Shown here in pieces: positions 1 through 64,000 of a stretch of 64,000 bases of DNA (position 1 is the stretch's first letter; each line of letters opens with the position of its first letter). Origin of the DNA: an uncultured Methanosarcinales archaeon. GTDB lineage: Archaea > Nanobdellota > Nanobdellia > Woesearchaeales > JACPIF01. The notes below the pieces were generated by a model that saw only the letters and a list, made by a program, of their open reading frames with translations, did no database searches and was not told the origin of the DNA. A program made the position numbers and the translations under genes. The stretch spans positions 88,246 to 152,245 of the forward strand of contig CAZRPY010000001.1 of the NCBI GenBank assembly GCA_964602245.1, written 5' to 3'.

Positions 1-281
1 GAGATTCTGGAGCAGGTATTCCTTACAGAAAAACTTTGTTTAGCTATGGCTTTCATGCCTTAGAAGAATCTCAAGAGTTTTTTTATGGTTATAGAGATAT
101 TTGTGCATTTGATTACTATGTTTTTGATAAGATTGGAAGCCAGCAGTCTGTGCCTATTATACAGTTTAACAATATCATTAAGAATATTTATCTCAGGAAT
201 GGGATGAAAGAGGTTTTTAGCAATGAAATTACATCAGTAGTTAAGAATGAAAGGCCAGGAGAAAATTGTCTGGCTGCTTGA
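1..281 (+). CDS. hypothetical protein, C-terminal fragment running off the 5' window edge
   Basis: Open frame from nt 3 with no upstream stop. The track ORF begins at a TTG at 36, which is unlikely to be the real start. Confidence 0.3.
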   Translation, partial: DSGAGIPYRKTLFSYGFHALEESQEFFYGYRDICAFDYYVFDKIGSQQSVPIIQFNNIIKNIYLRNGMKEVFSNEITSVVKNERPGENCLAA

Positions 282-284
282 AAA

Positions 285-647
285 ATGGATGAAGAAATAA
301 TCAAGAAGATGAAAAATGAAAGCTTATGGTTATTGATTTTAATAGTATTGTCTATATTAGTTTTTAAGGTATTATTTTATAAGGAATCTATTCTAGTAGT
401 TATTAGAACTGTGCTAGCTATTACTTGGTTGTTTGTTTTGCCGGGATTCTTAGCATTGTATTATTGGCATGATAAGCTGGAGTTTACAGAAAGATTAATT
501 GCAGGAGCGGCTTTAAGCACTGCCTTAGTTGCTATACCTAGCTATTATCTTGGATTACTAGGATTGAATATAAAGTATCACGGCATAATATTGCCTTTGG
601 CTATAATTGTTGTGGGAGTTTTAATATTAATGAGGAAGAAAAGTTAG
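285..647 (+). CDS. small polytopic membrane protein, hypothetical
   Basis: 120 aa, ATG start, 3-4 hydrophobic helices. Confidence 0.4.
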   Translation: MDEEIIKKMKNESLWLLILIVLSILVFKVLFYKESILVVIRTVLAITWLFVLPGFLALYYWHDKLEFTERLIAGAALSTALVAIPSYYLGLLGLNIKYHGIILPLAIIVVGVLILMRKKS

Positions 648-807
648 AAAGATTGGTTAATAGTAATTATACTCAACCACAAAGATTATTAGGGATAGTT
701 GTGGTTTCGTAATAGTCAACAACAAACAATACATAAACCATAATTACTTTGTTGGTTGACTATAATAGAATATAACTAGTATCTTTGTGAGCAGGTTAGG
801 ATATCTG

Positions 808-881
808 TGCCGTTCTTAATGCAATCATAAAATTGCCGGACATAGCCTGGAATAGTAAGGTTATTAATAACTATGGCATAG
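808..881. repeat. degenerate copy of the 3' end of gene 1756..2241 (matches 1783..1858)
   Basis: About 58 bp nearly identical (3 mismatches), with weaker similarity extending leftward. The copy lies in an intergenic region just downstream of the methyltransferase gene. Confidence 0.6.
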
Positions 882-933
882 TGCTACCTCTAATTATATT
901 TATAGGATCCTTTATGGCTATATGCAAAAAATA

Positions 934-1716
934 TTATACTTTTCTGGCTATTACAATAATGTCATCTGCCAATGGTACTGCAAACTGTCTTCTGTCTATG
1001 AATAAAAACTTGTCATAGAGCTTGAGCAACATGTTCAATTTTTTTGAAGATTTTTTTGACAGTTTTTTGACTACTTCAATATTTGTATTCTGAAATATTT
1101 TTCTAAGCAGCTTTGATGCATAAATCATCGGGAAACCGAAATAATAACGCTTAATCTCTTGCAAATTACTCTGCTCCAATAAATTATTTATACGCTTTAC
1201 TGTGTACCTGCGATAATGACCGCAGAGTTCGTCTGCTTTACTATACAAATGTGGATGTAAGGGGACATCAATGATAATAATGCCATTTCTCTTAAGCAGT
1301 GACACTAGATGCCTGAGGGCTTTATAATCATCTTTAATGTGCTCAAGCACTTCATAGCAAATAATTATGTCATATTGCTTTCCTGGATTGAATGTTTGCA
1401 GAGGAGTAGTGTAGAACTTAATTTTTCCCCAAAAAGAATTCTTAAATTTCTTTTTTAGAATGTTGATTGCTTTGAAAGATGGATCAACAGCGTCTACTAT
1501 AAATCCTTGCTTTAACAGAACTGTGGTGATATGGCCCGTGCCGCAGCCAATGTCTAGAGCATATTTTCCTGTGCCACTGAACTGAGCAATAATATCTGAT
1601 TGAAATTTTTTTCTTATTCGGAAAGTTGGCTCATAGATATGAGTATGCTCATCCTCAAGACGCTCATGAAATTTGTCATAGTAGTTTTTAATATTGATAT
1701 TCTTTTTATTAAACAT
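934..1716 (-). CDS. class I SAM-dependent methyltransferase
   Basis: DIGCGTGHIT glycine-rich SAM motif; 260 aa Methyltransf_11/23-like. Confidence 0.8.
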   Translation of the reverse strand: MFNKKNINIKNYYDKFHERLEDEHTHIYEPTFRIRKKFQSDIIAQFSGTGKYALDIGCGTGHITTVLLKQGFIVDAVDPSFKAINILKKKFKNSFWGKIKFYTTPLQTFNPGKQYDIIICYEVLEHIKDDYKALRHLVSLLKRNGIIIIDVPLHPHLYSKADELCGHYRRYTVKRINNLLEQSNLQEIKRYYFGFPMIYASKLLRKIFQNTNIEVVKKLSKKSSKKLNMLLKLYDKFLFIDRRQFAVPLADDIIVIARKV

Positions 1717-1755
1717 GAGATGGAGTATTCTTAAATGTTATTTAAATCTTTTGAG

Positions 1756-2241
1756 TTAATATTTTTGCCCACAACTTAGAGTATCAGTTCCATTCTTTAC
1801 ACATTCATAAAATTGCTGGACATAAGCTGGAATAGTAAGGTTATTAATAACTATGGCATAAGCTAAAAACCAGAGAATTAGACCAATTGCTACAAGAGTT
1901 AGGATAATGTATAATTGCTTTCTTGTAGCTTGATAGAAATGGAATGCTATTGTTATGCAAATGATTAATGCTAGAGATATCGCCATTCCTATTCTTATGG
2001 AGCCTATAAGCAAAGAGAGCCAATATGTATAAGTAGAAAATATGCCAATGCTAAATATTGCTGAGAAGATAAGTTTCTCTACTGTTTCTAGATCAAAATT
2101 GTGTAGTAGCATGTAAAATGCAAATGATACTAGAGTAAACCAAAGCAGCATTATAACAGATGAGAAGCCAAAGTAGATGAAAAGCAGAACTGCTAGAAAG
2201 ATTGCTATTACTGGTAGTAATATCTTAGTTTCTAGTTTCAA
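1756..2241 (-). CDS. polytopic membrane protein, hypothetical
   Basis: 161 aa, 4 TM helices. Overlaps the upstream 526-aa membrane protein by 17 nt and may be functionally linked to it. Confidence 0.45.
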   Translation of the reverse strand: MKLETKILLPVIAIFLAVLLFIYFGFSSVIMLLWFTLVSFAFYMLLHNFDLETVEKLIFSAIFSIGIFSTYTYWLSLLIGSIRIGMAISLALIICITIAFHFYQATRKQLYIILTLVAIGLILWFLAYAIVINNLTIPAYVQQFYECVKNGTDTLSCGQKY

Positions 2242-3805
2242 GTTTATACACCCTTACAAGATCTTTATCATAGACAAGTGTTGCATTCTTTAAGTTATCT
2301 TGCTCCCATCTCTGTAGTGCATCTATTTCTGCCTTAAACCTTGAATCTTGCTGGCTTAATATTACGAAATCTGAGTAATCCAGCAAGACATAATCATGAT
2401 TACTTGTTATATCGTTTCTGACCCAGTCAATATGTCTTAAGCTTAAAGCTTGTATCCATTTCTTTTTAGTATAAACTACTGTCCCTTTTATCAGTATATC
2501 TGAATCTTCTGGAACATTCTTGTTCAGCCATTCCACTACTTGATATTCAAAAGGGGTTAGCCTTAGAATTCCTGTGTAAGCATTATTTAATGTGGAGTAA
2601 GAATTCTTTGCATTAATGGAGACAGCAATTAATAGGAAAACAGCTACAAGGAAATATTTCGCATATTTTTTAAAGTCTTGATTAAAATTGAATAAAGATG
2701 TTATTCCTAACAAGCCTAGAACTGCAACTGGGTAAAGGATATGTGCTTCTGTTTCAATAAACCTTTCTGCCCTAAACAGGCCAAAAACAAAGTCATGGCT
2801 CATAATGTAGAATGCTATTAGCCAACTAATTAGCAATAAATCTTCAGTTTTCCTTCTAAGTATAAGGAAAAGAATTCCTATTAGAAATAAAGGCAGAAGC
2901 CATGGAAACTTAAAATTTCCTAGGCTAATGAAGCCATGCATTTCATTAAAAGAGTAATAAGAATAAGGAACGCCAACTGGTTTAAGAACACCATACCAAT
3001 GAGGGAGGCTGTTTAAATGCTCAGGGTGGAAGCCAAAACCTGAACTGACAGCTCCAGTATAAATAGTACCTGTGCCAAAAGGAAATACATAAAATGGTAA
3101 AATTAACAGGAATGCAAGTGCTATGAAAATACTTATATCTTTGAGCTTAAGTGGAAGCTTCTTTTTCTTTAGATAAAATAAGACTGTAAAGATTGCTGTG
3201 ATTAAGAATGCTAGAATAATTGATTGAGGATGGATATAGAACTGGGTGGCAAGAAATATTGCTGCTAAATAAAGATAATGGGTTTTTTCATTATCAGTTA
3301 GGTATCTATAGAAGCAGTAAACAGTTAAAGGAACTATTGCAAATGATAATACTTGAGGATATTGGCCCCAGATATACCAAAGAATGTCTCTTATTGAGAA
3401 AATTAACAGGAAACTTGAGAGAAAGGCTGCTAGAGTGCCATATAAGTGCCTTATTAGCAGGAAGCTGGTAAAAACAATGACAAAATTGGAGAGTGCATGG
3501 AATAATAATATTCCTATAGTTCTGTTGGCTGAGAGAATTTGGTAGATGGCTGAGGTTAAATGAAACTGTGGAGGATACCATAGCTTGCCAGCTCCTTCAT
3601 CAACATAGCCGCCTGCAGCAATATAATAAGGCAGATAATAAGTAGCCTTATCTTTCTGGCCCATGTAATCTGCCAGAGTGAAATGTGTGCTGGAATCTAC
3701 ATCACCATATGGAACTAAATTGGTTTTGAAAGGCAGAGTCCAGAAGTAAAATGAAATAAGAAATAATACTACTAGAAGCAATAATTCAATGTTTTTCTTT
3801 TCCAT
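2225..3805 (-). CDS. large polytopic membrane protein, putative GT-C fold glycosyltransferase or polymerase
   Basis: 526 aa, more than 10 TM segments, acidic residues in the first loop (YGDVDSS). No WWDYG AglB motif. Confidence 0.45.
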   Translation of the reverse strand: MEKKNIELLLLVVLFLISFYFWTLPFKTNLVPYGDVDSSTHFTLADYMGQKDKATYYLPYYIAAGGYVDEGAGKLWYPPQFHLTSAIYQILSANRTIGILLFHALSNFVIVFTSFLLIRHLYGTLAAFLSSFLLIFSIRDILWYIWGQYPQVLSFAIVPLTVYCFYRYLTDNEKTHYLYLAAIFLATQFYIHPQSIILAFLITAIFTVLFYLKKKKLPLKLKDISIFIALAFLLILPFYVFPFGTGTIYTGAVSSGFGFHPEHLNSLPHWYGVLKPVGVPYSYYSFNEMHGFISLGNFKFPWLLPLFLIGILFLILRRKTEDLLLISWLIAFYIMSHDFVFGLFRAERFIETEAHILYPVAVLGLLGITSLFNFNQDFKKYAKYFLVAVFLLIAVSINAKNSYSTLNNAYTGILRLTPFEYQVVEWLNKNVPEDSDILIKGTVVYTKKKWIQALSLRHIDWVRNDITSNHDYVLLDYSDFVILSQQDSRFKAEIDALQRWEQDNLKNATLVYDKDLVRVYKLETRN

Positions 3806-4563
3806 TACTCACCTAAATGTATGTATTCACCATGAGTGAAAAAGCCTGCTAATTGTTTGATTCTTGCTATTTTTGGGAATAAATCCCTTTCTAAAGAGAT
3901 AATATTATTATCTATAAATTCAAAGATTTCTGGCTTAAGGATATAGATGCCTGCATTAACCACATGTGTTTCTTTTTTCTCACTTTTTTCTCTAAAGTCT
4001 ATAACCAAATCTCCATCTAGGATGGCTGAGCCGTATTCCGAGGGCTTTTCCCTAGTCATTAGGCCCATTGTCATTATTTTATTGTTTTCATTATGCTTCT
4101 TTATCATCTGTTTAATGTTGAAGTTATTATAAATATCTCCTGACATTGCAATAAAGGCTTTGCCTTTAAGTTTATCTGCAAGTGCTTTTAAAGCCTGTGC
4201 ATTGCCCTTTGCCTCTTTTTCTATAACTCTAAAGTTAACTTTTTCCTTGCCTGCTTCCTGTTCAATCTTTTCAACTAAATTACTGTGCTGTGTTACAAGG
4301 AAGATATTGGTTATGTTATTTGCTGCAAAGAAAGATAATTGATGCCTGATTAATGATTGGCCTTTAAATTCTTTTAATGCTATACTATGGTGTCTTCTGC
4401 TAAGCAATAGAACTGCAGTGTCAACTGCAAACTCACCAATGCCTTTAGATAAGAAATATTCAATAGCCTGAGATCTAGATCTTATTGTGCTGTTATCTAT
4501 TCTTGAATCTACTAAGTCTAATAGCTCTTTATCAATTGAAATTGCTATCTTTAGCTTTTTCAT
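3805..4563 (-). CDS. ribbon-helix-helix DNA-binding domain fused to a sugar-phosphate nucleotidyltransferase-like domain
   Basis: N-terminal RSRSQAIEYFL CopG/RHH signature, then an NTP_transferase-like fold. The Gly-rich loop is degenerate (AVLLLSRR instead of LAGGxGxRL). Confidence 0.6.
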   Translation of the reverse strand: MKKLKIAISIDKELLDLVDSRIDNSTIRSRSQAIEYFLSKGIGEFAVDTAVLLLSRRHHSIALKEFKGQSLIRHQLSFFAANNITNIFLVTQHSNLVEKIEQEAGKEKVNFRVIEKEAKGNAQALKALADKLKGKAFIAMSGDIYNNFNIKQMIKKHNENNKIMTMGLMTREKPSEYGSAILDGDLVIDFREKSEKKETHVVNAGIYILKPEIFEFIDNNIISLERDLFPKIARIKQLAGFFTHGEYIHLGE

Positions 4564-4574
4564 ACCTTTGCATA

Positions 4575-4590
4575 CCCCTATTAGTAGGGG
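4575..4590. promoter_or_regulatory. palindrome cccctattagtagggg immediately upstream of the RHH-NTase start
   Basis: 6-bp arms, 4-nt spacer, 12-27 nt upstream of the start codon at 4563. Confidence 0.3.
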
Positions 4591-4734
4591 ATAGAAGAGG
4601 GTATATAAAGGTTATTCTAAATAAATTCAATAGATTGTACAGAGGATAAAGTTACCTTGATTAATCTATCACTTGAATCATAGTAGTAGTTCTTCTTAAA
4701 GAATCGTACCTAAATCGAAAGATTTATATATCAA

Positions 4735-5031
4735 TTGATATATTATACTATTATGCAAAAGCTAATAAGAAAGAATCCATTTGTAAGATCGCCAACTTTA
4801 GAAACAGTGATTATGGTAGAGAAAGCTATTGATAAATATAGTGGTGAATTTAATAGAACTGAGTTATGGAAAAAACTTCCTAGAAAAGTAATGTGGCAGA
4901 CTTACCTTGTTATTCTTGATTATCTGCAGGATATAAATAAAATCGCAATTGATAGAGAGGGAAAGGTAGGCTATATATGGAATCCAGCACTTGCAAGGAA
5001 GCTTGCCAAAAGAAAGGAGATTAAGGTATGA
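4735..5031 (+). CDS. hypothetical protein, candidate antitoxin partner
   Basis: 4-nt ATGA overlap with the downstream RelE-like ORF. The track start is a TTG; the ATG at 4753 is preceded by a TATA-like box (tttatata, 4723-4730) and is the more likely start. Confidence 0.35.
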   Translation: MIYYTIMQKLIRKNPFVRSPTLETVIMVEKAIDKYSGEFNRTELWKKLPRKVMWQTYLVILDYLQDINKIAIDREGKVGYIWNPALARKLAKRKEIKV

Positions 5032-5354
5032 TTAAGCCTTCTAAAGTGATATTTATCTCTCAGAAATTGGAGAATAGTTTTAATGCTCTACCAAGTAATG
5101 ACTTTCTTAAGAAGTCCATGATCCGGGCAATTAAGGACCTAAAACAAAATGCTTTTGCAGGCGTACATGTTCCAAAAAGGTTAATCCCAAAAGAATACAT
5201 ACAGAAATATGGCATTAATAACCTTTGGAAGTATGATTTGCCTAAAGGATGGCGTCTTTTATATACAGTAACCAGTGAAAATGAAGTTGAACTAATTTCT
5301 GCAATACTTGATTGGTTTGACCATAAGGAATATGAACGGAAATTTAAATATTAA
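5028..5354 (+). CDS. RelE/ParE-family toxin-like protein
   Basis: C-terminal LWKYDLPKGWRLLYTVTSENEVELISAIL...HKEY matches the RelE/YoeB pattern LWKLR..YRvvYrv.de..l.v..v.hRkdvY. Confidence 0.5.
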   Translation: MIKPSKVIFISQKLENSFNALPSNDFLKKSMIRAIKDLKQNAFAGVHVPKRLIPKEYIQKYGINNLWKYDLPKGWRLLYTVTSENEVELISAILDWFDHKEYERKFKY

Positions 5355-5548
5355 AAATATGGTATGTCGTGCTGCTAGGCGACAGTGACCTATTAAAAAA
5401 GTGTTCTGGTTATTAGTCATTGGGCTTGTTATGCCAGCAGCTTGCTACATCTGATGTTATCTCCAAAAGATGCCATTTAATCTTATTATAATTTCTATCT
5501 TAATTAAATTTTTCCTAATACTTCCGATACATAACTTTTAAATAATAT

Positions 5549-6793
5549 ATGGCAATCTTTCTGGGTATGGATATTGATACTATGAGGAAGATAGATTATT
5601 GGGTAGGGATACCTGTATGCTTCTTTCTATCAATTATACATAATATTGGCAAGCTATTTAGAGGTAAAACTCGGGTAAAGAGTCCTAGGAAGTTCTTGTT
5701 TATGGAGATATCTGAGATGGGTAGCACTATTATTGCTTATTCTGCAATGTATTATATCAAAAAGAAGTATCTTGGAGCACAGCTTTACTTTCTTCTATTT
5801 AAAAGGAATAAAGAAAGCATAGATATCCTGAAAATAGTGCCTCAGGAGAATGTTATAACAATAAGAGATAGTTCTTTTCCAGCGTTAACTATTGATACGT
5901 TAGCAGCTATCTGGAAGCTTAGGAGAGAGAGGATTGATGTTTCATTCGACTTAGAGCTTTTTTCCAGATATTCTGCAATAATAAATTATTTAATAGGAGC
6001 TAAAGCTAGAGTTGGATTTCATAACTTTACAGCAGAAGGGCTTTACCGAGGAAATTTACAAACGCATGATGTAATGTACAATGCTTATTATCACATGAGC
6101 CAGAATTTTATGGCATTAGCTAAGGCATTAGAAGGGCCTGATGAAATACCTTTTCTAAAACAAGCAATAGATAAGAAAGAGGTTAAAGTGCCCAAGATAA
6201 TTAGCGAGAAAAGGGATAGAGAAGCTATAATCAAAAAAATACAGACATTAAATCCTGCAATCAATGAGAAAAAGAGAATAATATTGTTAAATCCCGGGGC
6301 TAGCAAATTGTTGCCATTAAGAGAATGGCCTCTGCAATACTATAAAGAATTGACAAAAAATCTGCTTGAGGATAAGAATAATTTTGTTGTTATAACTGGG
6401 CTTATAGGTGATAAGGCTTATGCACAGGAGATTTGTAAGTTTGCTGGAGATAAATGCCTTGATTTTACAGGAATGACTAAGACATTAAGAGAGTTAATTG
6501 ATTTGTATAATACTGCTGATGTATTAGTAACAAATGATTCAGGGCCTGCACATTTCTCTGCATTATCTGATATTAGAACAATTGTGTTTTATGGTCCTGA
6601 GACTCCTGTGCTATATGCACCTTTAGGAAGTAATTATACTGCTTTGTACTCAGGATTTGCCTGCTCGCCTTGTGTTTCTGCATATAATCATAGAAAAAGT
6701 CCATGCACTAACAACTTATGTTTGCAAGTGATAAAGCCTGAGGTTGTTCTTAAACTTATAAAGGATCATTTTAATGCAAGAGGAGATAAGTAA
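5549..6793 (+). CDS. glycosyltransferase family 9 (heptosyltransferase-like)
   Basis: LNPGASKLLPLREWP and VTNDSGPAHFSAL motifs typical of GT9. Confidence 0.8.
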   Translation: MAIFLGMDIDTMRKIDYWVGIPVCFFLSIIHNIGKLFRGKTRVKSPRKFLFMEISEMGSTIIAYSAMYYIKKKYLGAQLYFLLFKRNKESIDILKIVPQENVITIRDSSFPALTIDTLAAIWKLRRERIDVSFDLELFSRYSAIINYLIGAKARVGFHNFTAEGLYRGNLQTHDVMYNAYYHMSQNFMALAKALEGPDEIPFLKQAIDKKEVKVPKIISEKRDREAIIKKIQTLNPAINEKKRIILLNPGASKLLPLREWPLQYYKELTKNLLEDKNNFVVITGLIGDKAYAQEICKFAGDKCLDFTGMTKTLRELIDLYNTADVLVTNDSGPAHFSALSDIRTIVFYGPETPVLYAPLGSNYTALYSGFACSPCVSAYNHRKSPCTNNLCLQVIKPEVVLKLIKDHFNARGDK

Positions 6794-7892
6794 GATGCTG
6801 GTAAAGATTCTAGGCAGGATAATTAAGCCTAAAAATAAAAAGATTCCTGGAACAGTAAGGAACATACTTATTATTAGATCTGGTGCTTTAGGAGATGTGT
6901 TAATGACAACTCCGTTAATAGCTGCTATAAGAAAGAAGTACAAAAATGCTAAGATAAGTTATCTTGTAGGAGAGTGGTCTTCTATTGCTTTAAAAAATAA
7001 TCCTAATATTAATGAGATAATTGAATTTGATGATAGAATAATATTTCAAAGAAATATGGGAGAGATAATTAAACTAATTAGAAAAATTAGGGCTTTAATA
7101 TTTGATATTTGTTTTATATTAGATAAATCATATCATTGGAATCTTTTTGCATATCTTGCAAAAATACCATTTAGAATTGGGTTTGAGAGGAATGGAGAGG
7201 GGTTAGCTAATAACTTGGATGTTAAGTTTGATGCTAGTAAGCATGAGATTGAATATTATATGGATATTGCAAGGCTAATTGGAGTAAAAAATGCTAGCAA
7301 CGAGATGAAAATATTTACAACAGCGAAAGATAGGAAAAAGGTAAATAAATTCTTTAGGAAAAATAAGTTAATAAATAAGATTGTAATAGGTATTGCTGCT
7401 GGAGGGGCTGAAAATCCTGGACAGGCTATGTATGAAAAGAGATGGACGGTTGAAAAGTATATTGGGTTAACAAATATCTTGACTGAGAATCATAAAATAA
7501 TTGTGTTGCTGTTTGGGGGCAGGAATGATGCTAGTGTTAATAAGCTGATTAAGGAACAATGCTTGCATAAAAATCAAGTGTTAGATATTTCTAACTATAA
7601 CTTACATGAAGCTTTTGAAATGATGAAAAAATGCAGTTTATTTGTAACGCATGATTCTGGAGCAATGCATATTGCAGGAGCTTCCAAGGCTAAGCTAATT
7701 GCTTTATTTGGGCCAACTCAGGCAGAAAGGTTTGCTCCCAAGAATGCTATTATTATTAAGAGTCCTGCTGAAGGATGCCCTTGCTATGATATGTATGGCG
7801 ATTATAATAGGAAAGTTGCTGAGAAGTGTATGAGGGCTATCAGCGTTGATACTGTTTACCAGGAGATTAAGAAAATTATTAAGAATATTTAG
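6774..7892 (+). CDS. glycosyltransferase family 9
   Basis: IRSGALGDVLMTTPLIAAIRKKYKNAKISYLV and VTHDSGAMHIAGA. Overlaps the upstream gene by 20 nt; an alternative ATG sits at 6795. Confidence 0.8.
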   Translation: MQEEISKMLVKILGRIIKPKNKKIPGTVRNILIIRSGALGDVLMTTPLIAAIRKKYKNAKISYLVGEWSSIALKNNPNINEIIEFDDRIIFQRNMGEIIKLIRKIRALIFDICFILDKSYHWNLFAYLAKIPFRIGFERNGEGLANNLDVKFDASKHEIEYYMDIARLIGVKNASNEMKIFTTAKDRKKVNKFFRKNKLINKIVIGIAAGGAENPGQAMYEKRWTVEKYIGLTNILTENHKIIVLLFGGRNDASVNKLIKEQCLHKNQVLDISNYNLHEAFEMMKKCSLFVTHDSGAMHIAGASKAKLIALFGPTQAERFAPKNAIIIKSPAEGCPCYDMYGDYNRKVAEKCMRAISVDTVYQEIKKIIKNI

Positions 7893-9000
7893 AGGGATTA
7901 AATTGTATCAAGTTAACTGGAAGTATAAACCAATTTTGTTTATTATTGATATTATTGGATATGTAATTTTCTTCCCATATAGGATATTTAAAAGTAAAAT
8001 AAATGAAAATGAGATTAAGAAAATTCTAGTTATAAGGATTGATGAGATTGGGGATGTTTTATTGACAACACCTGTGTTCAGGGCTTTAAGGAGGAGGTTT
8101 CCTAAAGCTGAGATAAATGTGCTAATTAAGAAGGAGACTAAAGAACTATTGGAAAATAATCCAAATGTCGATAGCTTACTTATATGTGAACAGCCATGGC
8201 TTAAAAAGCCTATAAACTTGTTTTACTATTTCTCATTAATTAAGCAGTTAAGGAAAGAGAAATTTGATTTGGCAATAGAGCTGCATCCAGATGCTAGGAA
8301 TATTTTTCTAGGGTTTATTTCTGCAAGATGTGTTATAGGGCATACGTTTAGAGGCTTAGGTGTTTTGTTAGATAAAGTTACAAAGAGTAATCCTAATAAT
8401 GAACATATCATACAGCTTAATCTTGATGTTGCAAGATTAGTTAGAGCTAATGCTAGTGATGAATTAGAGGTGTATTATAGCAAAGAGAATGCGCAAAATG
8501 CTAAGAAGTTAGTTAGAAAATTAGGGAAGAAAATTGTTTGCATTAACCCTGGAACAGGAAGAGAGAGTAAGTTATGGCTGAATGAAAGATGGGCAAGATT
8601 AGCTGATGTCTTAATTGAGAAATATAATGTTCAGGTAATATTTACAGGAAGTAAGGAAGAGGAAGGTTTAATAAAAGACATCCAATTGCAAATGAGAAAT
8701 AAAAAGCAGACAATTAATTTAGCTGGAAAAACTAGTTTGTTGGATTTAGCTGCTTTGCTTAAGAAATGTAGATTGTTGATAGCAAGTGATTCAGGAACTT
8801 TACATATTGCAAAAGCTTTAGAAGTTCCATTAATAGGATTATATGGGGCTGTTAATCCTATGATATGGGGATATAATGATAAAAATGCCAGAAGTGTTTG
8901 CAAGGCTAAAGAGTTTAAAGAAAATAAAGGCAGGGCTATGATGGAGCTAATACAAATAGAGGATGTTTTGAAAGAGGTAAATGAATTATGGGAAAGGTAA
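7846..9000 (+). CDS. glycosyltransferase family 9
   Basis: IRIDEIGDVLLTTPVFRALRRRFPKAEINVLI and IASDSGTLHIAKA. No in-frame ATG before the conserved core; TTG candidates at 7846 and 7903. Confidence 0.75.
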   Translation: MILFTRRLRKLLRIFRGIKLYQVNWKYKPILFIIDIIGYVIFFPYRIFKSKINENEIKKILVIRIDEIGDVLLTTPVFRALRRRFPKAEINVLIKKETKELLENNPNVDSLLICEQPWLKKPINLFYYFSLIKQLRKEKFDLAIELHPDARNIFLGFISARCVIGHTFRGLGVLLDKVTKSNPNNEHIIQLNLDVARLVRANASDELEVYYSKENAQNAKKLVRKLGKKIVCINPGTGRESKLWLNERWARLADVLIEKYNVQVIFTGSKEEEGLIKDIQLQMRNKKQTINLAGKTSLLDLAALLKKCRLLIASDSGTLHIAKALEVPLIGLYGAVNPMIWGYNDKNARSVCKAKEFKENKGRAMMELIQIEDVLKEVNELWER

Positions 9001-9692
9001 AACTTAGCATTATAATGCCTGTATATAATGAAAGGCATACACTAAAACAAATAATAAAAGAAGTTATGCAACTTAATATTAAGGATGTAGAAAAAGAGGT
9101 AATAATAATTGATGATGGCTCAACTGACGGGTCAAGAGAAATATTAAAGAGCTTAGAGAGATTTGGCAAAGGAGATTGTAAAATATTCTACCATAGAAAG
9201 AATCTTGGCAAAGGAACTGCAGTTAATACTGGAATACAGAGATCTTCAGGCGATATAATAATAATACAGGATGCTGACTTAGAATATGATCCAAAAGAAA
9301 TACCTAAACTGCTTCAGCCAATAATAAATAATGAAGTAGAAGTAGTTTATGGCTCTAGATTCTTAAGACATCATAAGCCTCAATACCCTGTCTATTACTT
9401 TGGTAATATAGTCCTAAGCTGGGTAACAACTTTAATCTTTTTTACAAAAATCACAGATATGGAGACTTGCTATAAAGTTTTTAAAAGGGAGGTTATTAAA
9501 GATATTAAATTAAAGGCTAGAGGATTTGATTTAGAACCTGAGATAACAGCAAAAATTCTTAAGAACGGATATAAGATAAAAGAGTTATCTATTTCTTTTA
9601 GACCAAGGAAATTTGAAGAGGGTAAGAAGATAACATGGAAAGATGGACTTATGGCAATATTCTATCTACTAAAATATAGATTCTTTGATTAA
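8988..9692 (+). CDS. GT2 polyprenyl-phosphate sugar synthase (DPM1/GtrB-like)
   Basis: IIMPVYNE...IIIDDGSTDGS...DADLEYDP GT-A DXD architecture; 234 aa soluble form. Confidence 0.85.
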   Translation: MGKVKLSIIMPVYNERHTLKQIIKEVMQLNIKDVEKEVIIIDDGSTDGSREILKSLERFGKGDCKIFYHRKNLGKGTAVNTGIQRSSGDIIIIQDADLEYDPKEIPKLLQPIINNEVEVVYGSRFLRHHKPQYPVYYFGNIVLSWVTTLIFFTKITDMETCYKVFKREVIKDIKLKARGFDLEPEITAKILKNGYKIKELSISFRPRKFEEGKKITWKDGLMAIFYLLKYRFFD

Positions 9693-9780
9693 ATTATTTA
9701 AAAGATATAATTTATTTACCTATAATTTACTTATAGAATACAATATCTTTATATACTAAATATTAGTTTCTCGAATAAAG

Positions 9781-10920
9781 ATGGTTAAGAATAGTTTGAC
9801 TAAAAAAACTAAAGTATCAGTTATTATTCCTTTTCTGAATGAAGAAAAGTCAATAGGCAGATGTATTAGAAAAGTACAGGCTGTATTCAAGAGAAATAAT
9901 ATAAAAGGGGAAATAGTTACCATTGACTCAGATTCAACTGATAATTCTGCAAAGATTGCTAAATCATTAGGAGCTATTGTTGTAAATCAGCCATTAAGAG
10001 GTTATGGAAATGCTCTTAGGAAAGGGTTTGAAGTTGCTACAGGAGATATTATTGTTATGGGGGATGCGGATGATACATATAATTTTGATGAAATGCCAAA
10101 ACTATTAAGTCCTATAATTAATGAAGGTTATGATATTGTCAATGGCAACAGATTTGAAGGAAAATTAATGCCTGGGGCTATGAGCATATCTCATATTATA
10201 GGCAACAAGATGCTAACAATGTTTGTAACATTATTCTTTGGAAAGTTTAGCTCAGACCCTTATTCTGGGTACAAAGCAATAACAAAAGAGGCCTTAAATA
10301 AGATGGATTTAAAATCTAATAACTGGGAACTGAACTCAGAAATGATTTTGAAAGGCAAGAAAGCAAGACTAAAGACAAGAGAGGTTCCAATACATTATTA
10401 TCCAAGAGAGGGGGAATCAAAATTAAGTAGTATTGATGCTGCTTGGAAAAATATTAAGTTCATGTTACTCAACAGCCCTAATCATGTTTTCATTGTACCA
10501 GGAGCCATTATTATGTTTATTGGTTTTATTGCATTCTTACTTTTATATTTTAAAGGGATAACTATAGGTGCAATTAAGCTAAGTTATCTGTCATTGCTTC
10601 TTTCTGGAATTGTTATAATAATTGGTTTCCAAATACTATCTTTAGGATTTGTAGGAAAGATTTTTTTTGAAAGGAAAGAAAGTAATAATTATGTCAAAAG
10701 AATACTAACACTAGAGCAAGGACTTTTGCTAGGTTTTGCATTGCTTCTATCTAGTATAATTTTTGGTTTAGCTATATTATATAACTGGTATGTTGCAGGA
10801 TTTGCCGTTCTTGGTTTTAATAATATTGGGCTTGGAATAATATCGTTTGTGCTGACATCAATGGGTGTTCAAATAATTTTTACATCATTCCTCATGACTA
10901 TGATAAGGATTGATAAATAA
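9781..10920 (+). CDS. GT2 polyprenyl-phosphate sugar synthase with C-terminal TM helices
   Basis: VIIPFLNEE...TIDSDSTDNS...GDADDTY, followed by a hydrophobic C-terminal anchor. Confidence 0.8.
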   Translation: MVKNSLTKKTKVSVIIPFLNEEKSIGRCIRKVQAVFKRNNIKGEIVTIDSDSTDNSAKIAKSLGAIVVNQPLRGYGNALRKGFEVATGDIIVMGDADDTYNFDEMPKLLSPIINEGYDIVNGNRFEGKLMPGAMSISHIIGNKMLTMFVTLFFGKFSSDPYSGYKAITKEALNKMDLKSNNWELNSEMILKGKKARLKTREVPIHYYPREGESKLSSIDAAWKNIKFMLLNSPNHVFIVPGAIIMFIGFIAFLLLYFKGITIGAIKLSYLSLLLSGIVIIIGFQILSLGFVGKIFFERKESNNYVKRILTLEQGLLLGFALLLSSIIFGLAILYNWYVAGFAVLGFNNIGLGIISFVLTSMGVQIIFTSFLMTMIRIDK

Positions 10921-10959
10921 TCAATAAATTATATATATTACATCTGTAAATCCGTTCAT

Positions 10960-12525
10960 ATGAAGTTATATACAGAGAAATTTGATAAACTAGTAGTTGC
11001 TGTAATTGCTTTTTCTTTTATTCTTAGAATATATTTATCTCTAATTTCTGTACCACTGAATGGAGTTGAAACTATACACCCAAATATTATTAGGTATATG
11101 GCTGAGACCAAAACAATACCTCTCCTTGCACCTTTACCTCCAACAGCTGACTTGTTTCATTATACTCCCTTATTTCATATTATTGCCTCATTGTTGTATT
11201 TGATTTTTATCCATGTGAGTTACACTGCTGCTGAATTTTCTATCAAGATGTTATCTCCTATTTTTGCTTTATTTTCAATGATTTTGATATACCTCATTTC
11301 TATAAAATTATTTGGTAGCAAAAAAATAGGGTTTTATGCAGTATTGTTTTTTGCGTTTCTGCCATTAAGCATAAGCATGAGTAGCTATATGACCCTTGAT
11401 AATGAATTTGCTTTTTTAATCTTACTGAGCTTTTACTTTTTCATTACTAATCACTTTTTATTATCTGCGCTGTCATTAGGTCTTTCCTACAATGTGAAAG
11501 CAATTGCACTCTTTTACTTTCCATTTTTTGCATACTGCGTGTATGTTAAGTATAAATCTAGCAATTATGTTAGAAAAATGCTATTATATTTTGTGTTGAC
11601 ATTGCTTCTGGTTGCGCCTTGGATGATTAGAAATGCTATTATGCTGGATAATCCTGTTTACCCTTTGCTTAATAACTTTTTTAATGGGTGCAAGTACGAG
11701 ATACTTGATGATACATTTAACAAAGGCGGAAATACCTATAATTTCTTTTCTAAGAATTTTCTAGCAAAATTCTTTTTTGGGATATTCGGATTCCCAGAGG
11801 AGAATAAAGACATTAAATTTACTTACTATGGAATTTCACAAGATAGTGTAAGGAGTCTTATTAAGTTAGACTCTCAGTTTGCAGTAATATTGCTGAACTT
11901 ATGGGCTCTTGCAATTGTTATTTTTTCTATCCCAATAATCTTAGGGCTTTATTATTTATTTAAGAATAAAGAAAAATTCTCCATTTATGTTATTGTAATC
12001 ATTGTGTCAGGTATGATAATACATATGCTGTATATTTATCTGGCAGGCGATACAGCTACTAGATATTTTAGCCCAGTAATACCTTTCCTTGCCATTCTGT
12101 GGGCATATGGGTTAGTTATGACTATACAAAAATCTTTTTTCCGAGCATCATTTGTAAAAATAAGTGGAAAGATGTTTATTGTTGCTATGCTGCTTGGATT
12201 TATGGCAACTGAAGCATATAAAACCCAGCTCCTAGCATTTGGTGTTCATAAATATGACTCTTTATTTCTCTGGATAAATACCTATATTCCAGATGACGCA
12301 TATATTTATGAAGTCAGTGGAATAATTACTTATTACACTAATAATTATTATACTGATTCAGTTGAAAAACTGAAAGAAACTAAAGGATATATAATCATAC
12401 AAGATCCTAAGCAAATATATGGACCACCGTTATATATTCCATCAAAGATTCCAGATGAAATTGAATACTATAAAGAATTGTACTATGATACAAAATCAGG
12501 AGTTAAAATATATAAAGTCAGCTGA
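10960..12525 (+). CDS. large polytopic membrane protein, putative GT-C-like glycosyltransferase
   Basis: 521 aa, about 11 TM segments, aromatic-rich C-terminal soluble domain. Confidence 0.45.
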   Translation: MKLYTEKFDKLVVAVIAFSFILRIYLSLISVPLNGVETIHPNIIRYMAETKTIPLLAPLPPTADLFHYTPLFHIIASLLYLIFIHVSYTAAEFSIKMLSPIFALFSMILIYLISIKLFGSKKIGFYAVLFFAFLPLSISMSSYMTLDNEFAFLILLSFYFFITNHFLLSALSLGLSYNVKAIALFYFPFFAYCVYVKYKSSNYVRKMLLYFVLTLLLVAPWMIRNAIMLDNPVYPLLNNFFNGCKYEILDDTFNKGGNTYNFFSKNFLAKFFFGIFGFPEENKDIKFTYYGISQDSVRSLIKLDSQFAVILLNLWALAIVIFSIPIILGLYYLFKNKEKFSIYVIVIIVSGMIIHMLYIYLAGDTATRYFSPVIPFLAILWAYGLVMTIQKSFFRASFVKISGKMFIVAMLLGFMATEAYKTQLLAFGVHKYDSLFLWINTYIPDDAYIYEVSGIITYYTNNYYTDSVEKLKETKGYIIIQDPKQIYGPPLYIPSKIPDEIEYYKELYYDTKSGVKIYKVS

Positions 12526-12531
12526 TGAACA

Positions 12532-13440
12532 TTATTTTTTAATAGCATACACAAGCATATGGGTCTCTGTTCTTGTTAGCTTAGTTAAAGCTAGAATAGT
12601 GTATCCTGATAATTTTAACAATGGATTTCGAGCCCATTTCTGCTTTTCGAATAGCAGGAAAAATTGCTTGTTAATATCTAAGCTAACCGGTTGGATTTCT
12701 TTAATTACGAAGCCCTCCTTTCTTAATATGTCCGATAAAGTTTTCTTGGTAAAATAAAAGGTATGCCTTGGATAGTAAATTTTCTTTATGGCAAAATAAC
12801 TACTTGTTAATTTATAGTAGATATGAGCTAGCTTATGGAATAAGCTGTTTGCATTTGGAGTGAAAATAACTAAAACTCCACCTTTTTTTAGGATTCTATT
12901 GCTCTCTTTTAAAAGTTTTCTTGGGTTGCCTACATGCTCTATAACTCCTAGTTGAGTAATAGAAGTAAAATAAGCTTTTTTGAAATGCGATTTTTCTAAA
13001 CTTGCATTTTTAACTTTAAGACCTAAATTCTTAGCATGTTGTGCTGCATTCTTAGCAATTTCTACACCTTTAACTTCCCAATCTCTATCCTGAGCGAATT
13101 TTAGAAAGTAACCTGTGCCACAGCCAACATCAAGTAATCTGCCATAGCCACCATACTTCTTAATTTTATTAAGAACTTCATCAAAATTACGAATGGTTCT
13201 GCTTTCGCCTTCTTCATGAAGATGCGTTTCTTTAAAGAAAATCTCGTCTAACTTATTCTTCTCTTCTTTTGGTTGATGAACTTTGGCATAAATAAGACTG
13301 CAGTTCCTGCATTGATAGACTCTCATCAATCTCTTTTTTTTGTCATAAAAAGAATCAATTTCATCAAAAAACTCGTAAAGAAGCTTTTGGTTACTAAAAT
13401 GACAGTTAGTACATTTCAAAGCAGTATTTTCCATAGACAA
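12532..13440 (-). CDS. SAM-dependent methyltransferase with N-terminal zinc ribbon
   Basis: CTNC...CRNC pair, then LDVGCGTGYF SAM motif. The architecture recalls sugar C-/O-methyltransferases. Confidence 0.75.
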   Translation of the reverse strand: MSMENTALKCTNCHFSNQKLLYEFFDEIDSFYDKKKRLMRVYQCRNCSLIYAKVHQPKEEKNKLDEIFFKETHLHEEGESRTIRNFDEVLNKIKKYGGYGRLLDVGCGTGYFLKFAQDRDWEVKGVEIAKNAAQHAKNLGLKVKNASLEKSHFKKAYFTSITQLGVIEHVGNPRKLLKESNRILKKGGVLVIFTPNANSLFHKLAHIYYKLTSSYFAIKKIYYPRHTFYFTKKTLSDILRKEGFVIKEIQPVSLDINKQFFLLFEKQKWARNPLLKLSGYTILALTKLTRTETHMLVYAIKK

Positions 13441-13600
13441 TGAAGGATTTATATAGCTTTTTAAGCCTTACTATAAGGCTCAAAGATATAATTTTTAAAA
13501 TTTAATACAATAGGGTTTTAGACTGTAATATTATATATGAGGCTTAAATTTCATAATATTTAAATAGAGTATGGTATAAGCTATTAACTATGGTTAACTC

Positions 13601-15007
13601 TTGCTTGAAGGTGGTGCAATGAAGAGAGTAATATTAGTTAATCCCAATACAACTGAAGTATACGAATCTTCTAAAGTCAAGTACTCTGTACCACAGTATG
13701 CTCCTTTAAATCTACTTATAATAGCTGGAGCATTGAAACAGGAAGGGCATAAGGTTAAGCTAGTGGATCTTGACCTAATTGAAAAGAATATATTTGAGAC
13801 TTTAGAAAAAGAAGTCAGTGAGTTTCAGCCTGAGATTGTGGGTATTACCTTTACCTCTGCGTTATATAGCCAATGCATGAAAACAATTGAGATAATAAGA
13901 AAAAATGTTCCTAATGCACTAATAGTTGCGGGAGGTGCACATGCCTCTTCTGAGCCTAGGTCAGTATTGAAAAGGGATATAGATATTGCAATAATGGGGG
14001 AAGGGGATTATGCTATTAACGATATAATTAAATTTGACTTAAAAGACATCAGAGGAATTGCATATAAAAATGAGAAAAAAGATATTATAATAAATCTTCC
14101 GAGACCATTTGAAAAAGATTTGGATAAGACTCCTATGCCTGATTATGACTTGGTTGATATTTATACCTATAAAGTACCTTATACCCTCAGAAGAAGATTG
14201 CCGGTTGCACCTTTAGAAACTTCTCGAGGATGTCTGTTTGGATGCGTATACTGCACAAAATCAGTTCAAGGAAAAACATTTAGAGTGAAAAGTTCTCAGA
14301 GAGTATTTGAAGAGATTAAGGCATTAAAAGAAAGAGGATATAGAGAATTCCATATAGTTGATGACATGTTTACTACATTCCCTTCTAGGACTAAAGATAT
14401 CTGTAAATTAATGATTGAAAATAAAATAGATATGAAATGGATGTGCTCTAATGGAATTAGAGTGAATTCTGTTGATGAGGAATTACTAAGAATAATGAAA
14501 AAAGCTGGCTGCTACTCTGTATCATTTGGAGTGGAATCTGGAAATGATAAAATATTAAAAAGGATTGATAAAGCTGCTACAACTGATGATGCAAGAAAAG
14601 CAGTCAAGTTATGCAAAAAAGTTGGCATACAGACTATATGCTTCTTTATGTTTGGTTTGCCAGATGAAACTGAAGAGAATTTAAGGGAGACATTAGACTT
14701 TGCCAAAGAGCTTAATCCTGATATTGCTAAATTTGATATAATGATACCATTGCCTTCTACCATTATCTATGAGGAATGGAAAGGAAAGTACATTGAAAGC
14801 TATAACTGGGATGATTATGCTTTTCATAAGAGAAAGCCAGTGTACAATCATCCTAACTTAAGCTGGGAAACTCTTAATAAATACTATCATCAGGCTTATA
14901 GAGAGTTCTATCTTAGACCTTCTTATATATTTAGAAGACTCGTTAAAAGCACACTACAGGGAACTATCTTTAAAGATATAGGGATGCTTATGAGGGTGAG
15001 GTTCTAG
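13601..15007 (+). CDS. cobalamin-binding (class B) radical SAM enzyme
   Basis: N-terminal Rossmann-like B12-binding region, then CLFGCVYC (CxxxCxxC) radical SAM motif. Confidence 0.85.
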   Translation: MLEGGAMKRVILVNPNTTEVYESSKVKYSVPQYAPLNLLIIAGALKQEGHKVKLVDLDLIEKNIFETLEKEVSEFQPEIVGITFTSALYSQCMKTIEIIRKNVPNALIVAGGAHASSEPRSVLKRDIDIAIMGEGDYAINDIIKFDLKDIRGIAYKNEKKDIIINLPRPFEKDLDKTPMPDYDLVDIYTYKVPYTLRRRLPVAPLETSRGCLFGCVYCTKSVQGKTFRVKSSQRVFEEIKALKERGYREFHIVDDMFTTFPSRTKDICKLMIENKIDMKWMCSNGIRVNSVDEELLRIMKKAGCYSVSFGVESGNDKILKRIDKAATTDDARKAVKLCKKVGIQTICFFMFGLPDETEENLRETLDFAKELNPDIAKFDIMIPLPSTIIYEEWKGKYIESYNWDDYAFHKRKPVYNHPNLSWETLNKYYHQAYREFYLRPSYIFRRLVKSTLQGTIFKDIGMLMRVRF

Positions 15008-15024
15008 TTACCTCTAAAAAATAA

Positions 15025-16431
15025 TTAGAGATACTTCAAGCGGTCTTTTTCCTTCCATAAGCCTAGATCTTCATGTGAGCTAGTAAATAGAGAGACATTA
15101 TTGTTCCATAATTTTTCAAGAATATTAATAGTCTTCTTTGCAACATCCTTACCATATATCTTTTTTGCCTTACTCATTTTATGCCTTAAATTTGGCTCAT
15201 TGTAAACTTTTGATATATTATCTGAAACAAAATTGCTACTAAAAGGTGGAATTAATAGATTACTCTTTGCTTCGAAGACTGTTTCTGGCCTGTCTGTATT
15301 AAATCTGGCTGTCAGGCAAGGCTTGCCAAGCTCGTTCATTTCTTCCTGCATACTACCTGAATCTGTATAAATAGCCCAACAATTACTGCTTTCAAGAAAT
15401 TCTATTACTTGTGAATACTCTCTCCATAATTGAGTAAAAAGGAAGTTTTCGTTTGTATTGCTTAAATCTATCAATTTATTTCTTATTTTATAACGCTCTA
15501 ATGCTAACTTAGAAGCGGTTAATTCAACAAAAACAACTTTTATTTTTTTCCTAACCAGATCCAATAAACCATTAATTATTGCTTTAAACCTGCGATCTGT
15601 TAGATTATCCCTTCTATGGATATCAACTCTTAGCCATTCACCTTTCTCAAGCTTAGAATACTCAGCAAAAATACTATTCGCAGATTTCTCCCTTTTTTTA
15701 AGATTTACAGCGTCAACTACAGTGTTTCCTGTTACAAATATTCTTTCTTCTTTATAGCCTTCTTTTACTAAATTTTTTTTATTTAATGCGACTGGGGCAA
15801 AATGGTACTGGCAGCCTGCTGATGCGACAAAAGTATCCCATTGCTCAGGAAATGGCTCGCTTCTGTCAATAAACCATGCCCCATTAAATTGTTGCTCAAC
15901 AAGTTGCTCAAATTTGAGCTTTTCTTTTAATTTCTTAAAAGACTCGGGAGACATTCCACGCAAGCCAGCTTCGCCTTGCAAAGATTTATTATTGGTTGCA
16001 AAGAGCCATGCAGATGGTATAATTGCAGATGAAATAGTATCGCCATTGACATATATCCAGCTCTCTACTTCTGGATATTTCTTCTTTAATTCTGCTGCAA
16101 GCCATCTTGTTTTAACAAACATTTCTGATGATTTCTGGCTTAAATCGCCTCTAATCTGGAAGTCTATTGCAAGATGCTCTTCAAATTTGAATTCTTTAAT
16201 GCCATAACCTAAAAGATTATCAAAATGCTGGCCTGTGTTTAGCACTATAAATGGGATATTTCTTTTATTGCATTCGTACATTAGACTCCATTCCTTATAA
16301 AAGCAAGGTTTAGTGGCTATCACTAGAACAAGAACCTTTTTACTTGCCTTTACTGCATTACTATATGCTTTATTCAGAATCTGTTCATTAATTTTTATTG
16401 GCAGCCAATTAACATTAATTTTTGCTTCCAT
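15025..16431 (-). CDS. UDP-N-acetylglucosamine 2-epimerase (WecB/NeuC family) with N- and C-terminal extensions
   Basis: VNGDTISS, QGEAGLRG, IFVTGNTVVDA, DSGSMQEE and NTDRPE align to WecB motifs. 468 aa versus about 370 typical. Confidence 0.75.
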   Translation of the reverse strand: MEAKINVNWLPIKINEQILNKAYSNAVKASKKVLVLVIATKPCFYKEWSLMYECNKRNIPFIVLNTGQHFDNLLGYGIKEFKFEEHLAIDFQIRGDLSQKSSEMFVKTRWLAAELKKKYPEVESWIYVNGDTISSAIIPSAWLFATNNKSLQGEAGLRGMSPESFKKLKEKLKFEQLVEQQFNGAWFIDRSEPFPEQWDTFVASAGCQYHFAPVALNKKNLVKEGYKEERIFVTGNTVVDAVNLKKREKSANSIFAEYSKLEKGEWLRVDIHRRDNLTDRRFKAIINGLLDLVRKKIKVVFVELTASKLALERYKIRNKLIDLSNTNENFLFTQLWREYSQVIEFLESSNCWAIYTDSGSMQEEMNELGKPCLTARFNTDRPETVFEAKSNLLIPPFSSNFVSDNISKVYNEPNLRHKMSKAKKIYGKDVAKKTINILEKLWNNNVSLFTSSHEDLGLWKEKDRLKYL

Positions 16432-16458
16432 TATAGTCCCTTTGTTCTAATTATTTCT

Positions 16459-16666
16459 AAAACCATTTATCTTAGATAAATGGAATTTTGTTCTGTCAAA
16501 AACCACCCATCAGAAATGGGTGGCATGATTGTATCACTATTACATTCAGGTGGTTTTTGATGCTCAAAATTCTACGTGTTATGGGTAGTTTTTGAACACA
16601 CAAAATTCCATCTGCATTTATTGCTAACATCCAAAACCACTTATCCTAGGTAAGTGGAATTTTGTT
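16459..16666. repeat. cluster of short hairpin repeats with conserved flanks (AAAACCA-stem-loop-TGGAATTTTGTT)
   Basis: Units at 16459-16492, 16498-16523 and 16633-16666. Stems differ but each is self-complementary. Inverted partial copies (ggtggttttt at 16549, caaaattcca at 16601). Confidence 0.55.
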
Positions 16667-16668
16667 GT

Positions 16669-17730
16669 TTAAAACTCTTTTAATACTTCGTCAACTGTCT
16701 TAATAACTGTATCTGGTTTTAAAGTTTCCATACACCATATATTTTCAGTACACTCGCTCTTAAAAAAGCATTTGCATTCCTGTTTTGGCTGTATTAGTTT
16801 ACCTAGGCCATACAGCTCAAACTCATGCTTATTAAATATATTATTGTACACTACTATTTTCTTCTCAAGTGCTATAGCAATATGCATTGCCATAGTAACA
16901 GCTGTAATTACTAACGTGCACTGATCCACAATATTTACAAAATCATGAAATGGATGACAGCCAAAGTAATAGGCATGAGTTTTTTTTGACATTTCTTTAT
17001 TTCTAATATCTTCTAATTCACCGCCTAGAAATACTACATCATAGCCTTTTGCCATTAATTTATTAGCTAGTTCTATCCAATACTTGTCAGGCCACATCCT
17101 AGTCTTCCATCTTGGATTACAGCCTGTATTAAGACCAATTACTATTTTTTTGAATTTTGGAAATTTTAATTTAGTAGGTTGCTTCTGTAGCATGTAACGC
17201 TGCATCTCATATTTGAAACCGCAAAGCTCAAATATTTCTTCATAATAACTTTTTGTATTCTCTCTATTATAATCGTCGTCAACACCAGAGAAGAATTTAT
17301 GTTCCGCATTCTTGTTTATTGGCTCACATCTTCCATTTAATAATTTATAGCCATGTTTTTCATCTGCCTTTACCATGTTGATTATTGCGCATGCTTCTCT
17401 GTCTTTATCTAAATTATATATTATATCAAACTTATCTGCCTGCAAATAGGCTAGATTTCCTGCGTTAAGTTCAAGAGGTACTTCTACTATTCCTTTTATT
17501 ATTTCTGGAAAGTATGTTACCCATGTAATTTCACAATTAGGATAAACTTCCTTCAGTTTTCTAATTAAAGGGGTTGTTCTAATTACATCGCCCATTGCAC
17601 CTAATTTAACAATAAGAATTCTCCTACCTCTTTTAATGTAGTGCTCACACTGACATTTTGAGCCTTCTTTCTTGTGCCAGATACATGGCCTATCGCCTAA
17701 AAAATATAAACAGTCCTTGCTTAGATACAT
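16669..17730 (-). CDS. glycosyltransferase family 9 with Cys-rich N- and C-terminal extensions
   Basis: VKLGAMGDVIRTTPLIRKL GT9 motif; N-terminal C-x8-C-x9-CxC plus His; C-terminal CKC...C...WC. Confidence 0.7.
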   Translation of the reverse strand: MYLSKDCLYFLGDRPCIWHKKEGSKCQCEHYIKRGRRILIVKLGAMGDVIRTTPLIRKLKEVYPNCEITWVTYFPEIIKGIVEVPLELNAGNLAYLQADKFDIIYNLDKDREACAIINMVKADEKHGYKLLNGRCEPINKNAEHKFFSGVDDDYNRENTKSYYEEIFELCGFKYEMQRYMLQKQPTKLKFPKFKKIVIGLNTGCNPRWKTRMWPDKYWIELANKLMAKGYDVVFLGGELEDIRNKEMSKKTHAYYFGCHPFHDFVNIVDQCTLVITAVTMAMHIAIALEKKIVVYNNIFNKHEFELYGLGKLIQPKQECKCFFKSECTENIWCMETLKPDTVIKTVDEVLKEF

Positions 17731-17747
17731 GGTGCCTCTGCTAATTG

Positions 17748-18683
17748 TTAGTAGCCTGCTAATAGGTCTTGAACAGATTTTCTAACTGCCTCATTTGAAC
17801 TTAATTTTGCTTTCCATCCTAATTTGTTTATCTTTGAAACATCGAGTGACATTAAAGGAACATCTCCTTTCCATCCTCTTTTTCCTCCAGTGTACTTAAA
17901 CTTAACACCCTTTAACCCCATTTCTTCTACTACAATATTTGCAATTGCATCAACCTGAGTGCTGGAATTACATCCAAGATTAAAAACATTAATAGCCTCT
18001 TTTGCGTTTTCTAAGCCAAATAGCATTCCATCAACACATTCTCTAACCTCTAAATAAGATTTTTTCTGCTTTCCATCACCAAGTATTTCAAGCTCATTTG
18101 GATTATTTCTTAGTTTTTTAATAAAATCGACTAAAACCCCATGGGTGCCTCTCTTCCCTATAATATTGGCAAACCTAAAAATCCAGATTTGAAAATCAAA
18201 GTTATGGGAAAAGGCTGTCATCAAACCTTCACAGGCTAATTTGCTTGCGCCGTATAGTGATATAGGTTGTAATGGCCCATAGTCTTCTTGAGTTGGCATT
18301 ATTCTTGGTTCTCCATATATAGCAGATGTAGATGAATAGACTATTTTCTTGATGTCATTTAGCCTCATTGCTTCCAATACATTATAAGTTACTAAAGTAC
18401 CTTGCTTAAGGTCTATATCTGTTACATTATTATTGCTAATATCTGAATTAGCTGATAGATGAAAGACTATATCATGACCTTTTATTGAGTTTAAAAGTTT
18501 ATTAAAATCGAGTAAATCTGCTTTAATAAATATAAAATTTTTGTTAGAGAAATGATACTTTACCCTATCTTCAGTGCCAAGGCTAAGATTATCGTAAACT
18601 GTTACCTTATACCCTTTTTCAAGAAGTGCATCTACTAAATTACTTCCAATAAAGCCTGCACCGCCTGTAACAAACGCTTTCAT
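17748..18683 (-). CDS. NAD-dependent epimerase/dehydratase (UDP-hexose 4-epimerase-like)
   Basis: [17 protein letters not shown] Rossmann motif, YxxxK region, 311 aa extended SDR. Confidence 0.85.
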   Translation of the reverse strand: MKAFVTGGAGFIGSNLVDALLEKGYKVTVYDNLSLGTEDRVKYHFSNKNFIFIKADLLDFNKLLNSIKGHDIVFHLSANSDISNNNVTDIDLKQGTLVTYNVLEAMRLNDIKKIVYSSTSAIYGEPRIMPTQEDYGPLQPISLYGASKLACEGLMTAFSHNFDFQIWIFRFANIIGKRGTHGVLVDFIKKLRNNPNELEILGDGKQKKSYLEVRECVDGMLFGLENAKEAINVFNLGCNSSTQVDAIANIVVEEMGLKGVKFKYTGGKRGWKGDVPLMSLDVSKINKLGWKAKLSSNEAVRKSVQDLLAGY

Positions 18684-18921
18684 ATTTCAATTGTGTGGTT
18701 TTATTATAACTTTTATATTATAAATAATATAGGGTTATGACCTACTGGTATTATTATGTCATCAGAGGGGTTTTATACAGCTTATTTAAAATTTGCGTAT
18801 CTTAGGAATAGCTGGAAAAGTTATTAATCAATAATGTTTAGAAAACGACATTAATATATAGCAACTAATCATCGCTGACTTTCTCAATATGAGAAAGTAT
18901 GGACAACATATGTAGTTTTCT

Positions 18922-18972
18922 AACTAGTGAAAGACATTTATATTGCCCTAAATCTTGTGTCTTTCACTAGTT
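18922..18972. promoter_or_regulatory. 15-bp perfect inverted repeat aactagtgaaagaca / tgtctttcactagtt with 21-nt spacer
   Basis: Read directly from the sequence. Lies 42-92 bp upstream of the GMC oxidoreductase start, in a divergent promoter region. A second palindrome, ctttctcaatatgagaaag, sits at about 18880-18899. Confidence 0.5.
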
Positions 18973-19013
18973 TAACGTTACCTTTATAATGGGACAATTA
19001 TTTTACAAAGAAT

Positions 19014-20642
19014 ATGATATATGTTGTAGGATCTGGACCAGCTGGCGTGGCCTGCGCTTATGCCCTTATAAGGAAAGGGCTGAAAGTTACTATGCTAGAT
19101 GCTGGAATAGAATTAGAGCAAGTGAAGAGTAAAATTCTGGAGAAATTGCAAAGGTCAAAGAAGTGGGATCCTAAATTGCTAGAAAAGATAAAAGGTAATA
19201 CAAAAGTGACTGTTAAGGGTGTGTCAAGGAAATTAATATATGGTTCTGATTATCCGTATAAAGAAGCTGATACTAACATAAAGTTAACTGCTGAGGGAAT
19301 TACAGCTAATCCTTCTTTTGCATATGGTGGATTGAGTAATGTGTGGGGGGCAGCAGTAATGCCCTATAGAGCTGAAGATATAAAAGACTGGCCTATAACT
19401 TTAGAGCAAATAGCTCCATACTACACAGCTGTGTTGGAATTCATGCACATTGCAGTTGCAAACATAGGAAATCCTAAGGATTTCCTAGCTGTAAAGGAAT
19501 CTAAGATTCCTTTAAGAGATTATCTGCAAGAATTGTTTCCTATTTACGCTAGGTATTGCCAAGATTTTAATTATAGCAGACAGGCTTTTTTGATGATAAA
19601 AGATTTAGAAGTTAATAAAAAGAAATTGAATGATGCTGGAATATTCTTTGGGAGCTCACGATTGGTTGTGCAATTTGAGGCTGGAGAAAAGAAACCTGGA
19701 TGTGTGTATTGTGGACTATGCCTGCATGGTTGCCCTTATAAGTTAATTTATAGCAGCGCTTTTACTGTTGACAAACTTAGAAAAAATAAGAATTTTAGAT
19801 ATCAGAAGGATGTGATTGTAGAAAAGATAAATGAAAAAGAAGATAATGTTATTATTTTGGCGCATGAAAGAAATAATAAAAAAAGGATAATATTTAAAGG
19901 CTCGAGAGTTTTTTTAGCGTGTGGTGCATTAACAACAACTAGAATAATGCTGGAATCTATGAGAGCTTATAATGAAGAGGTGATCTTAAAAGATTCTCAA
20001 TATTATCTGTTTCATCTGCTAAGATATAAAAGTGCTGGTAATGTTACAAAAGAGCCTTTGCATACTTTAGCTCAGATGTATATTGAAATATTTGATAATG
20101 AAATTGATAATAATTCTGTTCATTTGCAGCTATATACTTACAGCGATTTATATGATAGTGCATTAAAGAGTATTTTTAGAGTTGGTTATAGTCTTCTAAA
20201 AAGACCTTTAGTACAAATTATGAGCAGGCTCATAATAGGACAGGGCTATCTTCATTCAAATAGCTCGTCAACAATTTCTGTCAAATTAGAAAAGGGCTAT
20301 AAGAAACTTTATTTAAGAAACAATGAAAATAAGAGTTCTAATAGAAAAATTAAGGATATTATGTGGAAGTTATTTAAGAATAGGAGGTATATTAAGGCTA
20401 TGCCTTTGATACCCTTACTTAAGATAGGCAAGCCAGGAGAGAGCAATCATCTTGGAGGGAGCTTTCCAATGAGAAAGAATCCTAAAAGATTTCAGACAGA
20501 TGTTTTAGGCAGACCTTTTGGATACAAGAAGGTTCATCTTGTGGACTCAAGCGTATTTCCAAGCATACCTGCACAGACTATAACTCTAACTGTCATGGCA
20601 AATGCTTATAGAATTGCAGACCAGTATGATAAACTAAAATGA
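19014..20642 (+). CDS. FAD-dependent GMC-family oxidoreductase with embedded 4Fe-4S-type cysteine motif
   Basis: N-terminal VVGSGPAGVACA FAD motif; C-terminal VHLVDSSVFPSIP...MANAYRIADQ GMC_oxred_C-like; internal CVYCGLCLHGCP (CxxCxxCxxxCP). Confidence 0.65.
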   Translation: MIYVVGSGPAGVACAYALIRKGLKVTMLDAGIELEQVKSKILEKLQRSKKWDPKLLEKIKGNTKVTVKGVSRKLIYGSDYPYKEADTNIKLTAEGITANPSFAYGGLSNVWGAAVMPYRAEDIKDWPITLEQIAPYYTAVLEFMHIAVANIGNPKDFLAVKESKIPLRDYLQELFPIYARYCQDFNYSRQAFLMIKDLEVNKKKLNDAGIFFGSSRLVVQFEAGEKKPGCVYCGLCLHGCPYKLIYSSAFTVDKLRKNKNFRYQKDVIVEKINEKEDNVIILAHERNNKKRIIFKGSRVFLACGALTTTRIMLESMRAYNEEVILKDSQYYLFHLLRYKSAGNVTKEPLHTLAQMYIEIFDNEIDNNSVHLQLYTYSDLYDSALKSIFRVGYSLLKRPLVQIMSRLIIGQGYLHSNSSSTISVKLEKGYKKLYLRNNENKSSNRKIKDIMWKLFKNRRYIKAMPLIPLLKIGKPGESNHLGGSFPMRKNPKRFQTDVLGRPFGYKKVHLVDSSVFPSIPAQTITLTVMANAYRIADQYDKLK

Positions 20643-21493
20643 AAAAGGCTTTAATATGTGCTATCACGGGGGCAAATGGGTATGTTGGATCATGTATTGC
20701 AGATTATCTTAGAAAGCGTAATTTTGTTGTATATGAGATGGGCCGCTCTTTAAAAGGCGATAAAGACTATTTCATTCCTTTCTCTTTGGAAAAAGAAATC
20801 CCTAAAAATAGTTTAAAGAATGTTGATGTGCTTGTGCACTGTGCATGGGATTTTAAACAAATCATATGGAAAGATATAATTAGAATTAATGTTAACGGCT
20901 CTTTAAGATTGTTTAAGGCTGCTAAAAAAGATGGTGTTAAAAAGATTATTTTTATATCTACTATGTCTGCATTTGATGGCTGTAAATCCTTATATGGAAA
21001 AGCTAAGCTTAAAGTTGAAAGAGAGGCTAAGAAATTAGATGTGATAATTATAAGGCCTGGTTTGGTTTATGGCAGTAAATCTTCTGGAATGGTGGGAGCT
21101 ATAGGAAGGTTAATGGCAATCTCTCCTTTAGTTCCAGTTGTTGCTGCTAATCAAGTATTGTATCTTTGCCATAGCAAAGATTTGTCAAAACTAATTTTTA
21201 GATTATGTACTTCAAAGAGCAAGATTACAAAACCAATAATTGCTGCGAGTGAGGGAGGTCTAAGATTTAAAGAAATACTTAGGAGATTAGCTTTAAGGAG
21301 AGGGAAGAAAATAATGCTAGTTCCAATCCCTTCCTGGGCAGTTTTATTCGGATTAAAAACCTTAGAGAAAATAGGTCTAAAAGCTAGGGTTAAGAGCGAT
21401 AGTTTAATAGGTTTGTTGAATGCTGATCCAAAGCCTGATTTTACAGAAACCAGAAAGACTAAAGTAAGGTTTAGAGAATTTTTAATCGAATGA
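20639..21493 (+). CDS. NAD(P)-dependent epimerase/dehydratase family protein (SDR)
   Basis: ICAITGANGYVGSCIADYL glycine-rich motif; 284 aa; 4-nt overlap with the upstream gene. Confidence 0.7.
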   Translation: MKKALICAITGANGYVGSCIADYLRKRNFVVYEMGRSLKGDKDYFIPFSLEKEIPKNSLKNVDVLVHCAWDFKQIIWKDIIRINVNGSLRLFKAAKKDGVKKIIFISTMSAFDGCKSLYGKAKLKVEREAKKLDVIIIRPGLVYGSKSSGMVGAIGRLMAISPLVPVVAANQVLYLCHSKDLSKLIFRLCTSKSKITKPIIAASEGGLRFKEILRRLALRRGKKIMLVPIPSWAVLFGLKTLEKIGLKARVKSDSLIGLLNADPKPDFTETRKTKVRFREFLIE

Positions 21494-21550
21494 TTAGCTG
21501 GTTACTTCTTTCACTAACTTTATATAGTCTCTTTTACTTTCTCGTCTATA

Positions 21551-22150
21551 ATGAGGAAACTTAAGGTTGAGTATAATCATGACAGATGTATAGGGACTAA
21601 GGCTTGTATAGCTGCTGCTCCTAGGTATTTTGAGTTAAAGGGAGGCAAAGCTCATTTAATAGGCAACTACAAGCATGAGGGGATACAGACTTCTGAATAT
21701 TCATGTGATGATATCACTTATAATGAAATTGTGGAAGCAGGAAAGTCTTGCCCTGTTAATGCAATTAAGGTAATGGACATGAATTTAAACAAGGTTTTAG
21801 TTGGGACTGAGATTACTACAGATCCAGACTATAAAGAGGTTATAGCTGAATATGACGACAGCAAAGAATTTGAGTTAGATCATAACGGATATTTTCTTAT
21901 TAGAGTAAATCATGAGACTAAGGATATTGAGGTTGGTTTTTGCAATGAAAAAAATATTGTTTTAGTAAAGGTAACAGGTAAAAAGCCAATTGATATTTAC
22001 CAGACAATTATAAATAAGCTAAAGCTAGTTAGCAGGACTGATCATGGGGCTTATATTGGTAGAGAATTGCAGAAGGCTTATACTGCTTTGCAATTAGGTT
22101 TAGAATATGTGCAAGATGATGAATTAGAATTTAATAAGAAAGCTAAATAA
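21551..22150 (+). CDS. ferredoxin-like mono-cluster domain protein with unknown C-terminal domain
   Basis: N-terminal HDRCIGTKACIAAAP...SCPVNAIKV resembles single-cluster ferredoxins. Confidence 0.5.
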   Translation: MRKLKVEYNHDRCIGTKACIAAAPRYFELKGGKAHLIGNYKHEGIQTSEYSCDDITYNEIVEAGKSCPVNAIKVMDMNLNKVLVGTEITTDPDYKEVIAEYDDSKEFELDHNGYFLIRVNHETKDIEVGFCNEKNIVLVKVTGKKPIDIYQTIINKLKLVSRTDHGAYIGRELQKAYTALQLGLEYVQDDELEFNKKAK

Positions 22151-22188
22151 CAAAGATTAAATAAAAATAAAGCTATATATCCAGTAAA

Positions 22189-23757
22189 ATGACATCAAAG
22201 ATAGTTTTAGTTTATCCATCTTCTTCACCAGATATTGAAGGTGGAGAGGTTGACTTTGAACGCTACAAGAGTGTTCCTATTGGGATTCTTAATATTGCTA
22301 CTTGGCTAGATCATAATGGTTATGATGTTAAAGTTATTGATGGAAGGGCTTATACTAAGAAAGAGACTTTAGAAAGGCTAAAGAAAGAGTTGCATGGGGC
22401 ATTATGTGTTGCATTTGGCATTACAACTGTGCAAATCAAGCATGGATTGTATCTTTCTGAATTTATTAAGAAAACAGATAAAGATATTCCTGTAATATGG
22501 GGTGGCATTCATCCTACAATGTACCCTGTGCAGACTATACAAGATAAGGTTGTTGATTATGTTCTTTATGGAGAAGTAGAGTATCCTTTACTAGATTTGA
22601 TTAGATTTCTTGAAGGAAAGAAAAGGAAAATTAGTGATGTAAAAGGATTAGTGTATAAAAGAAATGGTGAGGTTATAATTAATCCAATGCATCAAGGAAT
22701 TAATCCAAATGAATTGCCAATTCCAAAATATGAGTTATTAGATATTAACAAGTATATTGAAAGAGAGTTCTTAACTAACTTAGGCAAGATTAGGAAGATG
22801 AGAGCTTTAGATATTAACACTAGCAGAGGATGTCCTTATAGATGTAATTTCTGTCCAAATACTATGGATGTGTTTAAGAGGTATAGAGTTCAGGCATTAG
22901 ACAGGGTTTTCCAGCTTATAGATCATTTGGTTGAAACTTATAAGCTTGATCATATATGGTTTTGTGATGAGCTTTTCTTTGTTGAGAAGAATAAGGTTAG
23001 AGCTATTGCTGAGCATTTGATTGAGAAAAATTATAATATAACATGGGAGTCTAATGCTAGAGTTGACCAGTTTAATGACAGACTATTGGATGATGAACTA
23101 CTTGCGTTGATAAAGAAGTCTGGATGTTTTGCGTTAAGAATGGGGATGGAGTCTGGCAGCAACAGAATTCTAAAGCTTATGAAGAAAGATTGTGTAGTTG
23201 ATGATGTAATAAGATCAGTAAAACAATGTGAAAAATATGGAATAATACCTATAGGCAATTTTATCATTGGTTTTCCAACTGAAACTAGAGAGGAAATGAT
23301 GGCTACTGCCAAGCTGATATTAAAGCTTAAGGATATATCGCCAAATGGATTGTTTTATAGCCCTGGATTGTTAAGGCCTTATCCTGGAACAGAGATTTAT
23401 GAGTATGCAAAACAGTATGGTGGCTTTGATGAACCTAAGACTTTAAGGGAGTGGGCTGAGAAAGAGATTGATGTTGGCTTGTTTGTTAATCCTAAAGACT
23501 TAAGATGGATTAGGGATCCTGAATGGCTGCTTAATTTCCAAGTATATTTCTATGTTTTAACTGTAATGAAAACTCATGAATTGACTAAGAAGCATTTATC
23601 ACCTGCATGGAAGTTAGCTGGCAAGATTTCTGAGTTCAGGCTTAAGCATAATTTCTGGAAGTTTGGCTGGGAGCCAAGGATGATGATAGAGATAAAGAAA
23701 TTCCTAGACAGAGATTCATCTTTAGCAAGGGTTATTAAAAGTACTTTGAGTCTGTAA
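22189..23757 (+). CDS. cobalamin-binding (class B) radical SAM enzyme
   Basis: B12-binding-like N-terminal domain, CPYRCNFC radical SAM motif, 522 aa. Confidence 0.85.
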   Translation: MTSKIVLVYPSSSPDIEGGEVDFERYKSVPIGILNIATWLDHNGYDVKVIDGRAYTKKETLERLKKELHGALCVAFGITTVQIKHGLYLSEFIKKTDKDIPVIWGGIHPTMYPVQTIQDKVVDYVLYGEVEYPLLDLIRFLEGKKRKISDVKGLVYKRNGEVIINPMHQGINPNELPIPKYELLDINKYIEREFLTNLGKIRKMRALDINTSRGCPYRCNFCPNTMDVFKRYRVQALDRVFQLIDHLVETYKLDHIWFCDELFFVEKNKVRAIAEHLIEKNYNITWESNARVDQFNDRLLDDELLALIKKSGCFALRMGMESGSNRILKLMKKDCVVDDVIRSVKQCEKYGIIPIGNFIIGFPTETREEMMATAKLILKLKDISPNGLFYSPGLLRPYPGTEIYEYAKQYGGFDEPKTLREWAEKEIDVGLFVNPKDLRWIRDPEWLLNFQVYFYVLTVMKTHELTKKHLSPAWKLAGKISEFRLKHNFWKFGWEPRMMIEIKKFLDRDSSLARVIKSTLSL

Positions 23758-23819
23758 ATTTAAGTTGTAATTAAAACTACAATGAGACTATTTTTATGCT
23801 TTTACTTGCATCTTATATA

Positions 23820-24527
23820 TTATTTACTTGCTTCAAGAATTATATAATGTCTATAAATATGGAAAATCCTACTCATAAAGAAATTAATAATATCTGCTAT
23901 AGGCCTTACTGAAATTATCAAGTTAAACCATCTAACTGGAGGAAAATTCCAATATTTAACTAAAATCGGAGGGTAAAACATATAGACTTTATATTTCTTT
24001 ATACCTATTCCAACTGCTAAATTCTCCATAGTCCTTATTGTAAATGGTTTAATATGAGTCCAATCATCGTAAAATAAAGTGTAGTCTATATCAGGCACTA
24101 GAATTATTAATAAACCTCTTGGCTTTAGTATCCTATAAAGCTCGTAAATCGCAAAATCTGGGTCTTCAGTATGCTCTATTACATTTGTGCAATAAATTCC
24201 ATCAAAAGTAGAATCTTTGTAAGGCAGTTTCTCTGATAAACTTGCATATCTAGCTTCTATACCTCTTTTTTTGCAGTAGGAAACTAAATCAAAATTAGAA
24301 TCAAAGCCATATGGCTCCATGCCTGCTTTTTTTGCCTCAAGCAAAAATCTACCATCGCCGCAGCCTGCTTCCAAGATTCTCTTAACATTATTTTTTCTGA
24401 ACTTGTCTAGAATTTTATTATTAACTATTTTGAAAGTTGTATTTTGAGCATATCCTTCTTGATTTAAAACACTAATATGAAATTTACTATAAATAGAGTT
24501 CTTGACTTTTTTCTTGTAATCGTCCAT
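23820..24527 (-). CDS. class I SAM-dependent methyltransferase
   Basis: ILEAGCGDGRF motif, 235 aa. Confidence 0.8.
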   Translation of the reverse strand: MDDYKKKVKNSIYSKFHISVLNQEGYAQNTTFKIVNNKILDKFRKNNVKRILEAGCGDGRFLLEAKKAGMEPYGFDSNFDLVSYCKKRGIEARYASLSEKLPYKDSTFDGIYCTNVIEHTEDPDFAIYELYRILKPRGLLIILVPDIDYTLFYDDWTHIKPFTIRTMENLAVGIGIKKYKVYMFYPPILVKYWNFPPVRWFNLIISVRPIADIINFFMSRIFHIYRHYIILEASK

Positions 24528-24585
24528 TATATATAGAAATTAGAAGAAGTTATTTAAAAGTTGTGGTTTGATATTATTAAAATAA

Positions 24586-25698
24586 TTATTTTATCTTAGC
24601 ATATTTCTCTAAAATACTCTCAAACTGCCTTGATTGTTTATCAAGATTATATTTATCTATGATTCTTTTTCGTGCTAATTTACCTAGGTTTTCTCTTAGT
24701 TTTGGGTTATCGGCTAACTTTATGATTGCATTAATAATATCATCTTGTTTGTAATCTATTAAAATACCACACTTGCCATTATCTAGATCTGTTATGTTTT
24801 CTCCAATTCTTAAGCTTATAGCTGATTTTGCCATTGCCATATATTCTTTAAGTTTCATTGAACTTCTATTTTGCATATTATGTTTTGATGGATCCCAAAT
24901 AACATCAATGCATATGTTAGCAATAGAGATATATTTTGGTATATCTTTATTATTTATAAAACCTGTAAACTTAAAATATAGTTCTAATGAATTTTTTATA
25001 ACATAATCTTGCAATAATCTAAGACCTTTACCATAACCAACTATTAAGAACTTTATATTCTTATTTTTGATGATAATCTCTTTTGCTGCGTCTACTAATT
25101 CTTTTCCAACAAATTTGCCAGCAACAGAACCAATATGAGCTATAAATAATACTATTATATCATTAGGGAAGTAATCAAATTCTTTCCTCAATTTTATTTG
25201 GTCAAATCTTACAGGATTAAATTTTTGAACATCGACTCCATTTGGAAGATAGTAGATATCTTTCTTACTGTCTCGAATGTAAGCGGCTGTATCTGCCAGA
25301 TTTTTTGATACAACAATGACTGCATTTGCTTTTTTCACAGCAGTATATTCCCAATAGGCAAATTTCCATGGCTCTGGCTTGAATGCTTTAAAATTATAGA
25401 ATGAATCGTCCCAGTCAAGAATCAATGGTTTCTGCTTGATTCGTTGTGCATACAATCCTGGCAATGCGCCTGAGATTAATGGAGCTGCTGTAAAGATGCT
25501 GTCTGGATTAAAAGTGCTACTTTTGATCCGTCTGAGTAGCTGAGCAATATAGTAAAGTTTCAGCAGCCTATTTTCATACCAAGGTTCAACAACAATCTCC
25601 TGCACTTTGATCCGCTTCAGCCGTGAGAGCAGACGTTGCAGGCGGATACTCACTCCGTATTGCTTTGGCATGGGATAGATAGCGCCTAGTGTAATCAT
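24586..25698 (-). CDS. GT-B fold glycosyltransferase (GT4-like)
   Basis: 370 aa, two Rossmann-like halves, C-terminal KLKEYMAMAKSAI region resembling the GT4 E-x7-E area. The N-terminal roughly 85 codons are visibly GC-richer than the surroundings. Confidence 0.6.
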   Translation of the reverse strand: MITLGAIYPMPKQYGVSIRLQRLLSRLKRIKVQEIVVEPWYENRLLKLYYIAQLLRRIKSSTFNPDSIFTAAPLISGALPGLYAQRIKQKPLILDWDDSFYNFKAFKPEPWKFAYWEYTAVKKANAVIVVSKNLADTAAYIRDSKKDIYYLPNGVDVQKFNPVRFDQIKLRKEFDYFPNDIIVLFIAHIGSVAGKFVGKELVDAAKEIIIKNKNIKFLIVGYGKGLRLLQDYVIKNSLELYFKFTGFINNKDIPKYISIANICIDVIWDPSKHNMQNRSSMKLKEYMAMAKSAISLRIGENITDLDNGKCGILIDYKQDDIINAIIKLADNPKLRENLGKLARKRIIDKYNLDKQSRQFESILEKYAKIK

Positions 25699-25784
25699 GT
25701 ATATATGCTACATCGTTTGCTTTAAAAAGCTTTCACTATGCTAAATAGGTAAAATATAAATAATGATAACCAGCACTTTAGTAT

Positions 25785-27236
25785 ATGTCTGACTCTGCAA
25801 TTATCGCAAAGAATACTCTTGCTATATTTTCTGGAGAGATTGTAGCACATGCTTTAGGATTTTTCATAACCATTATTCTTGCGAGATATTTGGGAGATGC
25901 AGGATTTGGTGTATATTCATTTGCTTTTGCGTTTGCAAGTATAATGATTATCTTTTCAGATTTAGGTGTTTCAACGTTAATGGTGCGAGAGGTTTCTAGG
26001 AAACCCAAGCTGTTGAATAACTATGCATCAAATATTTTTTTAATAAAATTTATACTTACTATAGCAATTGCTCTGATACTTTTTATTATTGTAACCCAAA
26101 TAGAAAGTCTAAGCGAAGTGGGATACGCTATTTATTGGGCTTCTTTTGCAATGCTTTTCTTAGAATTTAGCTTTTTCTTTAGGAAGTTTTTACATATAAA
26201 ACAGATTATGGAATATGAAGCAATTATTAAAATTTTTGAAAAAGTAATTACTTTACTTTTTCTGCTTCTTATGTTTTATTTATTTAAGAAAATAACTGTT
26301 TTTGTTGCTGTCGTTACTTTTTTTGTTGGCTATGCTTCGACATTTTTGCTATCGTTTTATTATGCTAAAGTTAAAGTAAATCCTTCTATTAGGATGGCTT
26401 ATGTCAACTTAGATATAAGTAAACATCTATTAAAAAATTCGTGGCAGTTTTGGCTTACTACTGTTTTTATTATTATCTATTTCAAAGTCGACACACTTAT
26501 GCTTTCTTTTATGACGAGCTATGAATCTGTTGGCTGGTATAATGCTGCTTATAAGTTAATTGAGGGTCTAAATTTTATGCCAACGTTATTTATTGTAGCT
26601 ATATTTCCAGCAATGTCAGTCTTGTATGTAAAAAATAAACAGTATTTGCAAACTGTATTTGAGAAGACTATATATTATCTGTTACTATTGTCCATACCCA
26701 TCGGTGTAGGAGTTTCATTGCTAGCTTCACGCTTTATCCTGTTGTTTTATACCTCGGAATATGGTGCTGCTATCGGAGTGCTACAAATTCTTATATGGGC
26801 TGAGGTGTTTGTATTTGTAAACTATTTTATGGGGTTTCTGCTCAACTCCATTGATAAACAAGGGCTCTTTACGAGAACTATATTCATAGGCCTCATCATT
26901 AATGTAGTTTTAAACACAGTTCTTATACCCTCATATGGTATTTATGGTGCGGCGTTTGCAACACTTGCTACTGAAATCATTAACTTCTTCCAGCTCTTTA
27001 GATATACCCAAAATAGTGGATATACATTTAACATTTTAAAAACGATATATAAGCCGTTACTAGCAGCGCTCGTAATGGGTATAGTGATATATTTCAGTTT
27101 ATCATTACACTTGGTGCTAATTCTGTCATTAGCAATTCTTACTTATTTCTTAGTATTGTTCTTGACTAAAAGTATAGGAAAGAACGAGTTTAATCTTTTT
27201 CTTAGAGCTATTAAGAAGTTAAGGCAGAGAAATTAG
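25785..27236 (+). CDS. polysaccharide biosynthesis flippase (MOP superfamily, Wzx-like)
   Basis: 483 aa, 12-14 TM helices, typical Wzx N-terminal region. Confidence 0.8.
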   Translation: MSDSAIIAKNTLAIFSGEIVAHALGFFITIILARYLGDAGFGVYSFAFAFASIMIIFSDLGVSTLMVREVSRKPKLLNNYASNIFLIKFILTIAIALILFIIVTQIESLSEVGYAIYWASFAMLFLEFSFFFRKFLHIKQIMEYEAIIKIFEKVITLLFLLLMFYLFKKITVFVAVVTFFVGYASTFLLSFYYAKVKVNPSIRMAYVNLDISKHLLKNSWQFWLTTVFIIIYFKVDTLMLSFMTSYESVGWYNAAYKLIEGLNFMPTLFIVAIFPAMSVLYVKNKQYLQTVFEKTIYYLLLLSIPIGVGVSLLASRFILLFYTSEYGAAIGVLQILIWAEVFVFVNYFMGFLLNSIDKQGLFTRTIFIGLIINVVLNTVLIPSYGIYGAAFATLATEIINFFQLFRYTQNSGYTFNILKTIYKPLLAALVMGIVIYFSLSLHLVLILSLAILTYFLVLFLTKSIGKNEFNLFLRAIKKLRQRN

Positions 27237-27238
27237 GT

Positions 27239-29113
27239 CTAAGAGATTGCTAGAATAATAGCCCCTTGGTTTTGGAAGATTGGCTTAAATCTGCCAGATT
27301 CCACTAACTCTTTTATCTTTTGGTTTGTGGCATTTCCTAAATGTTGAGGTTTGACACAATCTCCATCAATAACTAGGTAATCGTAGCCTTTTGATTTGAT
27401 ATAATTCGCTGCTTCTGCTGCAGGCAGAGTTGCTGCTTTGTCTAAGGTTTTATATTCCCAAGCTCCTTCATCTCGCCATGAGAATGCTAGTTTATCAAAT
27501 CCAATTAATTTCTTATCACCTGAACCGCAGATTGGATAGACTTTTGTATCAATTGGAAGATTATCCTTGAGCCAATTATAGGCTTGTATTTCTTCAAAGG
27601 AATTCCAGATAAAGCCAGGAGGCCAGCCTGGAGTTGTATTGAGCTGGTATTTCTGTAAGCCAGAGGTAAACAAGATACCAGTAAAGATAACAATAATAGG
27701 GATGAAGAATGGCATGTTATATTTCTTTAGCTGCATTGCAATTACGTATATTGCTTCAGCAGCTATAATAGCAACAGTAAAGGCAAGAAGCATCCAGCTT
27801 CGATGGAAATCCATACGGATTGGAAGATAACTGCCAAGCACTGAAAGTAGGTTAAAGATGAGCCAGGCAAACACTATGGGGATATAGCTGAATTTACTTG
27901 CTTGTTCCTTATTTCTTATTGAAAATAGGGCAATGGTTAGATATGCAATACCAATAAAGCATAATATGGTAACAATAACACCTATACCGATTGGACTATT
28001 GATCATATTTTGACTTCGTGCAAAGAAGAAATCGGAAAATGTGTAGAAGATTTTTGCAGCAGGATTAAAAACTGCACCAACGCCTGATTGACCGAGGCCA
28101 CGCATTACATGAGATATATCATTATATTTGAAGAACATTGGAATCCACCAGAAAATAAAAGCTAGTAATGCTCCTATGGGTGCTGAAAGGAATAAAGGCC
28201 AGAGGAATTTTCTTTCAGTTAATGCTTTAATTAGCCAGTAAATGCCAAAGAAAATGGCAAATTTAAAGCCTGTTGTTGTTTGTGTTAAGAGTATTCCTGC
28301 AATAACAAAAGATGTTGCATAAAGCCAACTCTTATCGTATTTAGTGCGTTCCATGCAATAAAATGCAACAAAGTAGAGTGCCATTGACAAGGATAATGAC
28401 CAGATAAAATGGCTCATATAAGCTGGAATAGCTGCAAGTACTAACGTAGCTAATAATGCTTTCTGAGAGTTATTTGTAAATTCCTTAGCGAAATAGTAAG
28501 AGAAGATTATTGACAAAGAAATAATTAGTGAGTTAAAAAATTTTAGAGTCCAGTTTAATGATGGAGAGATTTGATGGAGCATGCCAAGCAAGATGCCATA
28601 GCTAGGTGGGTATGGATCTAGGTAGTGGAATAAGCCATGACCTGGCAAGGATAAGGCTTCCTTTGGCTCAAATGCTGTTTTTTCAATTGAAATATACTTA
28701 ATGCTTCTTGCATGCTCCCATGAATCATCATCTTCTAAGTAAGGATAGGCAAAAGAACCTTTAACGTACATGTATAAGGTGAAAGAGAAAATTATTAAAA
28801 CAAGTAATAGGTAGAGATTTGATTTTGTAAGTCTAAAATGATTTTTCAGTTCAAGCAGAGTTTGGTAATTTCTGAATAAATCATAAAGAGGAAGTATTAA
28901 GGCTAGTATTAAGAATAGCCACCAGTTTAAAGGAATTCTAAACAAGTTTAATATAACAGACAATATGCTAAAAATGCCTATGCCTATGCCTATGTTCATT
29001 AAATTTCTTTCAAAAAATTTTTCTGAGTTCTTTAGGAATCTAGTTACAGAATAGCCAAAGCACCATGTGTATAGGAAAAATAATAATATTGCAAGATAGC
29101 TCATTTTAGGCAT
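27239..29113 (-). CDS. large polytopic membrane protein, putative GT-C-like glycosyltransferase or polymerase
   Basis: 624 aa; acidic first-loop motif YLEDDDSWEH; many TM segments; C-terminal soluble domain. Confidence 0.45.
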   Translation of the reverse strand: MPKMSYLAILLFFLYTWCFGYSVTRFLKNSEKFFERNLMNIGIGIGIFSILSVILNLFRIPLNWWLFLILALILPLYDLFRNYQTLLELKNHFRLTKSNLYLLLVLIIFSFTLYMYVKGSFAYPYLEDDDSWEHARSIKYISIEKTAFEPKEALSLPGHGLFHYLDPYPPSYGILLGMLHQISPSLNWTLKFFNSLIISLSIIFSYYFAKEFTNNSQKALLATLVLAAIPAYMSHFIWSLSLSMALYFVAFYCMERTKYDKSWLYATSFVIAGILLTQTTTGFKFAIFFGIYWLIKALTERKFLWPLFLSAPIGALLAFIFWWIPMFFKYNDISHVMRGLGQSGVGAVFNPAAKIFYTFSDFFFARSQNMINSPIGIGVIVTILCFIGIAYLTIALFSIRNKEQASKFSYIPIVFAWLIFNLLSVLGSYLPIRMDFHRSWMLLAFTVAIIAAEAIYVIAMQLKKYNMPFFIPIIVIFTGILFTSGLQKYQLNTTPGWPPGFIWNSFEEIQAYNWLKDNLPIDTKVYPICGSGDKKLIGFDKLAFSWRDEGAWEYKTLDKAATLPAAEAANYIKSKGYDYLVIDGDCVKPQHLGNATNQKIKELVESGRFKPIFQNQGAIILAIS

Positions 29114-29232
29114 AGAAATCCTGATGTAATATAAAGTTTTGGTTTTGGTATAATTTAGTATTTTTGCTGACTATACTCTGTACATTGATACATAAGTTTT
29201 AAATAAGGTTGTAAAATCTGACTAACACTGCT

Positions 29233-30933
29233 ATGAAGATTTTAGGGGTTCATAATTCTCACGACGCTGGGGCAGCTATAATTGAAGATGGAAAAATACT
29301 TGCAGCTGTGAATGAGGAAAGGCTGAATAGAATTAAGTTATATTGGGGTGTGCCTGAGCTTGCAATCAAAGAGGTTTTTAGAATTGCTAAAATTGAGCCT
29401 GAGGATATTGATTATGTAGCTTTTTCTAATATTACTCCAGGAGGTGGTATGCATGCTAATTTTAGTAAGCTTACTGCAAGAATTGAGATAATGAATGTTG
29501 CTGCCAAACTTTTCCCTTGGCTTGTAGGCAGTAAATTATTTGCTGATACCTATAGAGCAATTTATTCTGGGCTGAGGAAAGGTAAAACTGTTTTAGAGTA
29601 TCTCAAGAAATTAGGAGTAGAATCTCCTGTTAGATATGTTGAGCATCATCAATGTCATGCGGCATCTGCATTTTATACTTCTAATTTTGATAATGATACA
29701 TTACTTGTTACAACTGATGGAACAGGTGATGGTTATTGCTCCAGTGTAAATATAATTAATGATTATGAGATAAAAAGGATTACTGCTACACCTTTCTTTC
29801 ACTCCCCTGCTGCAATCTATGCTTATATAACATTTAACCTAGGTTTTGAGCCTAATAAGCATGAGGGTAAAATCACTGGGCTAGCTGCATATGGAAAGCC
29901 TGAAAGGACTTATAATGTTTTTAGTAAAATAATGCAAGTAAAGGGCTTGAATTATAGAACAATTGGATTGACAACAGGGCATCAGGGTTGCAGGAAGTTG
30001 CATGAGTTAATGTTGAACAAAAAATGGGAGGATATTGCTGCTGGGCTGCAGAAAAGATTTGAAGAGGTAATGGTAGAGCTTGTTGAGAATTCCTTGAAGA
30101 AATATCCTAGGAAGTTTGTTGCAGTTGCTGGAGGGGCTTATGCTAATGTTAAGGCTAACCAAAAAATTTCTGAAATTAAGGGAGTGAAAAAATTATCTGT
30201 GCATCCTAATATGGGAGATGGTGGATTAGCTGTTGGAGCTGCACTGCAAGTATGGGCTGATGAAGTGATTAAGCAAGGAAAAAAGCCTAGACCAGTTGCA
30301 ATAGAGCATGTTTATTTTGGTTCTGAGTATAGTGAAGAAGAGATTGAAAATCAATTGAGGAGAGGTAAATTGAAATTTAAGTATTATAATAATATTGAGA
30401 CAGAGGTTGCAAATTTATTAAAGAAAAAGAAAGTTGTTGGCAGGTTTAATGGAAGGATGGAATATGGGCCAAGAGCGTTAGGAAATAGAAGCATATTAGC
30501 AGATCCAACTGACAAAACTATAAATGATTGGCTTAATAAAAGGCTGAAGAGGACGGATTTTATGCCTTTCGCTCCCTCCATCATGAGAGAATATGCTGAA
30601 AGTTATTATGAGAATTTTGCTCCAGGAGAGATTGCTGCTAAGTTTATGACAATTACATTTAATGTTAAACCAGAAGGTGCTAAAAAAGCACCTGCAGTTA
30701 ATCATGTGGATAATACAGCTAGACCGCAGACAGTCACTAGAAAGCAGAATAAGAGTTATTATGAAATACTTAAAGCGTATAAAGATGTAACTGGATTGCC
30801 AATTTTTGTTAACACGTCATTTAATATGCATGAAGAGCCAATTGTTTGTAGCCCTCAAGATGCTGTAAGAGCTTTTAAGCAAGGTGCTATTGATGTGTTA
30901 GCAATAGGCAATTATCTTGCGTATAATGGATAA
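29233..30933 (+). CDS. carbamoyltransferase (NodU/CmcH family)
   Basis: MKILGVHNSHDAGAAIIEDGKILAAVNEERLNRIK ASKHA-type N-terminal domain plus C-terminal carbamoyltransferase domain, 566 aa. Confidence 0.85.
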   Translation: MKILGVHNSHDAGAAIIEDGKILAAVNEERLNRIKLYWGVPELAIKEVFRIAKIEPEDIDYVAFSNITPGGGMHANFSKLTARIEIMNVAAKLFPWLVGSKLFADTYRAIYSGLRKGKTVLEYLKKLGVESPVRYVEHHQCHAASAFYTSNFDNDTLLVTTDGTGDGYCSSVNIINDYEIKRITATPFFHSPAAIYAYITFNLGFEPNKHEGKITGLAAYGKPERTYNVFSKIMQVKGLNYRTIGLTTGHQGCRKLHELMLNKKWEDIAAGLQKRFEEVMVELVENSLKKYPRKFVAVAGGAYANVKANQKISEIKGVKKLSVHPNMGDGGLAVGAALQVWADEVIKQGKKPRPVAIEHVYFGSEYSEEEIENQLRRGKLKFKYYNNIETEVANLLKKKKVVGRFNGRMEYGPRALGNRSILADPTDKTINDWLNKRLKRTDFMPFAPSIMREYAESYYENFAPGEIAAKFMTITFNVKPEGAKKAPAVNHVDNTARPQTVTRKQNKSYYEILKAYKDVTGLPIFVNTSFNMHEEPIVCSPQDAVRAFKQGAIDVLAIGNYLAYNG

Positions 30934-30936
30934 AAA

Positions 30937-31374
30937 ATGAAAAAGTTTTATATTGCTTATGGTTTATCTGTGGTTATTCTATTTGCTTTAATGTTTTACT
31001 CTTATGAGAATTATCATAAATATTATCCCTCTTTAGCAACATTTCAAGATAATCCTGAGTTTCTTGAGGGTGTTAGAGCTGAGAATTGTGGGATTGCTGA
31101 GCAGGTAAATGAGCAAGGATTAATTATTAGAGGTGGCTCTGAGAGAATAAAAGTAAAAGCTGAGAATGCAAGATATCCAAAATATGGCACAATATGTGTT
31201 GTTGGGACTTATAAAAAAGACGGATTTATTGAAGCTGAATATGTGAGGTATAATGACTATATCTTTGTAAAATATTTCCTTTCTGTTCTATCAATTATTT
31301 ATGTTATTTATATCTTCTTTATGGAATGGAAAATAACTAGAAAGTGTTTTATTGCTAGAGGTAAAAATGCCTGA
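30937..31374 (+). CDS. hypothetical membrane protein
   Basis: 145 aa with N- and C-terminal TM helices. Confidence 0.35.
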   Translation: MKKFYIAYGLSVVILFALMFYSYENYHKYYPSLATFQDNPEFLEGVRAENCGIAEQVNEQGLIIRGGSERIKVKAENARYPKYGTICVVGTYKKDGFIEAEYVRYNDYIFVKYFLSVLSIIYVIYIFFMEWKITRKCFIARGKNA

Positions 31375-31864
31375 CTGGATTACACATATATTAATTGGTT
31401 TAATAATTGCTGAGATTTTCAATATTAAGAGGAAGAGTTTAATTGTTATTGGAGCGATATTGCCGGATATTTTAGTTAAACTTGAGTTATTGAGTGTGTT
31501 TTTTCCAGTTGATAAGTATGCAATTACATGGCTATTTAATCCATTGCATACTCCACTAGGGATGGCACTGTTTTCATTGCTTTTAGTTCCTTTGTTTAAT
31601 TTTGATAAATATAAGACTTATTTTCTGTTATTTATAGGCTGGTGTTCTCATTTATTATCTGATTTGATCAATAAACATATTTTGCTAGGCCAAAATTTAT
31701 TGCTCTTTCCTTTTTCATGGCAGAACTTTGAGCTAGGTTTAGTATGGCCTGATCAATATTATTTAATTCTGGTTCCAGTTGCAGCAATATATGCAATAAT
31801 ACTAATTCATAAGTATTATAAAAACAGTAAAAATACGAGGAAAGGTAAAAGGCTGAAAATATGA
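31352..31864 (+). CDS. membrane-bound metal-dependent hydrolase-like protein (YdjM/DUF457-like)
   Basis: MPDWITHILIGLII start and His-containing TM helices. Confidence 0.45.
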   Translation: MLEVKMPDWITHILIGLIIAEIFNIKRKSLIVIGAILPDILVKLELLSVFFPVDKYAITWLFNPLHTPLGMALFSLLLVPLFNFDKYKTYFLLFIGWCSHLLSDLINKHILLGQNLLLFPFSWQNFELGLVWPDQYYLILVPVAAIYAIILIHKYYKNSKNTRKGKRLKI

Positions 31865-32745
31865 ACATTATAGTTACAATACCTGCCTATAACGAAGAGT
31901 TTACAATTGGTAAGGTTATACAGGATATAAAGAAAATAATGTCTGCAAATAGATATAGCTACAAAATATTAGTTGTGGATGATGGCAGCACAGATAAAAC
32001 TGTAGAGATTGCTAGAAAAGCTGGAGCAATAGTTTACTCTCATCCTAAGAACTATGGACTTGCAGAGACTTTTAAGACAGAGGTTGAGCAATGCTTGAAA
32101 CTTAATGCTGACATTATAGTGCATACTGACGCAGATGGGCAATATCTGGCAGAGGATATACCTAAGCTGATAAAAGATGTGGAGAAGGGTAATGATTTAG
32201 TTTTAGGCTCAAGATTTCTAGGAAAGATAGAAGAGATGCCTTGGCTTAAAAGATTTGGGAATAGATTTTTTAGCAGGATTATTTCAGGTGTTGCTAGGCT
32301 AAAGATTAATGATGCACAGACAGGGTTTAGAGCTTTTACCAGGAAAGTTGCTGAGAAATTGCCAATTACTTCAAATTTTACTTATACACAAGAGCAGATA
32401 ATCAGGGCTGTGAGGGCTAAGTTTAGGATTAAGGAAGTTCCTGTTTACTTTGCAAAAAGGAGGAATGGCCAGAGTAGATTAGTAAAAAGTCCATTTGATT
32501 ATGCTTTAAGATCAACAATAAGCATTCTGAGGATTTACAGGGATTATGAGCCTTTGAAATTTTTCTGGAGTGTTGGCGGAACATTTTTTTTGCTTGGCTT
32601 AGGAGTTGGTAGCTGGTTGCTTTATCTTTTTGTTAGATATGGAAGTATTGGGCATGTTCCATTAACTATTTTAAGTGCTTTGTTAATGCTGATTGGTGTG
32701 CAGATAATGCTGTTTGGATTCCTTGCTGATATTTTAAGGAGATAA
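31861..32745 (+). CDS. GT2 polyprenyl-phosphate sugar synthase with C-terminal TM helices
   Basis: VTIPAYNEE...VVDDGSTDKT...TDADGQY; C-terminal hydrophobic segment. Confidence 0.85.
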   Translation: MNIIVTIPAYNEEFTIGKVIQDIKKIMSANRYSYKILVVDDGSTDKTVEIARKAGAIVYSHPKNYGLAETFKTEVEQCLKLNADIIVHTDADGQYLAEDIPKLIKDVEKGNDLVLGSRFLGKIEEMPWLKRFGNRFFSRIISGVARLKINDAQTGFRAFTRKVAEKLPITSNFTYTQEQIIRAVRAKFRIKEVPVYFAKRRNGQSRLVKSPFDYALRSTISILRIYRDYEPLKFFWSVGGTFFLLGLGVGSWLLYLFVRYGSIGHVPLTILSALLMLIGVQIMLFGFLADILRR

Positions 32746-32755
32746 ATATTTCAAA

Positions 32756-33709
32756 ATGAAAAAGGTAGTTGAGGTTCTTGTAAAAATCATAGTCGGGGTT
32801 GCACTTATCTCTTATTTATTTTATAAGATAGGGGTTCAGCAAATAATAGAGATATTGCCAAAAATGAATATTTTTTATTTTTCTTTGTTTCTGGTTTCTT
32901 TCTTTGCCTCACTTGCATTAGGGATATTTAATATAAAAATATTATTAGATGGCTTAGGATATGATTTGACTTTTAAGAGAGTTGCAAAATATTATACTGC
33001 AAGCTGGGCAATTGGTTTATATGCTCCAGGAAAGCTTGGAGAGTTTTCTTTGGTTTACTTATTGAAAAGAGAGAAGATTGGGATGGGACAGAGCATGGCT
33101 ATAGCTGTGCTTGATAAGATGATAACTTTTATTGTGTTTAGCTTGTTTTCTGTGATAGGATTTATAGTTTTTCTGACATTGACTGAATCGTTATGGCTGT
33201 TGATGGTTATTTTAAGTTTGTTAATTATTGCACTATTTTTTATGTTATCTGAGTTTGGAAGAAACTTAGTTAGGAAATATCTGCTAAGGAGATTTTCAGG
33301 AAAATTTAGTGGATTTTATGTAACTGTTAAGATGTTTATTAAGGAGAAAAAAATATTATTAGTTTATAATTTATTATTAACTGTGGTAAAACTTTTACTT
33401 ATGGCGTTATCAATTTTCTTATTATTTTTGTCATTTGATACGTTAGTGCCATTTATTTATACTATGCTTATAATAGCAATAGGAACGATTATTTCTTTAG
33501 TACCAATAACATTTTCTGGATTTGGTGTTAGAGAGGCTGCTTCTGTTTACCTGTTTTCAAAGCTTGGAATTAGTGCTGCTGTAACATTGACTGTTTTTCT
33601 GATAGCCTTAATAACAAATTTCATAATATCTGCAATTGTTTTGTTCATTGTGATAAAGAAGATGAGGTTGTATGAGGAGTTAAAGGAGGCGAGGGAGATT
33701 TTTAGGTGA
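32756..33709 (+). CDS. flippase-like integral membrane protein (lysylphosphatidylglycerol synthase TM-region family)
   Basis: 317 aa, 8 TM helices. Pairing with a DPM-like GT2 is typical of PF03706-type proteins. Confidence 0.55.
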   Translation: MKKVVEVLVKIIVGVALISYLFYKIGVQQIIEILPKMNIFYFSLFLVSFFASLALGIFNIKILLDGLGYDLTFKRVAKYYTASWAIGLYAPGKLGEFSLVYLLKREKIGMGQSMAIAVLDKMITFIVFSLFSVIGFIVFLTLTESLWLLMVILSLLIIALFFMLSEFGRNLVRKYLLRRFSGKFSGFYVTVKMFIKEKKILLVYNLLLTVVKLLLMALSIFLLFLSFDTLVPFIYTMLIIAIGTIISLVPITFSGFGVREAASVYLFSKLGISAAVTLTVFLIALITNFIISAIVLFIVIKKMRLYEELKEAREIFR

Positions 33710-33711
33710 TA

Positions 33712-35415
33712 TCACTTAGTCACCAAATAATTACCTATTGCAAGATAGTCCATTCCTGAGCCGAAGAAGTCTTTTATTGCCTCTTCTGGCTTGTTGACAA
33801 TTGGTTCTCCTGCTAAGTTGTAGGAGGTATTTAATAAAACTGGAGTTCCTGTTAACTTGCCAAATTTCTTTATTAAATCATAGTATAAAGGATTATGTTT
33901 TCTTTCTAATGTCTGAGGTCTAGTTGTTCCATCAACATGAATACCTGCTGTTACCTCTTTCCTTCTATCTTCAGGAACATCGTCAATCATTATCATGAAA
34001 GGTGATTTAAAACCATGTGCCAAGTATTTGTCTTTATCTTCATGCAACATTGAGAGTGCAAATGGGCGCCATAATTCACGGTTCTTTACATAGTAATTGA
34101 CTTTGAATATCATATCTTTATCTGAAGGATCAACTAAAATGCTGCGGGAGCCTAAGGCTCTTGGACCAACTTCCATCCTGCCCTGGAACCAACCAATTAT
34201 CTTGTTTTTAGCAAGCAGCTCTGATGTAACTCCTGCTATATCTTTGTAGAATTTGTATTTGGTTTTGCATTTATCGAGAATTTTCTTTATCTCTTCATTA
34301 CTGTACTCAGTGCCTAAGAAGACATGCTCTATTGGCTCTGGACGTTTTCCAGTTAATTGGTTATAGACAACCATTGCTGCACCCATTGCTGCTCCTGAGT
34401 CTGTTGCAGCTGGTTGAATGTAAATATTATCAACATAATCTTGCTGACCAATCAAGCCATTCATCTTTGCATTTAAAGCTACACCACCTGCAAGGCAAAT
34501 GTTTTTGCAACCAGTTCTTTCATACAGCATTTTTGACATATGCAAGCCAATGTCTTCAGTTTTTTTCTGCAAAGATGCTGCGATATGCTCATAATGATTG
34601 TTAATTGCTGGCTCATTAGTCCTTGGCTTTCCTAGAAGCTTAATTGTATCCTGAGTAAACCATCTTGCTTTTGCCCTGCCCCATTCTTCAATATGACCCC
34701 AGATATATTTTGGATTAGTCTTAAAACCATTTTTTGTTGGCCAGATTATTTTGTCAAATTCTTTTCTGAATTTATCCTTGCCATATGGAGCTAAGCCCAT
34801 TACTTTGCCTTCACCATCATTTGGGCTGAAGTTAAGGAAATCTGTTATTGCAGTATAAGTAACACCAACTGAATGTGGAAGTGGAACTTCACCAAATTTT
34901 TCTATCTCAGAATTATTGCCAATGCCATATAAGCTAGATACAAGCTCACCTCTACCATCTAATGTCAGGATGTTAGCTTTCTTGAAGTCAGAGCCGTAAA
35001 AGGCTGAGGCTGCATGTGTAAGATGGTGATTAATAAAATGTACTTTTGCATTAGCTTCCTTTCCTAGCTTTAAAACTTCTCTGTCATTCATCTTAAATAA
35101 GTATAAAGCTCCAAAGAATTTCCAGGGCTTCCAGATAAGTTTGTTGAAATATGGCTGGAATTTCCAGGGCTTTCTAATAAAGAGATTTTGGTTAATATAG
35201 TAAGCAATATGGTCAACATATTGAAGCTTAATACCTGTTTGCTTTAAACAGAATTCAATTGCCTTGTAAGGAAATGAATGTGGGGAATGCTTAATTCTAG
35301 TAAATCTTTCCTCCTCAGCCAAGGCTAGAACTTTACCATCTTTCATTATGCAAGCTGAGGTGTCATGATAAAAAGCGTTAATGCCTAGGATGTACATTGA
35401 ATCACCTAAAGCCAA
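33712..35415 (-). CDS. carbamoyltransferase (NodU/CmcH family), second paralog
   Basis: MYILGINAFYHDTSACIMKDGKVLALAEEERFTRIK; 567 aa. Confidence 0.85.
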   Translation of the reverse strand: MALGDSMYILGINAFYHDTSACIMKDGKVLALAEEERFTRIKHSPHSFPYKAIEFCLKQTGIKLQYVDHIAYYINQNLFIRKPWKFQPYFNKLIWKPWKFFGALYLFKMNDREVLKLGKEANAKVHFINHHLTHAASAFYGSDFKKANILTLDGRGELVSSLYGIGNNSEIEKFGEVPLPHSVGVTYTAITDFLNFSPNDGEGKVMGLAPYGKDKFRKEFDKIIWPTKNGFKTNPKYIWGHIEEWGRAKARWFTQDTIKLLGKPRTNEPAINNHYEHIAASLQKKTEDIGLHMSKMLYERTGCKNICLAGGVALNAKMNGLIGQQDYVDNIYIQPAATDSGAAMGAAMVVYNQLTGKRPEPIEHVFLGTEYSNEEIKKILDKCKTKYKFYKDIAGVTSELLAKNKIIGWFQGRMEVGPRALGSRSILVDPSDKDMIFKVNYYVKNRELWRPFALSMLHEDKDKYLAHGFKSPFMIMIDDVPEDRRKEVTAGIHVDGTTRPQTLERKHNPLYYDLIKKFGKLTGTPVLLNTSYNLAGEPIVNKPEEAIKDFFGSGMDYLAIGNYLVTK

Positions 35416-35580
35416 AATTAATGGCTTGTTTATTAAAATCTTATTGATTTATGGCTTATATCTAAGGAATAATAGCGTGATAGAGCCTATTAAGAGGTTA
35501 TTTAAAGGTTATGAACATTACAGTAGAAAGGTTTATAAAGCAAATTAAGTCTTTTAATCACTATAGTTAATTGGCTTAAA

Positions 35581-37014
35581 ATGAAGGTCTTGCTTGTTAA
35601 TCCAATAATAAGGGCATCTGAATTTCCACCTAGCAGGTTTCCATTAGGCTTAGCCTATATTGCTTCTGCATTACTTGATAAAGGGCATGAGATTGAAGTT
35701 CTAGACCTTAATATGAATAGATTACCAGAAGAAGAGATTAAAAGAAGAATTAAGGCAAGTAGATTTGATGCTGTTGGCTTAACTGGAATGATAACTGAGT
35801 ATCAGCAGATTAAGTATCTTTCTGCTTTAATTAAAGAAATAAGGCCTGATGCTAAGATTATTCTTGGAGGAAGTGGTGGAACTTCAGTGCCTGAATTAGT
35901 GCTTAGGAAAACTAAAGTAGACATTATTGTTATTAGTGAAGGTATAGACACAACAGTTGAGCTTGCTGATTTTCTTGAGAGAGGTAAAGATATTAAAGAT
36001 ATAAGAGGGATTTATTATAAGGATGAAGAAGGAAAGATACATATAACATTGCCAAGAGCGCCAATTAAAGAGGTTGATAAGATATTATTTCCAGCAAGAG
36101 AAGAGTTTGATTTTGAGAAATACATACAACCTTCTAATTTAAGGATATTTAACAGTAAGATAAGAACTACTAATGTAATTGGAAGCTATGGATGTCCTTA
36201 CAGATGTACTTACTGTTATCACCAATTGTTTGGATATGATTTTAGAGGAAGAAGCCCTGCTAATTTAGTTGAGGAGCTAAGAATGCTTTATGATGACTAT
36301 AAAGTTAATGGGATTATTTTTAATGATGATGAGTTTGTCATGGATAAAGGCAGGGTGCATGAGATTTGTGATGAGATTAAGAAAGAGAAGCTGGATGTTT
36401 TATGGGGGCAGAATGGAAGAGTGAATTTAATGGATGATGAATTGCTAGCTAATATGTATTCAGCTGGATGCAGGTTTTCTTGTTATGGTATTGAATCTGG
36501 TAGCCAGTTAATTTTGAATGAGATTAAGAAGGGTGTTAGAGTTGAGCAGGCTAAAGAGGCTGTATTGAAGACATGGGAATCTGGGATGCTGCCTCATGGT
36601 TATTTGATAATTGGCTCGTTTTCTGAAACTCCTGAAACAGTTATGGATACTATTAAGTTTTGTCATGAGACTTCACTGATTGGACAATTTTCATTTATGA
36701 CTCCTTTGCCTAATACACATCTATATCAGCAAGCAAGGCAGATGGGAAGATTAAAGCAGAGTGATGAATGGCTGCTTGAGAGATGGGGAGAGTGGAATGA
36801 GAAGTTAATAACTAATCTTTCTTTAATACCTGATAAAGAGCTTATTAGATTGAAAAGATGGGCTGAGAGAAAAATATTATTTGGAAATTTAACAGGAAAT
36901 GTCTGGCAGCACATGAAAATAATAAAGATGAGAAATATTATGAAAGAAGGTCTTACACTTGCAAAGAGATGGTACTTCAGAGAATATGAGCCTGCTGCGA
37001 GTGTGCCTGCTTAG
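35581..37014 (+). CDS. cobalamin-binding (class B) radical SAM enzyme
   Basis: B12-binding-like N-terminal domain; CPYRCTYC motif; 477 aa. Confidence 0.85.
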   Translation: MKVLLVNPIIRASEFPPSRFPLGLAYIASALLDKGHEIEVLDLNMNRLPEEEIKRRIKASRFDAVGLTGMITEYQQIKYLSALIKEIRPDAKIILGGSGGTSVPELVLRKTKVDIIVISEGIDTTVELADFLERGKDIKDIRGIYYKDEEGKIHITLPRAPIKEVDKILFPAREEFDFEKYIQPSNLRIFNSKIRTTNVIGSYGCPYRCTYCYHQLFGYDFRGRSPANLVEELRMLYDDYKVNGIIFNDDEFVMDKGRVHEICDEIKKEKLDVLWGQNGRVNLMDDELLANMYSAGCRFSCYGIESGSQLILNEIKKGVRVEQAKEAVLKTWESGMLPHGYLIIGSFSETPETVMDTIKFCHETSLIGQFSFMTPLPNTHLYQQARQMGRLKQSDEWLLERWGEWNEKLITNLSLIPDKELIRLKRWAERKILFGNLTGNVWQHMKIIKMRNIMKEGLTLAKRWYFREYEPAASVPA

Positions 37015-37071
37015 TTCTGTTTCAATTTTTGGCACAAAATTTAAAAAGCATATGTTATTTTTACTATATTT

Positions 37072-37524
37072 ATGGAAAAACCTAATCCACCGAATGGCTG
37101 GAATGTTATAGATTTCCTATATAAAGGTGCATCTGCTGCACATTATGAAGATGATGATAGCGTATTTACTCTAGAGAAAATTGCAGGGAAGAATCCTCAA
37201 TGTCCAGATCTTGTATTTTTAGAAGTTAGGGGAGGAATTGATACGGCTACTGCTGAGAGGCTTAAGACAAGACCAGTAGAAAATTGCTTTAATGTCTATA
37301 GGAGAGTTGATGGTAATGTTGAAGCTATAGACCCATTAATTCCGACGGCTCAAAGAGGGATTGAATACTGTATCATGGTTGCTGACAAATATATGGACGC
37401 GCAATTAGATGATATACCAGGGGCTCGCGAAAAGTTCTATGAGACTATGAAAGAAATAATTAGACTTGCTAAAGAAAGAGGTACTGAAATACGAGACATA
37501 AGAACAGGAGAAAGGCTTATTTGA
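37072..37524 (+). CDS. hypothetical soluble protein
   Basis: 150 aa, acidic; local GC visibly higher than flanking genes; no family recognised. Confidence 0.4.
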   Translation: MEKPNPPNGWNVIDFLYKGASAAHYEDDDSVFTLEKIAGKNPQCPDLVFLEVRGGIDTATAERLKTRPVENCFNVYRRVDGNVEAIDPLIPTAQRGIEYCIMVADKYMDAQLDDIPGAREKFYETMKEIIRLAKERGTEIRDIRTGERLI

Positions 37525-38577
37525 TCACAAATACTTCTCCACCTCTTCCATCACATCCTCATCCGTAATCTTCTCTAGGCTTTCTTTGTAGTTGCCTTTG
37601 GGGTTTGGGTTTGTAGAGTAGAAAGGATATTTAATTAATATTGGGCTTTTCTGGATAACAGAGACTTTCTTGCCATAGGGTTTTGTTCTATTAGGGTTGG
37701 CTGGGCCAAATAAGGCAATTACTGGAACTTGTTTGGCTGCTGCAATATGGCCTAGCCCTGAATCTGTGGAAATAAATAACTTACAATGCCAGATTAAAGC
37801 TGCATTTTGTTTTAAGGTATTGTCTTTAACTATAGTTACTTTATCTCTTGCACTGACATTTTTTAGTATTTCTAATGCTAAGCCTTTCTCATCAGGACCT
37901 TCAAATAATAATATTCTGGATTTGTCATATTTTTCTAAGATTTGATTAATTAGTTCGTTAAATCTTTCTTTGGGCCATCTTCTATAAAGTGCAGTTTTGC
38001 TTGTGCCAGGATGGATGCCTATTAATGCAAATTTGTTTAATGCATTTTTCTTAATAAAATCTAAAGCATATTTCTCATCTTCTTTTGAGGTTTCAAATAT
38101 TAGCTCTCTTTTTTCCTTATCTGTATTAATACCTAAATGTTCTATTAGATTGATGTTATTTTCAACGTCGTGCAATTTCTCTTCTGCAATTATAAGATCG
38201 TTTTGCAAAAAGCTTAGTCTGTTTCCTACTTTATACTTGTGAGTCAATCTTCTTTTAGCTCCTACTAGAAATGCAAATAAATTAAATTCATATCTGTTAG
38301 AGGGCATTGCTGTTATTGAAATATCATATTTTTCTTTTCTTAGCCTCCAAAGTAGCTTTATCCTGTTAAATATGCTGCCATTAAAAACTATTATTTTATC
38401 TATAAATTTACTATTGCTCATACATTCTGCGAAGCTTTTTTCTCTAACTAATAATGTAATTTCTGCTTTTGATAAATTCTTTCTTAATATTCTTAAAGCA
38501 GGTGTAAAAAGGATAGTATTGCCTATGCCTGACAAGCAGAAGATAATTATTTTTAGCTTTAGGTTCTTAAGTTCCAT
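37525..38577 (-). CDS. glycosyltransferase family 9
   Basis: GIGNTILFTPALRILRKNL and STDSGLGHIAAAKQVPVIALFGP motifs. Confidence 0.75.
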   Translation of the reverse strand: MELKNLKLKIIIFCLSGIGNTILFTPALRILRKNLSKAEITLLVREKSFAECMSNSKFIDKIIVFNGSIFNRIKLLWRLRKEKYDISITAMPSNRYEFNLFAFLVGAKRRLTHKYKVGNRLSFLQNDLIIAEEKLHDVENNINLIEHLGINTDKEKRELIFETSKEDEKYALDFIKKNALNKFALIGIHPGTSKTALYRRWPKERFNELINQILEKYDKSRILLFEGPDEKGLALEILKNVSARDKVTIVKDNTLKQNAALIWHCKLFISTDSGLGHIAAAKQVPVIALFGPANPNRTKPYGKKVSVIQKSPILIKYPFYSTNPNPKGNYKESLEKITDEDVMEEVEKYL

Positions 38578-38602
38578 ATAAGAAAAGAACTTTAAAGCAT
38601 TA

Positions 38603-39544
38603 TTAAGCTTTACTCATCTCTTGTCTAAAATATTCTATTGTTTTAGCTAAACCTTCTGTAAGCCCTACTTTTGGCTGCCAGTCTAGCCCTTTACTAGATT
38701 TAGCAATGTCTGGACATCTGACATGAGGATCATCTACAGGCAATGGCTTAAATACTATCTTGCTTTTGCTTTTTGTTAATTTAATTATCTCCTGAGAAAA
38801 TTCTAGAACTGTCATTTCATCTGGATTGCCTAAATTTACAGGATCATTTATCTTGGAATTCATTAATTTATAGATTCCATCAATTAAATCTGAGACATAG
38901 CAGAAGCTTCTTGTCTGCTTTCCATCTCCAAAAACTGTTATGTCTTGGTTTCTTAGAGCTTGGTTGATAAAAGCTGGGACTACTCTGCCATCATCTGCTC
39001 GCATTTTTTCTCCGTAAGTATTAAATATTCTAGCGATTTTTGTATCTATCTTATGAATTCTATGATATGCCATTGTAAGTGCTTCTGCAAATCTCTTGGA
39101 TTCATCGTAGCATCCTCTTAACCCAATAGGATTAACATTACCCCAGTAAGTTTCTGACTGTGGGTTTACTAACGGATCACCATAGACTTCTGAGGTTGAT
39201 GCTAGCATGAAAACTGCTTTCTTATCTTTAGCTAAGCCTAATAAGTTGTGAGTGCCTAGAGCTCCTGCTTTTAAAGTTTGGATTGGAATTTTCTGATAAT
39301 CAATAGGAGAGGCTGGAGAGGCGAAATGCAGAACAAAGTTTAACTTGCCTTCAACTGAGACATGCTTGGAAACATCATGGTCGACATAAGAGAATCTCTT
39401 ATGGCCCATTAAATGCTGTATATTTTTTAGGTTACCTGTTATTAAATTGTCCATGCAGATTACTTCATGTCCTGTAGCGAGCAGGAACTCGCATAAATGA
39501 CTGCCAATAAAACCTGCTCCTCCAGTAATAAGTATCCTTGTCAT
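38603..39544 (-). CDS. UDP-glucuronate decarboxylase (UDP-xylose synthase)
   Basis: [22 protein letters not shown]...[10 protein letters not shown], 313 aa, UXS-type extended SDR. Confidence 0.85.
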
Positions 39545-40290
39545 TTGAAACCTTTGAATTCGTTCTTTGCTGTCTCCAAAGCCTCTTTCCAGCCTACATC
39601 AAACCATTTTTCATTAAAGATTTTACCATATACAGGCTCTCTTCCTATAAGCCATATCATGAAATAGCCCATTTTATCAGCATTATTTCCATCATTGAGG
39701 TATTTTTCAATTAAATTAATTTTTTCTTTTGGAAAGAAGTAAGCGCCTTGAGAAATTAAAGTGGTTTTTGGCGTTGGAGATTTTTCCATAAACTCAATAA
39801 ATTTTCCGTCTTCATCAATAACTACAGTGCCTTGCTCCTGAGCAACCTTAATTGATTTTGAATCGTGTAAGGGATTGACAATAGCCTTTCGTTTCTTGAA
39901 TTCTTCAAACGCTGTCTTAAGTGAAAAATTAAAAAGATTATCCCCTGCAACGATTAAAAGGTCATCATTAATTTCTGCCTTTTCTAGAACGAAACTGATG
40001 TCGCCAATCTGGCCGAGTCTATTTTCATTTGAAGTTGTTTCATCATTATAAAGAGTTACTGGAACCTTACATTTGAAGGATTTGAGCCATTCCTGGAAGA
40101 TGCTGTGGAATTTCTGATTAGTTACTATATAAATATGGTTGACTTCTTCAATTGTAAGAATATTATTAATGATATGTTCAATTATTGGCTTATCATTAAC
40201 TGGAATCAATGGCTTGGGAGTTTCTTGAGTAAGTGGCCAAAGCCTGGTTGCATATCCAGCTGCTGGGATTATTGCTTTCATAAGAATCAC
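39541..40290 (-). CDS. sugar-1-phosphate nucleotidyltransferase (likely UTP--glucose-1-phosphate uridylyltransferase)
   Basis: [28 protein letters not shown] canonical GxGxR motif; 249 aa. Confidence 0.8.
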
Positions 40291-41576
40291 CTACCAACTG
40301 AGATGTACTTAAATCCTAGTTGTTTCATTTTTAGAGGGTCAAATATATTTCTTCCATCTATAATTATTTTTGTTCTCATTAGATCTCTTATTTTTTCAAA
40401 ATTTAGCTCAGAGAATTCTTTCCATTCTGTAAGGATAAGCAAGGCATCTGAATTTTCTGCGACTTGATAAGGATTATCATAATATTCTACGCCTTGCAAG
40501 ACTTCTTTTGCCTTTTCCTCTGCCTTTGGGTCATAAGCTTTTATTATAGCACCTTCATGCTTTAAAGTGTTAATGATCTCTATTGAAGGAGCACTTCTCA
40601 TATCATCTGTATTAGGCTTGAAAGCCAAGCCAAGAACTCCTATGTTTTTGCCTTTAACAATCCATAGTGCTTTTTCCACTTTTCTTATGAAATCAAATTT
40701 CTGTAGTTCATTGATTTCTTCAACTGCTTTTAGCAACTTAAAGTTATAGCCGTATTTATCAGCGATTTTAATGAAAGCTGCAACATCTTTTGGAAAGCAA
40801 CTTCCACCGTAGCCAATACCTGCATTAAGGAATTGTCTGCCTATTCTTTTATCATAGCCCATGCCATCTGCAACTTTTGTAACATCTGCTCCCGTAAGTT
40901 CACAAATATCAGCTATTGCATTAATGAAAGATATTTTAGTTGCTAAGAAAGAATTTGAGGCATGTTTAATTATTTCTGCACTTCTTATATCTGTTATAAC
41001 TATTGGAGTGTTTAAAGGCTCATAGAGCTTTTTCATTAACTCTGCAGCCTTTTCAGATGATGTGCCTATGACAATCCTGTCTGGATGAAAAGTGTCATAA
41101 ACAGCGCTGCCTTCTCTTAAGAATTCTGGATTAGAGACAACATCAAAGGGAACATTATTTATATTATACATTTGTATGGTTTCAGCAACCTTCTCGCCAG
41201 TTTCTACTGGAACAGTACTTTTTTCTACTATAATCTTATAGCTATCTAAATGCTCTGCAATGCTTCTGGCAACATTTTCAACATAAGAAAGGTCTGATTC
41301 ACCACTTTCTTTTGAAGGAGTACCTACACAGATAAAAATAATATCGCTTTTCTTAATAGCCTCTTCCATATTTGTAATGAAGATAAGTCTTTTGGCTTTC
41401 ATGTTTTTATGAACTAATTCATCTAAGCCTGGCTCGTAAATAGGGATAATGCCTTTATTCAAGTTTGCAATCTTGTGCTCGTCTATATCAACGCCTACTA
41501 CGTCATGGCCGAGCTCCGAGAGCATGGCAGCAGTGGTGAGCCCTACGTATCCAATTCCTACGATTCCAATCTTCAT
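40287..41576 (-). CDS. ugd: UDP-glucose 6-dehydrogenase
   Basis: MKIGIVGIGYVGLTTAAMLS NAD motif, GGSCFPKD catalytic Cys, 429 aa. Confidence 0.9.
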   Translation of the reverse strand: MKIGIVGIGYVGLTTAAMLSELGHDVVGVDIDEHKIANLNKGIIPIYEPGLDELVHKNMKAKRLIFITNMEEAIKKSDIIFICVGTPSKESGESDLSYVENVARSIAEHLDSYKIIVEKSTVPVETGEKVAETIQMYNINNVPFDVVSNPEFLREGSAVYDTFHPDRIVIGTSSEKAAELMKKLYEPLNTPIVITDIRSAEIIKHASNSFLATKISFINAIADICELTGADVTKVADGMGYDKRIGRQFLNAGIGYGGSCFPKDVAAFIKIADKYGYNFKLLKAVEEINELQKFDFIRKVEKALWIVKGKNIGVLGLAFKPNTDDMRSAPSIEIINTLKHEGAIIKAYDPKAEEKAKEVLQGVEYYDNPYQVAENSDALLILTEWKEFSELNFEKIRDLMRTKIIIDGRNIFDPLKMKQLGFKYISVGR

Positions 41577-41577
41577 T

Positions 41578-42780
41578 TTATTTACCTCTCACAGAATATT
41601 TTCCTAGAACAATTTGTTGCAGTTCATTTCTCTTTTTCATAGTACGTATAAGTTGTCTTAACCTAAAAGAGACATTAGAGTTCGAAGTGAAACAAGTTTG
41701 AATTTGATATAGAGTAATTGTTTTATTCGAGAAATTGGTTAATATGTGTTTTCTAATGGCTGTAGCTTCATCCTTCAAACGAGCTTTTCGTAGTGTGGTT
41801 TTAGCCATCTTTACTTTTCTTTGAAAAACTTCTTCTCTATGTAATAAACTTAGGTCATATTTTTTAAGAAGACTGAACAAACGAGAAAGTTGAATAACTC
41901 CTTCTGAGCTGATTCTTATGACCCACTTATCTCCTTTTTTATTTTTTGACCAAGATATACCGAATCTTGTTAATAATTTACCAAATTTTTCAAGAAGTAG
42001 TAAATTTCCCTCTTGATGTAATGTTATCTCAGAGTTTGACTTTGCTTTAGACATTCCAGCTTCATCCATAAAAAATGCGCACAAGAGAGCTAGCTCATAT
42101 TCTTTTCCTAGTGATTCAGATGCCTTAATTATATTACTTCTTATGGCCTTTCCAGAATCCAGTTTTGTCATAAATGATCCCGCCTTTCTGATTAACTGCG
42201 GGATAGTTAGACCATGTTTGGTGCTCTGTGGAAGTCTATCATAAATAAAACCCATCTTATTTAAGAGCTCTATTATTTTTAATTGCCCTTCTGGTTTTTG
42301 ATACCAAACAAATTTGTTTTTATCCTTTCGAATATGACCATCACCAACAGAGAGACAAAAAATAAAATGCCAAAGCGGGCTATATATGATGGGGAATTTA
42401 CCGGCGAAGGTGATTGAGCTACTTCCACAGTCATCGTTAAATTGTACTATTTCATTAAGAAGAGTCTTTTCTGCAGACAAATCTACAATCTTTTTAAAGG
42501 TTTGAGTGTCAATTTTTTCATTTTTAGTAAAGTTATGAAACCAATAATCAGGGACATTTAGAGTCTTAGCGATGTGAAATTTAAATCTATGGCTACTTGT
42601 TAAAAGATTTATTATGTCATCTTTTGCTTTATCGGTAAGTTTTACATACCCCAAAATATCCCAAGGAAATACTAAATTTTGATTTTGATTTTCCATAATT
42701 TGTCCAGATTTGGGAAAGTCAAATAAAAATGTATTGGATTTGGAATTTGGAAGTAAAACTCTCTTTAGCATCGTTCCCAT
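41578..42780 (-). CDS. double-motif LAGLIDADG-like protein (homing-endonuclease fold candidate)
   Basis: Two candidate motifs, FIFCLSVGDGHI and LLCAFFMDEAGMS, about 100 aa apart. 400 aa basic protein. Confidence 0.35.
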   Translation of the reverse strand: MGTMLKRVLLPNSKSNTFLFDFPKSGQIMENQNQNLVFPWDILGYVKLTDKAKDDIINLLTSSHRFKFHIAKTLNVPDYWFHNFTKNEKIDTQTFKKIVDLSAEKTLLNEIVQFNDDCGSSSITFAGKFPIIYSPLWHFIFCLSVGDGHIRKDKNKFVWYQKPEGQLKIIELLNKMGFIYDRLPQSTKHGLTIPQLIRKAGSFMTKLDSGKAIRSNIIKASESLGKEYELALLCAFFMDEAGMSKAKSNSEITLHQEGNLLLLEKFGKLLTRFGISWSKNKKGDKWVIRISSEGVIQLSRLFSLLKKYDLSLLHREEVFQRKVKMAKTTLRKARLKDEATAIRKHILTNFSNKTITLYQIQTCFTSNSNVSFRLRQLIRTMKKRNELQQIVLGKYSVRGK

Positions 42781-42850
42781 ATGGCTTTAGAATGCTGGCA
42801 TATTTAAATATCTTACCTTTATCCTACTTTATGCGATAGATTTAAATAGA

Positions 42851-43675
42851 GTGTTATATTTCTTGCAAATATCAAATATGAAAGAGAAGATTAGCATTAC
42901 AATTGAAAAGAACGTAATTGATGAGATAGATTCAATTATTGATAATATTTATATAAGGAACAGAAGCCAGGCAATAGAGCATTTGGTTAAGACTGCCCTT
43001 GGGGAGAATAAGATTGCTGTGATATTAGCTGGGGGACCAGAAGAACAGTTAAGAACAAGAACAAAAAAGTTTTGTTTTGAGCTTGAGGTTAAAGGACTTA
43101 GCTTAATAGAGAATGTTATTAAAAAGTTAAGAGACAGCAAATTTAAGACTATTTATATTATAGGGAGGCATGCTATTATTACTAAGATATTTGAGATAGT
43201 TAAAGATGGAAATGATTATGGTGTAAAAGTTAATTATTTTGAAGAAAAGATTTCTAAAGGAACTGCTGATTCCTTAAGAATCCTAAAAGGAAAGATAAAT
43301 ACTACATTTCTAGTGGTTTATTGTGATATATATTTTGGCAGAATAAATTTAGATGAGATTTGGAAGGATCATTTGAAACAAGGAGCTTTGTGCACTTTAA
43401 TGCTTACAACCTCTCCTAAGCCTAGTGAGAAAGGTACTGTTGTGGTTGAAGGAACTAAGATACTGCAGTTTATACAGAAGCCTAGGCAATCAGATATATA
43501 CCTAGTGTTTTCTCCTATATTTGCTGCTGAGCCTGAGATATTTGATTATGAGGGCAGTAGCTTGGAAAAAGATGTATTTTCAGCATTGGCTGAGAAAGGT
43601 TTGTTGAATGGGCATATGAGTTCAGAGAAAGAGATACATGTGAGGAGCAGGGAAGAGGCTGATAGGATAAGGTAA
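42851..43675 (+). CDS. ribbon-helix-helix domain fused to nucleotidyltransferase-like domain (paralog of 3805..4563)
   Basis: NRSQAIEHLV RHH signature, then AVILAGGPEEQLRTRTKK (degenerate G-loop) and an NTP_transferase-like fold. Confidence 0.6.
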   Translation: MLYFLQISNMKEKISITIEKNVIDEIDSIIDNIYIRNRSQAIEHLVKTALGENKIAVILAGGPEEQLRTRTKKFCFELEVKGLSLIENVIKKLRDSKFKTIYIIGRHAIITKIFEIVKDGNDYGVKVNYFEEKISKGTADSLRILKGKINTTFLVVYCDIYFGRINLDEIWKDHLKQGALCTLMLTTSPKPSEKGTVVVEGTKILQFIQKPRQSDIYLVFSPIFAAEPEIFDYEGSSLEKDVFSALAEKGLLNGHMSSEKEIHVRSREEADRIR

Positions 43676-43676
43676 A

Positions 43677-44699
43677 ATGCAAATTTCTAAGAAAGAATTA
43701 AATAAGCTAAAGAAGATTAGAGAAGAAATTAGAAAAAGTTCTTTTAAACCAATAGGTTGGATAAAAAATCCACATCTGCAAACTATAATAGGTGTTTCTT
43801 CTAAGTTTAAGGGAGAATTTGAGAGTAAAAGATTAATAATTCCTGTTGAGAAAGGAAAGGTTGCTGTAGATTGCTCATGGAAATTTAATAGAGAGAATAA
43901 GCCTACATTAATTATAATGCATGGAATTGTTGGATCTAGCTCTGCATCTTATGTTAAGAGAATTGCTTATAAAGCTTTTAAGAATGGGTTCAATGTTGCT
44001 AGAATAAATTTAAGAGGTTTTGGTAATACAGAGCATTTATCTGAGAAAATATATCATGCTGGACAGAGTAATGATATGAAGCGAGTAATAAATTATATGA
44101 ATAAGAAATATAAGCTCAGTAAATTTTATCTTTTAGGATTTTCTTTAGGAGGGAATTTGTGCTTGAAATTTGCTGGAGAATCAAAAGATAATAAGGTTAG
44201 AGGTGTTGCTTGCATATCGCCATTAGTTGATTTAGAAGTGAGCTGGAAGCCAATAGAAAATCCAGAGAACATACTTTATAGAGTAATATTTATCAAAGGT
44301 TTAAAAAATCTTATAAGAAGAAAGGCAAAACTATTTCCTAATATCTATTACCTTAAAAAATTAAAAGGTCTAAATACAATTAAAGATTTTGATGAGAGAT
44401 ACCAGGCATCTTTAAATGGCTTTAAGGATGCTATTGATTACTATAAGAAAACAAGTGCAATCAGGGTTATTAATAAAATTAGGATTCCTACTTTAATTAT
44501 TCATTCTCATGATGATACACTTACACCTTATGAGCCATTAACTAGAAAAGATGTTAGGGATAATCCTTATATTATTATTCTTATATCGCATTACGGTGGG
44601 CATGTGGGATTTCTTGGGAAAGATGAAAATGAGGATAGACATTGGGCAGAGAATAGAGTTATGGAGTTTTTTAAGATTCTAGAATCGCAAGGCTTTTAA
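43677..44699 (+). CDS. alpha/beta hydrolase (YheT-like)
   Basis: GFSLGGN nucleophile elbow; HG oxyanion region; 340 aa. Confidence 0.75.
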   Translation: MQISKKELNKLKKIREEIRKSSFKPIGWIKNPHLQTIIGVSSKFKGEFESKRLIIPVEKGKVAVDCSWKFNRENKPTLIIMHGIVGSSSASYVKRIAYKAFKNGFNVARINLRGFGNTEHLSEKIYHAGQSNDMKRVINYMNKKYKLSKFYLLGFSLGGNLCLKFAGESKDNKVRGVACISPLVDLEVSWKPIENPENILYRVIFIKGLKNLIRRKAKLFPNIYYLKKLKGLNTIKDFDERYQASLNGFKDAIDYYKKTSAIRVINKIRIPTLIIHSHDDTLTPYEPLTRKDVRDNPYIIILISHYGGHVGFLGKDENEDRHWAENRVMEFFKILESQGF

Positions 44700-44721
44700 A
44701 TATCTCTTTATTACCTAGCTT

Positions 44722-44841
44722 TCGTGGACGGTCATAGTGGCATGGTTCCACCTGATCCCATTCCGAACTCAGAAGTTAAACATGCCAACGTCTTGGATTG
44801 TACTGTACTTTAGTACGGGAAGTCCAAGAAGCTGTCCCACT
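44722..44841 (+). rRNA. 5S ribosomal RNA (archaeal type)
   Basis: ggtcatagtggc...ccgaactcagaagttaaac...ggattgtactgtactttagtacgggaag aligns to archaeal 5S. The terminal helix GUGGACGG pairs with CUGUCCCAC. Followed by T-runs. Confidence 0.85.
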
Positions 44842-44941
44842 TTATATTATAATAGATTAGATTTTTCTTTGTTTTTTGATTCTATTTGCACTCTTCGGCA
44901 TATTGCTATACCTAGAGTCCGCTTCTCATATATTTTAATGT

Positions 44942-45026
44942 GCACTAGCGGACCAATGGCATAGCCTCGTGTTCGAGGCTCGTAATGCTAATTATTATTC
45001 TTTCAATACTTTTTGCTTAATGCAAA
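44942..45026 (+). repeat. conserved structured element, copy A (gcact..gcggacc, hairpin gcatagcctcg-loop-cgaggctcgtaatgc, T-rich tract, ttgcttaatgcaa)
   Basis: Near-identical to 60431..60524 over about 90 nt in the same orientation; extended 11-bp bulged hairpin. Confidence 0.6.
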
Positions 45027-45050
45027 TTCGATTTCTATAAATACTATCTT

Positions 45051-46151
45051 TCATAAATCTATCTCTACTTTGCCTTCTTTCTCATTGACATCCTTTATAA
45101 TCTTATGCCCTTTCAATTTCTCTTTAATCTCTTTCCAAGAATACTTTTGTCTGGCTTTTTTGAGTTCTGTAAGGATTTCTTGGATAAGTTGATAGTTGTT
45201 ATAGATAGCTTCTGCCCGGCTTCTTTCTAGCATTTCTTGTTCTTCAAGCTCTAATATTTTAGCTTGCTCTTGCTCAATTATTTTCCTTAGCTTATTGATT
45301 TCTTTTTCATACTTGCTAGATTTTTTAGAAACAGTTTGATAATATGTATCTATTGCTTCATTAAAACTGGGAAATTCTTTTTTAGGATAATCTTGATAGA
45401 GCTTTAAGTCTATAGGAACTACATCAATTGCTTCTTGATTATCTTTTGAGTAAATTATAAATGCCTTTATTTTTGAGTCTAGTAAGTTGCTTAGATTTTC
45501 AAAAAGCCTTTTAATTTCCTGGCCCGAAAGAGCTTTCTTGGTTTTATCTAGCCCACTTAAAAGACAGAGTTCTTCTGCATAAATGCCACTAAGACCAATT
45601 TCAATTGCCAAAGTCTTAACAATAGAATCTCTAGAGCTTTCTTTTACTATTTTATTGAATTGATTAAAATCCTCTGAAAATAGATTATAACTAGATTTTG
45701 GATAAATGTATTTAATTCCTTGTATTATTTGTCTGTCTTTAAAAGACTGATTTTCAAGGGCTTTAAGTATTATGCTGTCTTTATCGCATAAAATAACATT
45801 ACCTTTGCCAAACATTTCAAATATCAGATAATAGGTTTCCTTAGCTAGCTCGAGTTTTATTATTCTTTCAGAATCTATTTGAGAAATGCTCTTTAATCTT
45901 GCATTAGTCAGATATTTTCTTAGATATTGAGAGAAATTGCTGCCAGTAGCTTCTATTTTTTGTTTAGTAAAGCAGAAGTATTTTCCTAAGGATATTTTTA
46001 AAAGTTTCTTACCTTTAGAAGTAACATAAAATTCTAATAGCCATGTAGAATCTTGTTTGGATATCTTGTCTAATCTTGCGTTTACTAAAAGGGATAATTC
46101 TGAAAGCAAGAATTTGTAATCAAGAGAAGATAATTTGTCTTTCATTTTCAA
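45051..46151 (-). CDS. NFACT-N domain protein (Rqc2/FbpA homolog, apparently lacking NFACT-R)
   Basis: MKMKDKLSSLDYKFLLSELSLLVNARLDKI resembles the NFACT-N start; coiled-coil C-terminal region; 366 aa versus roughly 650 in typical archaeal homologs. Confidence 0.5.
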   Translation of the reverse strand: MKMKDKLSSLDYKFLLSELSLLVNARLDKISKQDSTWLLEFYVTSKGKKLLKISLGKYFCFTKQKIEATGSNFSQYLRKYLTNARLKSISQIDSERIIKLELAKETYYLIFEMFGKGNVILCDKDSIILKALENQSFKDRQIIQGIKYIYPKSSYNLFSEDFNQFNKIVKESSRDSIVKTLAIEIGLSGIYAEELCLLSGLDKTKKALSGQEIKRLFENLSNLLDSKIKAFIIYSKDNQEAIDVVPIDLKLYQDYPKKEFPSFNEAIDTYYQTVSKKSSKYEKEINKLRKIIEQEQAKILELEEQEMLERSRAEAIYNNYQLIQEILTELKKARQKYSWKEIKEKLKGHKIIKDVNEKEGKVEIDL

Positions 46152-46175
46152 ATATTTGTTAATAGTATTTTAATA

Positions 46176-47936
46176 TTATTTTACTGTTACACTTTTGGCA
46201 AGATTTCTTGGTTTGTCTGGATCTAGACCTTTTTCAACAGCTAGATAATAGGCGAGTATCTGTATGGGTATTATGCTTAAGATTGGATTAGCCATACCAT
46301 ATTCAGGAACTTTTATGAAATAATCGTATACCTCATTATTATTGCTATTAATTCCAATTATATAGCCACCTCTGGCTTTGACTTCCATTGCATTTGACAG
46401 GATTTCTTTTTTTGTATGTTCTGTTGATAAAACAATGACAGGAATTCCTTCTTCTATTAATGCTATTGTGCCATGTTTAAGCTCTCCTCCGGCAAAGCCT
46501 TCAGCATGAATATAGCTTACCTCTTTTATTTTTAATGCTCCTTCTAATGCACTTGGATAAGCCAGATCTCTGCCTATTAAGAATATGCTATGATGATTTT
46601 TAAGATTGTTTGCTAAATTCTTTAATTTCTGTTCATTTTCTTTTATAATTTTATTAACCTCCATAGAAGATTTTATGACTAACTTTTTTCCATCATTTAA
46701 CTTATTTACACAGCCATAAGCAAGCATAGTAAGTATTGCTAACTGAGCTGTATAACTTTTAGTGCTTAATACACATATCTCTGGACCACAGTTCATCATT
46801 ATATTCTCATCAGAGAGAAGAGTTAGAGTAGAGCCTACAACGTTTGTAATAGAAATGATTTTAACGCCTTTTGATTTTGCTGTTTGAACTGCTTCAAGCA
46901 GGTCTGCTGTTTCTCCTGACTGGGATACTGCTATCATTAGAGTTTTATTTGTAAGGAATTCCTCATAATTCTTGAACTCGGATGCTAAAACCACATTTAC
47001 ATGCTTTTTTGCAATATGAGAAAAGACATAAGATGCTGAGACACAAGCATGATAGCTTGTTCCACAGCCTACTAAAAATACTCCAAAAGCCTTTTTTATA
47101 GCATTAATAACTTTTTTAATAAGCTTAGGATCCTGCTGGACTGATTTTTTAATAGTAGAGCTTTGCTCTTCAATCTCTTTCATCATAAAATGCTTATAAT
47201 CACCTTTCTTTGACTGCTCAAAATCCCAGTGCATAAGGAATATCTTTTTCTTGACTGGCTTGCCCGTCTTGAAATTCAGGATTTCTATTTTTTCATTAAT
47301 AGATACCATTTCATTATCAGCAAGAAGCAATGATTTTTTAGTAGATTCTATAAAAGGGCTGAAATCAGATGTAATATAAATACCATCTTTGGCTAAGCCT
47401 AATACTAATGGTGAATTTAGCCTTGCCCCAAGGATAGTATCTGAGGTTTCTTCAACAGCAACTATTGAAAAGCTGCCCTTTAATTTTTTTAAAGTTTCAA
47501 GGAAGGCTGCCCTGACATTTTTTCCATTTTTCATGAAATATTCTATTAAGTTGGGGATAACTTCTGTGTCTGTTTCGCTAATAAATTTAAAGCCTTTTGA
47601 TTGCAGAAAATTTTTAAGCTCCTGATAATTCTCTATTATACCATTGTGCACAACTGCTATCCTGAAATTATTTGAAAAGTGCGGATGCGCATTTGCTTCA
47701 GTAACTTTGCCATGAGTTGCCCATCTTGTGTGACCTATTGCTAAATTTGATCTGCTGAGGTTAAGGTCTTTAATAGTAATATCCTCAATTTTGCCAACTT
47801 TCTTTATGTAGGTGAATTTACTGTTTTTAGAACAGATACCCCAGGAATCGTAGCCACGGTATTCTAATTTTTTAAGTCCTTCTAATACAATTTCTACAGC
47901 ATTTCTTTTTCCTTTATAGCCAATTATTCCACACAT
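46176..47936 (-). CDS. glmS: glutamine--fructose-6-phosphate aminotransferase
   Basis: MCGIIGY N-terminal nucleophile; two SIS domains; ends KPRNLAKSVTVK; 586 aa. Confidence 0.95.
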   Translation of the reverse strand: MCGIIGYKGKRNAVEIVLEGLKKLEYRGYDSWGICSKNSKFTYIKKVGKIEDITIKDLNLSRSNLAIGHTRWATHGKVTEANAHPHFSNNFRIAVVHNGIIENYQELKNFLQSKGFKFISETDTEVIPNLIEYFMKNGKNVRAAFLETLKKLKGSFSIVAVEETSDTILGARLNSPLVLGLAKDGIYITSDFSPFIESTKKSLLLADNEMVSINEKIEILNFKTGKPVKKKIFLMHWDFEQSKKGDYKHFMMKEIEEQSSTIKKSVQQDPKLIKKVINAIKKAFGVFLVGCGTSYHACVSASYVFSHIAKKHVNVVLASEFKNYEEFLTNKTLMIAVSQSGETADLLEAVQTAKSKGVKIISITNVVGSTLTLLSDENIMMNCGPEICVLSTKSYTAQLAILTMLAYGCVNKLNDGKKLVIKSSMEVNKIIKENEQKLKNLANNLKNHHSIFLIGRDLAYPSALEGALKIKEVSYIHAEGFAGGELKHGTIALIEEGIPVIVLSTEHTKKEILSNAMEVKARGGYIIGINSNNNEVYDYFIKVPEYGMANPILSIIPIQILAYYLAVEKGLDPDKPRNLAKSVTVK

Positions 47937-47973
47937 GTTGTTGCTTTTGATATATAGTTGATATATAGATTAA

Positions 47974-49158
47974 TCATAATATATCTGATTTAACAACTTC
48001 TCCAGGAGTTGTAATTTTATCTGGCCAGATTTTTCTGCCTGGATTTATAGAAGTATTAATGCCTAGCTTAACATTATCAGCTATAACAGCTCCAAATTTC
48101 TTTCTATTAGTATCAATTAATTCATCTTCATATAAGCTTTTAACATTTTCATTATCATGCCTTAAATCTGCAATAACTGTTCCTGCGCCTATGTTTACAT
48201 TTTCTCCAATTATACTTTCACCAATATAGGCAAAATGTTTCGAAGTAACATTATCCATAATAATAGAATTTTTAACTTCTGACAAGCCAATTCTGCAGTT
48301 ATTGCCTATAAATGTATAAGGTCTTATAAAACAGTTTGGACCTATTGTACAGTTATCTCCTATAACTACTGGACCTTCGATATAGCTTCCTGACTTGACA
48401 ATTGTGTTTCTTCCTATTATTACATTGCTTTTTATTGTGACATTTTTTTCTACCTTGCCATCAATATTTTCTCTTATGCTTTCCAGCAAGTTTTTATTTG
48501 CCTCTAAGAGGTGCCATGGATATCCTATAGGAATCCATTTATCTGCTCTAATTGCTTTTACTTGCTCTCTTTCTGCTAGAACATTAATAGCATCTGTTAT
48601 CTCATACTCACCTCTAGTAGATTGCTCAATATTTTCTAGGATAAGAAAGATTGAATCTGAGAGTAAATACATGCCAGTATTAACTTGATGTGATATAAAT
48701 TGTTCTGGCTTTTCCACAATTCTTTTTAGGACGCCTTTTTCCTCAACAATAACACCAAAATTTTCAGGCCATTCCATGTCATGGCACATTACTGCAGAAG
48801 CTTTATTTTTCATTAAGTCTTTGACATCCTGCTTAAAAAATAAATCATCTCCACCAAAAACAATAAAATTTCCTTTCAAATGCTCTTTTGCCTGCAATAA
48901 TGCATGGCCTGTGCCAAGCTGCTCTAATTGCTCTACATACCTTATTTTAACACCTGAGTGTTTCAGGCCTATAAGTTTTTGAATCATATCACCCTTATAG
49001 CCAATAATAATAATCATTTCGTCAAATAAATTACCAATTTGCTCAAGATTATGCTCAATAATTGTTTTATTTGCAACCTTAAGTAGAGGCTTAGGCCTTG
49101 TTAATGTTAAAGGATAACATCTCTTGCCTATTCCTGCTGCTAACATGACTGCTTTCAT
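47974..49158 (-). CDS. glmU: bifunctional sugar-1-phosphate nucleotidyltransferase / acetyltransferase (archaeal GlmU-like)
   Basis: MKAVMLAAGIGKRCYPLTLTRPKPL NTase motif plus C-terminal left-handed beta-helix hexapeptide repeats; 394 aa. Confidence 0.85.
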   Translation of the reverse strand: MKAVMLAAGIGKRCYPLTLTRPKPLLKVANKTIIEHNLEQIGNLFDEMIIIIGYKGDMIQKLIGLKHSGVKIRYVEQLEQLGTGHALLQAKEHLKGNFIVFGGDDLFFKQDVKDLMKNKASAVMCHDMEWPENFGVIVEEKGVLKRIVEKPEQFISHQVNTGMYLLSDSIFLILENIEQSTRGEYEITDAINVLAEREQVKAIRADKWIPIGYPWHLLEANKNLLESIRENIDGKVEKNVTIKSNVIIGRNTIVKSGSYIEGPVVIGDNCTIGPNCFIRPYTFIGNNCRIGLSEVKNSIIMDNVTSKHFAYIGESIIGENVNIGAGTVIADLRHDNENVKSLYEDELIDTNRKKFGAVIADNVKLGINTSINPGRKIWPDKITTPGEVVKSDIL

Positions 49159-49304
49159 TTTTTCTCCGCTTGCAAGGAAGAAGTTGGAACCGCATGCAAA
49201 GACTTACACACTGTGCATTGTATTAGTGTATCTTTATGAAAAATGTCATTTGTCTTAGTAAAGGTAGTTACTTTTTTGCATTGCTCGCAATATAGTTCCA
49301 ACAT
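49155..49304 (-). CDS. unannotated small zinc-ribbon protein (49 aa): MLELYCEQCKKVTTFTKTNDIFHKDTLIQCTVCKSLHAVPTSSLQAEKK
   Basis: ATG lies 2 nt after the glmM stop. Its TGA overlaps the glmU-like ATG (ATGA). CxxC-x20-CxxC. Below the ORF-track length cutoff. Confidence 0.45.
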   Translation of the reverse strand: MLELYCEQCKKVTTFTKTNDIFHKDTLIQCTVCKSLHAVPTSSLQAEKK

Positions 49305-49306
49305 AA

Positions 49307-50668
49307 TCACCCTAATACTGCTTTAATTTCTGTTGCAATAATATTTGCAATTTCTGCTATTTCCTTTTGGTGTTTGCCTTCAACCATAACTCTTGCTAGA
49401 TCTTCTGTTCCAGAGTACCTAACAAATACTCTCCCATTATTGTTAAGCCTTTTCTCTGCATTTTTAATCATTTTATAAACTTTTGGCATTTTTTCAAAAT
49501 CTCTTTTTTCTCTGACTTTAACATTTACTAAGACTTGTGGATACTTCTTAAAACTATATAATTCTGATAGCTTTTTGTTGGTCTTTTTCATGATACTTAA
49601 TACTTGCAGGCTAGCAATTATACCATCTCCTGTTGGATTATAATCTGCAAAAATTATATGTCCTGCTTGCTCACCACCAAGGTTAAGGGATTTCTCAAGA
49701 ATAGTGTCTATTACATACCTGTCACCTACTTTTGTCCTGATAAGCTTAATGCCATGCATTTTTAGTTCTTCTTCAATGCCTAAGTTACTCATAACTGTTG
49801 CAACTATAGTGTTTTCTTTTAGTTTTCCATTATTTTTCATGTCTATTGCACAAATTGCTAGTATATCATCGCCATCTATGAGCTTACCATTTTCATCGCA
49901 CATGACAACTCTGTCAGCATCTCCATCTAAGCCTATGCCTAAGTCTGCTTTATGCTTCTTAACAGCTGTAGAGAGATTATTGGCATATAAGGCACCACAG
50001 TTAAGGTTTATGTTAAGTCCATTAGGTTTATCATTTAAGACTATCGCATCTGCTCCCAGCTCTTTAAAGATGGTAGGAGCAACTGCATAGGCTGAGCCAT
50101 TTGCACAGTCTAACACTATTTTTAAGCCATACAGTTTGTTGCTAATAGAGCCTTTTGCAAGTTTAATATACCTGGCCCTTGCATCATCTATCCTATAGGC
50201 TTTTCCAAGCTCTTTTGCACTTACACCCTCTAAGTCATCAGAAAAGAGAAGCCTCTCAATTTCTAGCTCAATCTTATCCTTTATCTTAATACCCTCTTCT
50301 GAGAAAAACTTAATACCATTGTCTTCTGCTGGATTATGGGAGGCTGATATAACAATACCTGCATTAGCCTTAAGCTCTCTTGTCAAATAAGATATGGCTG
50401 GAGTAGGGATAGGGCCTACTAATAGCACATCAACACCCATAGAGCATATCCCAGAGGTTAAGGCTGTTTCTAGGATATAACCAGAGATTCTAGTATCTTT
50501 ACCTATAAGGATTTTAGCCCTATTATTAGCCTTATTAGGCTTTTTTTGCTTTGCTTTGGAAAATACCATAGCTACTGCTTTTCCAAGCTTTAAAGCCATT
50601 TCAGGGGTTATAGGATATTTATTAGCAACCCCCCTAATGCCATCTGTTCCAAATAACCTTTTCTCCAT
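49307..50668 (-). CDS. glmM: phosphoglucosamine mutase / phosphohexomutase
   Basis: GIVISASHNPAEDNGIKFF active-site Ser loop; 453 aa. Confidence 0.9.
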   Translation of the reverse strand: MEKRLFGTDGIRGVANKYPITPEMALKLGKAVAMVFSKAKQKKPNKANNRAKILIGKDTRISGYILETALTSGICSMGVDVLLVGPIPTPAISYLTRELKANAGIVISASHNPAEDNGIKFFSEEGIKIKDKIELEIERLLFSDDLEGVSAKELGKAYRIDDARARYIKLAKGSISNKLYGLKIVLDCANGSAYAVAPTIFKELGADAIVLNDKPNGLNINLNCGALYANNLSTAVKKHKADLGIGLDGDADRVVMCDENGKLIDGDDILAICAIDMKNNGKLKENTIVATVMSNLGIEEELKMHGIKLIRTKVGDRYVIDTILEKSLNLGGEQAGHIIFADYNPTGDGIIASLQVLSIMKKTNKKLSELYSFKKYPQVLVNVKVREKRDFEKMPKVYKMIKNAEKRLNNNGRVFVRYSGTEDLARVMVEGKHQKEIAEIANIIATEIKAVLG

Positions 50669-50757
50669 GCATTGAAAATCAGAAAGAGTTATATATAAGT
50701 ATTACTAAAGTATTTATAATACTATTAAAATTAATTTTTTAGTAGTTTGAGGTATTT

Positions 50758-51681
50758 ATGTATATAGTTACTAAAACAAAGGACAAAGTAGAGTCTCTAG
50801 CTGCTAAAGAGCTTAACCATAGGCAAATAAAGGCTTTAACATCTGAGTTAGCTAATAAAATCCTTATTGAGCTAGCTAAAGAGCCATCATATCCAATGGC
50901 TTTGGCAAATAAGCTTAGTATGAATGAACAGAAGATTTATTATCATATTAGGAAGCTGGAAAGAGAAAGGATAATACAGGTTGTTAAGACAGATAGTGTT
51001 CATGGGGCTGTGGCTAATTTCTATGGTCTTGTTGAGCCTGCTTTTGTGGTGAAATATGCTGAGTTTCAAGAGGCGCAGAAAATAGGCATAGAGGAACAAA
51101 CATCATATACTATACTAGATCCGTTTATTGAGAATGGACAGTTGAATGCTGTTATAATAGTAGGAAGTCCTGATCCTCATGGGCCTGAAAAGGCAAGAAG
51201 CAGAGATGGTTATTATGGCATTGATTTTGCCCTTTTCTTAGGCTCTTTTCTTAATGGAGTAAGTAACCTTAATGTTAAGCTGGACACAGAAGCAAGAACT
51301 GAAGATTTACAGAAGAATATTATCCTTATTGGAGGACCAGTAGTTAATAGCATTACTGCTGCAGTCAATTTAAAGATGCCTATAAGGTTTAACAAGGAAG
51401 GTAACTGGGCAATATTTTCAACTATTTCTAATAAAGAATATCACTCTGATGAGGCTGGGGTTATAGTGAAGATGAAAAATCCCTTTAATAAAAAGAAATT
51501 TGTATTAATAATAGCTGGAAAGAGATATGCTGGAACTAAGGCTGTAATGATTGCTTTTATCAAGCATTTTAAGGAGATTGCAAAGGGTAATAAGTTTAAC
51601 GATAAAGTGTTTGCAAAGGTTATTGAAGGGATTGACCTTGACTCTGATGGGATTGTGGATGAGATTGAGGTATTAGAGTAG
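50758..51681 (+). CDS. winged helix-turn-helix domain protein with uncharacterised C-terminal domain
   Basis: N-terminal ArsR/MarR-like wHTH (KILIELAKEPSYPMALANKLSMNEQKIYYHIRKLERERII); 307 aa. Confidence 0.45.
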   Translation: MYIVTKTKDKVESLAAKELNHRQIKALTSELANKILIELAKEPSYPMALANKLSMNEQKIYYHIRKLERERIIQVVKTDSVHGAVANFYGLVEPAFVVKYAEFQEAQKIGIEEQTSYTILDPFIENGQLNAVIIVGSPDPHGPEKARSRDGYYGIDFALFLGSFLNGVSNLNVKLDTEARTEDLQKNIILIGGPVVNSITAAVNLKMPIRFNKEGNWAIFSTISNKEYHSDEAGVIVKMKNPFNKKKFVLIIAGKRYAGTKAVMIAFIKHFKEIAKGNKFNDKVFAKVIEGIDLDSDGIVDEIEVLE

Positions 51682-51693
51682 AATGGAATTACC

Positions 51694-52194
51694 TTAAAAA
51701 ACTGCTTTTAGGACTTTATTTACTATCTTACTTAAAGATTTCTTATTAAGTGTTGTTGTATCTATTTTAAGTACCTTATGTCCTTTTTCTATAGCTTCAT
51801 TATAGCATATTTCAAAGATCTCTGCATCAAGGTTTTCTCTAATCTTCTTGCTAGTATAGCCTCTCTTCTCTAGAATTCTTTTTAGTTTTTTAATATCACA
51901 AATAAGTACAATGCATAACTCTACTAATTTTCTTGGCAGATAGTGAGATAGGTGAGAGTCAAATATAATACCCTTGTAATTCTGATTCTTAGCATGATTG
52001 TATAACCTTTTAAATGCGATGACCATTTTATTGGTATCAACTATCTTAACCCTTCTTGATTTGTCATAGCCTGCATAGATGCTATTTCCTAGTTTAGGTA
52101 TATCAACATAATAAAAGCCAAGTTTTTTTGCAAGAATTTTGCTAAGGTATGTTTTACCAGTTCCTGGAGTGCCTGTTATAGCTACTACTTTCAT
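51694..52194 (-). CDS. putative adenylate kinase (AK6/Fap7 family)
   Basis: MKVVAITGTPGTGKTYLSKILAKKLG P-loop; 166 aa; pattern matches archaeal AK6. Confidence 0.8.
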   Translation of the reverse strand: MKVVAITGTPGTGKTYLSKILAKKLGFYYVDIPKLGNSIYAGYDKSRRVKIVDTNKMVIAFKRLYNHAKNQNYKGIIFDSHLSHYLPRKLVELCIVLICDIKKLKRILEKRGYTSKKIRENLDAEIFEICYNEAIEKGHKVLKIDTTTLNKKSLSKIVNKVLKAVF

Positions 52195-52269
52195 TTAATT
52201 GTGATGTAATACTTTGTATATAAAATTTCTTCCATAAAGCATATATATTCTTAATAATTACCTTAGCAA

Positions 52270-52725
52270 ATGCAATGTGATGTCTGTGGCCAGAGAGAGC
52301 AGCAATATATAGCTATAATTGAGGGAAGCACTTTAAGTGTATGCCAGTATTGTGCAAAATTTGGTAAGGTTTTAAGAAAAATTAACTTAAATAAAGAAAA
52401 ACTAAGTTCTAAAAATCTAAATAGCAAGATAGAAGTGGAAATAATAGAGACAATTGTACCAGATTTTTCTACATTAATTAAAAAGAAAAGAGAATCAATG
52501 AAGTTGAATCATGAGGAATTCGCAGCTAAATTAGGAATAAAGGCTTCGATTCTTCATAAAATTGAAACAGGACATTACAATCCAGATATAAGCACTATTA
52601 AAAAAATAGAGAGCATATTAAATTTAAGATTAACAGAGAAAAATGAGTATAAGGAAGAAGTAAAAGGTAGTAAAGAAATAAAAGGAATGACGATAGGAGA
52701 TTTTATTAAAATAAATAGAAAATAA
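52270..52725 (+). CDS. archaeal multiprotein-bridging factor 1 (aMBF1): Zn ribbon plus Cro/C1-type HTH
   Basis: CDVCGQ...CQYCAKFG zinc ribbon and EEFAAKLGIKASILHKIETG HTH. Confidence 0.7.
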   Translation: MQCDVCGQREQQYIAIIEGSTLSVCQYCAKFGKVLRKINLNKEKLSSKNLNSKIEVEIIETIVPDFSTLIKKKRESMKLNHEEFAAKLGIKASILHKIETGHYNPDISTIKKIESILNLRLTEKNEYKEEVKGSKEIKGMTIGDFIKINRK

Positions 52726-52726
52726 T

Positions 52727-53368
52727 TTAAATTGATTCTATTGTTTGTTCTATAACATTACTATCCATAAAACCAATATATTTACTATCATTCACTATTA
52801 TTGAAGGTGCTTGATCAATATTATAAAGAGTTTTTATAGTGTTTACAGCGCTGTTATTAATATTTATATCAAACGAATAAACTCTAGCATTTGGATGCTT
52901 TTTTCTTATATAGTTAAGGACAAAACCTTGTTCTTGACATTTTGGACAATCTCCTTTATTAGAGTAGAAATATAGTATTGGTATTAAGGAATTCTGGCAT
53001 TCTTTGTTTGTTTTCTTAATAAATAGCCAATGCCTTATCTCTAGCAAAGAATAATATTCTTTTAATGCTCTAACTCTTTCGTCTTTCTCTCCAAGGCTGT
53101 TTTCCATAAAATCGAGTTTTATACCAACATTATAAAGCTCATCAGTTAATGAGCTTGTGTTTGCTGCATTGCAAGGGTTTTCTGATACTAATAGGTATTC
53201 AATTTCTAGCGCTAATGTATCTACCCTGAGGTCTTGTTCAAGTCTTTCCAATTTCTCTAATTTGATATTTGTTATATAAGAACCTATTAGCAAGCCTATA
53301 ATAAAGATAAGAGTGGTTGTGGCAAAAATAGCCAAGTATTTTGTTTTTGATATTACTTTCCTGTCCAT
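52727..53368 (-). CDS. membrane-anchored thioredoxin-fold protein (CPKC motif)
   Basis: N-terminal TM helix; YFYSNKGDCPKCQEQ...APSIIVND resembles Trx/DsbA-type CxxC folds. Confidence 0.4.
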   Translation of the reverse strand: MDRKVISKTKYLAIFATTTLIFIIGLLIGSYITNIKLEKLERLEQDLRVDTLALEIEYLLVSENPCNAANTSSLTDELYNVGIKLDFMENSLGEKDERVRALKEYYSLLEIRHWLFIKKTNKECQNSLIPILYFYSNKGDCPKCQEQGFVLNYIRKKHPNARVYSFDININNSAVNTIKTLYNIDQAPSIIVNDSKYIGFMDSNVIEQTIESI

Positions 53369-53420
53369 TTTAAGCTTAAAAATAGGGTATTTTATAAATC
53401 TTTAGAGATTAATATATTAG

Positions 53421-54659
53421 TTAAAGCCTTTTGTTACCCCATTTAATCTTTCTGCCTGTAGCTTTGTAAAAAATTGCTGCTATCCACCAAAAGCCGAAAA
53501 GTATCCAATAAGCTATAATATAAAGGACATAATGCCATTTAATACTTAATTTTTCCTTTGAAATATTCTTTGCAAAATATACTATCATAATTCCTAGCAC
53601 TAATGCTAATAAGGAGAGGAACATGAGTGAATTGGTATTTATTAAGTATGTGTCAAAATTGAAATCTATTAAAGTTTTAAAGTCAAAGCCTATAGAATAG
53701 AAGTTAATTATGTTTTGTATTGCACTATCAATGAATTTATAGCTAAAGTAAATTAACGATATAATTACCAGAAATACAGAAAAAAAGGAGGCTGGCAGAA
53801 TAAATAAGCCTAGATTGCCATATTTTCTGCTAAACAGTTCTCTGTATTTCCAAGTATTTTCAAAAAAGCCAATATACCATCTTAATCTTTGCTTATAAAG
53901 CGTACCAAATTTATTTGGGGAAATAGTAAATACCTCTGCGTTAACTGAATTTTCAATATAGTAATTGTGTTTTTGGATTCTTAGAGCAACTTCTATGTCT
54001 TCTGTTAGATTGTTTTCGTCATAGTAGCCATATTTTTCAAAGAATGATTTACGGTATATAGTAAAAGGGCCAGGTGTAACATGTATGCTGCCTAAAAATG
54101 CGAACATTTTTCTAAGAAAAACTCCTATTAAATACTCAATTCTTTGAATTTTTTGCAGGAAATTAGTTGGCTTATGAACTTTTAAGGAGGGAGTTACAGC
54201 CATTATTTTGGGACTTAACTCGAAGTAACTTATGATTTTCCTTAACGCATCTCTTTTTACATACGAATCTGCGTCAAGAGCACCTACAAACTCTGAAGTG
54301 CATCTTTTAAGAGCATAATTGAGAGCTGAAGCTTTTCCTCCATTCTTTTTTCTATATACTCTGCAGTTTTCGTTTTCAAAGTTTTTTGCAATTTTATAGG
54401 TGTTGTCTGTGCTTCCATCATCAACAACTATAATCTTTAATTTATCTTTTGGATAGTCTAGATTTATTAAGGAATTTAAAGTTATTTCTATATTAGATTC
54501 TTCATTAAAGGCTGGAACTATTATTGTTACTTCGGGGTATTTTTCTGGATTTTTGGTTCTTATTGTGCCTTTATTTTCAATAAGTGTTAATATAAAGAAT
54601 ATTGATGTAAATAAACTAAAGTACGCTACTATGTAAACTATTAAATCGCCTGTATTCAT
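53421..54659 (-). CDS. processive family-2 glycosyltransferase (cellulose/chitin/hyaluronan-synthase-like)
   Basis: VTIIVPAFNEE, VDDGSTDNT, LDADSY and QRLRWYIGF (QxxRW) motifs; N- and C-terminal TM helices. Confidence 0.8.
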   Translation of the reverse strand: MNTGDLIVYIVAYFSLFTSIFFILTLIENKGTIRTKNPEKYPEVTIIVPAFNEESNIEITLNSLINLDYPKDKLKIIVVDDGSTDNTYKIAKNFENENCRVYRKKNGGKASALNYALKRCTSEFVGALDADSYVKRDALRKIISYFELSPKIMAVTPSLKVHKPTNFLQKIQRIEYLIGVFLRKMFAFLGSIHVTPGPFTIYRKSFFEKYGYYDENNLTEDIEVALRIQKHNYYIENSVNAEVFTISPNKFGTLYKQRLRWYIGFFENTWKYRELFSRKYGNLGLFILPASFFSVFLVIISLIYFSYKFIDSAIQNIINFYSIGFDFKTLIDFNFDTYLINTNSLMFLSLLALVLGIMIVYFAKNISKEKLSIKWHYVLYIIAYWILFGFWWIAAIFYKATGRKIKWGNKRL

Positions 54660-54665
54660 ACATAT

Positions 54666-56108
54666 CTACCCTATGTATTTCCATATACTAATATCACGTT
54701 CTTGATAAATATTTCTAAAAGTTTGATTATTCCTTAGCATATATAATAATCCTTCGTCAGGCTTATTCCATACTAGACCCTCTTTCATATCTTTATCAAT
54801 CCAGATATAAGTAACATTATAAAGCTCTAATAATCTTTTTGTCTCTCTTAGATTCCTTCCATAGAAGATTTTATTAGCGTTCTCAAATCTTTCTAGGGCA
54901 TCTGGGATATAGCTAAAATCGTTATCAAGAATAACTTTTCTATCTGCAAGAAACTCTATCCAATAACCTTTTGAAAAATGAGATAAGACTATTTCATTCC
55001 TTTTAGAATTAACATTTAACCAAACTAAGCTATCTACGACATTTTTGCTAGGATTAGTTGTGGCTAGTCTGCTTAAATATGATATTGAAGAGAATAGTAA
55101 TCCACAAAATATTGCCAAGATAGTTAGTTCCTTAATTAAATACATTGTCCATTTTCTTTTAATGAGGTAGTAAACTCCTATTCCTGAGAAAACTGAGATA
55201 AAAAAATTGAGATAAATATTGGGCAGATCGTTAAATATTGTTAAGACGAATAAAGCGAAAATTGTTAAATATATAATATACAGTTTTCTTTTTTGTCCCC
55301 ATGTAAATACTAGTCCTAAACCTGAGAGAATTAAAGAGAAAACGGAAAAACCTAAATTGTCTCCCATATCAGAAAAAAATCTTTGGAAGAAATTTTTTGG
55401 AAGAAAGTTAACATTATTTGGTAGACCGTATTTCCAATAGAGGACTGAAGAATAAAATATAATGAAAAATGTTAATATGCAGAAAAGCAAGAGATAAAGC
55501 CTTAGCATATGTTTTTTATAAAATGAATATGATAGTAAAACGGCTAATGCGATAAAAGGAGCAATAAAACTGAAAAATGCAGAGATTATTAAGAAGAATA
55601 TTGATAAACTAAAAGAGAGCATATCTTCTTTAAGGAAAAAATAAATTCCCAACAAAGTGAAGAGAATGGCTAATGCCCCTGGACTCGAATAGCTAAAAAT
55701 TCCTAGAAAATGTGGAGAAAGGATTAATATAATTAATATATAAAAGATGCTCTCATTATTAAATTTTAGGTTAGCTAAAAGAGAATGAAAAATAATTAAA
55801 GAAATAAGTCCACTTAATAATGGTAGTAATTGTGACGAGAATTCAGTTCCTAAAAGATAACCAACTCTTGATAAGACTAAATGATAAGGCTCTATAATAT
55901 AAGGTCTTATTCCTGTCACTAACTCATCTTTTTCAGGAATACCATGCTCAATAAGATATCTTGCCATTCTAGCGTGATAATATGATTCTTCTCCTACCAT
56001 TAGAGAATTGAAATTAAAAAACCTGATAAATGGGGTAAGCAATAGAGTAATTATTCCTATAAATATCATTAAAAGGAAGACATTTCTAGTAGTAAAGTAA
56101 GTTTTCAT
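54666..56108 (-). CDS. polytopic membrane protein, hypothetical (GT-C or polymerase-like)
   Basis: 480 aa, at least 12 TM segments, C-terminal soluble domain. Confidence 0.4.
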   Translation of the reverse strand: MKTYFTTRNVFLLMIFIGIITLLLTPFIRFFNFNSLMVGEESYYHARMARYLIEHGIPEKDELVTGIRPYIIEPYHLVLSRVGYLLGTEFSSQLLPLLSGLISLIIFHSLLANLKFNNESIFYILIILILSPHFLGIFSYSSPGALAILFTLLGIYFFLKEDMLSFSLSIFFLIISAFFSFIAPFIALAVLLSYSFYKKHMLRLYLLLFCILTFFIIFYSSVLYWKYGLPNNVNFLPKNFFQRFFSDMGDNLGFSVFSLILSGLGLVFTWGQKRKLYIIYLTIFALFVLTIFNDLPNIYLNFFISVFSGIGVYYLIKRKWTMYLIKELTILAIFCGLLFSSISYLSRLATTNPSKNVVDSLVWLNVNSKRNEIVLSHFSKGYWIEFLADRKVILDNDFSYIPDALERFENANKIFYGRNLRETKRLLELYNVTYIWIDKDMKEGLVWNKPDEGLLYMLRNNQTFRNIYQERDISIWKYIG

Positions 56109-56109
56109 T

Positions 56110-57609
56110 TTATATCCCTAAAGTACATAAAGATTTGTATAATTGAATATCATCCTTATTGTAAATTTCTTTGAAACATTCTTTATTGCTGACAAAAGAT
56201 AATAATTGAATATTATAAAGTTCTTTTGTTCTTTGTGAAAAATAAATATAACCAATGCCATACTTGTCAATTATCCTTATTGCCTCTGTCTCTAGAGGCG
56301 TACGATAAAATATATTTATATCTTGAAATCTTTGATCTATATTATCAATCAAAAGAAAATTTGTGTCAATAACGTTTCCTCTTTTTCCAATAGTGTTGAT
56401 AAGGTGTCCCTCATATAGATTTCCTAATATTATAGCTTTATCTTCAGTATTTCTGGAGATCCATTCTAGAGCTTTAATTTCTGAATTTGTTACGGTACCT
56501 TGCAAAGCTTTATCTGCTGAATAAAGCGAAGGAATTACTGAAAAGATAAGGAATATCATGGTAAAGAATAAAACAAAGAGATATTGCTTTTTTTGGAACC
56601 TAGTCTTTGATAAATATTGTAAAAATTCTTTATAATAAACTGAAAATAGAATAACTAGTATGGGGCTAAGGAAAAGCATACCTATAACTAGACTAATTAA
56701 TTTTAACCATAATGAAATTGAAATTGAAATTGAAAAAGATATTATAAGATATAATTTTCTATTCTTTTCCTTAAAAAGATATTTATAGATAGTATATACG
56801 CCAAAGATTAATGGAATAAGACCAATTGAGTATATAGATTCAATAATACTTATATCTTTAAAATAATTGATTAGAATCTCAGAAGGTATGTTTTGCCAAA
56901 TGACAAAAATTCCATGAGTGAGAAAAGGTTTTTTAAATGTTATAAAAATTGACCATAATATGAGGAATGTTGAAAATAAGATTATTTCTATTTCTTCTTT
57001 TAATTGAGGCAAACCCTCAAACTTAATCATTATTAAGTAAATCAATAGAGAAAATATGAGTAGAAGAACAGAAGGATGGATAACTCTTAAAAAAAGTATT
57101 AAGATTATTATAATGAACACGTATTTTCTGCTTTCATAAAGTCTTAGCATACAATAAATAAAAAGTAAGATTATAGGGGTTACAAGAGAGTAGACTGAAA
57201 TGTCATTTATTGTTCTGAGATAAAATACTGGGATAAAGCCTGAGACATATGCTGAGAATAATGAAGTGTTTTTATTTTGCGTTAAATATAATGAGAGGTA
57301 ATAGATAATAATTATAATTGAGGTAACTAGTAAATTAGGAATAATCTTATAAACTACAAATTCTGGCAAGAAAAGCCTAAAAAAGGCTAAAACATAAAAG
57401 TAAAGAAATCCTTGGAATAAAGTTCTGCCACCATAACTTAAATTATCCTTAAAGACTGGTAATCCGGTATCAAGAATGTGATCAACTTGTCTTATAGTAT
57501 AGTAAGCATCCAATAAATAATTGTCTGATTGGAAGGCAAAATATAGCCTAACACTAAAGATAATTATAAATAGAATGGCAAGGATTAAATATTCGCTTTT
57601 AATTCTCAT
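56110..57609 (-). CDS. polytopic membrane protein, hypothetical (GT-C or polymerase-like)
   Basis: 499 aa, highly hydrophobic; 1-nt gap to the downstream gene. Confidence 0.4.
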   Translation of the reverse strand: MRIKSEYLILAILFIIIFSVRLYFAFQSDNYLLDAYYTIRQVDHILDTGLPVFKDNLSYGGRTLFQGFLYFYVLAFFRLFLPEFVVYKIIPNLLVTSIIIIIYYLSLYLTQNKNTSLFSAYVSGFIPVFYLRTINDISVYSLVTPIILLFIYCMLRLYESRKYVFIIIILILFLRVIHPSVLLLIFSLLIYLIMIKFEGLPQLKEEIEIILFSTFLILWSIFITFKKPFLTHGIFVIWQNIPSEILINYFKDISIIESIYSIGLIPLIFGVYTIYKYLFKEKNRKLYLIISFSISISISLWLKLISLVIGMLFLSPILVILFSVYYKEFLQYLSKTRFQKKQYLFVLFFTMIFLIFSVIPSLYSADKALQGTVTNSEIKALEWISRNTEDKAIILGNLYEGHLINTIGKRGNVIDTNFLLIDNIDQRFQDINIFYRTPLETEAIRIIDKYGIGYIYFSQRTKELYNIQLLSFVSNKECFKEIYNKDDIQLYKSLCTLGI

Positions 57610-57662
57610 ATTAAAGGCTTTTTGGCATTAGATTTATTAATTTTGTTGAAATTCTTAGTTAA

Positions 57663-58313
57663 ATGGCTATAAAAATTGAGAAGATTCTGAAAGAAGTCTA
57701 TTCAAAGCCTGGAGTAAAGCTTATTTATGGACCAGCCGGGAGCGGAAAGAGCTTATTTTGCTTACTTGCTATTAAACTGAGGAAAGATAAAGAAGGCAAG
57801 ATAATTTACATTGATTGCCAATCAAGCGTTTTTCCTTATTCAAGATTAAAACAAATATTAAATAGCCAGGACTTAGACTATATAAAAGAAAGTATATTTT
57901 TTATACACCCGAAGAGTTTTTATGAACAGTCTAGAATTATAGATAATGTTTCTAAATTAAAAGATATCAGTATAATTATAATTGATAATATAACTTACCT
58001 CTATAGGTTAGAAAAGGGAGGGTATGGGAAAGCATATAATATTAGTAAAAGTTTAATGAAACAAATTGATACATTAGCTTATATTTCTAATAATCTAAAA
58101 ATACCGATTGTGATTTCCGGTCATATTTATTCTGTACCAAATGAAAGGTCTATGAAAAAGTTTGAGATAGTGGGTGGACAGATATTAAGAAAGAAGGCTG
58201 TGTGGCAGATAGAGCTAATAGAAAGTAGTAGTGAAAGGAAGGTTATTATAGTGCAAGATGGGAAAAAGAATGAGTTTTTATTTAGAATCACTGAAAATGG
58301 AATTGAAGACTAG
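57663..58313 (+). CDS. radB: DNA repair and recombination protein RadB
   Basis: IYGPAGSGKSLFCL Walker A; 216 aa; C-terminal FLFRITENGIED matches the RadB terminus FRITERGIEDVE. Confidence 0.8.
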   Translation: MAIKIEKILKEVYSKPGVKLIYGPAGSGKSLFCLLAIKLRKDKEGKIIYIDCQSSVFPYSRLKQILNSQDLDYIKESIFFIHPKSFYEQSRIIDNVSKLKDISIIIIDNITYLYRLEKGGYGKAYNISKSLMKQIDTLAYISNNLKIPIVISGHIYSVPNERSMKKFEIVGGQILRKKAVWQIELIESSSERKVIIVQDGKKNEFLFRITENGIED

Positions 58314-59653
58314 GTATTTTTAAGAAGCCTAAATGAGAGAGAACTTGGATATTTTTTGTATCCTTTTTTAATGTAAAATATATCTTTTATCTGATCATTG
58401 CAAAGAATTAATAAGGCTACTAGTAATAGTATATTAAAGATTAATACTATGATAATTACTTGCTGTATGCTTTGATGGAAGAGAAAAATTAACAACATTT
58501 CTATGAATAATGCAGGAAATAAAACATATAGAATATTCCATTTTTTAATTGCTAGATTATAGACAACAATAACATTGGTTAATGCTAAAAGGCTCATTGC
58601 AATTGAGTAGATACCAATATAAGAAGAGATATTGTACTTATTGCCAACTGCTATATTTACGATAAATGATGGAAACAGAAAATAAGATATTATGACAATA
58701 GAGCAGCCTAAAGTTGTCCAAAATAAGCCAAATCTTAAATATTCTGAGGTATCTTCCCCATTACTATATAATTCTGAAACTTTTGGAAAGATTATAGTGT
58801 TTAATGCACTGGAAATGAAAAAGACAATACTACCGACAAGAGATGTAGCTCCATAAAAACCACTTTCTGTTTCATCAAAAAAAGATTTTACCATCATTAC
58901 ATCGATATTAAGCATAATTCCTATTAGTGATGAGATAAGAGTTGCTAGGATAATATACTCCATTAAGCCAATCTTACCAAGAGGAGTCTTTTTTATCATT
59001 ATTATATTTTTGAGAGCTCCTAGACAGAAAGGTATTGTTGCAACTGCTCCCAGAAACATTGCCAGCACTGCACCATTAACATTGAGTCTTAATAAATAAA
59101 CAAATAATATTCCTAAAATTAGCGTGGCTATGGCTTCAAATATTCTATTAAGCCCTAGAGTAAAATATCTTTGAAGGCCATTAAGAGCGCTTAGCAAAGA
59201 TGTGATAAATAGGAATGACCATATAAATAGACCTAATAGAACTACTGCAAATCTTGAGTTTAAATTGAATAAATCTGAAATATCCTGGGAGAAGATGCTA
59301 AGAAGCAGAAAGACAAGAAAGCCAGAGGCAAACAAGTATTTTATAGAAAGATTAAGGAGCATACTGATTTTATCGTATTGGCTCTTTGCCTTAAAGTAAG
59401 AGATATATTTAATGATGACGATACTAACTACACCTGCTGTGACTGAAGCTATTTGGAATATGGCAAGAAGGACTGCAAAAGCAGAGTAAGATTCTGGGCC
59501 TAACTTTCTACTCATTATAAAGTAAAAGGCTACTGTAAAAATGTTAGCTATGCTGGAGAGCATGAAAGTAGTAAGAAGATGCTTTAAAGCACCTCTATTT
59601 TGGTTTAGGGTACTGGAGATATAAGATTTAGCTTTATCTATAATTTTTGTCAT
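58310..59653 (-). CDS. MOP-superfamily flippase (Wzx-like), second copy
   Basis: 447 aa, 12-14 TM helices. Confidence 0.7.
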   Translation of the reverse strand: MTKIIDKAKSYISSTLNQNRGALKHLLTTFMLSSIANIFTVAFYFIMSRKLGPESYSAFAVLLAIFQIASVTAGVVSIVIIKYISYFKAKSQYDKISMLLNLSIKYLFASGFLVFLLLSIFSQDISDLFNLNSRFAVVLLGLFIWSFLFITSLLSALNGLQRYFTLGLNRIFEAIATLILGILFVYLLRLNVNGAVLAMFLGAVATIPFCLGALKNIIMIKKTPLGKIGLMEYIILATLISSLIGIMLNIDVMMVKSFFDETESGFYGATSLVGSIVFFISSALNTIIFPKVSELYSNGEDTSEYLRFGLFWTTLGCSIVIISYFLFPSFIVNIAVGNKYNISSYIGIYSIAMSLLALTNVIVVYNLAIKKWNILYVLFPALFIEMLLIFLFHQSIQQVIIIVLIFNILLLVALLILCNDQIKDIFYIKKGYKKYPSSLSFRLLKNT

Positions 59654-59689
59654 TTGAAGATTTTTAATATAGCTAAGATTTAAATGTTA

Positions 59690-60289
59690 TTATTCATCTG
59701 AGAAATCTTCTAGCTTAAGATTAATCTCCTCATTTTCTTTAATTAAGCCTCTTTTCTTCATATACTCATTAGCAAGTATCCAGAACAATACCCCTAGGCT
59801 TTTCTTACCTTTATTATTACAAGGCACAACTAAATCGATATTATTTGACTGATTATTAGTATGGCATAGGGCTATAACAGGAATCCCTATCTTTAAGGCG
59901 TCATTAACTGCGTTTCTATCAGGCCAAGCATCTGTAACTAGAATAATTTTAGGCTCAAAATATGTTTCAAGCTTGGGATTTGTTAGAATGCCTGGAGGGT
60001 ATCTTCCTGCAAATACTCTAGAGCCTGTAACCTTGCCAAAGGCTTTAACTGGTTTCCAACCATTTTCTCTCCTGCTAACAATGAGAATTTCTTCTGGCTT
60101 ATAGTTTGCCAGTAGGTTTGCTGCCTGCTTAATTCTTTCATCTATCTTTTGCAAGTTAAGAACTGACAAGCCATCTGGTCTAGTCTTGTAAATAAACTGT
60201 TCCATATGCCTAGTCTTGAATTTAGTGCCAATATAGATTCCCGATTTTAAGTAGATATCCTGTGGAACTAGTAATGCTTCTTCTGCCAT
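59690..60289 (-). CDS. rps2: 30S ribosomal protein uS2 (archaeal type)
   Basis: MAEEALLVPQDIYLKSGIYIGTK...PDRNAVNDALKIGIPVIALCHTNN. Confidence 0.9.
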   Translation of the reverse strand: MAEEALLVPQDIYLKSGIYIGTKFKTRHMEQFIYKTRPDGLSVLNLQKIDERIKQAANLLANYKPEEILIVSRRENGWKPVKAFGKVTGSRVFAGRYPPGILTNPKLETYFEPKIILVTDAWPDRNAVNDALKIGIPVIALCHTNNQSNNIDLVVPCNNKGKKSLGVLFWILANEYMKKRGLIKENEEINLKLEDFSDE

Positions 60290-60430
60290 TTTAGCCTTAT
60301 ATTTTTAATTTGTACTTTTTTATTGTAATTCTTTTATTTTTTAAATTGTATTTTTGTTTATTTTTTATTTACTTAATTTGCAATACGGTTACGAACTACG
60401 CAACATACCTGTCAGCTAGTACACTTTACA

Positions 60431-60524
60431 GCACTGATAAGCGGACCTAGTGCATAGCCTCGTATTTCGAGGCTCGTTAATGCTAATTATTATTTTATTA
60501 ATATTTTTTATTTGCTTAATGCAA
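60431..60524 (+). repeat. conserved structured element, copy B (paralog of 44942..45026)
   Basis: gcactgataagcggacctagtgcatagcctcgtatttcgaggctcgttaatgctaattattatttt...ttgcttaatgcaa; the same hairpin stems with different loop and bulge. Confidence 0.6.
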
Positions 60525-60669
60525 GTTACTATTAATTATTTTAAATAGTACTTTCTGCCATTTTTATTGCCTTATGCAGTTATCGCAAGCACTATAGCCA
60601 GTACTTGCTTTTGGCATTATAATAATGGAAAGAAGATGGAATTTATAAAGGTTGTGGGGTTTTGTATGC

Positions 60670-61206
60670 TTAAGGTTCTAATTTGAATATTTCTAGGTCC
60701 TCATATAAGGCACCCTGTCTAGTAAGAGTGCTTTTCATGAGCCTGAAGTCTTTAACATTCGCTTCTAAGTTTTTAATTTTAAGCTTAGAAACATTTTGAA
60801 CAAATTCTTCTTTGTTTTTCAAGAATTTTACTCTAGCTAGAGTTATATGAGGCTTAAACTTCTTTTCTTTAGGGGAATATTCTAACATAGATTGGTCTAT
60901 TAATGATTGAAGTTCTAATGCGTCATTTTCTGGATTAATTCCTAGCCACACAACTCTTATCATCTTATTGCTAGGGAAAAAGCCTATTCTATCAAGGCTA
61001 AAGGTAAAGCTTTTAAATTTTATAGCAGAAAGCTTCTCCTTTACTTTTTCTAATAACTCATTCTCAATATAGCCTAAGAATTTTAGAGTTAAATGATAGT
61101 CTTTTACTAAAGAAATACCTTTGAGGTCTTTTATGAACTCTTTTTGCAGTTCTGCTAGATAAGATTTAATTTGCTCAGGAAGAGCTACTGCTATGAAAGT
61201 CCTCAT
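60670..61206 (-). CDS. RNA 2',3'-cyclic phosphodiesterase / 2'-5' RNA ligase (LigT/ThpR)
   Basis: Two H-x-T/S-x motifs (HLTLKFLG and HITLARVK); 178 aa. Confidence 0.8.
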   Translation of the reverse strand: MRTFIAVALPEQIKSYLAELQKEFIKDLKGISLVKDYHLTLKFLGYIENELLEKVKEKLSAIKFKSFTFSLDRIGFFPSNKMIRVVWLGINPENDALELQSLIDQSMLEYSPKEKKFKPHITLARVKFLKNKEEFVQNVSKLKIKNLEANVKDFRLMKSTLTRQGALYEDLEIFKLEP

Positions 61207-61245
61207 ATTACCTCATTGGGGAATAAGAAAGATTAGAAAAATAAT

Positions 61246-61578
61246 TTATTGCTCTTCTTCTCCAAAATCTTCTGTGTCTTCATAACTTTCTGGCTCAGAA
61301 GCAGATTCTTGGCTTTCTTCTGTGTAGTCTTGTTTTGGTTCTTGTGCCTCTTTTTCACTTTTACCAATAACCTCCCCAAAGCCAACTTTGCTAAGAACCT
61401 TTTTAACTCTGATTCTTACCTCATCACCTTGGCTGGTGTTAGGCACAAATAGCACAAAGCCGTCTTTTTTAGCTATGCCATCGCCTTTCTCGCCAACTGC
61501 TTCTATCTTCACATCTAACTCATCTCCAACATTAACTGGAGCTGATCTAGGCCTAAAACCTCTATCTTCTCTTCTCAT
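61246..61578 (-). CDS. TRAM domain protein with acidic C-terminal tail
   Basis: VGDELDVKIEAVGEKGDGIAKKDGFVLFVPNTSQGDEVRIRVKKV matches the TRAM beta-barrel. Confidence 0.7.
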   Translation of the reverse strand: MRREDRGFRPRSAPVNVGDELDVKIEAVGEKGDGIAKKDGFVLFVPNTSQGDEVRIRVKKVLSKVGFGEVIGKSEKEAQEPKQDYTEESQESASEPESYEDTEDFGEEEQ

Positions 61579-61686
61579 TATTTACTTCACCTTTGAATTT
61601 AGGTATTTAACTACCCTATTAACCTATTATGAATTTTATTGTATTTATAAATATATGCCTTTTTAGAATGAAAAATAAAAAAGAAA

Positions 61687-62745
61687 TTAGAGATCTTTCA
61701 AGCCCGCTATGTCGAGATAGAAGGTAGCTTCTCCTTCAGGCAGGTTTGGACTGTCAACAAGCTTTGCAACTCTGCTGCCTTTCTTACCTTTCCTTAGATA
61801 AATTCTAAAGGTAGAGGTATGGGCTACAATATGGCCACCAATTGCTTGTGTTGGGTCACCAAAGAAGATATCTGGTCTGGCCATTACTTGATTAGTAACA
61901 TAGACACACAAGTTATAGGTGTCTGCAAGCTTAAGCAATGTGTGCATGTGCTTGTTAATTCTTTGCTGCCTATCTGCTAGAGTACCTCTGCCTATAAACT
62001 CTGCCCTGAAATGAGCAGTTAATGAGTCAACTACAACAAGTTTGACTTTTAGACCTTGTTTTTTTATAAGGTCTTCTATCTTTTCGGCTAGAAGCGTTTG
62101 ATGATCTGAGTTATAGGCTCGAGCAACCTTTATGTTTCTCAAGACTTGCTCTGGATCCATGCCAAAGCCTTCTGCAATCTGCTGAATTCTCTCTGGCCTG
62201 AATGTGTTCTCAGTATCAATGAATACTGCTATTGCTTCTGGATCATTTTTCTGGCACTGGACTGCTAAAGAATGTGCAATCTGGGTTTTTCCACTGCCAA
62301 ATTCTCCAAATGCTTCTATTATACAGTCAGTTTCAAAGCCACCACCAAGTAAGTTGTCTAGAGCTTGACTTCCTGAATGGATTTTTTCTATCATTGCTCT
62401 TTTGGCAAGCAAATCAATGCCAGATTCAAAACCCATCTGTAAAGCGCTTCTTGCTGCATGAATCATTTTTCTAGCTACTAGTTCGCTAACACCTGTAGCA
62501 TCTACTATCTCTCCAGGAGAAGCAACTGCTATACTCATTAAAGTAGAGAAGCCTACTTCTTCAAGCTTTGAAGCTGTAGCTGGACCTACTCCAGGCAGAT
62601 CTGCAACATTAATCTCTCTTTTTATGTGGACTGTTTTTTCAGTCCTTGCTCTTTGCTTTTCTTTTGTTTCAGAAATCGTAGATTTCTGAGACTCGGAACT
62701 TTGTTCCTTTGTTTCCAAGATAACCACTTTTTGCATCATAATCAC
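61687..62745 (-). CDS. radA: DNA repair and recombination protein RadA
   Basis: N-terminal HhH domain (DLPGVGPATASKLEEVGF); GEFGSGKTQ Walker A; 352 aa. Confidence 0.9.
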   Translation of the reverse strand: MIMMQKVVILETKEQSSESQKSTISETKEKQRARTEKTVHIKREINVADLPGVGPATASKLEEVGFSTLMSIAVASPGEIVDATGVSELVARKMIHAARSALQMGFESGIDLLAKRAMIEKIHSGSQALDNLLGGGFETDCIIEAFGEFGSGKTQIAHSLAVQCQKNDPEAIAVFIDTENTFRPERIQQIAEGFGMDPEQVLRNIKVARAYNSDHQTLLAEKIEDLIKKQGLKVKLVVVDSLTAHFRAEFIGRGTLADRQQRINKHMHTLLKLADTYNLCVYVTNQVMARPDIFFGDPTQAIGGHIVAHTSTFRIYLRKGKKGSRVAKLVDSPNLPEGEATFYLDIAGLKDL

Positions 62746-62752
62746 CTCTGAT

Positions 62753-63064
62753 TTATATAATTTCCTCTACAACTTTCTCAGAATCATAGCCAGAGCTGAT
62801 CTCTCTCATTGTGAGATACTCATAGGCTTTCTGAAGAACTAGAGATGCTCTTGGCAGGTCATTAACTCTAAGAGTTGCAGAATTCTGCCATACTCCATTC
62901 TTGTCTTTGTATCTTCTTTGGAAAGATACTGTACGGAAATTTACAACACCATCCTTGCCAGCTGCTTGGTTTAGCCAAACTGTTGCACTAATTGGGCCGC
63001 TAACAAACTTTTTTTCAGGACTATTGCCTGAGTCCTCAACAAAACTACTTTTCATTTTAAACAC
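62753..63064 (-). CDS. hypothetical small protein, possible ssDNA-binding (PC4/YdbC-like) fold
   Basis: 103 aa. Its position between radA and an RPA-like gene suggests a DNA-metabolism role. The fold assignment is tentative. Confidence 0.3.
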   Translation of the reverse strand: MFKMKSSFVEDSGNSPEKKFVSGPISATVWLNQAAGKDGVVNFRTVSFQRRYKDKNGVWQNSATLRVNDLPRASLVLQKAYEYLTMREISSGYDSEKVVEEII

Positions 63065-63280
63065 CCTTATTTGCTGTTCGCATTTTCTTTCAATACTTCC
63101 CTTATTTTGCGTATCATAAAGAACGCCAGGAAGTGGGTAAAGCCAAAATGGCCTTTAGCAATCTTATTTAGCTATTATCTTTATATACCTCACGTGAAGA
63201 TGTCTTGTGACTTGTGGTATGTCTAATAAGATAATAAGGCTTATAAATGAAGAATATTAGGATTATAGGCTGTCCAGTGG

Positions 63281-63916
63281 TTATTCTATGATTTCCTCTG
63301 GAACCTCTTCTATAACATTATTCAGGTTTTCTTTATCTTTATTTTTGCTAAATATTATAGGATTTGGGCTCTGCTGAGGACTAAGGGATAAAATCTCTTT
63401 TTCTGGATCTATATTAGTATGAACATTATTGGAAATAAATTCTAGTCTGTCAAACATCTGATTTTTGGTGCATCTGCCCCTAACCTTGATTGTAGTGCCA
63501 AGAAGAGCAGCTCTTATTTCTTCAAAAATCTCTGGAGAGTCTTTTATTTTTAGTATTTCTATACTATTTTTTGCTAGAAGGGCTTCAAGCTGGTTTCTAA
63601 AAAAGACTGCTCTAATATTATCTGTTCCATCATCAAGGGTTAAATTAAGTACATAGGAATAAGCAGGAGTTATTATGCCATGTTCTTGGCATTTAAAATC
63701 ATCAGCAAACCTGACTCTTCTGCTGCATTTGTCGCAAATCTCAAAGAACTTTATATCAAAAACCTGGACAATTGTTGCTAATAATTCAATATCAGAGTCA
63801 TTTTCAGTAATATCTTTAATATCTTTCCTAGTGGAAGTTTTATAGCTATCTGGATTTATATTTATTGTAACATTTTCTATATCTGTTAGAAGTTGCCCAT
63901 TATCATTTAAATGCAC
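63281..63916 (-). CDS. replication protein A-like OB-fold protein with zinc finger
   Basis: CDKCSRRVRFADDFKCQEH (C-x2-C-x12-C-x2-H) embedded in an OB-fold-like region; 211 aa. Confidence 0.5.
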   Translation of the reverse strand: MHLNDNGQLLTDIENVTININPDSYKTSTRKDIKDITENDSDIELLATIVQVFDIKFFEICDKCSRRVRFADDFKCQEHGIITPAYSYVLNLTLDDGTDNIRAVFFRNQLEALLAKNSIEILKIKDSPEIFEEIRAALLGTTIKVRGRCTKNQMFDRLEFISNNVHTNIDPEKEILSLSPQQSPNPIIFSKNKDKENLNNVIEEVPEEIIE

Positions 63917-64000
63917 CTCTTTTCTTCCATTGTTATCTTTTACATATCCATTTTTTATTTTAACAATAGAATTAACTTTTAATGTTCTTATTTTATCAGC

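Follow-up and report, generated by a model that had tools for sequence, protein, structure and literature searches.

We found that a structured non-coding unit of about 150 nt occurs at unrelated intergenic sites in two related DPANN archaea, and that it probably represents either a small RNA gene or a small mobile element. Its three members define a real and previously uncatalogued family of structured non-coding units in Woesearchaeota, for which conservation of sequence and length, a non-syntenic distribution and an absence of coding potential are established. Two of the members, copies A and B, lie in the 64,000-nt stretch of DNA analyzed here (the window). With rather less than even confidence, we read copy B as a member of a ~150-nt structured family of low-GC Woesearchaeota and as an orphan small RNA gene on the plus strand of the window. 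Ranked a close second is a MITE-like mobile DNA element, and both could hold if the mobile unit were itself a transcribed RNA gene.

The window has a GC content of 33% and encodes RadA, an NFACT protein, a TRAM protein, LigT and an archaeal-type S2 (Pfam), with a sugar-nucleotide and glycosyltransferase region making up its bulk. The nearest homologues of its S2, LigT and NFACT proteins carry the name Candidatus Woesearchaeota. The 5S rRNA gene gave the sole Rfam match in the window at gathering threshold. ARAGORN detected no tRNA in the window, with introns permitted as well, and no transposase or integrase domain was found among the window ORFs scanned. The source-genome sequence examined amounted to 64 kb plus 7.5 kb. 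Other repeats were also seen in the window. A 45-nt direct repeat (82% identity, 174 nt apart) and a 31-nt inverted repeat (84% complementary) share an intergenic region between epimerase and glycosyltransferase genes (16456-16674), and a 104-nt direct repeat (777-880 and 1757-1860, 81% identity, 980 nt apart) lies near a methyltransferase gene and a hypothetical gene.

The first-pass annotation had reported A and B as a two-copy repeat in the same orientation, about 15.5 kb apart, and this repeat was confirmed as real. Between 60440 and 60524, copy B reads AGCGGACC-N5-GCATAGCCTCG-TATTT-CGAGGCTCG-TTAA-TGCTAATTATTAT...TTGCTTAATGCAA, and its blocks recur on the same strand in copy A at 44947-45025, ~15,493 nt away. 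Common to both segments are AGCGGACC, GCATAGCCTCGT, TTCGAGGCTCG, TAATGCTAATTATTATT and TTTGCTTAATGCAA, and the motif TTGCTTAATGCAA is exact in A and B only. The upper stems of the second hairpin (AGCCTCG/CGAGGCT) are identical in A and B, as had been stated, and the reported differences also hold: the loop is TATTT in B and TGTT in A, and the 3' bulge is CGTTA in B and CGTA in A. In shuffles of the window, the hairpin pattern was expected 0.00 times. An nhmmer profile built from the A and B pair gave E=1e-25 and 1e-23, with no further match in the window. Thus, the repeat is not a product of chance.

The unit extends well beyond the segment first described. A start at 60431 had been proposed, which cuts through the loop of stem-loop 1; homology between A and B begins about 65 nt further 5', at ATTTGCA. 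Conservation had been put at about 90 nt including the shared motif TTGCTTAATGCAA. The motif stands, and the extent is corrected to 144-151 nt. The sequence upstream (60290-60430) had been described as AT-rich and free of ORFs. This description applies to 60290-60375, a featureless spacer whose tiny ORFs are not conserved between copies, and the rest belongs to the unit itself. The coordinates of all features are collected in Table 1.

Table 1. Features of the repeat unit and of its neighborhood (window coordinates unless a locus is named).
Feature	Position	Strand	Remarks
Copy B, full unit	60376-60526	+	151 nt; TA outside both ends; delimited by anchors, segment identities and heptamer regex
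5' terminal heptamer ATTTGCA, copy B	60376-60382	+	Same in A at 44884; CTTTGCA in L005 at 2907
Variable region 1, copy B	60383-60410	+	Length 28 nt, against 26 nt in both A and C; 14-16 of 30-32 aligned columns identical in pairwise comparison
Stem-loop 1, copy B	60411-60446	+	GTCAGCT/AGCGGAC, one A.G mismatch, 22-nt loop
Stem-loop 2, copy B (hairpin of the first-pass annotation)	60452-60483	+	Lower stem GCAT/ATGC, upper stem AGCCTCG/CGAGGCT, loop TATTT, 3' bulge CGTTA
Conserved tail TGCTAATTATTAT, copy B	60481-60493	+	13/13 identical to A; 12/13 identical to C
T6 run, copy B	60504-60509	+	T5 in A at 45010-45014, T4 in C; read from the sequence
Motif TTGCTTAATGCAA, copy B	60512-60526	+	Overlaps 3' terminal heptamer TGCAAGT (60520-60526)
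Copy A, full unit	44884-45027	+	144 nt; flanks CT and TC
Copy C, full unit	L005:2907-3055		149 nt
5S rRNA gene, 5' of copy A	44724-44840	+	Rfam RF00001, 79.4 bits
Ribosomal protein S2 gene	59690-60289	-	Pfam PF00318; homologues named Woesearchaeota S2
LigT-like 2',3'-cyclic phosphodiesterase gene	60670-61206	-	Pfam PF02834
Conserved S2 promoter and leader pseudoknot	60555-60649	-	Promoter TTTATAAA at 60649-60642; outside the repeat
S2 leader in relatives	L007:9880-9965; L012:4835-4915; L052:5880-5975; L055:5885-5945

All three copies share one architecture. Inverted terminal heptamers bound each unit, (A/C)TTTGCA at the 5' end and its inverse, TGCARRT, at the 3' end. The 5' heptamer is followed by a variable stretch of 26-28 nt that is unrelated in sequence among the three copies, and the distance from the heptamer to stem-loop 1 is constant. 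Stem-loop 1 consists of a 7-bp stem enclosing a 22-23 nt loop. A 5-nt linker then leads to the GC-rich hairpin GCATAGCCTCG-loop-CGAGGCTCG, invariant in all three copies, and this hairpin is followed by the tail TGCTAATTRTTAT, an AT-rich stretch with a T-run, and TGCARRT. The T-run is a possible archaeal terminator on the plus strand. No conserved ORF is present, and the small ORFs crossing A and B lie in different frames.

The distances between anchors are nearly fixed in the three copies (33/35/33, 30/29/29 and 12/12/12 nt), which argues for a folded molecule rather than drifting DNA. Between the blocks the sequence is saturated; the blocks themselves are identical or nearly so across three copies from two organisms. 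Outside the anchors, A and B differ from each other about as much as either differs from C. They are thus old copies held at the same constrained positions, and not a recent duplication.

Copy C was the one true homologue recovered by an exact-pattern scan of GTDB genomes (L005), the remaining hits being GC-rich chance matches. The corresponding scan of JGI metagenomes returned the copy C sequence again, in contig L016, and otherwise GC-rich chance matches only. The contig L005 (CAZBGH010000014.1, GC 33%) is labelled as a Methanosarcinales MAG and was probably mis-binned. It is 99.98% identical to the JGI contig, whose sample also holds a Woesearchaeal contig with a gene order conserved with the window. 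That sample, Ga0114945, also yields L032, whose NFACT protein is 77% identical to that of the window, so copy C most likely comes from a related Woesearchaeon. Covariance-model searches of ~400 kb of Woesearchaeal loci, reached through S2, LigT and NFACT homologues, found no further copies. Two pattern scans of viral contigs gave no true homologue as judged by the covariance model, blastn detected no similarity of the unit to phage or plasmid records, and a literature search gave nothing relevant. The covariance model also matched the minus strand at both loci, with 27 and 21 bits; these matches were set aside as mostly trivial self-symmetry of stem 1.

Both hairpins are predicted in all three copies. 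Stem 1 is GTCCGCT/AGCGGAC in A, GTCAGCT/AGCGGAC in B and GTCCGCC/GGCGGAC in C, where pairing is kept through a compensatory double change from U-A to C-G. Across 19 pairs, 96% of positions were paired and 1 pair changed on both sides, a count equalled by 167 of 500 shuffles; covariation support for the structure is weak. The stems of hairpin 2 are invariant, and its loop measures 4 or 5 nt. A hairpin tolerates such a change in loop length, whereas a double-stranded binding site for a dimer would not. Together, the conserved blocks, the fixed spacing, this tolerance and the one compensatory pair suggest that the constraint acts on a folded single-stranded nucleic acid. In the minimum free energy structures of B and C, the 5' heptamer region forms a closing helix with CG..TGCTAAT, which in A would cost 2.6 kcal/mol. 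The tail TGCTAATTATTAT can pair in this way with the 5' heptamer, as an alternative closing helix. A pseudoknot between variable region 1 and the loop of stem-loop 1 was considered by eye and rejected as inconsistent across copies.

The strand evidence is mixed. When whole units were folded on the plus strand, the terminal heptamers paired in all three copies, and the terminal helix of B and C contained one U.G wobble each that would be an A.C mismatch on the minus strand. The plus strand of the unit has several G.U pairs. The T5, T6 and T4 runs 3' of the core exist on the plus strand only, and copy C folds better on plus by 13 kcal/mol. Copy B folds better on the minus strand (-36.4 vs -31.4 kcal/mol), as does copy A slightly, and possible hairpins in the variable regions of A and B would use G.U pairs on minus and A.C on plus.

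These minus-strand folds would suit a promoter-operator cassette with a structured 5' leader, acting as a cis-regulatory 5' UTR module and read toward the S2 gene at B and the thioredoxin-like gene at C. Such a cassette would comprise GAAAG-N4-TATTTAWA and then the near-palindrome TTGCATTAAGCAA. The similarity of A and B does run past the palindrome into the TATA-like TATTTAWA, with GAAAG before it; both B and C have a minus-strand gene downstream, and the minus strand is free of T-runs that would block read-through into the gene. The module is nevertheless unlikely. It fails at copy A, beyond which the minus strand offers only antisense 5S rRNA; S2 has its own conserved promoter and leader upstream of B; and in C, with its better plus-strand fold, neither the palindrome nor the TATA-like box is conserved.

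Comparison with known classes returned no match. Rfam 15, searched at E up to 10 at both loci, gave best scores of 11-19 bits against thresholds of 40-60. ARAGORN found no tRNA, tRNA half or tRNA-like structure in the three units, introns permitted and with a lowered threshold, and the hairpin-2 loop, GUAUUUC or GUAGUUC, is unlike the T-loop UUCRANY. In the three aligned copies, neither a C box (RUGAUGA) nor a D box (CUGA) is conserved on either strand, and CUGAUAAG is present in B only. A search for H/ACA features found no ANA box 3' of either hairpin and no K-turn. No tandem G.A pairs come after the bulge CGU(U)A, and a pseudouridylation pocket with an upper stem would not fit into the 22-23 nt enclosed by stem 1. 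Complements of the variable regions were sought in the window as targets, and only two 13-mers were found, which is within chance. An IS200/IS605-derived PATE was rejected on the ground that the two hairpins have unrelated stems (GTCCGCT/AGCGGAC vs AGCCTCG/CGAGGCT). Also rejected on reading the sequences were a tRNA-like cloverleaf, group II domain V, a K-turn, a BHB motif, a hammerhead core, a DGR TR/VR pair, an integron attC and a replication-origin ORB.

Copy A begins directly after the terminator T-tract of the 5S rRNA gene, and this T-rich terminator is homologous between L031 and the window. In relatives, the 5S gene at the syntenic place beside an NTP-transferase gene has a trailer of 47-52 nt followed by a convergent gene, and the element is absent from the 5S trailers of L031, L032 and L034. 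The start of A right after the 5S T-tract, together with the position of B adjoining the structured S2 leader, could indicate a 3' trailer, terminator or processing module of stable RNA genes. We regard this as very improbable: the 5S genes of two relatives, with their short trailers, largely refute it, no plus-strand RNA gene lies 5' of B or C, and hairpin 2 sits ~30 nt from the T-run and hence is not terminator-like. The related proposal that copies always follow stable RNA or highly expressed genes did not survive either, since only A follows a 5S gene and C lies between a thioredoxin-like and a hypothetical gene. Separately, the related 5S genes at L031:11770-11918 and L032:8445-8593 (minus strand) carry a 32-nt insertion, TAAAGGCAAGCTGAGGCTTCCTTTATGAGATA, between CTCAGAA and GTTAAAC, which drops their Rfam score to 39.9 bits and could be an expansion segment or a mini-intron.

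The S2 gene has a promoter and leader of its own, with the same architecture in the window and in L007, L012, L052 and L055. In these five genomes a common promoter, TT(T)ATAAA, is followed ~29 nt later by a stem that covaries between genomes (UGCC/GGCA, AUUGCCC/GGGCAAU and AUUACC/GGUAAU). The loop, CUGC(A), is complementary to (U)GCAG just 3' of the stem, which suggests a pseudoknot, and an upper hairpin with the loop UGRCUAnn is optional. The leader had no match in Rfam and is a candidate ribosomal-protein autoregulatory leader in Woesearchaeota. Copy B had been placed between the LigT gene and the S2 promoter, which is probably wrong, as B lies between the S2 leader and the S2 ORF.

From the leader to the S2 start codon, the distance is 40-80 nt in L007, L052 and L055 and ~265 nt in the window, where the gap is filled by copy B in antisense orientation. 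The element is absent from the S2 5' UTR of L007, L052 and L055. Because the syntenic 5S trailers and S2 leaders of relatives are empty, A and B are lineage-specific insertions, B being one within the S2 leader region. At the same position between leader and start codon, L012 carries another GC-rich insert of ~130 nt with pairing ends (L012:4925-5050), whose predicted fold on the S2 strand is a rod (-32.8 kcal/mol, z -2.3). Assemblies also tend to end here. In three short-read assemblies with 100% identity to the window, the sequence breaks off at 60650 or 60639, where the S2 promoter starts, and the contig of a relative with 96% S2 identity begins 43 nt before S2 (window ~60331); the loci with LigT-S2 intergenic breaks are L026, L027, L028 and L011. 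These breaks fit heterogeneity or low coverage near B and prove neither.

Two direct repeats in the same orientation, 15.5 kb apart, could in principle be att-like boundaries of an integrated element, an idea that the first-pass annotation had itself dismissed. Our results agree, and we reject it on synteny as extremely improbable. The interval contains genes for NFACT, GlmS, sugar-nucleotide and glycosyltransferase functions and S2, and it is collinear with L007 and L034, adjacent pieces of a relative's contig (JACPIF010000008.1) that lacks both copies. The ~15 kb between the copies is therefore conserved chromosome. Both A and B are full-length units, and the ORF scan revealed no integrase.

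Insertion of the unit as DNA deserves more weight. A MITE-like non-autonomous mobile element would be a cassette of ~150 bp, bounded by short terminal inverted repeats, with TA in AT-rich intergenic DNA as its insertion site. Its hairpins would serve mobilization, for example through recognition as single-stranded DNA, or be passengers, and any RNA would be incidental. We judge this possible but doubtful. Inverted heptamers bound all three copies at 144-151 bp, and TA stands directly outside both ends of B and C, a possible target-site duplication (chance ~0.002-0.01, a rough estimate). Insertion sites differ between genomes, and the syntenic sites of relatives are empty in both the 5S trailer and the S2 5' UTR. 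The different insert with pairing ends at the same S2 UTR position in L012, and the breaks of four independent short-read assemblies in the intergenic region of B, also fit such an element. However, the inverted repeats are only 7 bp long, and A is flanked by CT/TC instead of TA. By chance alone, ~0.36 such heptamer pairs are expected per window, and two unrelated pairs are present in this one. Nor do the copies approach identity: they diverge mostly within two internal segments and keep the same internal hairpins in both species, a pattern that decaying MITEs do not usually show. The window ORFs scanned lack a transposase or integrase, and no phage or plasmid similarity was found.

The small RNA gene remains our first reading. 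The first-pass annotation had also conceived of a small RNA gene, made from the AT-rich stretch and ending in the hairpin. The gene itself is retained, while its proposed limits are not, as the unit begins at 60376 and its 3' end lies ~45 nt beyond the hairpin. We infer the transcription of this RNA and its strand. Its ends would be closed by the 5' heptamer AUUUGCA pairing with UGCUAAU or with the terminal UGCARRU. Inside, a variable arm of 26-28 nt would be followed by a long hairpin with a 7-bp conserved stem and a 22-23 nt interior, and then by the invariant GC-rich hairpin with its 3' bulge, the conserved AAUUAUUAU tail and the T-run. The invariant hairpin and tail would form a protein-binding platform, and the variable arm would provide specificity. 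At the B locus, this RNA would lie antisense to the S2 5' UTR.

The small RNA gene is favored by the conserved blocks, their spacing, the folding features and the plus-strand T-runs described above, and by the lack of a conserved ORF and of any match to a known RNA family or tRNA. Against it stand the weak covariation and the mixed strand evidence, and only three copies were found in the scanned GTDB, JGI and ~400 kb Woesearchaeal loci. The candidate TATA boxes are weak and lack the AACC-type BRE of the 5S and S2 promoters, and that of copy A overlaps the conserved 5S trailer. In addition, if the terminal heptamers pair in the RNA, the transcript must read through its own T-run. A broader version would make the ~150-nt cassette a mobile structured RNA gene of a previously undescribed DPANN class. 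An unlinked protein would be recruited by its invariant hairpin and tail, and nucleic-acid targets would be set by its variable segments of fixed length (26-28 nt and 22-23 nt), much as in a guide or bridge RNA that has parted from the gene for its enzyme. We think this version quite improbable.

Known systems resemble the unit in part. ERIC/IRU, Neisseria Correia elements and REPINs are bacterial MITE-like intergenic repeats that act as RNA structures. Like the unit, they are ~100-150 bp long and hairpin-forming, with inverted ends and, in some families, a TA insertion point; they occupy intergenic or UTR sites that differ between related genomes, and they are non-coding yet conserved across species. 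They differ in having tens to hundreds of near-identical copies, longer inverted repeats and one long imperfect palindrome, whereas the unit has 2 copies in 64 kb, 7-bp ends, two distinct hairpins, two saturated segments and an archaeal host. The Sulfolobus SM1-SM4 MITEs are likewise small non-coding archaeal intergenic insertions bounded by terminal inverted repeats, and they have short target duplications, to which the TA at B and C may correspond. In known archaeal MITEs, the terminal inverted repeats are long and shared with an identifiable parent IS; for the unit, no parent IS or transposase was found, and its internal conservation points to structural constraint. Orphan archaeal sRNAs and the C/D and H/ACA guides are also small, occur as multi-copy paralogues, relocate rapidly and combine a scaffold with fixed-length variable segments. 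The unit differs from those guides in having no conserved C/D box, K-turn, ACA after a hairpin or Rfam match.

To our knowledge, hardly anything has been described of the non-coding RNAs of the uncultivated DPANN archaea. Copy B marks a foreign insert inside a ribosomal-protein leader, and transcriptome and genome-wide work on the three-member orphan family can now build on a defined model and coordinates. A structured unit of 150 nt that is conserved yet relocates would rank among the first Woesearchaeota-specific RNA or mobile-element families described.
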